Below are positions 1 to 30,413 of a stretch of 30,413 nucleotides of DNA, piece after piece (the first letter of the stretch is position 1; the number at the start of each line of letters is the position of its first letter). This stretch comes from an uncultured Clostridia bacterium (GTDB taxonomy: Bacteria; Bacillota; Clostridia; Oscillospirales; CAG-272). The position numbers and the translations under genes were made by a program. The notes beneath the pieces are model-generated. The model saw only the letters and a program-made list of their open reading frames with translations. It was not told where the DNA came from and ran no database searches. The stretch covers positions 1 to 30,413 of the forward strand of contig CAMZBE010000001.1 of the NCBI GenBank assembly GCA_947304475.1. Reading direction: 5' to 3'.

Positions 1-7
1 TATATAG

Positions 8-13
8 TATAAT
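8..13 (+). promoter_or_regulatory. sigma-A -10 box (TATAAT) upstream of the putative 6S RNA and rny
   Basis: TATAAT at 8-13. The -35 would lie before the window start. Confidence 0.5.
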
Positions 14-29
14 GTTTACTGGGAAAATT

Positions 30-208
30 CAGTCGCCCGACGTGTAACGGGCGGCGGAGACTTCCCTGCCCGAACGTTCGGGCGCATCACAAATCATCCG
101 GCGTCCACCCTCGCCCGCGGACATAGAGCAAAGGTCCCGCTTCCCGGCGCGACGGATGCCGAACCAAGCGGCGCGCTCCCCGTTGATATCCGAACGGGCG
201 GCGTACTG
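30..208 (+). ncRNA. ssrS: Probable 6S RNA
   Basis: Hand-folded ~180-nt rod. Closing stem: 30-33/205-208, 34-39/195-200 and 46-56/174-184. Central bubble: 57-94/159-173. Apical stem opens with CATCCG(95-100)/CGGATG(153-158). The 3' bubble contains GAACCAAG, as in E. coli 6S. Lies just downstream of a -10 box and upstream of rny. No covariance-model search run. Confidence 0.6.
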
Positions 209-248
209 CCGCACCCCCACGCAAAATACGAATAAGAAAGGAAAAGAA

Positions 249-1793
249 ATGCCCGATTTTGTCTGGTACATCATCGTGGCGGTCGCCGCGCTCGCCGTCG
301 GCGGACTTGCCACCTATCTGTTCTTAAAAAAGAGCGGCGAAGCAAAACTCGCCTCCGCAGAAGCAGAAGCGAAAAAGATCCTGGAAACGGCGCTCCGCAC
401 CGCCGAAACGCGGAAGAAAGAGTCGCTGCTCGAAGCGAAAGAAGAAGTTCTTCGCTTGAAGAACGACGCGGACGCCGAGATCAAGGACCGCAGACGCGAG
501 ATCTCGCGGCAGGAACACCGGCTCGCCCAGAAAGAGGAGAATCTGGACGGCAAACTCGAAAGGATGGAGAAAAAGGAGGTCGCCCTTCAGCAGAAATACA
601 AGGAAGCGGAAGATAAGATCGCGGAGATCACCGCGCTGAAGGAGACCGAGACCGTCAAACTGGAGAAGATCTCCGGTATGACGAGCGACGAAGCCAAGCG
701 CGAACTGCTTGACAAACTCTCGGGAGAACTGCAGCACGAAACCGCCCTGAAACTCTCCGAGTACGAGGCGCAATTCCGCGAAGAAGCCGACGCGAAGGCA
801 AAGGATATCCTCTCGCTCGCGATCCAGCGCTGCGCCGCCGATCACGTCAGCGAGGTCGCCATCTCGGTCGTCTCGCTTCCCAACGAGGACATGAAGGGGC
901 GGATCATCGGCCGCGAAGGCCGGAACATCCGCACCATCGAAACCCTGACCGGCGTGGAACTGATCATCGACGACACCCCCGAGGTCATCACGATCTCCGG
1001 GTTCGATCCCGTCCGGCGCGAGATTGCACGGCTCGCGCTCGAGAAACTGATCGCAGACGGGCGGATCCACCCCGCGCGTATTGAAGAAATGGTGGAAAAG
1101 GCGCAGCGCGACGTCGAACAGTCGATCAAGCAGGCGGGCGAAAAAGCCGTCTTCGAGACCGGCGTTCACGGGCTGAACCCCGAACTGGTCAAACTGCTCG
1201 GCCGCCTGAAATACCGGACGAGTTACGGACAGAACGTCCTGCGTCACTCGATCGAGGTCTCGCTGCTCTCCGGCATCATGGCGGACGAACTCGGCGTGGA
1301 CTCCACGCTCGCGAAACGCGCCGGTCTGCTCCACGATATCGGTAAGGCGCTGACCGCCGAGATCGAGGGCTCGCACGTCGGGCTGGGCGTGGACGTCGCG
1401 AAGAAGTACCACGAGAGCAAGGACGTGATCCACGCGATCGAGGCGCACCACGGCGACGTCGAGGCGAAGTCCATCGTCGCCCTGCTGGTGCAGGCGGCGG
1501 ACGCCATCTCGGCGGCTCGGCCGGGCGCACGGCGCGAGAACGTCGAGAACTATATCAAGCGTCTGCAGAAACTCGAGGAGATCAGTTCCGAGTTCAACGG
1601 CGTCGAGAAGTCCTTCGCCATTCAGGCGGGCCGCGAAGTCCGCGTGATCGTCAAACCCGAAATGATCGGCGACGACGAGATGAAACTGCTCGCCCACGAC
1701 ATCGCCAAAAAGATCGAGGGCGAACTCGAATACCCCGGTCAGATCAAGGTGAACGTGATCCGGGAGAGCCGCTACACCGACTACGCGAAATAA
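249..1793 (+). CDS. rny: Ribonuclease Y (514 aa)
   Basis: N-terminal TM helix, coiled coil, KH domain ([14 protein letters not shown]) and HD domain (LLHDIGK). Start moved to ATG 249, behind an AAGGA RBS. Confidence 0.97.
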
Positions 1794-1823
1794 TTTGCTC
1801 CGGGCTTCTTCCCGGATCCCGGT

Positions 1824-1851
1824 CGACCGGGGGGGAGATCCCTCCCGGTCG
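1824..1851 (+). terminator. Stem-loop between rny and ymdB (weak terminator or mRNA stabiliser)
   Basis: 12-bp stem 1824-1835/1840-1851 with one G-U pair, followed by GTTCTTTG. The U-tract is poor. Confidence 0.35.
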
Positions 1852-1875
1852 GTTCTTTGAGTTTTGGAGGTATCT

Positions 1876-2658
1876 ATGCTTCGTGTTTTGGTGCTCGGCG
1901 ACGTGCTGTCGCCGGCAACGGTCGGCTTTCTCTGCCGTCGGCTTTGGAGTTTCCGGCGTGAAAACAGGGTGGATTTTGCAGTCGTGAACGGCGAGAACGC
2001 CGGGTTCTTGTCCGGGATCGGATCGAAGGACGCCGCGCTGTTGCTTGAGGGCGGCGCCGACTGCATCACCGGCGGGAACCACACCATGGCGGCAAAGTCG
2101 ATTTACCAGACGCTCGAGTCGTCCGACCGGGTGCTGCGCCCGATCAACCTCGCCGACGGCGTACCGGGCGCGGGCTACACGATCCTGCCGGCGCGCGATC
2201 GCCGGATCCTGGTCTTTTCGGCGCTCGGCTGCCTGTTCATGGAGGCGGGGACGCCCGATCCGGTGCCCTATATCGAACGGGTGCTCGCCCGTGAAAAGGG
2301 GCGCTACGACCTCTCGGTCCTCGACCTGCACGCCGAGGCGACCGGCGAAAAGATCGCCGCCGCGTTCCGCCTGGACGGAAAGATCTCGGCGATCTTCGGG
2401 ACGCATACGCACGTACCGACCGCCGACGAGACCGTTCTGCCGATGGGCACCGGCTATATCTCCGACGTCGGCTTCTGCGGCCGTACCGGCGGCGTCCTCG
2501 GCGTAAAAACCGAGGTGATGACCGCCCGACAGAAGACGCGGCTCCGCTATTCCTACGCCGAGGCGGAAGGTTCGTTCCGCGCCCAGGGCGCGCTCTTTGA
2601 TCTGGATGAGGCGACCGGGAAAACCCTTGCGGTGCGCCGCGTCGAATTCGGTGAATGA
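1876..2658 (+). CDS. ymdB: YmdB/TIGR00282-family metallophosphoesterase (260 aa)
   Basis: Motifs GD, NGEN, GNH, DLHAEATGEK and GTHTHVPTAD. Canonical position after rny. GGAGG RBS at 1866-1870 precedes ATG 1876. Confidence 0.92.
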   Translation: MLRVLVLGDVLSPATVGFLCRRLWSFRRENRVDFAVVNGENAGFLSGIGSKDAALLLEGGADCITGGNHTMAAKSIYQTLESSDRVLRPINLADGVPGAGYTILPARDRRILVFSALGCLFMEAGTPDPVPYIERVLAREKGRYDLSVLDLHAEATGEKIAAAFRLDGKISAIFGTHTHVPTADETVLPMGTGYISDVGFCGRTGGVLGVKTEVMTARQKTRLRYSYAEAEGSFRAQGALFDLDEATGKTLAVRRVEFGE

Positions 2659-2681
2659 CAATAGACCTGCGAGGTAACGGG

Positions 2682-5600
2682 ATGCTTTACAAAAAGAACC
2701 GGGAAAAGACGCTCTCGCCCGAACTGTTCCGCGCGCCGACCAGCGAGTACCGCGGCACGCCCTTTTGGGCGTGGAACTGCCGTCTGGAAAAAGAGGAACT
2801 GCTCCGGCAACTCGACGTCATGAAAGAGATGGGCTTCGGCGGTGCGCATATGCACGTCCGCACCGGGCTGGACACCCCCTACCTCTCCGACGAGTTCTTC
2901 GATATGATCGGGGCGTGCATCGACAAATCCGAAAAAGAAGGGATGCTCGCCTGGCTCTACGACGAGGATCGCTGGCCGTCGGGTGCCGCGGGCGGAATCG
3001 TGACCAAGGACGAACGCTTCCGCCAACGCACCCTTTTGTTTACAAAAACCCCCTATCAAGAGGGGGAAGACGGCGGGGGGCTGACCTCTTCGAGTGCCGT
3101 GGCGACGCGAACCGGGAACGGAAAACTGCTTGCCCGCTACGCCGTCCGGCTGAACGGGCGGGGCGAGTTGGCGTCCTACCGGAGGCTGCGGCACGGCGAG
3201 CCAGACGAGGCGCAGGCGGGCGAAGAGATCCGCTATGCCTACCTTGAAACGCCGCGCGAAAATCCCTGGTTCAATAACGAGACCTACCTGAACACCCTCG
3301 ATCCGAAGGCGGTCGCCCGTTTTATCGAGGTGACGCACGAGAGTTACCGCCGTCGCTTCGCGAAGTCCTTCGGGAACGTCGTTCCCGCGATCTTCACCGA
3401 CGAGCCGCAGTTCACGCGCAAGACCGTGCTGCCCTACGCCAAGAGCGACCGCGACGTGACGCTTCCCTTCTCGGACGATCTGGAAGAGACCTTTGCCGCC
3501 GCCTACGGCGCGTCTCTTCTCGACCACCTGCCTGAATTGATCTGGGAACTCCCCGAGGGGGTGTCGAGGATCCGCTATCTCTATCACGACCACGTCGCCG
3601 AACGCTTCTCTTCCGCGTTTGCCGACCAAATCGGCGCGTGGTGCGAGAAAAACGGCTTGATGCTGACCGGGCACATGATGGAAGAACCGACCTTGCGAAG
3701 TCAGACCGCCGCGCTCGGCGAGGCGATGCGCTCCTACCGCTCCTTCCAGTTGCCCGGGATCGATATGCTGCTCGCCCGCCACGAATTTACGACGGCGAAG
3801 CAGGCGCAGTCCGCCGTGCACCAATACGGACGCGAAGGCATGATCAGCGAACTGTACGGCGTGACCGGTTGGGATTACGATTTCCGCGGGCACAAACTGC
3901 ACGGCGACTGGCAAGCCGCGCTGGGCGTGACCGTCCGCGTCCCGCATCTGGCGTGGGTGTCGATGAAGGGCGAGGCAAAACGCGATTACCCCGCCTCGAT
4001 CAACTATCAGTCCCCGTGGTATAAGGAATACCGCGCCGTGGAAGACCACTTCGCGCGCGTCGCCACGGCGTTGACGCGCGGTAAACCGCTGGTGCGCGTG
4101 GGCGTGATCCACCCGGTCGAAAGTTACTGGCTCCACTGGGGCCCCGCCGAGCAGACCGCCGCGATCCGCGAAAAACTCGAGAAACGCTTCTCGTCTCTTG
4201 TCGACTGGCTGCTCTTCGGAACGGTGGATTTCGACTTTATCTCCGAATCGCTCTTCCCATCGCTCTGCCCGGACGCGGACGCGCCGCTCCCGGTCGGAGA
4301 GATGCGCTACGACGTCGTGATCGTTCCGGGCTGTGAAACCCTGCGTTCGACCACGCTCGACCGGCTCGAAACCTTCCGCAAGAAGGGCGGGCGCCTGCTC
4401 TTTCTCGGCGAGGCGCCGCTCTATGAGAACGCTCTGCCGTCCTCGCGCGGGCGGGAACTGTGGGCGTCTTCGGAGGTCGTTTCGTTTGAAAAATGCGATC
4501 TGCTCGCCGCCCTGGAGCCCGTGCGCGAGATCGAGGTGCGCGACGCGTCGGGTTCGCTCTCCGACCGCCTGCTCTCCCAACTTCGTATCGACAGGGACTG
4601 CCGCTGGCTGTTCCTCTCTCAGGGCAGAGATCCCTACAACAAAGACGTTTCGACGCACTCCGACGTGACGGTGACGGTCAACGGGCGCTTCCGCCCCGTC
4701 CTCTACGACACCGAAACCGGAGAGATCTCCCCGCTCCCCTATACGCTCGACGGAAACAAAACGGTTTTCGTCCGCCGCTTCTACGATTGCGACAGTCTGC
4801 TCGTAAAACTGACGCCCGAAGACGGTGCTGCCGCCGGGCAGAACGCGGCGCCCTCGCCGACGAAGCGCGCCGACGTCAACTTCCCCGACACGGTCCCGTA
4901 TTCGCTCTCGGAACCCAACGCGCTGGTGCTCGACTATGCCGAGTACGCCCTTGACCGGGGCGAATTCCGTCCGAAGACCGAGATCCTGCGCATCGACACC
5001 CTGCTCCGCCGCGAACTCGGCTGGCTGAAGGGCGATCGGTGGGACGCCCTGGGTTCGACCGCGCAGCCGTGGGTGCTGCCGCCCGAGATCCCGACGCATA
5101 TCGTTACGCTCCGCTATACGGTTTTGTCCGACGTGGATCTTTCCGCCGTTACCCTTGCGCTCGAGGACGCCGACGTGGCGACCATCGAGTGGAACGGTGC
5201 CCCGGTCGACCGGAAACCGGAGGGGTTTTACGTGGATCGGTGCATTCAATGCGTCTCTTTGCCCGCCGTGAAACGCGGCGTCAATTCGCTGGTCGTAACG
5301 CTGCCCTACGCGAAACGCGTGTCGCTCGAGCGGATGTATCTGCTCGGGGAGTTCGGCGTGGACGTGAACGGGCAGGAGATCAGGTTGGTCGGGAAACGGG
5401 AAAAGGTCGGGTTCGACGATATTACCCGGCTCGGGTTCCCGTTCTTTTCGGGCGCGTTCCGGTATGAGATCCCGTTTGCGTCAAACGGCGAAGAGGTCAC
5501 GCTCACCGTTCCGCATTATCGCGGGGCGCTCGTCACGGCGGAACTCGACGGGAAACCGATCGGGCGGGTGATCTATCCCCCCTACCGGCTTTCGCTCGGT

Positions 5601-5804
5601 GCGCCCGCTGCGGGAACGCATACCCTGACGCTCTCGCTCTTCGTCTCGCGCCAGAACGGCTTCGGCCCCCTGCATAACGCCGACGAGTTCCACCGCGTCA
5701 CCCCCGCAGCCTGGCGTTCGGGCGACGATAAGTGGACCGATTCGTACCGCTTGACAAGAGAAGGAATACTAACCAAACCGATCCTGACCGAAGAGGAAGG
5801 GTAA
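2682..5804 (+). CDS. Large glycoside hydrolase, GH106 (alpha-L-rhamnosidase)-like, no signal peptide (1040 aa)
   Basis: N-terminal PFWAWN...GFGG...WLYDEDRWPSG pattern, FTDEP, SELYG, HLAWVSMKGEAKRDYP, and a C-terminal beta-sandwich region. GAGG RBS at 2671 favours ATG 2682; the ORF is open from 2655. Substrate is not certain. Confidence 0.75.
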   Translation: MLYKKNREKTLSPELFRAPTSEYRGTPFWAWNCRLEKEELLRQLDVMKEMGFGGAHMHVRTGLDTPYLSDEFFDMIGACIDKSEKEGMLAWLYDEDRWPSGAAGGIVTKDERFRQRTLLFTKTPYQEGEDGGGLTSSSAVATRTGNGKLLARYAVRLNGRGELASYRRLRHGEPDEAQAGEEIRYAYLETPRENPWFNNETYLNTLDPKAVARFIEVTHESYRRRFAKSFGNVVPAIFTDEPQFTRKTVLPYAKSDRDVTLPFSDDLEETFAAAYGASLLDHLPELIWELPEGVSRIRYLYHDHVAERFSSAFADQIGAWCEKNGLMLTGHMMEEPTLRSQTAALGEAMRSYRSFQLPGIDMLLARHEFTTAKQAQSAVHQYGREGMISELYGVTGWDYDFRGHKLHGDWQAALGVTVRVPHLAWVSMKGEAKRDYPASINYQSPWYKEYRAVEDHFARVATALTRGKPLVRVGVIHPVESYWLHWGPAEQTAAIREKLEKRFSSLVDWLLFGTVDFDFISESLFPSLCPDADAPLPVGEMRYDVVIVPGCETLRSTTLDRLETFRKKGGRLLFLGEAPLYENALPSSRGRELWASSEVVSFEKCDLLAALEPVREIEVRDASGSLSDRLLSQLRIDRDCRWLFLSQGRDPYNKDVSTHSDVTVTVNGRFRPVLYDTETGEISPLPYTLDGNKTVFVRRFYDCDSLLVKLTPEDGAAAGQNAAPSPTKRADVNFPDTVPYSLSEPNALVLDYAEYALDRGEFRPKTEILRIDTLLRRELGWLKGDRWDALGSTAQPWVLPPEIPTHIVTLRYTVLSDVDLSAVTLALEDADVATIEWNGAPVDRKPEGFYVDRCIQCVSLPAVKRGVNSLVVTLPYAKRVSLERMYLLGEFGVDVNGQEIRLVGKREKVGFDDITRLGFPFFSGAFRYEIPFASNGEEVTLTVPHYRGALVTAELDGKPIGRVIYPPYRLSLGAPAAGTHTLTLSLFVSRQNGFGPLHNADEFHRVTPAAWRSGDDKWTDSYRLTREGILTKPILTEEEG

Positions 5805-5963
5805 GGTCCGGCTGCAACGGACGCAGGAGGAGATTTTCTCTGCGCTTTCTTGTAAGAAAGCGCCCAAAGAACTTCATTATGGGAATATGATAAAGCAAAA
5901 CGGCGTTGCGACGCCGTTTTGCGGTTCTATAGCCTATACCTCGGTTATTATCTTTCCAACGCG

Positions 5964-5990
5964 CGGGGCGTCGAAGACGCCGCCCCCCAC
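5964..5990 (-). repeat. REP-like unit: GTGG foot plus GC-rich imperfect palindrome
   Basis: Minus strand reads GTGGGGGGCGGCGTCTTCGACGCCCCG, fitting the GT(A/G)G-plus-hairpin REP architecture. Confidence 0.45.
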
Positions 5991-6022
5991 GAAGATCGGC
6001 TTTGCCTTTGGCAATCTTTCAC

Positions 6023-6135
6023 GTCGCGCTTGCGCGACAATTCATGCAAACGCAGTTTGCAATTCATGACGGCGTCGCCGTCAATTCACGCGATCGGAGA
6101 TCGCAATTCATGCCGTTGCGATCCGTCGCAACGGC
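6023..6135. repeat. 22-nt-period array: constant AATTCA(T/C) linker between sequence-variable hairpins
   Basis: AATTCA at 6039, 6061, 6083 and 6105. The three internal units are different perfect 6-bp stems with 3-nt loops. Flanking stems are 7 bp (6023-6038) and 10 bp (6112-6135). Confidence 0.85.
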
Positions 6136-6179
6136 TTCCCTTTGTTTCCTTCTCGCCGCCCGCAGGGCGCCGGAAGAAA

Positions 6180-6334
6180 GTTATGAGTTGCGCTGCGGCG
6201 CAACGTTCAGAGTTATGAGAATACCGCCCGACGTGGGCGGCATTCGTTATGAGCAAACCGCGCCGTTGGGCGCGGTCTGCGTTTTGTTCTACCGAAAGCA
6301 AAGAGAACCGTGACGGTTGTGTTTTTGAAACCGC
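6180..6334 (+). repeat. GTTATGAG-hairpin module, copy 1 of a dispersed repeat
   Basis: GTTATGAG at 6180, 6212 and 6246, each followed by a different hairpin. Similar to 21083-21207. Confidence 0.8.
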
Positions 6335-6464
6335 GCACACGAAGAATGAGTGCGCGCTAACTTCATTCCCTAATGAAGTTCTTTGCTCCACTTTCTTACA
6401 AGAAAGTGGACGTACCTCTCGTTTCTCTCCCCCCCGGGGGGCGGTGTTGAAAAATTCTTTGTTT

Positions 6465-7184
6465 TCAGTCGATTTTGAGTTTTTTTATTCTTCTCTTTGC
6501 CCTGCCGACGTCGCGGAGCATCCGGCGGGTATCGCGGAAGAAACGAATGGTGGACGGGCGGTGATTGACGATCTTCACGGGGAGTTCTCCGAAGACGAAA
6601 CCGCACTTCTGCCCGATCTTGATCGCTTCGTAATCGAAGGCGAAACGGTCGACCTCACAGAGCGAAAAGATCTTTTTCGCCGCGGCGCGGCGGAACCCTT
6701 TCAATCCGGTCTGCGAGTCCGAAAGCGACAGTCCGCCCCAGAACCGGAGCAGGGACAGATAGGTTTTCGAGACGATCTTCCGGGCAAAGGAATAGCCGGC
6801 GTACCCTTCGGGGTGCTTGACGCGGGAACCGACCACGGCGTCGAACTCGGGGTGTTCGTCGAAGAGGTTGACCATCTCGGCAACGACGTCCAGTCCGTAG
6901 GCAAGATCGCAGTCGGTAAAAATGATATAATCGCCCTCTCCCGCAAGCATTCCCTGCCGGACGGCGCAGCCCTTGCCGCGGTTGGGTTGGTAGGAAAGAT
7001 ACCGGACGGGACCGGTACAGAGTTCGTCCAGGATTGCTTTGGAACGGTCGGTCGAGCCGTCGTCTACAAAAATAACCTCGTACTGACCGGGAAACGCGGC
7101 TTCCATATAGGACGAAACGGCGCCGATCGTTTCGCGCAGGATCGTCTCTTCGTTATAGAGCGGGATAACGAGCGTAACTTTCAT
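6465..7184 (-). CDS. GT2-family glycosyltransferase, polyprenol-phosphate glycosyltransferase (DPM/DPG-synthase)-like (239 aa)
   Basis: VIPLYNE, VDDGSTD, NRGKG, FTDCD (DxD), DSQTGLKGF and FAFDYE motifs. Confidence 0.88.
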   Translation of the reverse strand: MKVTLVIPLYNEETILRETIGAVSSYMEAAFPGQYEVIFVDDGSTDRSKAILDELCTGPVRYLSYQPNRGKGCAVRQGMLAGEGDYIIFTDCDLAYGLDVVAEMVNLFDEHPEFDAVVGSRVKHPEGYAGYSFARKIVSKTYLSLLRFWGGLSLSDSQTGLKGFRRAAAKKIFSLCEVDRFAFDYEAIKIGQKCGFVFGELPVKIVNHRPSTIRFFRDTRRMLRDVGRAKRRIKKLKID

Positions 7185-7205
7185 GGTTATTTCCCTCCGA
7201 CGCCC

Positions 7206-7234
7206 ATTATAGCACGCTTTCCCCCGTTTTGCAA
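7206..7234 (-). promoter_or_regulatory. sigma-A promoter of the GT2 gene
   Basis: Minus strand: TTGCAA, 17-nt spacer, TATAAT, with an extended -10 TG. Confidence 0.7.
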
Positions 7235-7271
7235 GCCAGGCGGGGGCGTGTTATTTTTATTTCAAATTTTT

Positions 7272-7280
7272 TTATCCACA
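7272..7280 (+). promoter_or_regulatory. Perfect DnaA box upstream of the dnaA promoter
   Basis: TTATCCACA, 3 nt upstream of the -35 hexamer. Consistent with autoregulation. Confidence 0.8.
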
Positions 7281-7283
7281 TAG

Positions 7284-7312
7284 TTGAAAATTATTAATAT
7301 ATGTGGTACAAT
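7284..7312 (+). promoter_or_regulatory. sigma-A promoter of dnaA
   Basis: TTGAAA (7284-7289), 17-nt spacer, TACAAT (7307-7312), with TG at 7304-7305, in an AT-rich region. Confidence 0.7.
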
Positions 7313-7394
7313 AGAATATAAACATTTTTTAATAAAGTATAAATTATAGTACGCGCGAAGACGACGGCTGATGCCGAAGGGAAAGGAACGCCCG

Positions 7395-8807
7395 ATGGAT
7401 ACGTTGAAAGATATTGGTTCGGCGGTGCTCGAACAACTGAAACAGAAGTTCACGCCCACCATCTACGAACTGTGGTTTAAGAGTTTACAGTTGGTCTCGC
7501 TTGACGGTGACGTCGCGGTCTTTTCGACCGACAGCAACTTTAAGCAGGATCTGATCAGCAAGCGCCACGTCGGCTCGATCCGGGACGCGCTCCGCGAGGT
7601 GGTCGGCTTCGACGTGAAGGTTATCATCGAGTCGCGGGAAGGGAGCGAAGGGTTCCACATTCCGGAAATTGAAGACAAGCCCGAAGAAAAGAAGACCGTG
7701 CCGCTTCTGCCCGACGATCCCGAACCCAAAACCATTGATCCCGAGTCCGCGATCGAGAGCAGTTCGATCGTCGACGAATACACCTTCGAGAACTTTATCG
7801 AAGGGGAGTCCAACCGCTTCGCGCTTGCCGCCTGCCGCGCGGTCGCGCTCTATTCGAGTTCTCCCGACAAGAACGACGAGATGGACGTTTCGACCTACAA
7901 TCCCCTGTTCATCTACGGTCCGAGCGGCGTCGGCAAAACGCACCTGCTTTTCGCGGTGACAAACGAGATCAAGCGTAAGAACCCGAAGTGCAAAATCGTC
8001 TATAAAAAGAGTGAAGAGTTTACAAACGAACTGATCGCCAGTCTGCAGAACGGTACGCAGGACCGGTTTCGTCAGCATTACCGCAACGCCGACGTGCTGC
8101 TGATCGACGACGTGCAGTTCATCGCCGGCAAAGAATCGACGCAAGAAGAGTTCTTCCACACTTTCTCCGCTCTCTACGAGAACGGCAAACAGATTATTCT
8201 GACCTCCGACCGTCCGCCGAAGGACATCAAGACGCTGGAGGACCGTCTGCTCACCCGGTTCATCTGGGGACTGCTCGCCGACATTCAGCCGCCGAGTTTT
8301 GAACTTCGCACCGCCATCATCAATAAAAAAGCGGAAAACCTGAAAATCTCGATCCCGAGCGAGGTAGTCGAATATCTGGCGACCAAACTCCAGAACAATA
8401 TCCGCCAAATTGAAGGATCCATCAAGCGGATCGCCGCCATCAGTCTTCTGACCGGATCCCCCATCACAACCGATCTTTGTCGCCGCGCGATCTCGGACAT
8501 TCTTTCGGGCAACGAGCCGGTGGACGTCACGGTCGACCGGATCATCACGCTGGTTTCCAAGCGGCTGAATATCCCGGTCGAGGACATCCGGGCAAAACGC
8601 AGAACGGCAAACGTCGTCAACGCCCGTCATATCTGTATTTACATGATCCGTCAACTCTCCGACGTCTCGTTCAATACTCTGGGCGAGATTTTCGAGCGAG
8701 ATCACGCGACCATCATGGCGGCTTTCCGGAAGGTGGAAGCGGCGATTGCCGCAGATCCCGAATTTGCCGCGCTCGTCAACGGCATGATGGACGAGATACG
8801 GAACTGA
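7395..8807 (+). CDS. dnaA: Chromosomal replication initiator DnaA (470 aa)
   Basis: YTFENFIEGESNRFA, Walker A GPSGVGKT, LLIDDVQF, TQEEFFHTF, IRQIEG, and domain IV RDH. GAAAGGA RBS precedes ATG 7395. Confidence 0.98.
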   Translation: MDTLKDIGSAVLEQLKQKFTPTIYELWFKSLQLVSLDGDVAVFSTDSNFKQDLISKRHVGSIRDALREVVGFDVKVIIESREGSEGFHIPEIEDKPEEKKTVPLLPDDPEPKTIDPESAIESSSIVDEYTFENFIEGESNRFALAACRAVALYSSSPDKNDEMDVSTYNPLFIYGPSGVGKTHLLFAVTNEIKRKNPKCKIVYKKSEEFTNELIASLQNGTQDRFRQHYRNADVLLIDDVQFIAGKESTQEEFFHTFSALYENGKQIILTSDRPPKDIKTLEDRLLTRFIWGLLADIQPPSFELRTAIINKKAENLKISIPSEVVEYLATKLQNNIRQIEGSIKRIAAISLLTGSPITTDLCRRAISDILSGNEPVDVTVDRIITLVSKRLNIPVEDIRAKRRTANVVNARHICIYMIRQLSDVSFNTLGEIFERDHATIMAAFRKVEAAIAADPEFAALVNGMMDEIRN

Positions 8808-8809
8808 TC

Positions 8810-9060
8810 TTATCAACTTCAATCAGTGGATAACCCCGGTTTTTCCACGTTGGTTTCCTGTGGAAAAGAAGGTGGATATTTCCCGGTTTTCTCTTTGCTT
8901 TTTCCCTTCCCTTTTTGTCCACTTTTCTCCCGCCCGTATCCACCGCAATCCACAGGGACGAAGTGGAGAAAAAAGAGACGGTAAACTCTTTTCACACCTT
9001 GCGTTTTTCTCTTCTCCACCGTTTCCACCCTCCCTACTACTACTCCTACTGAATTCCTTA
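8810..9060. promoter_or_regulatory. Replication origin oriC (dnaA-dnaN intergenic) with ~10 mostly degenerate DnaA boxes
   Basis: Box-like 9-mers at 8825, 8841, 8859 (TGTGGAAAA), 8871, 8915, 8936, 8946, 8962, 8988, 9012 and 9021, followed by a DnaA-trio tract. Confidence 0.85.
9034..9051 (-). promoter_or_regulatory. DnaA-trio unwinding element
   Basis: CTA CTA CTA CTC CTA CTG on the + strand, after tandem boxes (9012-9029) and a C-rich spacer. Matches the B. subtilis basal unwinding system layout. Confidence 0.75.
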
Positions 9061-9143
9061 CTTCTTTCTTTTTCCCGCGTTTGCAAAACCATTCAGATAA
9101 ATAAATGCCAAAGACCGGAACCGTCCGGCGGAAAGGAACGACC

Positions 9144-10325
9144 ATGAAGGTTATTTTTTCAAAACCCGCGCTGCTTGAAGGACTTGTCCCCACGATGAGC
9201 ACAGTCTCCAGTAAAAACACCATCACTCCGATCGAAGGTATTCTGATTGAAACCATCGGAGAGACCTCCGTTCGCCTTTCCTCGTACGATATGAACAAAG
9301 GTATGCGGACGACGGTCGAGGCAATCTCTATTATTGAGGAAGGAACCTGCATCATCAACGCACAGCGTCTTCTGCAGATCGTCAAACTGCTCGGCGAGGA
9401 CGAGATCACGTTGGAGATCGGCGACGATCACAAGGCGTCTATTTCCGCCGGTGCGTCGTCCTTCTCTCTGCAGTCTCTTCCCGGCTCGGACTTTCCGAAC
9501 CTTCCCGAACTGTCGGGCGACACCGGATTTGCGGTCTCCGCCGGCGTTTTGAAACGCATGATCGGGAAAGTGCTGCACTCGATTGCCGAACAGGACAGCC
9601 GTCAGATGCTCTGCGGCGCGTTCTTCACGGTTGAAGGAAAGAGAATGGATATCGTCTCCTGCGACGGCTATACGCTCTCCAAATGCCACGTAGAAAGCGA
9701 TATTCAGGATATCGGGCGTATTTCGTCCACCCATTTCTCGTTCATCATTCCGGGACACGCTCTGAACGAAATGATCAGGATTCTGCCCGACAAGGACGAA
9801 GAGGCGAAGATCTATCTGTCGAGAAAACACGCGATCATGGAACTCAAAGACATGGTTTTCTTTACCCGTATGATCGACAGCGAGTATATGGACTATCAGC
9901 GCATTCTGCCGAAAGCGCAGGATATTTTCGTGAAGATTGATCGCGAACGGCTGATGGAAGGACTTGAAAGAGCCAATCTGGTCGCCGAAGAAAAGATTCA
10001 GGGCAACGGAAAGTCCTACGTCAAAATCGAGATCAAAGGCAACACGTTCAGTCTTTCTTCCAACTCGGTCAACGGCTACGTTTACGACGAGATGGAATGT
10101 GAACACGAGGGAGAGGACATCGCGATCGGTTTCAACTGCCGGTTCCTGATCAACAGCATCAGAGCGGCGGAAGGCAAACGGATCTATATGACCTTGAAGA
10201 GCCCTACGCAGTCCATCACGGTCGAACCGGTCGAAGAAGAATGGGACGAGAAGGACGGTTTCCGTTACTTCTACATGATCCTGCCGGTCAGAATGAACGA
10301 GCAGCCGACGGCGGAAGAAGAATAA
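9144..10325 (+). CDS. dnaN: DNA polymerase III beta sliding clamp (393 aa)
   Basis: Follows dnaA. Motifs GILIE, FPNLPE, DGYTL, YMDYQRILP, IGFNCRFLI and ILPVR. GAAAGGA RBS precedes ATG 9144. Confidence 0.96.
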   Translation: MKVIFSKPALLEGLVPTMSTVSSKNTITPIEGILIETIGETSVRLSSYDMNKGMRTTVEAISIIEEGTCIINAQRLLQIVKLLGEDEITLEIGDDHKASISAGASSFSLQSLPGSDFPNLPELSGDTGFAVSAGVLKRMIGKVLHSIAEQDSRQMLCGAFFTVEGKRMDIVSCDGYTLSKCHVESDIQDIGRISSTHFSFIIPGHALNEMIRILPDKDEEAKIYLSRKHAIMELKDMVFFTRMIDSEYMDYQRILPKAQDIFVKIDRERLMEGLERANLVAEEKIQGNGKSYVKIEIKGNTFSLSSNSVNGYVYDEMECEHEGEDIAIGFNCRFLINSIRAAEGKRIYMTLKSPTQSITVEPVEEEWDEKDGFRYFYMILPVRMNEQPTAEEE

Positions 10326-10349
10326 TCAACAACCGGTGAGGGCGGCAGT

Positions 10350-11465
10350 ATGAACCTGTTGACGCTGACGGCGGAGAACTACCGGAATATCCGATCCGCC
10401 CGCTTGCAGTTCGTTTCCGGCGTCAATCTGCTCTACGGAGAGAACGCGCAGGGAAAGACCAACGCGCTCGAATGTATCTATTTATTCGCCCGCGGCAAGA
10501 GTTACAGGGGTTCGGGTGACGAAGACCTTGTCCGGTTCGGGGAAAAAGGGTTCCGCATCGGAATCTCGTATTGCTCCGACAAAACCGAAAAAACGCTGGA
10601 ATACAGATACTACGACGGATCGCGTAAACGCTTAAAAAACGGCGCGCCGGTCAGACTTTCCGAAATGATCGGCAATTTCCGGGCGGTTTTGTTCTGCCCC
10701 GAGCATCTGTCGCTTGTCAAAGGTGCGCCGCAGGAGAGACGCGCGTTTCTCAATATCGCGATCGCTCAGTGCCGGCCGATCTATCTGAAACTCTGCGACG
10801 ATTACAACAAGATCCTCGAGAACCGCAACTGCCTTCTGAAAGAGATGCAGAAAGGGTTCCGGTACGACGCAGAGGAACTTGAGAGTTGGACCGAACGGCT
10901 CTCCGACGTGGCGGCGCAGATCGCCGCGTACAGGATAGAGTATCTGAAAAAACTCTCGCCGCACGCCGCCGATCTGCTCTCCGATCTGTCCGGCGGACGG
11001 GAGAAACTGACGCTCTCCTACGAGAGCGAGGCGGCGGGGGAATCCGAAGAAGAGATCCGCGCGTCCTACCGCAAACTGTTTTCGGAAAACCGGAACCGCG
11101 AGATTGCGGCGGGCTGTTCTCTTTTCGGGGCGCATCGGGACGACGCCGGGATCACGGTCAACGGAATATCCGCCCGCTCCTACGCGTCGCAGGGGCAGCA
11201 GCGATCGGTGGTGCTTTCCTTAAAACTGGCGGAAGGTGAAGTCTGCCGCGACGAAACCGGCGAATATCCCGTTTTTCTCTTCGATGACGTGATGAGCGAA
11301 CTTGACGAGAACCGGCGGGGATACGTCCTGCGCGAGACGGGAGACCGACAGGTAATCCTGACGGCTTGCGAATCCGGGGGATTTGATCCCCGGGCGGTCA
11401 ATATGATCGGCGTAGAGGACGGCGTCTTCACCGGACAAACGCCGAACGGGGGAAAAAACGCGTGA
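10350..11465 (+). CDS. recF: DNA replication and repair protein RecF (371 aa)
   Basis: NYRN, Walker A GENAQGKT, GAHRDD, SQGQQRS, LKLAE and LFDDVMSELD. Confidence 0.96.
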   Translation: MNLLTLTAENYRNIRSARLQFVSGVNLLYGENAQGKTNALECIYLFARGKSYRGSGDEDLVRFGEKGFRIGISYCSDKTEKTLEYRYYDGSRKRLKNGAPVRLSEMIGNFRAVLFCPEHLSLVKGAPQERRAFLNIAIAQCRPIYLKLCDDYNKILENRNCLLKEMQKGFRYDAEELESWTERLSDVAAQIAAYRIEYLKKLSPHAADLLSDLSGGREKLTLSYESEAAGESEEEIRASYRKLFSENRNREIAAGCSLFGAHRDDAGITVNGISARSYASQGQQRSVVLSLKLAEGEVCRDETGEYPVFLFDDVMSELDENRRGYVLRETGDRQVILTACESGGFDPRAVNMIGVEDGVFTGQTPNGGKNA

Positions 11466-11734
11466 TGTACCTGCATATCGGCAACGGAGAAACGGTTCGC
11501 GTCCGCGATCTCGTCGCATTCTTCGACTTCGACGCTATGACGGTCGCGTCGATCTCGCGACGGTTTTTATCCGACGCCGAAAAGAAGAAAATTATCTCCG
11601 ACTGCGCCGGGGGCGAACTTCCGCGCAGCGTCCTGCTGGTCTCCGACGAGAAAAAAGAAGGCTGCCGGATCCTGTTTTCCCTGCTGTCGACCGCGGCGCT
11701 CCGTGCGCGGCTCGAGAGCGGATCAAACGATTGA
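11465..11734 (+). CDS. remB: RemB/DUF370 (YaaB)-family protein (89 aa)
   Basis: MYLHIG N-terminus and conserved recF-yaaB-gyrB position. TGATG overlap with the recF stop. Confidence 0.8.
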   Translation: MYLHIGNGETVRVRDLVAFFDFDAMTVASISRRFLSDAEKKKIISDCAGGELPRSVLLVSDEKKEGCRILFSLLSTAALRARLESGSND

Positions 11735-13726
<1,992 letters not shown>

Positions 13727-13746
13727 CGGGAAAGGAAGAATAAATC

Positions 13747-16353
13747 ATGGAAAGAAAACCGAATAATATCGAAGATATTTCCTTCCCGGAGCAGAAGATC
13801 CTCGGGCGCAATATGGAGAAGGAACTCAAGACGGCGTTCATCGAGTATTCGATGAGCGTCATCACGAGCCGTGCCCTGCCCGACGTCCGCGACGGAATGA
13901 AACCCGGTCAGCGCCGCATCCTTTACGCGATGTACGAGGATCACCTGACCTACGACAAACCCTTCCGGAAATCCGCGACCACGGTCGGTAACGTGCTGGG
14001 GCGCTATCATCCCCACGGGGACGCCGCGGTCTATCAGACCATGGTCAGAATGGCGCAGTCCTTCTCGCTCCGCTATCCCCTGATCGAGGGGCACGGCAAC
14101 TTCGGCAACGTCGACGGCGACGGCGCAGCCGCCTACCGGTATACCGAGGCGAGAATGAGCAAACTCGCCGACCAGATGATGTCGGATATCGAGAAGAACG
14201 TCGTCAACTTCCTCCCGAACTTCGACAACTCGCGCAAGGAGCCCGAAGTGCTTCCCTCGCGCTTCCCCAACCTGCTGGTCAACGGTTCGGTCGGTATCGC
14301 CGTCGGTATGGCGACCAACATCCCCCCGCACAACCTGCGCGAGGTGGTGGACGGGATCGTGTTCCGTATGGACAATCCCGAATGCACCGTTCCCGAACTG
14401 ATGGAGTATATCAAGGGGCCGGACTTCCCGACCGCCGGGATCGTGTACGGCTCGCGCGGGATGCTCGACGCGTATTCGACCGGGCGCGGAAAGGTCATCG
14501 TCCGGGCGCGCGCGCGCATCGAGGACGAGCAGCACCGGATCATCGTGACCGAGATCCCCTACGCCGTCAACAAGAGCCAACTCGTCGAGGCGATCGCCAA
14601 CCTCGTCAAGGACAAGAAGATCGAGGGGATCACCGATCTGCGCGACGAGTCGGGCAGAGACGGTATGCGCATCGTCATCGAGTATCGCCGCGACGCGAAC
14701 GGCGAGGTCATTCTGAACCAACTCTATAAGTACAGTCAGTTGCAGGACACCTTCGCCGTCAATATGCTGATGCTGGTCAACGGCGAACCGAAGATCCTGT
14801 CGCTTCCCGAGATCCTCGACCAGTATATCCTGTTCCAGGAAGGCATCATCGTCCGCCGGACGCAGTTCGACCTCGACCGCGCGCTGAAGGAGATGCACAT
14901 TTACGAGGGATATAAGATCGCGATCGACCACATCGACGAGATCATCAAGATCATCAAGGCGAGTTCCTCGATCCCCGACGCGAAGACCAACCTGATGGAA
15001 CGCTATGGTCTCTCCGATCCGCAGGCGCAGGCGATCGTCGAAATGACGCTCGGCAAACTGTCCGGACTGGAACGCCAGAAGGTGGAAGACCGGCTTCTCA
15101 AACTCGAAGAGACGGTCGCCGATCTGCAGGCGATCCTCGCCGACGACGGCAGAGTGCGCGAGATCGTCAAGGGCGAGTTGATCTCGATGAAAGAGAAGTT
15201 CGGCGACGACAGACGCACCGAACTGGTCGAGGCGACCGACGATATCGACATCGAAGACCTGATTCCGCGTCACACCTGCGTTCTCACCGTCACGACCGGC
15301 GGCTACATCAAGCGGCAGCCCGCCGATACCTACTCTTCGCAGCATCGCGGCGGCAAGGGCATTATCGGAATGGGACACAAGGAAGAGGACGACGTGGTCG
15401 ACGTGATCGTCGCGAACAGCCATGCGCTCCTGATGTTCTTCACCAACAAGGGACGCGTTTATACCAAGAAGACCTACCGGATCCCCGAGGCGGGACGTAC
15501 CGCGAAGGGGACGAACATGGTCAACATCCTCGACCTGACCGAAGGCGAGAGCGTTACCGCCATCATCTCGATCGACGCCTTCACTGAGGGCGAGTACCTG
15601 ACGATGGTGACCAAGAAGGGCGTCATCAAGAAGACGCCGACCAAGGACTTCGAGTACCAGAGACGCTCGGGCAAGATCGCGATCACCCTCGACGAGGGCG
15701 ACGACCTGCTCTTCGTCCGCAAGACCAAGGGCAACGACGACCTGATCCTCGCGACGCGCGGAGGCAGCGCGACCAGGTTCAGCGAAACCACCGTCCGTCC
15801 GATGGGACGCGGGGCGCGCGGCGTGCGCGGCATCCGGCTGACCGGCGACGACTACGTGATCGGTGTGGCGCTGGTCGAGGAAGGCAAGCAACTGCTTACC
15901 ATTACCGACCGCGGATTTGGGAAACGCACCGAATTCGACGACTTCCGCGTGCTGAAGAACCGCGGCGGACAGGGCGTCACGGCGCACAACCTGAACGACA
16001 AGACCGGCAACCTCGCCGCGATCGCTGCGGTGTCGGAAACCGACGATATCATGATGATTACCAACGACGGGACCATCATCCGGATCCCGGTCGCGGGCAT
16101 CCCCGTCTACTCGCGTTCGGCGGGCGGCGTGATCGTGATGCGGCTCTCCGAAGGAGCGGCGATCGTCAACCTGTCGCGTATCGAGCCGCAGGAAGAACTT
16201 GATCAGGAGATCACCGCCGACGAAACGGCGGAGCACCCCGAACTCTCTGAGGACGGCGAGCCGGACGAAGCGGCAGAGGAGGAAAAACCTGCGTCCGATG
16301 CCGACGAAGGGGACGAAACCGACGGCGAAGCCGAAGAAAATGAAGAGATCTGA
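13747..16353 (+). CDS. gyrA: DNA gyrase subunit A (868 aa)
   Basis: [18 protein letters not shown], catalytic AAAYRYTE, GyrA-box QHRGGKG, beta-pinwheel repeats and an acidic tail. Confidence 0.97.
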
Positions 16354-17041
16354 TTCCGTTTCGCGCGGGCAGTTCGGGAAAACGGTCCGCACGATCTTCC
16401 TCGTTTTACTCCTGCTTTCCATGCCGGTCGCGACGCTTTCTTCCTGCGGAGAAGCGGAGAAAACCGAACCCGCCGACGAAGGCGAGGTGATTGCGGCGGC
16501 AGAGCGATTGATCGACGAGGCAGAACCCTGGATCCGCCTGTTCTTTACCGAGGGCGGTATGCCGCTGCTCGACGGCGGGCGTCAGATCGGCGTCTACCGT
16601 GAGGTGGACGGCGAAGAGATGGCGAAACTCGGCTTTTCCCGTCTTTCGGATCTCAAGGCGTTTGAGCGCCGCGTTTTCAGTCCTTCGACCTGCGACGTGA
16701 TGGACGCGGCTCTGTTTTCGGGCGGCGGAAACTGGAAAGCCGCGCTGATCGAGTACACGACGCTCGAGTTCGCGGACGGCGACGCCGGAACCGTCTTTCT
16801 CTGCCTGCTCGCCGATCCCGACGAGTTGCCGATGCTCCCGGGAAAGGGCGGAACCTACGATTTTTCCAAGGCAAGTGTGACCGACAACCGCGGCGACTTC
16901 GTCAAGATCTCGGTGCCCGTGTACGGGACAGGGAAAAACGAGGGGAAAACGGTAACGAAGATCCTCAACCTGCGTCTGATCGATGGCGCGTGGTATCTGG
17001 ACAACTACCCGAACGTTGTCTTCCCTGACGGGAAGAAATGA
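16340..17041 (+). CDS. Hypothetical lipoprotein (233 aa)
   Basis: ATG 16340 overlaps the gyrA end. Basic N-region, hydrophobic h-region and lipobox LSSC. No recognised catalytic motif. Confidence 0.65.
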   Translation: MKRSDSVSRGQFGKTVRTIFLVLLLLSMPVATLSSCGEAEKTEPADEGEVIAAAERLIDEAEPWIRLFFTEGGMPLLDGGRQIGVYREVDGEEMAKLGFSRLSDLKAFERRVFSPSTCDVMDAALFSGGGNWKAALIEYTTLEFADGDAGTVFLCLLADPDELPMLPGKGGTYDFSKASVTDNRGDFVKISVPVYGTGKNEGKTVTKILNLRLIDGAWYLDNYPNVVFPDGKK

Positions 17042-17068
17042 TCGGCGAGACAGGGAAAGGAGTGCGCG

Positions 17069-17578
17069 ATGACCTTCCGTGAGAAACTGCTCGCGCTGCG
17101 TCGGCGCGACAAACTGACGCAGACCGCTCTGGCGAACGCCGTCGGCGTCACCCGGCAGGCGGTGTATCTGTGGGAAAAGGGGTTGTCGTACCCCGACGCT
17201 TCGGCGCTGCTCTCGCTCCGTCGTCTGTTCGGGGTGTCGATCGACGCCCTGCTCGACGACGCGCTCCCGCTCCCCGAAGGGGAATACGCGGTTCCCGTCG
17301 CCCCCTCGAAAGCGGCAGCGCCGGCATACAAGCCCGTCCCGAGGAAGCAGGAAGAGCCGACACCGGAAGAACATCCGGAGCCGGAATTGGCAAAAACCCC
17401 TGCGGACGGCGACGAAAAAACGGCACCCCCGGCAAAAACCGCCGTGGAAGCAGCCCCCGCGGGTAAGCCGGCGACCGACGCCAAGAGCGCGCCGCTCAAG
17501 GCGAAGATCGAGCCCGCCCGAACCAAGAGCGGAAACATCCTCGATTTGTTCGGGGCATTTTTGAAAAAGAGAAAATAA
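17069..17578 (+). CDS. XRE-family HTH protein with a long Pro/Ala/Lys/Glu-rich tail (169 aa)
   Basis: LRRRDKLTQTALANAVGVTRQAVYLWEKG is a Cro/C1 HTH. AAGGAG RBS present. Confidence 0.85.
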   Translation: MTFREKLLALRRRDKLTQTALANAVGVTRQAVYLWEKGLSYPDASALLSLRRLFGVSIDALLDDALPLPEGEYAVPVAPSKAAAPAYKPVPRKQEEPTPEEHPEPELAKTPADGDEKTAPPAKTAVEAAPAGKPATDAKSAPLKAKIEPARTKSGNILDLFGAFLKKRK

Positions 17579-17680
17579 AGCGTTCCGCTCCGTCCGGCGA
17601 ATAGAACCGGGCGGGGCGGGAAAAACTGGATCGGCAAGGTCTTTTCGGCGCTTCCCTTACATATTCTTTCGGGGGTGCGT

Positions 17681-17944
17681 ATGGTAAAAGGGTGTCAGAG
17701 ACGGGTACTTCATCTGAAAAATCCCGAGGGCGGGCTGTTTGAGGAGGCGTTCTTCTTTCTGAAGGCGCCGGAACCGCCGAAGGGAGACGGCGCGAAGGAG
17801 ATGGTCGCGGAGGCGAACCGGATCCTGACCGGTTGCCGCACGGATGACAGGCGGCGCTTCCCCTTCGGCGCGTTTCTTCTGGGGACGCTTGCGGGGATGC
17901 TTTTGTCCGCGTCTGCGCTCGCTCTGCTTTGGCTGATCGTTTGA
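17681..17944 (+). CDS. Small hypothetical protein with C-terminal TM helix (87 aa)
   Basis: GGGGGTG RBS precedes ATG 17681. Hydrophobic C-terminus FLLGTLAGMLLSASALALLWLIV. Lies directly upstream of rnj. Confidence 0.65.
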   Translation: MVKGCQRRVLHLKNPEGGLFEEAFFFLKAPEPPKGDGAKEMVAEANRILTGCRTDDRRRFPFGAFLLGTLAGMLLSASALALLWLIV

Positions 17945-17957
17945 AGGAAAGGACACT

Positions 17958-19940
17958 ATGGCAAAACAGAAACAGGAACAGAACCGCGGGGAGAAAAACG
18001 TCCCCGCCAAAAGACAGAACCGTCCCGGCAAACGCCGGGCGGACGCGCGTCCCCACGCCGGGACCGAAAACCGGCGCGACGCGGAGAAGAACAAGCGGCA
18101 GGCGCCATCGTCGCCCGCAGCGAAAGCCGGCAGAAAGAACAGGGGAGACGTTCGTGACAATCCCCGCGCCGCCGAACTTCGCGGGATGAAGAACGCCGGC
18201 GCAAGACGCGAAAGAAACGCCGAAAGAGCGCCGCGGTCCGCGCGCAAGAACAACGGTCGGCAGAACAGGGGCAACTTTGACGGCACGCTCCGGATCATCC
18301 CGCTCGGCGGGCTCGGCGAGATCGGGAAGAATATGACCGCGATCGAGTACGGCGACGATATCGTCGTGATCGACTGCGGGCTCGCCTTCCCCGACGAGGA
18401 TATGCCGGGCGTGGATCTGGTGATCCCGGACGTCTCCTACCTCGTCAAGAACCGGGAGCGCGTGCGCGGGATCCTGCTCACTCACGGGCACGAGGATCAT
18501 ATCGGCGCGATCCCCTACGTATTGCAGCAGATCAATCTCCCGATCTACGGCACGCGCCTGACGCTCGGGATCGTCAAAAACAAACTGGAAGAGACTTCCC
18601 TGCCCTTCCCGCCCGATCTTCGCACGGTTGAGGCGGGCGACACCGTCGACCTCGGCGTGATGCGGGCGGAGTTCATTCACGTCAATCACTCGATTGCCGA
18701 CGCCTGCTGCATCGCGCTGCACACCCCGGCGGGGATCGTTTTCCACACCGGCGACTTCAAACTCGACGTCTCCCCGATTGACGGGAAGATGATCGACCTC
18801 GTCCGGATCGGGCAACTCGGGGACGAGGGCGTGAAACTCCTGCTCTGCGAGTCGACCAACGCCGAGCGCCCCGGCTTTACGCCGTCCGAGCGGACGGTGG
18901 GGCTGTCGCTCGACCGGATCTTTATGGAGAACCGCGACAAGCGGCTGATCATCGCGACCTTCTCGTCCAACGTCCATCGCGTTCAGCAGATCATCAACGC
19001 CGCCGCCAAATACGGTCGGCGCGTCGCGGTCGTGGGGCGGAGCATGGTGAACGTCATCGGCGCCGCCGTCGAACTCGGGTATATGAACGTTCCCGAGGGC
19101 GTTCTGATTGACGCCGCGGACGCGAAACGGTATAAGCCCGAGCAGTTGACCATCATCACGACCGGATCGCAGGGCGAACCGATGTCCGCGCTCTACCGGA
19201 TGGCGTTCTCGGAGCACAACCAGATCAAACTGACGCCCTCGGATCTGGTGATCCTGTCGGCGTCGGCGATCCCCGGCAACGAGAAACTGGTCGGCAAGAT
19301 CATCAACGCCCTGGTGCGCGCGGGCATCCACGTCGTCAACGACGCGGTCGCAGACGTCCACGTGTCGGGGCACGCCTGCCGCGAGGAACTGAAACTGATG
19401 ATCGGTCTGGTCAAGCCCGAGTACTTTATGCCGGTTCACGGCGAGGAACGCCACCTCTACGCCAACAAGGCGCTCGCCGAGTTCATGGGCATTCCCGCGG
19501 ATCATATTTTCGTGTCGACCGAACTCGGGCAGGTGCTTGAGATCGACCGCAAGGGCGCCCGCTTCGCTTCGTCGGTCCCCGCCGGAAAGGTGCTGGTCGA
19601 CGGTTCGGGCGTCGGGGACGTCGGTTCCGTGGTGCTTCGCGACCGTAAAACCCTGGCACAGAGCGGTCTGATCGCCGTGGTCGCGACCGTCGATCCCGCC
19701 GAAAAAGAGATCGTTTCGGGGCCCGAGGTGGTCTCGCGCGGCTTCGTCTACGTCCGCGACAACGAGGAGTTGATGGATCGGGCACGGAAGATCGCCTACG
19801 ACGCGATCAACCGCGCGCTCGACGAGTTCGGGTGCGATTGGGCGGCGATGAAGACGGCGGTGAAGGAGAAGTTGGCGAAGTTTCTGTACGAAGCAACGGG
19901 ACGAAGCCCTGTCATTTTACCGGTGATACTCTCGCTTTGA
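17958..19940 (+). CDS. rnj: Ribonuclease J with a ~110-aa basic N-terminal extension (660 aa)
   Basis: IIPLGGLGEIGKN, HGHEDHIG, HTGDFK, ESTN, TGSQGEP, IPGNE and HVSGH. GAAGGAAAGGA RBS. Confidence 0.96.
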   Translation: MAKQKQEQNRGEKNVPAKRQNRPGKRRADARPHAGTENRRDAEKNKRQAPSSPAAKAGRKNRGDVRDNPRAAELRGMKNAGARRERNAERAPRSARKNNGRQNRGNFDGTLRIIPLGGLGEIGKNMTAIEYGDDIVVIDCGLAFPDEDMPGVDLVIPDVSYLVKNRERVRGILLTHGHEDHIGAIPYVLQQINLPIYGTRLTLGIVKNKLEETSLPFPPDLRTVEAGDTVDLGVMRAEFIHVNHSIADACCIALHTPAGIVFHTGDFKLDVSPIDGKMIDLVRIGQLGDEGVKLLLCESTNAERPGFTPSERTVGLSLDRIFMENRDKRLIIATFSSNVHRVQQIINAAAKYGRRVAVVGRSMVNVIGAAVELGYMNVPEGVLIDAADAKRYKPEQLTIITTGSQGEPMSALYRMAFSEHNQIKLTPSDLVILSASAIPGNEKLVGKIINALVRAGIHVVNDAVADVHVSGHACREELKLMIGLVKPEYFMPVHGEERHLYANKALAEFMGIPADHIFVSTELGQVLEIDRKGARFASSVPAGKVLVDGSGVGDVGSVVLRDRKTLAQSGLIAVVATVDPAEKEIVSGPEVVSRGFVYVRDNEELMDRARKIAYDAINRALDEFGCDWAAMKTAVKEKLAKFLYEATGRSPVILPVILSL

Positions 19941-20044
19941 CACCCACGGGCGGCACAGACCGGAAAACAAAAAGAGCATCTCATAACGCCTTAACGCTTT
20001 TCTCTTTGTGCAACCCCCTCACACAGCAAAACGCAAGCAAGGAG

Positions 20045-20084
20045 GAAAACCGACCGCATCCGCGGTCGGTTTTCTTCGTTTATT
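20045..20084 (+). terminator. Intrinsic terminator after rnj
   Basis: Perfect 13-bp stem 20045-20057/20062-20074 followed by TTCGTTTATT. Confidence 0.65.
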
Positions 20085-20100
20085 ATGCAACAAACAGAAG

Positions 20101-20129
20101 TTGCAAAAAGAGGATCGGCGTGATATAAT
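20101..20129 (+). promoter_or_regulatory. sigma-A promoter of the EEP lipoprotein gene
   Basis: TTGCAA, 17-nt spacer, TATAAT, with TG at 20121-20122. Confidence 0.72.
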
Positions 20130-20159
20130 GGATGCAGAACGCGAAGGGGGACGGGAAAA

Positions 20160-21080
20160 ATGAAAAACGTGAAAACGATTGCGCTGGTTCTGCTTGCGGG
20201 GCTGATGGTCTTCGGGCTCGCGGCGTGCGCGATAGAACCGGAAGAGGAAACCGACGCGCCGACCACGACCGACGCGCCGTCGGAAACGACGGCGGCGATC
20301 ACCACGGCGGCGACCACTGCGGCGCCGGAATCCGAACCGATCGTTCTGAAGATCCTTGCGGCAAACGTGCAGAACGCCGACTATGACAGGAGCGGAGAGG
20401 CGACGCTCGCCGACAAGTACCAAAAACTTGCCGACGCGTTCAGCACCAAGTCGCCCGACTTGGTTTTCCTGCCTGAGAGCGGCTCGACGCTCGCCGCAGA
20501 GGGGATTTGCAGTCGGATGGCAAACGCGTCGGACTACGAGGTCGTCGCGGGCGCGGGCGCAAACGTCATGATGCTCTACAACAAAGAGGTCTTTACCCTG
20601 CTCAGCCAGGGCTGCCAGCAGATCGGAGCCAAGGACGACGAAAACGGCTCGAAATACGACCGCTATATGGTCTGGGCGAAACTCCGCCACAAAGCGAGCG
20701 GCGCACAGATGGTGGTCGTTCCGATCCACGTCGACTACGCGACGCAGGCGTGCAAAGCGCAGATCAACACGATCGTCAATTATCTGAAGAACAACTTCCC
20801 GAAGATCCCGTTCATCCTCGGCGGCGACTTCAATCTTGAATTAAACACGATCTCCAAGACGTCGCTTGTGAGCGAAGGATACCTGAACGCCGGTTCGACC
20901 GCGACCGAGAAGGTCAACGGCGGCGCGGCGACCTTCCCCGGCAAGAACAGTATCATCGACTTTGTGTGGTATAAGGGAGGGATCTTTTATAAGGCGACGG
21001 CGAACAAGTACGAAGTGATCACCGACGCGCTCCCGACCGACCACCGACCGATTTACGTGGAGATTACGATTACAAAGTAA
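20160..21080 (+). CDS. Lipoprotein with endonuclease/exonuclease/phosphatase (EEP) domain (306 aa)
   Basis: Lipobox LAAC and a Thr/Ala/Pro-rich linker, then EEP motifs ANVQN, DLVFLPE, GGDFN, IDFVW and TDHRP. Confidence 0.85.
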   Translation: MKNVKTIALVLLAGLMVFGLAACAIEPEEETDAPTTTDAPSETTAAITTAATTAAPESEPIVLKILAANVQNADYDRSGEATLADKYQKLADAFSTKSPDLVFLPESGSTLAAEGICSRMANASDYEVVAGAGANVMMLYNKEVFTLLSQGCQQIGAKDDENGSKYDRYMVWAKLRHKASGAQMVVVPIHVDYATQACKAQINTIVNYLKNNFPKIPFILGGDFNLELNTISKTSLVSEGYLNAGSTATEKVNGGAATFPGKNSIIDFVWYKGGIFYKATANKYEVITDALPTDHRPIYVEITITK

Positions 21081-21082
21081 CC

Positions 21083-21207
21083 GTTATGAGTTGCGCCGAG
21101 GCGCAACGTCCAGAACGATGAGAATGCCGCCCGTTTTCGGGCGGCATTCGTTTTTTTTGTTATACCGCGGGCAAAGAGAACCGCGGCGCCCGCGTTTTTG
21201 AAACCGC
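21083..21207 (+). repeat. GTTATGAG-hairpin module, copy 2
   Basis: Hand alignment: 21083-21133 vs 6180-6230 is 44/51 identical; 21139-21152 equals 6235-6248; 21155-21207 vs 6282-6334 is 43/53 identical. Lacks the third hairpin of copy 1. Confidence 0.8.
21122..21158 (+). terminator. Intrinsic terminator formed inside repeat copy 2
   Basis: Perfect 12-bp stem 21122-21133/21138-21149 followed by G and 8 T. Confidence 0.8.
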
Positions 21208-21239
21208 ACGGGCGCTTCGGCCTCTCGTCCTTCCCCATT

Positions 21240-21255
21240 TGTTTCACGTGAAACG
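21240..21255. promoter_or_regulatory. parS centromere site (15/16 match)
   Basis: TGTTTCACGTGAAACG vs the consensus TGTTTCACGTGAAACA. Confidence 0.85.
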
Positions 21256-21256
21256 T

Positions 21257-21895
21257 TCAGGAGATCAGATTGTCGATCAGTTGCAGAATCGAGGGCATCA
21301 GGCGGCAGAGGACCAAGAAGAGAACGACGCAGACGGCGGCGGTCCAGGCGAGCGCCCTCGGCGTGACGCGGGCGGCTTGCGCGTAGCGGCGCTCCGCCTC
21401 GTCGGTATGGTCCGCGTCGAGATAGAAGCGCGCCTCGGACAGATCCGGGAAGAAATACTTCCGCAGAGCGACGAAGGGGTTCTTCTCGCGGTTCTTTCGG
21501 GCGGCGTCCTTTTCTTCCTTGCGTTCGGCGCGCGTTTTCTTTCGGTATTCGGGCGCCGGTTCGCCGGCGATTCGTACGCAGCGACGGAGTCCCGAGGTCC
21601 GGTCGTGCAGCGAAAAGCGGAGCGCGAGCGAATGCTTTATGGACAGGTCGGAGAGAGCGCGCGCGTCGTCCTGCGACATGATCTTGCGCGCGAACAGTTC
21701 GCGGGCGAGCCGGTCGGGCACGCTCCGGCGGTAGATGAGGAATGCGGACGCGAGAAGAACGACCAGCAGAAACGCCCCGACGGCAAGATTCACCTCCCAC
21801 GCCCGGAGCGAGTTCGGAAGCGTCGTAAAGGCGGGCAGTTCCCGGTCAAAGAACTCGGAAACGAAAAACGAGCCGATTGAAAGCAGTCCCATCAC
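21257..21895 (-). CDS. Hypothetical two-TM membrane protein, translationally coupled to parB (212 aa)
   Basis: Start overlaps the parB stop. TM segments at ~35-55 and ~181-197, with a basic loop between them. Confidence 0.7.
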   Translation of the reverse strand: MMGLLSIGSFFVSEFFDRELPAFTTLPNSLRAWEVNLAVGAFLLVVLLASAFLIYRRSVPDRLARELFARKIMSQDDARALSDLSIKHSLALRFSLHDRTSGLRRCVRIAGEPAPEYRKKTRAERKEEKDAARKNREKNPFVALRKYFFPDLSEARFYLDADHTDEAERRYAQAARVTPRALAWTAAVCVVLFLVLCRLMPSILQLIDNLIS

Positions 21896-22770
21896 AAACC
21901 TCCCACGAAATCGTCTCCCATAATCCTGCGGAGCAGTGCGTCGAGGTCCTCGTTGTCTTCAAAATAGAGCGTCAGGGATTTCTGTTTCCCTTTTGCGGAG
22001 ATCTTCACGCGCCGCCCGAGGTCCGAGATCATACGCCGCTCCAGTTCCGCGACGTAATCCACGACCGGCGGCTCTTCTTCGGGCGTTTCGCGGGCGGGCT
22101 TGTTCGCGCGCTTGACCAGCAGTTCCAACTCGCGCACCGAAAGCCCGTCGTCGATGCACCGCTTGGCGAGCGGGGCGATCTCGGTGCGGTCGCGCAGACC
22201 GAGCAGCGTCCGGGCGTGCCCCGCGGAGAGGGCGCCGGACGACACCAGCGTTTTCACCTCGTCGGGCAGTTCCAGAAGCCGCGTCGCGTTCGCGATATAA
22301 CTGCGGCTCTTGCCCACGCGGCGGGACAGATCTTCCTGCGTCATACCGAACTCTCCCGCGAGCGCGCGGAACGCCGCCGCCTCTTCGATCGGGTTCAGGT
22401 CTTCGCGCTGCAGGTTCTCCACCAGCGCGATCTCGGCGGCGGCAAGATCGTCGCTGTCGAGGATCACGGCGGGGACCTCCGAAAGGTCCGCGAGTTTTGC
22501 CGCTCGCCAGCGCCGTTCCCCTGCGATGATCTGGTACCGTCCGTTGCCCGACGAGCGTACGAGAATGGGCTGCAGAACGCCGTGCGCCGCGATCGAGGCG
22601 GCAAGTTCGGAGAGGGCGTCGGGATCGAAATTCTTGCGCGGCTGCCCGCTTTTGGGATCGATCAGCGACGTTTTCAGTTTCTCGGCGCCGCCCGGTTTCT
22701 TTTCGTCTTCAAAGGTTTCGAGGAAGAGGGCGTCCAGCCCCCGTCCGATCCCGCTTTTTTTCGCTGCCAT
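21892..22770 (-). CDS. parB: Chromosome partition protein ParB/Spo0J (292 aa)
   Basis: QPRKNF, CTPase motif IIAGERRWRAA, ENLQREDLNPIEEA and HTH GKSRSYIAN. Confidence 0.96.
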   Translation of the reverse strand: MAAKKSGIGRGLDALFLETFEDEKKPGGAEKLKTSLIDPKSGQPRKNFDPDALSELAASIAAHGVLQPILVRSSGNGRYQIIAGERRWRAAKLADLSEVPAVILDSDDLAAAEIALVENLQREDLNPIEEAAAFRALAGEFGMTQEDLSRRVGKSRSYIANATRLLELPDEVKTLVSSGALSAGHARTLLGLRDRTEIAPLAKRCIDDGLSVRELELLVKRANKPARETPEEEPPVVDYVAELERRMISDLGRRVKISAKGKQKSLTLYFEDNEDLDALLRRIMGDDFVGGL

Positions 22771-22789
22771 CGTTTTTTCCTTTCCCGGA

Positions 22790-23551
22790 TCAGATCCGGA
22801 GCGTCAATTCCTTCGCCACGTCGGCGTATTCGAGCGTCGCCTTGCCGTACGGATCGTGATAGCAGAGCGGCGTGCCGTAACTCGGCGCTTCCGATACCTT
22901 CACGCTCCGGGTGATGGGCGTTGCGAAGAGTTTGTCGGCGTAGTAGCGTTTCAGGTCGTCCACGACCTGCTTGGTCTGGGTGAGCCGCCCGTTATACATC
23001 GTCAGCAGGATCCCGAGGATCTCGAGTTTCGGGTTCGAGTGCTGCCGCACCCGGCGGATCGTGACCAACAGTTGCGACAGCCCCTCCATCGAGTAGAACT
23101 CGCACTGCATCGGGATCACCACGCCGTCGGCGGCGGTGAGGACCGAGACCGTGATCATACCGAGCGAGGGCGGACAGTCGATAAAAACGTAGTCGAAGAG
23201 CGAGAGGATCGGCGCGATCGCCTCGCGGAACTTCTTTTCGCGCGCGTCCATCTCGAACAGGTCGAACTCCACCCCGGCGAGGTCGAGCGACGACGGAATG
23301 ATCCACAGGTTCTTGTAGTTGGTGCGCACCAGCGCCTCGTTCGCCGTGCACGCGCCGACGATCACCTCGTAGACGTTGTGCGGCGCGCTGCGCTTGCTGA
23401 CGTTGACGCCGGTCGTGGCGTTGCCCTGCGGATCCATGTCGATCAGCAGGACGTTTTTGCCGCGCTTGGCGACGGCGGCGGCGATGTTCACGCAGGACGT
23501 GGTCTTCCCCACGCCGCCCTTCTGGTTGGAAAAAGCAATAATCTTTGCCAT
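22790..23551 (-). CDS. parA: Chromosome partition ATPase ParA/Soj (253 aa)
   Basis: Deviant Walker A NQKGGVGKTT, DMDPQGNAT, IDCPPSLG and EAPSYG. Confidence 0.96.
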   Translation of the reverse strand: MAKIIAFSNQKGGVGKTTSCVNIAAAVAKRGKNVLLIDMDPQGNATTGVNVSKRSAPHNVYEVIVGACTANEALVRTNYKNLWIIPSSLDLAGVEFDLFEMDAREKKFREAIAPILSLFDYVFIDCPPSLGMITVSVLTAADGVVIPMQCEFYSMEGLSQLLVTIRRVRQHSNPKLEILGILLTMYNGRLTQTKQVVDDLKRYYADKLFATPITRSVKVSEAPSYGTPLCYHDPYGKATLEYADVAKELTLRI

Positions 23552-23600
23552 GGTATCCTCCGTTGCTCTCTTGTTCGGGAGCGGCTTCTTCTCCTTTTCT

Positions 23601-23629
23601 ATTATATATCAAAGCGGCGGGAAAGTCAA
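23601..23629 (-). promoter_or_regulatory. sigma-A promoter of the parAB operon
   Basis: Minus strand: TTGACT, 17-nt spacer, TATAAT. Confidence 0.75.
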
Positions 23630-23641
23630 TCGCCGCGCCTC

Positions 23642-23657
23642 TGTTTCACGTGAAACA
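23642..23657. promoter_or_regulatory. parS centromere site (perfect)
   Basis: TGTTTCACGTGAAACA, a 16-bp palindrome. Confidence 0.92.
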
Positions 23658-23685
23658 ATCCGCCGCGCCGCCGCGAAGAAAACGA

Positions 23686-23714
23686 TTGACAGGGCGCGTT
23701 TGGCGTGCTATAAT
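23686..23714 (+). promoter_or_regulatory. Consensus sigma-A promoter of the antiporter gene
   Basis: TTGACA, 17-nt spacer, TATAAT, with an extended TG at 23706-23707. Confidence 0.85.
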
Positions 23715-23760
23715 AACAAGGTAATTTGTCGAAGCGAAAGGACTGATCAAAATACCGTCT

Positions 23761-24813
23761 TTGATCCCTATTGAAAACCTGCCCGTCGCGCTGATCTGCC
23801 TGGTCGTCTCGATCGCGGTCATCGTCAAGGGCGGAGACTGGTTCGTGTCCGCCGCGTCCTGGATGGCGGAAGTGTCGGGGGTGCCGAAACTGATCGTCGG
23901 GGCGACCATCGTCAGCCTGGCGACCACACTCCCCGAGATGCTGGTGTCGGCGTTCTCCGCCGTTTCGGCGCGTGCGACCGGCGACGCCGCCTATATCGAT
24001 ATGTCGATCGGGAACGCGGTCGGTTCGGTCACGGCGAACACCGGACTGATCCTCGCGATCGCCCTGATCTTTATGGCGGGCACGATCGAGCGGAAGGAAT
24101 ACCTGCTCAAATCCTGCCTGTTCATCGGAGCGGCGGGCGTGATCGCCGCGTTCGGATTGACCGGCTCGCTCGGTCTCTTCCCGAACCTGCTCCTGCTTGT
24201 CATCTTCGCCGTCGCCATGACCGAAAACGTCCTCGGCGCGGTGCGGCAGGTGCGCGCCGCCAAAGCCGGCGCGAACGGAGCCCCCGAAACCGGCTCGCCG
24301 GAGCCCGTCGATCTCGTAAGACCGCGGGCGACCGGGAAACTCTGGACGAAAAACGTCCTGCTGTTTCTGATCGGCGCGGCGGCGATCGGGATCGGCGCCA
24401 ACGTCCTGGTAAGTAGCGCCGAGTACGTCGCGAAAGCCGCGCACGTTCCCGAACGCGTCATCGCCGTCACGGTCCTTGCCGTCGGGACGTCGCTTCCCGA
24501 ACTGGTCACGACGGTTACGGCGGTCGTCAAACACGAAATGTCGCTCTCCGCGGGCAACATTATCGGCGCGAACATTATGGATATGACCTTGATCATGCCC
24601 ATCTGCGGGCTGATCTCGGGCAAGGCGCTGCCGGTCACGGCGCAGGTCGGGCGCATCGACCTCCCCGCCGCGCTGCTGGTCGCCCTGGTCGCCCTGGTCC
24701 CCGCCCTGGTCAAAAAACGCTTTATGAAATGGCAGGGATTTGCGCTGCTCGCCCTTTACGTCGGGTATCTCGTCCTGACCTGCTTTTTCGGGGAGAAGAT
24801 CGCGGCGCTGTAA
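23761..24813 (+). CDS. Ca2+/Na+ (CaCA, YrbG-type) antiporter (~350 aa; start uncertain)
   Basis: Two alpha-repeats, SLATTLPE...GNAVGS and VGTSLPE...GNIIGAN, plus multiple TM helices. Confidence 0.9.
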   Translation: MIPIENLPVALICLVVSIAVIVKGGDWFVSAASWMAEVSGVPKLIVGATIVSLATTLPEMLVSAFSAVSARATGDAAYIDMSIGNAVGSVTANTGLILAIALIFMAGTIERKEYLLKSCLFIGAAGVIAAFGLTGSLGLFPNLLLLVIFAVAMTENVLGAVRQVRAAKAGANGAPETGSPEPVDLVRPRATGKLWTKNVLLFLIGAAAIGIGANVLVSSAEYVAKAAHVPERVIAVTVLAVGTSLPELVTTVTAVVKHEMSLSAGNIIGANIMDMTLIMPICGLISGKALPVTAQVGRIDLPAALLVALVALVPALVKKRFMKWQGFALLALYVGYLVLTCFFGEKIAAL

Positions 24814-24834
24814 CCGCGCGCGAAAAAAGAGAAG

Positions 24835-24870
24835 AACCCCGCCTGCACGCGCAGGCGGGGTTGTTTTTTT
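24835..24870. terminator. Probably bidirectional intrinsic terminator
   Basis: Perfect 12-bp stem 24835-24846/24851-24862, T7 tract after it and an A-tract before it, between convergent genes. Confidence 0.8.
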
Positions 24871-24898
24871 GCTTTTCTCACGGGCAATTCCGGGTGGT

Positions 24899-26017
24899 TT
24901 ACTGCTGCGCAGGCGTCGGAGACGGCTCCGCTCCGTATCCGAACTGCGTGACGACAAAGTTCTCGGCTCCGAGGACCGGGAACTCCTCATTGCCCCACGG
25001 CTTGTGCCAGTAGAGCCAACCGCGCAGGCGGTTCTCGGTATCGCGCACGCCGTATTGCAGTTGGTCGACCGCCGGGAGCAGTCCCGTTCCGCACTCGAAG
25101 TTCAGCGAGCCGACGATCACGTTGCAGCGCCCCTTCTTGTTCCCGTAGAGTTCAACGTCGGTGGTGGAGAGGATGACGGCGTTGTGCTGCGCAACGATAT
25201 GGTTGATGACCGACAGGTGAGAGGCGTCGTGAAAGGTGATGCCCTCCTCGCAGTTGTGGACGTAGAGGTAGTCGGCGACCACGTGCTCGCCGAGCACGAA
25301 CCCGTAGCGGAAGCCCTGCGCGGCGACGTTGTGCAGGACGTTGTCGTCGTTCTGGTCGTTCGACATGATCAGCCCCGCGACGTGGCAGGGGTTGTGCAGC
25401 AGTTCCTTTTCGAGTTCGGTGTCCCCGACGTTCTCGGACAGGCAGAACTGCGAGTTCTCGACGTTCGCGCGCGACACGTTGCCGAGGTTGACGGCGCCTT
25501 GCGTCGGGTACATCTTGTCTTTATCGAGTTTGACGGCGAATTCAAGGTTGAAGATCGAGAACGCGTCGACGCTGAACCGTCCTGCGTAGCCGTCGCCCTG
25601 CGGAGCCGACAGGATCGACCAGGGGCGCGCCGTGGGATCGTGCTCCTCGGGCGGCGTCCAGTCCGAGAAGATCCGGACGTTGATCCGGCGCTGCCCGCCG
25701 AACCTGGTCGGATCGTTGTAACCGTCGTCCTTCGGTCTCACCTGGTAAGAATAGAGAAGTTTGCAGGGCATCTCCCCCTCCAGTTGAATGTTGTGGATCC
25801 CCCTCGGGATATAGAGTTGCGAGCGCAGCGGGCGCCCGTCGATCTCCTCAATCCCCGGGGACGCGACGCGGTAGCCCCCGCGCGTGTAGGGGAAGAGCAG
25901 TTTTCCCCCGCCGCGTTCGGCAAGGAAATTGATGCCCTTCTGGATTGCGGCGGTATCGTCGGTCACGCCGTCGCCGACCGCGCCGAATTCAAATACCGAA
26001 TAACCGAATGATTCCAT
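24899..26017 (-). CDS. Right-handed beta-helix protein, pectate-lyase-3/GH28-GH55-related N-terminus (372 aa)
   Basis: FGAVGDGVTDDTAAIQ start motif. GGAGG RBS. No signal peptide. Activity unknown. Confidence 0.7.
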   Translation of the reverse strand: MESFGYSVFEFGAVGDGVTDDTAAIQKGINFLAERGGGKLLFPYTRGGYRVASPGIEEIDGRPLRSQLYIPRGIHNIQLEGEMPCKLLYSYQVRPKDDGYNDPTRFGGQRRINVRIFSDWTPPEEHDPTARPWSILSAPQGDGYAGRFSVDAFSIFNLEFAVKLDKDKMYPTQGAVNLGNVSRANVENSQFCLSENVGDTELEKELLHNPCHVAGLIMSNDQNDDNVLHNVAAQGFRYGFVLGEHVVADYLYVHNCEEGITFHDASHLSVINHIVAQHNAVILSTTDVELYGNKKGRCNVIVGSLNFECGTGLLPAVDQLQYGVRDTENRLRGWLYWHKPWGNEEFPVLGAENFVVTQFGYGAEPSPTPAQQ

Positions 26018-26044
26018 AACAGAGTACCTCCAAGCAAATAGTTC

Positions 26045-29000
26045 TTATTCCAGCAGTTCCCGGAACGCTTTTCCCGGGCGTTTGACGTAAAAGCCGGTGA
26101 GCGCCTGCTCCCCTTCGTCGCCCCGCAGTCTGACCGGCACCGGTTTGCCGATGCAGAGCGGATAGAGCAGAATCCGATCGGGCGTGCGCCCGAAGATATC
26201 CGCGAGCGCCTTTGCGTAGAAATAGAGTTGCGTCCGGTGGCGCTCGACGAAGCGGTCGACCGTGTTCTCTGACGCGTTGACGCCGCCCCGCAGCCGGTCG
26301 GTTTTGTAGTCGAGCAGGACCAACTCGCCCCGTTCGGTGACGAAAACGCAGTCGACGACGCCCTGCACCATGATCGTGCCGGCACCCGCCTGCTTCTTCT
26401 TCTCTTCGTCGGTCACGAAGTCGGCGGCGGGGGTGATCCGGCTGAAGCGGAACTCCCGGCGAAGCAAGGTCGAACCCAGCATATCGTCCAACAGATCGGT
26501 TTTGCGGAACAACTCGAGTTCGGGCAGATCGACGAGATCAAGCGCTTCTTTTGTCAAAAACCCCCGGTCGATCAGCCGTTTTAACTCGGCCTCGGCGCCG
26601 GTTTCCTTGAACCGGCGCAGGTCGCAATACTGCAAAAACTCGTGCGTCGCGGTCCCGCGGAGCGCGGGATCCTCGTTCTTGCTTTTGCCCGAAACGAAAC
26701 GCGGCACGAGGGGTTCGTCGTCGTCCTTTTTGCCTGCGGAGAGATCGGTCGGATCTCCGTCCGCGGGCGGGATCGGCGCCGGGGAGAGCACCGAAACCGA
26801 GATCTTGCCCGGCACGTTGATAAGCCAACGGGAAGAATAGTCCTTCAACTCGAAAAAGTCAAAGTGCGGTTCTTTCGGGTTTGCGTCGTCGGGTTCCGCC
26901 GTATCCGCGCCGCATTCCGCGAGCGCGCCGGGCGTTGCTCTGCGACGTTCCTCTTCCAACCGTTCGGTTTCCCACACGCGTTCGTCCTCTTCGGGCGTCG
27001 GGAACAGCCGCGCGGTCCCGGACGAGAGTCCGACGGCGGAGACGATCTGGTCAAGCGGGGTGAGCGTCGCGGACTTTACGGTGAACTTCCCGTCTTTGTC
27101 CACCCCGGAATAGGTACGTTTGCGGATCACGTCGTGGCGCGTGAGCGGGCGGGCGCAGCGGTAGAGTTTTTCCAATCGCTCCGCCGGGTTTGCGCCCTTG
27201 TCGAGCGTGCCGGTCACGTAGAGCCGTTCGCGCGCCCTCGTCAGCGCGACGTAGAGAACGCGCAGGCTTTCCTCGCGCTCGAACTCCCTCTTCTCGACGT
27301 CCGAGATCTTCCGGAACGGCGTCTCGATGCGGGCGAGCCCGGTTTTGTCACGGACCGCGGGCATCAAGCCGAAGCGGGGGGAGAACGATACGTTCCCCTC
27401 GCCGTGCCCGGCGTCGCCGGAGAGGGCGCGCGAAACGAAGACGACCGGGAATTCCAATCCCTTGGAGTGGTGGATCGTCATGACGCGAACGCCTCTGGCG
27501 TTCGACGGCGGAACAAGATCGAGTTTTTGCGCCTCGCGCTCCAGGTCGTTCAGGTATTCGACGAAGCGGTACAGCCCCCGGTAGGGCATCGCCGCAAACG
27601 AGCGGGCGTACTGATAGAACAGAAGCAGATTTTCGCGTCCGTTGTCGGGGTTTGCCCCGCCGCTGACGTGCAGCAGTCCCGTCTCGGTGAAGAGTTTGAG
27701 GACCAGACGGTCGATCGCCATTCCTTCCGCCGCCCGCCGGAAGCGCGCCAACTGCGAAAGGAAAGCGTCTGCCTGCGGGCAGTCGTTCTTTTTTGCGTAT
27801 TCCTCGAGCGCGTCGTAAAAGGGGACGTCGGGGCGCGAGGCGCCGCGCCGGATCTTCGTGAGCAGATCGGGGGAAAAATCGTAGAGCGGCGAACGGAGCA
27901 GTCCGACCAACGGGACGTCGCGGCGCGGGTTGTCCACCGCGTTGAGCAGGCAGAGCGCGAGTCGGACCTCGGGGAACCCGAACAGGTTCTCCTTGGTTTC
28001 AAGCGACACGGGGATCCCTTCCCGGAGCAGCGCCAGGCGGAAGGGCGAAGTTTTTCCGGCGGCGGATCGCAAAAGGATCGCGACGTCTTCCGGTTTGATC
28101 GGAATGAATTTCGGTTGATCCGGTTCTCCCTCTTTCCACTTCGGGTTCGGGCGGGTGCAGGTCGTGATCAGCCGCTTGATCTCCTTCGCGATCCATTCGC
28201 ACTCGGCGTCGTGCGCGGGCGCATCCTCGTCTGCCGGCGTTTTTTCAAACAGTTTGACGACCGGAAGGATCGGCGTCGGGCTGCACTTGTCCTTCGCTTT
28301 GGCGAAGACGAGACGGTCGTCGGCGTCGACGTACCCGATCGATGCGCGCGTCGCCCCGAACAGGGGGCCGAAAACGGCGTTCGTAAAGTTGACGACGGGC
28401 TCGTCGCAGCGGAAGTTCTCGGACAGAAAGATCTTGGCGCAATCGTCGCTCCCGGACTCTCCGAGCGAAGGGAACGACGTCTTCAGAGAGATGAAGACCG
28501 ACGGCGCGGCGCCGCGGAACCCGTAAACGCTCTGCTTGACGTCGCCGACGAGAAACCGGTTGCGTTCGGTCGAGATCGCCTTGAAAATCTCGTGCTGAAG
28601 CGGGTTGACGTCCTGATACTCGTCGACGAAAACGTCGGTGTACCGCCCGGCGATCTCGCGCGCGACGGAGGTCTTGTTCCCGTCGGGGGATACGAGCAGG
28701 CGGAAGACCGCGCGCTCCACGTCGGCAAACGACGCGATGCGGAGCCGCTTTTTTTCGGCGGCGACCAGATCCTCGAAGCGGTGCATCAGGCGGGCAAAGG
28801 TCAGGGTGACGGGATAGAGCGTCTCCGCTTCGTCCCGCCAGACGCCTTCGTCCTCTTTGAAGAGCGGCAGATACGCCTCTTTCAGACGGTCGCGGAAGGA
28901 AAAGAACGCGCCGCGCGCCGTCTCGAGGAAGTCTTCGGTTGCCTCCGTCATATACGCGGAGGTTTCTCTGTTTTGAGGGAACGGAAGCGCGGTTGCCGCC

Positions 29001-29884
29001 CTGACCTGCTCCGCGGCGTCCGCAAAGGAGAGGGATCGGGCGCGCGCCAGAGCATCGGCGGCGTTCAGCGCGTCCGCGAGCGGAGCGGCGAATTTTCCCT
29101 GCACGGAAAGCGTTTCTTCTTTCAGGGCGGCAAGCGCCGCTTCCAGGGCGGGCTTCGCGTCGGACGCGAAATCCGCGAGCCGACCGAGAAGAGCGGCCCC
29201 GAAGACCGTTTCTTCAGGGGGGCGGTCGCAAACTTCCTTGATATATCGGGCGTAATCGTCAAATGCGTTTACGCCGCGCACGAGGTTGTCGACCTTTTTC
29301 TTCGCGTTGAAAACAATCTCGAACAGAGCGTCCAGCCGCCGCGGATCGACCAGATGCGACACGAACGCCCGAAACTCGTCGGCGGTGGCGACGTCCGGTT
29401 CTTCTCCCGCGAACAGGCGCGCGACGAGGGGTTCCGCGATCTCGCGGAACAGGCGCGTTTCCTCGTTGGAATCGCAGGTCCGGTACGAGGGGGAGAGCCC
29501 GACGTTGGCGGAATAATCGAGAGCGATCCGGCGGCAGAAACCGTCGATGGTGCCGATGTCTGCGTCGGGGATCAGCAGCAGTTGTTCGGAAAGGTGACGC
29601 CTGAGGTCCGCGTCGTCGGTTTCCGAGATCGCCTCGGTCAGTTTTTCGGTCAGTTTGGCTTTCAGGTCGTGCGCCGCCGCGACGGTGAAGGTGACGATCA
29701 CCATCTTCGAGATATCGCGCCGCTCGACGGTCAGCAGCCGTACCACGCGCGCGGTCAGCGTGGCGGTCTTACCCGAGCCTGCCGCCGCCGAAAGGAGCAG
29801 CGTCTTGCCGTCCGTTTCGATCGCGGCGGTCTGCGCGGCGGTGGGGGCGTATCCGCTCTTGTTCGCGTTGGCGCTTCGGTTCAT
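26045..29884 (-). CDS. addA: ATP-dependent helicase/nuclease AddA (1279 aa)
   Basis: SF1A motifs SAAAGSGKT, VTFT, TIDGF, DEYQD, VGDVKQSVYGFRGA, MTIHHSKGLEF and LYVALTRARE. C-terminal PD-(D/E)xK nuclease QGVVD...DYKT. Confidence 0.88.
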   Translation of the reverse strand: MNRSANANKSGYAPTAAQTAAIETDGKTLLLSAAAGSGKTATLTARVVRLLTVERRDISKMVIVTFTVAAAHDLKAKLTEKLTEAISETDDADLRRHLSEQLLLIPDADIGTIDGFCRRIALDYSANVGLSPSYRTCDSNEETRLFREIAEPLVARLFAGEEPDVATADEFRAFVSHLVDPRRLDALFEIVFNAKKKVDNLVRGVNAFDDYARYIKEVCDRPPEETVFGAALLGRLADFASDAKPALEAALAALKEETLSVQGKFAAPLADALNAADALARARSLSFADAAEQVRAATALPFPQNRETSAYMTEATEDFLETARGAFFSFRDRLKEAYLPLFKEDEGVWRDEAETLYPVTLTFARLMHRFEDLVAAEKKRLRIASFADVERAVFRLLVSPDGNKTSVAREIAGRYTDVFVDEYQDVNPLQHEIFKAISTERNRFLVGDVKQSVYGFRGAAPSVFISLKTSFPSLGESGSDDCAKIFLSENFRCDEPVVNFTNAVFGPLFGATRASIGYVDADDRLVFAKAKDKCSPTPILPVVKLFEKTPADEDAPAHDAECEWIAKEIKRLITTCTRPNPKWKEGEPDQPKFIPIKPEDVAILLRSAAGKTSPFRLALLREGIPVSLETKENLFGFPEVRLALCLLNAVDNPRRDVPLVGLLRSPLYDFSPDLLTKIRRGASRPDVPFYDALEEYAKKNDCPQADAFLSQLARFRRAAEGMAIDRLVLKLFTETGLLHVSGGANPDNGRENLLLFYQYARSFAAMPYRGLYRFVEYLNDLEREAQKLDLVPPSNARGVRVMTIHHSKGLEFPVVFVSRALSGDAGHGEGNVSFSPRFGLMPAVRDKTGLARIETPFRKISDVEKREFEREESLRVLYVALTRARERLYVTGTLDKGANPAERLEKLYRCARPLTRHDVIRKRTYSGVDKDGKFTVKSATLTPLDQIVSAVGLSSGTARLFPTPEEDERVWETERLEEERRRATPGALAECGADTAEPDDANPKEPHFDFFELKDYSSRWLINVPGKISVSVLSPAPIPPADGDPTDLSAGKKDDDEPLVPRFVSGKSKNEDPALRGTATHEFLQYCDLRRFKETGAEAELKRLIDRGFLTKEALDLVDLPELELFRKTDLLDDMLGSTLLRREFRFSRITPAADFVTDEEKKKQAGAGTIMVQGVVDCVFVTERGELVLLDYKTDRLRGGVNASENTVDRFVERHRTQLYFYAKALADIFGRTPDRILLYPLCIGKPVPVRLRGDEGEQALTGFYVKRPGKAFRELLE

Positions 29885-29910
29885 CGCGCGTCTCCTTTCC
29901 GCTGTATCGG

Positions 29911-30413
29911 TCAGATATCGAACTGCCGGAGCGGCAGCAGCACCGGCGTCGTTTCGTCTTTCGTCCTGTCGGGTTCGCGCACTTCGGCAAGCGAAAAGAA
30001 CCGTTCGCCGTCAAAAAGCCGGAAGCGCGTTCCGGGCAGGGCGTCGGCGATCCCGAGTTTTTTTGTTTCGATCCGCAATCCGTTGCGGAGCAGGCGGACG
30101 AAAAACGGCGGGGGCGACAGTTTTTTTGCCGTCGGGAAGAGTTCTTCCGCGGGGATCAGGCGCGCGAGCCGCTCCTCTTCGGTCATCTCCGCCAACTCGT
30201 CGGGCGTAGCGGCGCCTTCAAGCGTGAAGCCGCACGCCTCGACGCGCGTGAGCGCGGACATCATGCCGCCGCAGCCGAGCACGCGCCCGATATCGGCGCA
30301 GAGTGTGCGGATATAGGTGCCCTTCGACACCACGGCGTCGAGGGCGTAGTTCTTTTCGTCGATCTTTTCGGCTTCAAGCCGATAGACCGTGACGGTCCGG
30401 GGTTCGCGCTCGA
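29911..30413 (-). CDS. truB: tRNA pseudouridine(55) synthase TruB, 3' part (5' end outside the window)
   Basis: Frame open to the window edge: EREPRTVTVY...VSKGTYIRTLCADIGRVLGCGGMMSALTR. Confidence 0.93.
   Translation of the reverse strand, partial: EREPRTVTVYRLEAEKIDEKNYALDAVVSKGTYIRTLCADIGRVLGCGGMMSALTRVEACGFTLEGAATPDELAEMTEEERLARLIPAEELFPTAKKLSPPPFFVRLLRNGLRIETKKLGIADALPGTRFRLFDGERFFSLAEVREPDRTKDETTPVLLPLRQFDI

Follow-up and report, generated by a model that had tools for sequence, protein, structure and literature searches.

A previously undescribed family of hairpin repeats, the T-unit, in a spacer between converging genes of an uncultured Oscillospirales bacterium

Introduction

The spacer at positions 5805-6464 of a metagenome-assembled genome (MAG) from an uncultured Clostridia bacterium (Oscillospirales, CAG-272; assembly GCA_947304475.1) is so crowded with hairpins that it raises a simple question: is it a single element, with ends, a middle and an enzyme that moves it, or does it merely resemble one? 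The original prediction, made from the window (the whole 30,413-nt stretch analyzed here, from contig CAMZBE010000001.1), was of a noncoding cassette of about 570 bp bounded by ~45-bp terminal inverted repeats (TIRs) and spread by an enzyme of the HUH (RAYT/IS200-like) kind encoded elsewhere. In the current study, we asked what the ends and the middle of this block are, where else they occur, and which known repeat systems they resemble.

Results

The TAA stop codon of the upstream gene occupies 5802-5804, and a codon-usage gene caller placed no gene between 5804 and 6465, in agreement with the earlier statement that the hairpin DNA has no credible open reading frame (ORF); the 60- to 103-aa ORFs listed in the spacer are unsupported by that caller. 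More than 12 stems had been claimed; in 5805-6464 we counted 14 hairpins with perfect stems of 6 bp or more, versus 1.3 ± 1.1 expected (200 shuffles; maximum, 5). The folding z-scores of the spacer against shuffles were -10.0 for the + strand and -13.3 for the - strand. The inverted ends are real: 5845-5860 pairs with 6391-6406 (16 nt, 100%) and 5865-5882 with 6368-6385 (18 nt, 94%), and the palindromes at the two ends (5842-5863 and 6387-6410) differ in their outer bases, which are nonetheless complementary. The predicted 12-bp stem (5895-5922), the REP-like hairpin headed by GTGG (5963-5990), four copies of AATTCA (at 6039, 6061, 6083 and 6105) and three of the fixed linker GTTATGAG (at 6180, 6212 and 6246) were all located. 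As had also been stated, the 570-bp block lacks a flanking direct repeat, and no transposase lies near the hairpin DNA. The whole window yielded no relevant Rfam match at gathering score; the scan was repeated at E <= 10, and the best score within 5700-6600 was 18 bits, compared with cut-offs of 39 to 70 bits for the listed hits. The features of the locus are collected in Table 1.

Table 1. Features of the spacer and its flanking genes, with related hairpins elsewhere in the source genome (parts of the right T-unit are in + strand coordinates)
Feature	Position	Strand	Basis
Upstream gene, 1049 aa, without Pfam match	2655..5804	+	ORF listing, codon-usage caller
Left T-unit, A-type, sense to upstream gene	5824..6016	+	covariance model, 84.9 bits
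Left T-unit leader	5824-5841	+	alignment of copies
Left T-unit HP1	5842-5863	+	alignment of copies
Left T-unit linker CCAAAGAACTTCATTA	5864-5879	+	alignment of copies
Left T-unit HP2	5895-5922	+	alignment of copies
Left T-unit GGTTCTATAG	5923-5932	+	alignment of copies
REP-like G hairpin nested in left T-unit	5963..5990	-	GTGG head, then GC-rich imperfect palindrome
Left T-unit 3' box CTTTGCCTTTGGCAATC	6000-6016	+	alignment of copies
Five-hairpin array, AATTCA(T/C) joints, 22-nt period	6020..6135	+	hairpin scan, contig comparison
Single GC-rich hairpin, CTTCT...AGAAG arms	6149..6180	+	fold
Three hairpins, each headed by GTTATGAG	6180..6280	+	hairpin scan
Right T-unit, B-type, sense to glycosyltransferase gene	6292..6435	-	covariance model, 83.9 bits
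Right T-unit 3' box	6292-6308	-	
Right T-unit small hairpin	6306-6318	-	
Right T-unit GGTTTCAAAAAC	6321-6332	-	
Right T-unit HP2	6332-6356	-	
Right T-unit hairpin a	6359-6380	-	
Right T-unit linker	6371-6386	-	
Right T-unit HP1	6387-6410	-	
Right T-unit leader	6411-6435	-	
Family-2 glycosyltransferase gene, convergent with upstream gene	6465..7184	-	codon-usage caller
HP1-loop hairpins in source genome	C4:~15160-15200; C71:~5790-5830; C195:~280-320		

The "terminal inverted repeats" of the cassette are two copies of one repeat, which we have named the T-unit. It is ~130 to 190 nt long and consists, in order, of a purine-rich leader, a first hairpin (HP1), the linker GCAAAGAACTTCA, a second hairpin (HP2), either GGTTCTATAG (A-type) or GGTTTCAAAAAC (B-type), and a 3' box, CTTTGCTTTTGG, which can fold back and pair with the linker; most of the unit lies between the arms of an internal inverted repeat, GCAAAGAAC...GTTCTTTGC. 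The leader is made of one to four tandem 10-mers (RGGGKTACGA), and its ACG-to-ACG spacing peaks at 10 nt. HP1 has 4 to 5 variable outer pairs around an invariant CTTTCTT/AAGAAAG, giving the pattern N4-5 CTTTCTT-NN-AAGAAAG N'4-5 followed by GCAAAGAACTTCA; its inner stem is AT rich, and neither HP1 nor the T-unit carries a GT(A/G)G head. The linker is invariant and in many copies is followed by a small hairpin, and HP2 is a covarying hairpin of variable sequence. A coding reading of the T-unit was rejected because neither a frame nor a start is conserved and no ORF can accommodate the TTGTAA and TTGAAA variants of the loop, as was a promoter reading of HP1 and the linker, in which both the spacing and the -10 element were poor on inspection; a promoter scan found none there. 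At 6429-6441, beside the leader of the right T-unit and near the glycosyltransferase stop codon, lies a C7G6 palindrome (CCCCCCCGGGGGG).

T-units keep their Watson-Crick hairpins by compensatory change. Across 59 units from five species, 98% of cells were paired, and double-change cells numbered 141, versus 42 ± 8.5 in shuffles; one-sided changes were scarce (8 cells versus 141 two-sided), and the signal collapsed once the partners were slid. A covariance model (R1), one of the checks that had been proposed, was built, and both T-units of the spacer were scored with it (Table 1).

An nhmmer profile search of the source genome (1.53 Mb in 266 contigs, 83% complete, 59% GC) found ~35 T-unit copies, mostly single, many of them at contig ends of the MAG assembly. 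As had been anticipated, the hairpin DNA proved to be multicopy in its own genome, with covarying stems. For the cassette itself, the copy-number search gave a divided answer: both ends are highly repeated, but the whole 570-bp block is unique, no second copy having been found in the source genome. The T-units follow a clear position rule. By the codon-usage caller, 29 of 34 have a same-strand gene upstream (one-sided binomial, about 2e-5), and a cruder stop-to-stop ORF test gave a same-strand upstream ORF for 34 of 35; the distance from the upstream stop codon is mostly 10 to 60 nt. At the locus studied here, the left leader lies 19 nt beyond the TAA, and 56 nt separate the glycosyltransferase stop codon from HP1 of the right T-unit. 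T-units occupy the stretch between stop codon and terminator, usually preceding the gene's own terminator hairpin. The next gene is convergent for 16 of 24 T-units, versus 34% genome-wide. All five inverted T-unit pairs (contigs C1, C46, C48, C71 and C97) lie between converging genes, and orientation therefore follows the gene, not the direction of replication. The upstream genes have no common function; they include those for a class-I (W/Y) tRNA synthetase, GerA, FeoB, BipA, MatE, a Mg-chelatase/ChlI-family protein, a type IA topoisomerase and an aquaporin. The ends of the block are independent T-units, a repeat found mostly by itself, and each is oriented with its gene; reading them as the termini of one composite element is not supported. 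dnaA (7371-8807, followed by more + strand genes) is ~900 nt from the hairpin spacer, which places the mosaic near a probable replication origin region; despite this, an oriC-related array was rejected, T-units being present at ~35 unrelated loci.

In the spacer as a whole, small hairpin repeats of at least four families are piled up between converging genes, and the internal modules, too, are separate repeat families with distributions of their own. The REP-like G hairpin, whose head on the opposite strand is GTAG or GTGG depending on the copy, has ~16 intergenic copies in the source genome, including three inverted doublets 84 nt apart, and it also occurs in cultured Vescimonas fastidiosa within a BIME-like cluster. 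On pMM35_01 of V. fastidiosa MM35 (L261:1180-1950), the G hairpin of window 5963-5990 is found in an intergenic cluster of ~900 nt, in which GC-rich palindromes headed by GTAGGGG alternate in orientation. AATTCA-spaced hairpin arrays number 12 in the source genome and are also found in many same-genus genomes without T-units, as well as in another family; the array block at 6020-6135 is near-identical on contigs C109 and C195. Elsewhere, AATTCA/TGAATT arrays form inverted pairs after terminators (L011:1490-1670, L014:1430-1800, L018:1410-1580 and C44:1150-1370 of the source genome), with varying stems and a constant 7- to 8-nt linker, in many same-genus genomes and in one low-GC genome of another family. 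The GTTATGAG hairpins form yet another repeat family, and the third of them (6257-6276), with its T-rich tail, is terminator-like for the + strand gene. The left ~300 nt of the block recurs on C109 and C195, with right halves that are unrelated; of the two paralogues, that on C109 has the nested G hairpin and that on C195 lacks it.

Orthologous loci tell the same parts apart. In two sister species (L033 and L127, the latter in genome G214), the T-unit after each gene is retained, and the middle is unrelated or nearly empty, one locus having just one terminator hairpin there and the other a set of unrelated hairpins; this, again, is at odds with one composite element. The right T-unit of L127 is A-type, not B-type. 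The orthologue of the upstream gene was not found in five same-genus genomes, and the empty-site test was therefore run at bipA. The 3' end of bipA is filled by a T-unit in the source genome and in G214 and is without one in G267 (99.6% amino-acid identity) and in eight same-genus genomes (G220, G004, G010, G013, G014, G016, G008 and G017). The T-unit block begins directly after the bipA stop codon, and no target-site duplication is visible at the filled and empty junctions (one clean pair, at base resolution). Further sites are empty in the source genome and filled in relatives, so that the search for empty sites called for earlier did return both states in near-identical relatives, albeit for T-units. 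Internally deleted T-unit relics occur at ~21100-21230 of the window and at C2:4654. T-units are gained and lost as discrete blocks.

Two of these sites have details of their own. Downstream of bipA, G220 (contig C21; L184) carries a different tandem hairpin repeat, GGGAACCCCCAACGC...GCGTCGGGGAACCCCTATCAC, in three copies. The relic in the window (21083-21230), which follows a - strand gene ending near 21229, keeps the leader, GGTTTCAAAAAC and the 3' box, lacks HP1, the linker and the first HP2 arm, and is followed by GTTATGAG-type hairpins; the orthologous site in G220 (L128) holds a full T-unit.

Because 53 of the 68 T-units of relatives share their position with the source genome, most copies must be old and vertically inherited. 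Shared positions fit retained function too. Orthologous T-units are 71% identical, versus 80% for the adjacent coding sequence, and so diverge faster.

Scanning with R1 covered 150 sampled same-genus genomes, only 4 of which gave strong matches, and 120 genomes of the family, of which 18 gave matches. T-units occur in Clostridia of the gut and rumen. The HP1-linker core has a much wider distribution than the full T-unit, the downstream parts being lineage specific, and a 35-nt core is conserved across families; core-bearing MAGs are labeled Oscillospiraceae, Acutalibacteraceae, Flemingiibacterium, Ruminococcus and Lachnospiraceae, among others. The core is multicopy in other Oscillospirales, including a cultured isolate: we counted 27 cores in Pseudoflavonifractor phocaeensis, and two MAGs had 30 and 69, versus 0 for the reversed pattern. 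In these other lineages, 32 of 45 cores lie at most 120 nt after a same-strand ORF (8 of 45 in a mirror control). In P. phocaeensis (G285, L241-L260), a small hairpin stands directly after the core, and in many copies a terminator-like module, GTGGGAGTGACG...CGTCGCTCCCAC with a T-run, comes next; this is a lineage-specific payload on the common core.

The original prediction recognized no named family here, and we likewise found none: the repeat matches neither an Rfam family nor a paper in the literature searched. An Rfam scan of 18 core-bearing loci from other lineages returned only tRNAs, and a full-text search of the literature for core sequences gave nothing but chance matches to primers. 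No family of the T-unit kind appears in general reviews of repeats, the literature yielded no described interspersed-repeat family for gut or rumen Oscillospirales, and plasmid and phage collections contained no T-unit, only the G hairpin.

The signals that might tell DNA from RNA do not all point the same way. T-units fold equally well on both strands (sense, -39.5 kcal/mol; antisense, -39.6 kcal/mol; sense more stable in 40 of 82), and G-U pairs amount to 2.3% on both. The sense T-unit has no U-tract; A-type HP2 does have one in antisense (5922-5895, then TTTATCATAT), and it is terminator-like only when read in that direction. In the sister genome G214, five of the six visible ends of an unassembled insertion sequence (IS) abut an HP1 half, placing the IS in the HP1 loop (CTTTCTTG^TAAGAAAG), and a ~33-nt GC hairpin occupies the same loop position in three T-units of the source genome (Table 1); HP1 looks like an insertion hotspot. 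The TIR of the G214 IS (contig ends L232-L237) is ~26 bp, CTTGCACTTGTATTG(AC/TA)AATCCAAG, and in a metagenome scan for this IS end the sole hit was a chance match within a large ORF. That the palindromes matter as DNA is suggested by their strand symmetry, the 10-nt period of the leader, the IS located in the loop and the loop hairpins. The gene-sense rule points to transcription instead.

The proposal that an HUH enzyme mobilizes the hairpins was not borne out. No Y1/RAYT transposase (PF01797) was found in the source genome (83% complete) or in the four sister carriers G214, G220, G234 and G267 (81 to 97% complete), in a search that did detect the control genomes. The sole Y1 transposase on the Vescimonas replicon is an ordinary IS200-like tnpA, unflanked by these REP-like hairpins. 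When the ORFs of 112 core-bearing loci were clustered, no transposase family recurred beside the cores, only housekeeping families. We found no IS with ends matching the T-unit; the only IS end seen, that of G214, has TIRs unrelated to the T-unit and sits inside HP1 without having ends in common with it. Core pairs 1.5 to 2 kb apart (L025, L095) were considered as candidate autonomous copies and rejected, for they enclose no transposase.

Discussion

T-units share features with several known repeat systems, and yet they fail the defining tests for REP/RAYT elements, for MITEs and for a single BOX-type composite. Like the REP/BIME/REPIN repeats described by Nunvar et al. (2010; PMC2817692), the repeats of this spacer are extragenic, multicopy, GC-rich imperfect palindromes with compensatory changes that form mosaic clusters at gene 3' ends without target-site duplication. 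However, the GT(A/G)G head of REPs is found on the nested G hairpin only (which also forms inverted doublets), not on HP1 or the T-unit, and the RAYT gene that two inverted REPs would flank was not found in the five carrier genomes. The T-unit is ~4 to 5 times longer than a REP, multihairpin, strictly gene-sense and adjacent to the stop codon, and its core is common to several families, whereas classical REPs are species specific. Copies number in the tens (~16 G hairpins, ~35 T-units), not over 100 or in the hundreds as for REPs, and, where REP clusters alternate in orientation, the G hairpins here include three inverted doublets and T-units pair only at convergent genes.

The BOX and SPRITE repeats described by Croucher et al. 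(2011; PMC3049150) are likewise composite, modular hairpin repeats of Firmicutes, with pairing end modules around a variable middle, and are overrepresented between convergent genes. By description, however, BOX is one element that moves as a unit, while the two end modules here are independent units. SPRITE repeats are found near the 3' ends of coding sequences, possibly as terminators (PMC3049150); T-units share this location. The SPRITE type has a long stem and then a U-rich tract; the T-unit has no U-tract in sense, and A-type HP2 has one in antisense. T-units resemble MITEs (PMC3184786, PMC10969869) in being small, noncoding, highly base paired and polymorphic in presence or absence, and in having an internal inverted repeat around most of the unit; they differ in being GC rich and in that neither a target-site duplication (in the one clean filled/empty pair) nor a parent IS was found, and nothing in MITEs corresponds to the rule by which T-units are placed and oriented with respect to genes.

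We conclude that the T-unit is a new, previously undescribed BIME/BOX-like interspersed-repeat family, and on balance we favor the view that the spacer is a mosaic of small interspersed palindromic repeats, comparable to enterobacterial BIME mosaics or pneumococcal BOX elements. In it, each end T-unit sits right behind the stop codon of the gene it belongs to and is oriented with that gene, and unrelated mini-repeats (the nested REP-like hairpin, the AATTCA array and the GTTATGAG hairpins) lie between the two. T-units may then be nonautonomous DNA repeats that spread by copying or through an enzyme encoded elsewhere, and their strand-symmetric palindromes suggest that they would be recognized as DNA hairpins. 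T-units should be cotranscribed with the upstream gene and hence probably serve as 3' hairpin barriers or helpers of the terminator, the role proposed for REP, BOX and SPRITE repeats. Several of our results count against a mosaic of mobile repeats: no RAYT, nearby transposase or IS with matching ends was found; most T-units of relatives occupy shared positions; repeats that were purely selfish DNA would not usually keep so strictly to the sense of the gene and to the neighborhood of its stop codon; and the 35-nt core crosses family lines, as species-specific REPs do not.

An alternative that we regard as doubtful, though it deserves to be taken seriously, is that T-units are host-beneficial, cis-acting 3'-untranslated region (3'-UTR) RNA modules read by a conserved factor, with roles in mRNA 3'-end protection or processing, as an aid to termination, or in posttermination ribosome handling. 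Their multicopy state would then reflect recruitment by many genes rather than selfish spread. The gene-sense, post-stop position holds in distant lineages with other payloads as well, the HP1-linker core is invariant across many genera, the position is conserved among sister species, and T-units usually stand ahead of the gene's own terminator hairpin, all of which speaks for such a module. Against this, T-units bear no RNA-specific signature, both strands folding equally and G-U pairs being rare, and the 10-nt period of the leader suggests DNA rather than RNA. They are also dispensable, since close relatives have empty sites and decayed copies where the orthologous T-units would lie; they were not found in most same-genus genomes; and they diverge faster than the adjacent coding sequence.

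A broader and somewhat improbable suggestion is that the HP1-linker core, with the tandem G-rich 10-mers ahead of it, marks an order-wide Oscillospirales system, either a conserved post-stop signal read by a host factor or a new kind of mobile DNA hairpin element whose insertion is guided by transcription. In the latter case, insertion might occur, for example, into nontemplate single-stranded DNA exposed after translation and transcription uncouple past the stop codon. Transcription-guided insertion would account at once for the orientation with the gene, the location next to the stop codon and the strand symmetry of the DNA-type palindromes.

The block as one ~570-bp nonautonomous element with ~45-bp TIRs, moved by a RAYT/IS200-like HUH enzyme, is now largely refuted and very unlikely. 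Its ends are indeed inverted repeats, and one internal hairpin has the REP-like GTGG/GTAG head and occurs elsewhere as inverted doublets; nevertheless, nothing beyond the left ~300 nt recurs, the T-units that form the ends mostly occur alone, orthologous loci do not conserve the middle, and the PF01797 searches of the five carrier genomes and the context of the Vescimonas Y1 gene speak against the enzyme. A single gene for a large structured noncoding RNA, comparable to ROOL, GOLLD or OLE and closed where its two ends pair, is less credible still, for although the predicted fold does join the ends in a long closing stem with an extreme z-score, there is no Rfam match even at E = 10, the interior is not conserved between orthologous loci, the halves belong to opposite gene ends, and both strands fold equally well.

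Oscillospirales are abundant in the gut and rumen, most of them have not been cultured, and a repeat family of theirs is now defined by a covariance model, a census and positional rules. T-unit repeats have practical consequences: they break MAG assemblies, inflate structured-RNA predictions and create false "TIR-bounded elements" wherever genes converge. The combination of a gene-sense, stop-adjacent rule with perfect, DNA-like palindromes is an unusual mechanistic puzzle, and it is directly testable, since cultured Pseudoflavonifractor phocaeensis carries the core in many copies. If it is true that a conserved factor or a new enzyme reads the core, T-units would represent a new layer of 3'-end biology or a new mode of mobile-DNA targeting.

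Follow-up and report, generated by a model that had tools for sequence, protein, structure and literature searches.

Constant words and free mini-hairpins: an array of a gut Clostridia genome belongs to a dispersed repeat family linked to PF05635 genes

Described systems closest to the array

Short variable hairpins joined by a constant linker were catalogued in 2010 as the Gut-1 RNA motif (Rfam RF01706), which was derived from gut metagenomes without an organism, a neighboring gene or a function being assigned (Weinberg et al., 2010; PMC2864571). The array analyzed here occupies positions 6,023 to 6,135 of a 30,413-nt stretch of DNA from an uncultured Clostridia bacterium, hereafter the window. 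It resembles Gut-1, which has three to five short hairpins of variable sequence separated by a constant 7-nt linker and comes from the same gut habitat. The Gut-1 linker RUGAAAU reads ATTTCAY on the other strand which is one base removed from the AATTCAY word of the window. The window array differs from the motif in this word, in its GC-rich stems, and in loops that favor the strand opposite to that of the model. When the window was searched with Rfam no match was obtained at the gathering score, and the Gut-1 model gave none between positions 5,750 and 6,500 at E values up to 10. The same model matches both TATTTCA-word arms of a PF05635 gene cassette from another genome (L176) with 64.4 and 51.4 bits, compared to a gathering score of 50, so that the TATTTCA word class is Gut-1 itself. 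As the architecture is the same and the words differ by a single base, yet the model is not matched, the window array is a sister class of Gut-1 and not a member of it.

The second system for comparison is the intervening sequence of 23S rRNA that encodes S23p in Coxiella and Leptospira: the Coxiella element bears tandem heptamers upstream of its ORF, and S23p is described as a homopentameric toroid of four-helix bundles (PMC4990558). Both kinds of element are short, selfish and bounded by inverted repeats, and have a small PF05635 four-helix-bundle gene as their sole ORF, as on contig C134 of the present genome. In contrast to the intervening sequences, the present copies are located outside rRNA and end in arrays of words and hairpins instead of a plain 28-bp stem. 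Moreover, many array copies, including that in the window, have lost the gene or never had one.

The PF05635 family, that of the 23S rRNA-intervening sequence protein or Avd-like four-helix bundle, has been solved structurally and is not known to have a role outside the Avd proteins of diversity-generating retroelements (DGRs). The bAvd protein of DGRs, a basic four-helix bundle that assembles as a pentamer, binds nucleic acid in concert with a reverse transcriptase, and the partner gene of the arrays belongs to the same protein fold family. Unlike DGRs, the cassettes have no reverse transcriptase, template repeat or variable repeat beside them. The only reverse transcriptase candidate in the genome was a C-terminal fragment with which contig C53 begins; it neighbors a helix-turn-helix gene, is unlinked to any array and was rejected as a partner.

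Other systems share traits with the array. Like the arrays, the REP, BIME and REPIN elements are clustered short, GC-rich extragenic palindromes with constant inter-palindrome motifs and many copies per genome; in both cases most sites are at gene 3′ ends and the active form is presumably the single-stranded hairpin. However, REPs have a conserved palindrome in alternating orientation, whereas in the arrays the conserved element is the linker, the palindromes vary freely and all units of an arm point the same way. Furthermore, REPs of Proteobacteria have a RAYT partner, whereas the window's genome yielded no PF01797 match. The attC sites are single imperfect hairpins of 57–141 nt with extrahelical bases that are read by IntI. 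They share with the arrays a recognition of the folded single strand through few conserved bases, which for the arrays is proposed here, as well as a strand-specific form and small variable cassettes. The array hairpins are instead perfect, are 12–24 nt in length and stand in series. CRISPR arrays are defined by repeats of at least 23 nt with unique, non-palindromic spacers and by nearby cas genes, whereas the constant part of the present array is 9 nt and its variable parts are self-complementary. TIGR stem-loop units have long loops in which two spacers of 8–12 nt are flanked by box C/D motifs, and are adjacent to a Nop-domain Tas gene (PMC12045711).

Anatomy and setting of the array

The window array comprises five perfect hairpins that alternate with four copies of CAATTCAYG. 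Hairpins were delimited from the sequence and its predicted fold, and words from the sequence and word counts; all lie on the forward strand. Hairpin 1 (6,023–6,038) has a 6-bp stem and a CTTG loop, and is followed by the first word, AATTCAT (6,039–6,045), which is placed between C6038 and G6046. Hairpin 2 (GCAAAC-GCA-GTTTGC; 6,046–6,060), with a 6-bp stem and a GCA triloop on a C-G closing pair, leads to the second word, again AATTCAT (6,061–6,067). Hairpin 3 (GACGGC-GTC-GCCGTC; 6,068–6,082) has a 6-bp stem and a GTC loop and precedes the word AATTCAC (6,083–6,089). Hairpin 4 (GCGATC-GGA-GATCGC; 6,090–6,104) combines a 6-bp stem with a GGA triloop, and is followed by the last AATTCAT (6,105–6,111). 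The longest stem, of 10 bp, is that of hairpin 5 (6,112–6,135), which has a 4-nt loop and is terminator-like in being followed by a T/C-rich tail, the only T-rich tail among the array hairpins. This pyrimidine-rich tail (6,136–6,160) forms the end of a repeated module that is common to paralogous copies when the window's contig (C1) is aligned with contigs C109 and C195. A preliminary description of the locus had recognized the AATTCA array with its three inner 6-bp, 3-nt-loop hairpins. The sequence is as described there, and the inventory was short by the two outer hairpins which also belong to the array.

The true constant part of the array is the 9-mer C-AATTCAY-G, as each word is set between a C and a G. 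The four copies of this 9-mer are the only ones in the window and all are on its plus strand; 0.42 copies were expected, and four or more occurred in none of 100 shuffled sequences. The strand bearing the array was predicted to fold into exactly the five hairpins with both DNA and RNA parameters. The fold energy was −39.4 kcal/mol as DNA (z −6.0) and −53 kcal/mol as RNA (z −4.2), and no shuffled sequence folded as well in either case. Tandem Repeats Finder did not report the array in the window because the units are too dissimilar, having only the word in common. There is no ORF within the array: a small one running through it was considered and was rejected as the word spacing is not in frame. 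Units within the arm are all in the same orientation, there is no second arm of the reverse-complement word, and the neighboring array uses another word. Thus, the array is a solo copy with one arm and no gene.

The array is situated in a 660-nt gap between two convergent genes with stop codons at 5,804 and 6,465. A 1049-aa ORF without a Pfam family ends on the left of the gap, and a GT2 glycosyltransferase gene on the minus strand ends on the right. The dnaA and dnaN genes are located ~1 kb further to the right. The entire gap is filled with hairpins and is bracketed by an inverted repeat of ~45 bp, found in an inverted-repeat search, with members at 5,842–5,886 and 6,366–6,410; alignment showed that the ~300-nt module which C109 and C195 have in common with this locus also begins at the left member. 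Between the stop codon at 5,804 and the array lies a 12-bp hairpin (5,895–5,922) with a run of A before it and a run of T after it, resembling a bidirectional terminator. On the far side, a second array on the plus strand (6,180–6,290) contains three copies of the word GTTATGAG with variable hairpins and ends in a hairpin and a T-run; it has copies on contigs C86 and C2. A further module with the GTTATGAG word (21,083–21,207, plus strand) begins 2 nt past a stop codon and terminates in a T8 run. A promoter scan of the window found none on the strand of the array, which lies behind the terminator-like hairpin, and an Rfam scan found no rRNA in the window. No PF05635 gene adjoins the array, the flanks being those described above. 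The orthologous GT2 locus was located in 10 congeners in which the gene is followed by an ordinary terminator and no array. Thus, the array was gained in the lineage of the window.

The genome is a 1.53-Mb metagenome-assembled genome (MAG) of 266 contigs that is 83% complete. It contains at least 14 arrays of three or more AATTCAY words scattered over many loci, and CAATTCA/TGAATTG is its most frequently clustered 7-mer. Three further linker words are arrayed in the genome, namely GTTATGAG, RTGATGT (ACATCAY on the other strand) and ATATCG. Contigs C109 and C195 possess the same five hairpins as the window, in the same order, within the ~300-nt common module and between unrelated flanks. Hairpin 1 of the C195 copy displays a compensatory change from T:A to C:G. 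A copy on contig C25 retained units 1 and 2, the latter with a 10-nt palindromic expansion (at hairpin 3; 6,068–6,082), and has different hairpins 3 and 4. The suggestion in the preliminary description that units are rewritten is therefore borne out in part by the C25 copy. As near-identical copies are present at unlinked loci, the array did not arise in place. It is one copy of a repeat rather than a regulator of this particular locus, and its repeat nature accounts for the assembly breaks of these MAGs at such sites. When public reads were mapped to the window, contigs broke inside the repeats and paralogues were inseparable from strain variants.

A widespread family with a shared grammar and a partner gene

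The preliminary description had left the existence of similar arrays to be searched for, and these proved to be abundant in the same genome, in congeners and in gut Clostridia. Ten of 24 congeneric genomes contained the three-word pattern, as did 1 of 16 other families of the order, whereas the reversed control pattern gave no matches. In a collection of species representatives, the AATTCAY pattern was present in at least 120 contigs; among the matches listed, 86 were confirmed by a strict hairpin test and these were essentially all from Clostridia of animal guts. The named carriers among the matches listed are MAGs of Oscillospiraceae, Acutalibacteraceae, Christensenellales, Ca. Scatosoma and other Clostridia, with ruminant, horse, mouse and human guts as sources. 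Pattern matches in SAR324, Ferruginibacter, Collimonas, Prevotella and Microcystis were discarded as they are not hairpin arrays. The window's own sequence is present in public bovine, sheep and goat gut metagenomes. A scan of IMG/VR produced 36 pattern matches of which seven passed the strict hairpin test with a few more near misses, and the retrieved flanks of the matches held no PF05635 gene. A proposed search for a phage or plasmid origin returned no match to the region in the corresponding records, and the 6-bp stems are too short for a spacer-type search. The repeat family to which the array belongs is large and widespread among Clostridia of the gut and rumen, and is essentially undescribed.

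Members of the family obey a common grammar. Exactly four words were counted in 160 of 254 distinct arms, five in 44 and three in 19. Spacing from word to word ranged from 14 to 42 nt in the 254 arms with modes at 16, 20 and 22 nt. The exact 22-nt period noted initially is thus correct for the window copy, but is not a property of the family, and the idea that the linkers fall on one face of the helix was dropped for this reason, the spacing being variable. Open-ended or polarized growth of the arrays was likewise abandoned as the arms stop at about four words. Among 438 distinct inter-word segments the first base was G in 418 and the last base was C in 408. A perfect stem of at least 4 bp anchored at the segment ends was observed in 56% of 488 distinct inter-word segments, compared to 0.7% after shuffling. 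In 15-nt units, the type found in the window, stem positions 2 to 5 accept all four Watson-Crick pairs, whereas the outer G-C pair and the loop-closing C-G pair are nearly invariant. The high frequency of stems, the free choice of pair types and the compensatory change in the paralogue support selection on structure rather than on sequence. The core proposal of the preliminary description, structure-level selection around a constant linker, was accordingly right; the helical-phase, HUH and growth mechanisms that it offered are not supported. The window array conforms to the grammar of the family, which calls for a constant word, variable mini-hairpins clamped by G...C and arms of about four words. 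In relatives, AATTCAY arms are part of a dispersed composite of ~270 nt, in the order terminator hairpin, RTGAATTG-word arm, short center, CAATTCAY-word arm and end hairpin.

Complete copies adjoin PF05635 genes, which answers a question raised at the outset about the genes that neighbor such arrays. Both PF05635 genes of the window's genome (contigs C134 and C197) are next to RTGATGT-word arrays, and that on C134 sits between two inverted arms, the only instance of this layout in the genome. The gene was present in 27 of 41 genomes of the order that were searched, and 50 distinct PF05635 neighborhoods were retrieved. An arrayed 6-mer was evident in 43 of these neighborhoods, the remaining seven being devoid of arrays, and a word together with its exact reverse complement was arrayed in 29 of the 50. 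Hairpin arrays were located upstream of 18 of 30 PF05635 genes versus 11 of 60 neighboring ORFs of the same loci, a control that is conservative because the neighbors use the same intergenic regions. In two genomes (G017 and G023), two-armed arrays of the AATTCAY word directly precede a PF05635 gene of ~120 aa (E 3e-27). The typical layout runs from one or more tRNA genes through a terminator, a left arm, a right arm, a promoter-like TGnTATAAT sequence and a ribosome-binding site to the PF05635 gene and a variable small gene. A full-text literature search of partial coverage retrieved no paper linking PF05635 to hairpin arrays.

The words vary from cassette to cassette and fall into at least 14 classes: ATATCAC, GCTAAAT, GCTTCAT, CTTCATT, CTTCACT, TATTTCA, GATTTCA, ACATCAT, TATCATC, ATATCGC, GATTACA, AATACCA, AATATAAC, TCATAAC and TGAATTG were recorded. 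Whichever word is used, both arms of a cassette always have the same one. This implies a reader that is not the same from one cassette to the next. The PF05635 protein, which is encoded by the only constant gene of the cassettes, is the putative reader; the correlation between word and protein could be due to co-inheritance alone, given their physical linkage. The closest solved relative of the partner protein is 2rld (E 4.8e-27), an entry with five chains. The assembled 83% of the window's genome contains many arms with the AATTCAY and GTTATGAG words and no PF05635 gene of either word. Similarly, several well-assembled congeners possess AATTCAY composites and no PF05635 gene of matching word. 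As many genomes carry AATTCAY arrays with no matching gene in the assembly, a cognate reader is not needed for the arrays to persist. Solo arms may be relics or may be served in trans, or the PF05635 protein may not be their reader.

Strand preference and the reading of the words

Loop sequences distinguish the two strands of the arrays. On the strand that reads ...TCAY, triloops of the GNA type outnumber TNC triloops by 95 to 14 (p 6e-16), and GNRA tetraloops outnumber the complementary type by 27 to 1. Internal mismatches are G:T in 17 cases and A:C in five (p 0.017), some of these cases being related copies. In minimum-energy folds, G:U counts were 58 versus 44 without a clear strand signal. 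The GTTATGA and GCTAAAT classes exhibit a loop bias of opposite sign, based on few data, which would make TCATAAC and ATTTAGC the readings of their functional strands. Of the array loops, 60% are triloops, a share that is only 15% among the terminator-like hairpins of this genome; the loop-closing pair is C-G in 76% of array hairpins, and G:U pairs are used at 2.0% in arrays versus 4.7% in the genome's terminators. GNRA and CUUG tetraloops also occur in the arrays. The C-GNA-G loop is a classical hyperstable mini-hairpin of DNA. In complete cassettes, the favored strands of both arms face outward from a center of 25–45 nt that has no promoter-like sequence. In AATTCAY-word cassettes the last word is separated from the start codon by only ~17 nt, and the gene-proximal arm must therefore lie in the 5′ leader. 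Most arms in the window's genome follow a co-oriented stop codon. The sense-biased orientation to genes that this appeared to indicate vanished in a larger sample from many genomes in which, for 62 solo arms, orientation relative to co-directional flanking genes was random (14 same, 26 opposite). Overall, loop chemistry and position lean toward folded single-stranded DNA over RNA.

The array is best explained, with a probability of roughly 0.55, as a solo arm of a dispersed and probably mobile family of cassettes whose words are displayed on one strand to a class-specific pentameric protein. The repeating unit is a constant word of 7–9 nt, here C-AATTCAY-G, plus a short GC-clamped hairpin of free sequence, with four words and five hairpins in a typical arm. 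A complete member consists of two inverted arms next to or around a small PF05635 gene, each gene having a private word. The hairpins are envisaged to fold on one specific strand, which would keep the A/T-rich words single-stranded at regular intervals, and the four words of an arm may then be read by the ring-shaped, class-specific pentamer of four-helix bundles supplied by the complete cassette. Speculatively, each arm with its four to five words would accommodate a single ring. The solo arm in the window is now most likely a passive hairpin cluster between convergent genes, either a relic or a trans-dependent copy, that may exert some effect as a terminator or insulator. No recombinase, transposase or target-site duplication was found for the array family, so that the probable mobility is deduced from multi-copy dispersal only.

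A broader proposal is offered tentatively and is on balance doubtful: the arrays and PF05635 proteins may constitute a new selfish nucleoprotein system in which a pentameric Avd-like ring reads four to five private words between DNA mini-hairpins on one strand, many orthogonal pairs coexist in gut Clostridia, and spread occurs without a dedicated transposase. If true, this system would also explain how S23p intervening sequences entered rRNA genes and what Gut-1 is, and two orphans, the Gut-1 motif and the PF05635 family, would gain a common testable context. The grammar is unusual among bacterial repeats in combining a single-stranded constant word, free hairpins, four words per arm, mirrored arms and private words. 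Such a combination suggests that a small ring of helical protein recognizes the folded single strand by its sequence. If truly orthogonal, the pairs of word and protein would be a natural set of compact, programmable docking modules between nucleic acid and protein.

Among alternative explanations, it is rather unlikely that the array is an RNA element and a sister of the Gut-1 sRNA motif. A transcript in the AAUUCAY sense would display four single-stranded words between hairpins and might be a decoy or docking site for a protein, or might control RNA processing or stability; by analogy with the binding of DGR RNA by Avd, the bound protein is possibly the same four-helix bundle. The matches of Gut-1, filed in Rfam as an sRNA, to both TATTTCA-word arms (64.4 and 51.4 bits) are in keeping with this view, but the modeled strand (RUGAAAU) is opposite to that favored by the loops. 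Strand asymmetry is natural for RNA, GNRA and CUUG tetraloops are present, and G:T mismatches exceed A:C mismatches; against this, the share of triloops (60% versus 15%) sets the arrays apart from terminators, as does a use of G:U that is less than half of theirs. The position of most arms of this genome behind a co-oriented stop codon and of an AATTCAY-cassette arm in a 5′ leader, ~17 nt from the start codon, also suits an RNA, whereas arm orientation to flanking genes is random across genomes (14 same, 26 opposite), the favored strands point outward from a promoterless center of 25–45 nt, and the arm in the window follows a terminator-like hairpin, its strand being devoid of a promoter. One metatranscriptome contains 21% of the sampled words of positions 5,990–6,300, but the array had no RNA coverage in four public runs that were mapped to the window.

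An improbable alternative is that the array is a mere cluster of hairpins that terminates or stabilizes two convergent transcripts; it would have formed through local duplication followed by compensatory drift, and its linker would have no specific reader. Clusters of hairpins have reportedly been proposed as terminators before. The position between convergent genes (stop codons at 5,804 and 6,465) and the T-rich tail on the last hairpin agree with such a role, as does the related module at 21,083, which is placed 2 nt behind a stop codon and closes with T8. However, this explanation does not account for a 9-nt word that is identical across genera and families while the stems vary freely, for the fixed count of four words, for the bias of loops to one strand independently of gene direction, or for the word-specific pairing with PF05635 genes. 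The near-identical copies at unlinked loci also conflict with formation of the array in place.

The prospect is very slight that the array is a REP- or BIME-type element handled by an HUH enzyme (Y1, RAYT or IS200/IS605-like) that cuts beside hairpins of single-stranded DNA, a mechanism already suggested in the preliminary description. The logic is similar in that a short conserved motif stands beside a hairpin, the single-stranded form is strand-specific, and the sites are intergenic with a 3′ bias. However, the 83%-complete genome had no Y1_Tnp match (PF01797), whereas control genomes were positive, the stems are unconserved and lack a GTAG head, the units are uniformly oriented within an arm unlike in BIMEs, and the constant neighbor of complete copies is PF05635 and not a transposase. 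A guide-RNA array, either CRISPR-like as the layout had first been described or of the TIGR-Tas stem-loop type, can be dismissed almost entirely: constant and variable parts alternate superficially and TIGR stem-loop arrays also have variable palindromes (PMC12045711), but two 8–12-nt spacers with box C/D motifs would not fit into loops of 3–4 nt, the variable parts cannot be spacers because they are self-complementary, the genome has no Nop-domain gene (PF01798), the arrays are at many scattered loci and not beside an effector gene, and the region has no match among phage and plasmid records.

Further candidates were set aside. A reading of RTGATGT-type words as K-turns or box C/D motifs was inconsistent in orientation and provided no partner strand. 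A ladder-like fold, with pairing between the words of one arm and those of the other, was not predicted robustly for the L176 cassette, the minimum-energy structure having a frequency of 0.0001. The TAACTGA heptamer repeats of Beggiatoaceae (PMC4679880) are of a different nature, as they lack hairpins and are simple tandem heptamers.

Start sites and ends of AATTCAY arms

Arms, in which constant words alternate with variable mini-hairpins, were found in association with genes other than those of the PF05635 (23S-rRNA-IVS / Avd-like four-helix bundle) cassettes. AATTCAY arms of the gene-proximal type, the word class of the window array at 6023-6135, are present at 384-560 and 6560-6700 of locus L147 (contig C32) in G000, the window's own genome. 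The downstream ribosome-binding site and first codons (ATG AAA GAA) are the same as in the PF05635 cassettes of relatives, but the open reading frame that continues after the start site differs from PF05635 and specifies a membrane protein with no Pfam assignment. At another place a NUDIX gene follows an arm and start site of this kind. To judge from these sequences, the AATTCAY arm and its start site seem to have become attached to different genes.

The last word of the window array is followed by a pyrimidine-rich tract at 6136-6160, and arms on contigs C42, C44, C90, and C201 of G000 end likewise (TTCCCTT, TCTCCC, CCCTCGTCC). The tract is similar to the anti-Shine-Dalgarno sequence, and its opposite strand reads as a ribosome-binding site then ATG.

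Other word classes, layouts and hosts

ATATCG is a further word class whose hairpin arrays directly adjoin AATTCAY arms on the downstream side in L158 (C109) and L157 (C25); these gaps thus each contain a stack of arms from more than one class. An array of the ACATCATT / AATGATGT class occupies the atpD-atpC spacer of the ATP synthase operon in G000 (L155, contig C183, 3202-3380), where the word in mRNA sense reads ACAUCAUU. In another genome (L164, G026 contig C6) a PF05635 gene has an identical four-word GCTAAAT arm on each side, the two in direct orientation, and the second is followed by an inverted ATTTAGC arm. This layout is unlike both cassette forms, with arms in front of the gene or with the gene between arms.

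A true AATTCAY hairpin array also was found around 3479-3526 of a Synergistes-labelled MAG from buffalo abomasum (L071, JAFYJW010000056.1), reflecting either a binning error or transfer outside Clostridia. A C-terminal reverse transcriptase fragment (RVT_1, E 7e-15) at the start of G000 contig C53 (L261, 3-1306), followed by an HTH_3 protein, is linked in the G000 assembly neither to an array nor to a PF05635 gene.

Surroundings of the window arrays

The 1049-aa open reading frame at 2655-5804, beside the hairpin-rich gap, has a strong coding signal and matched no Pfam family at E 0.001. Positions 7185-10325 constitute a replication-origin neighborhood: dnaA (7371-8807, + strand) lies ~1 kb to the right of the gap, dnaN (9105-10325, + strand) is also present, and GC skew becomes positive near 10 kb. 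A palindromic parS-like site (TGTTTCACGTGAAAC) at 21240-21255 is situated just behind the second module of the GTTATGAG word class and adjoins the parAB genes.
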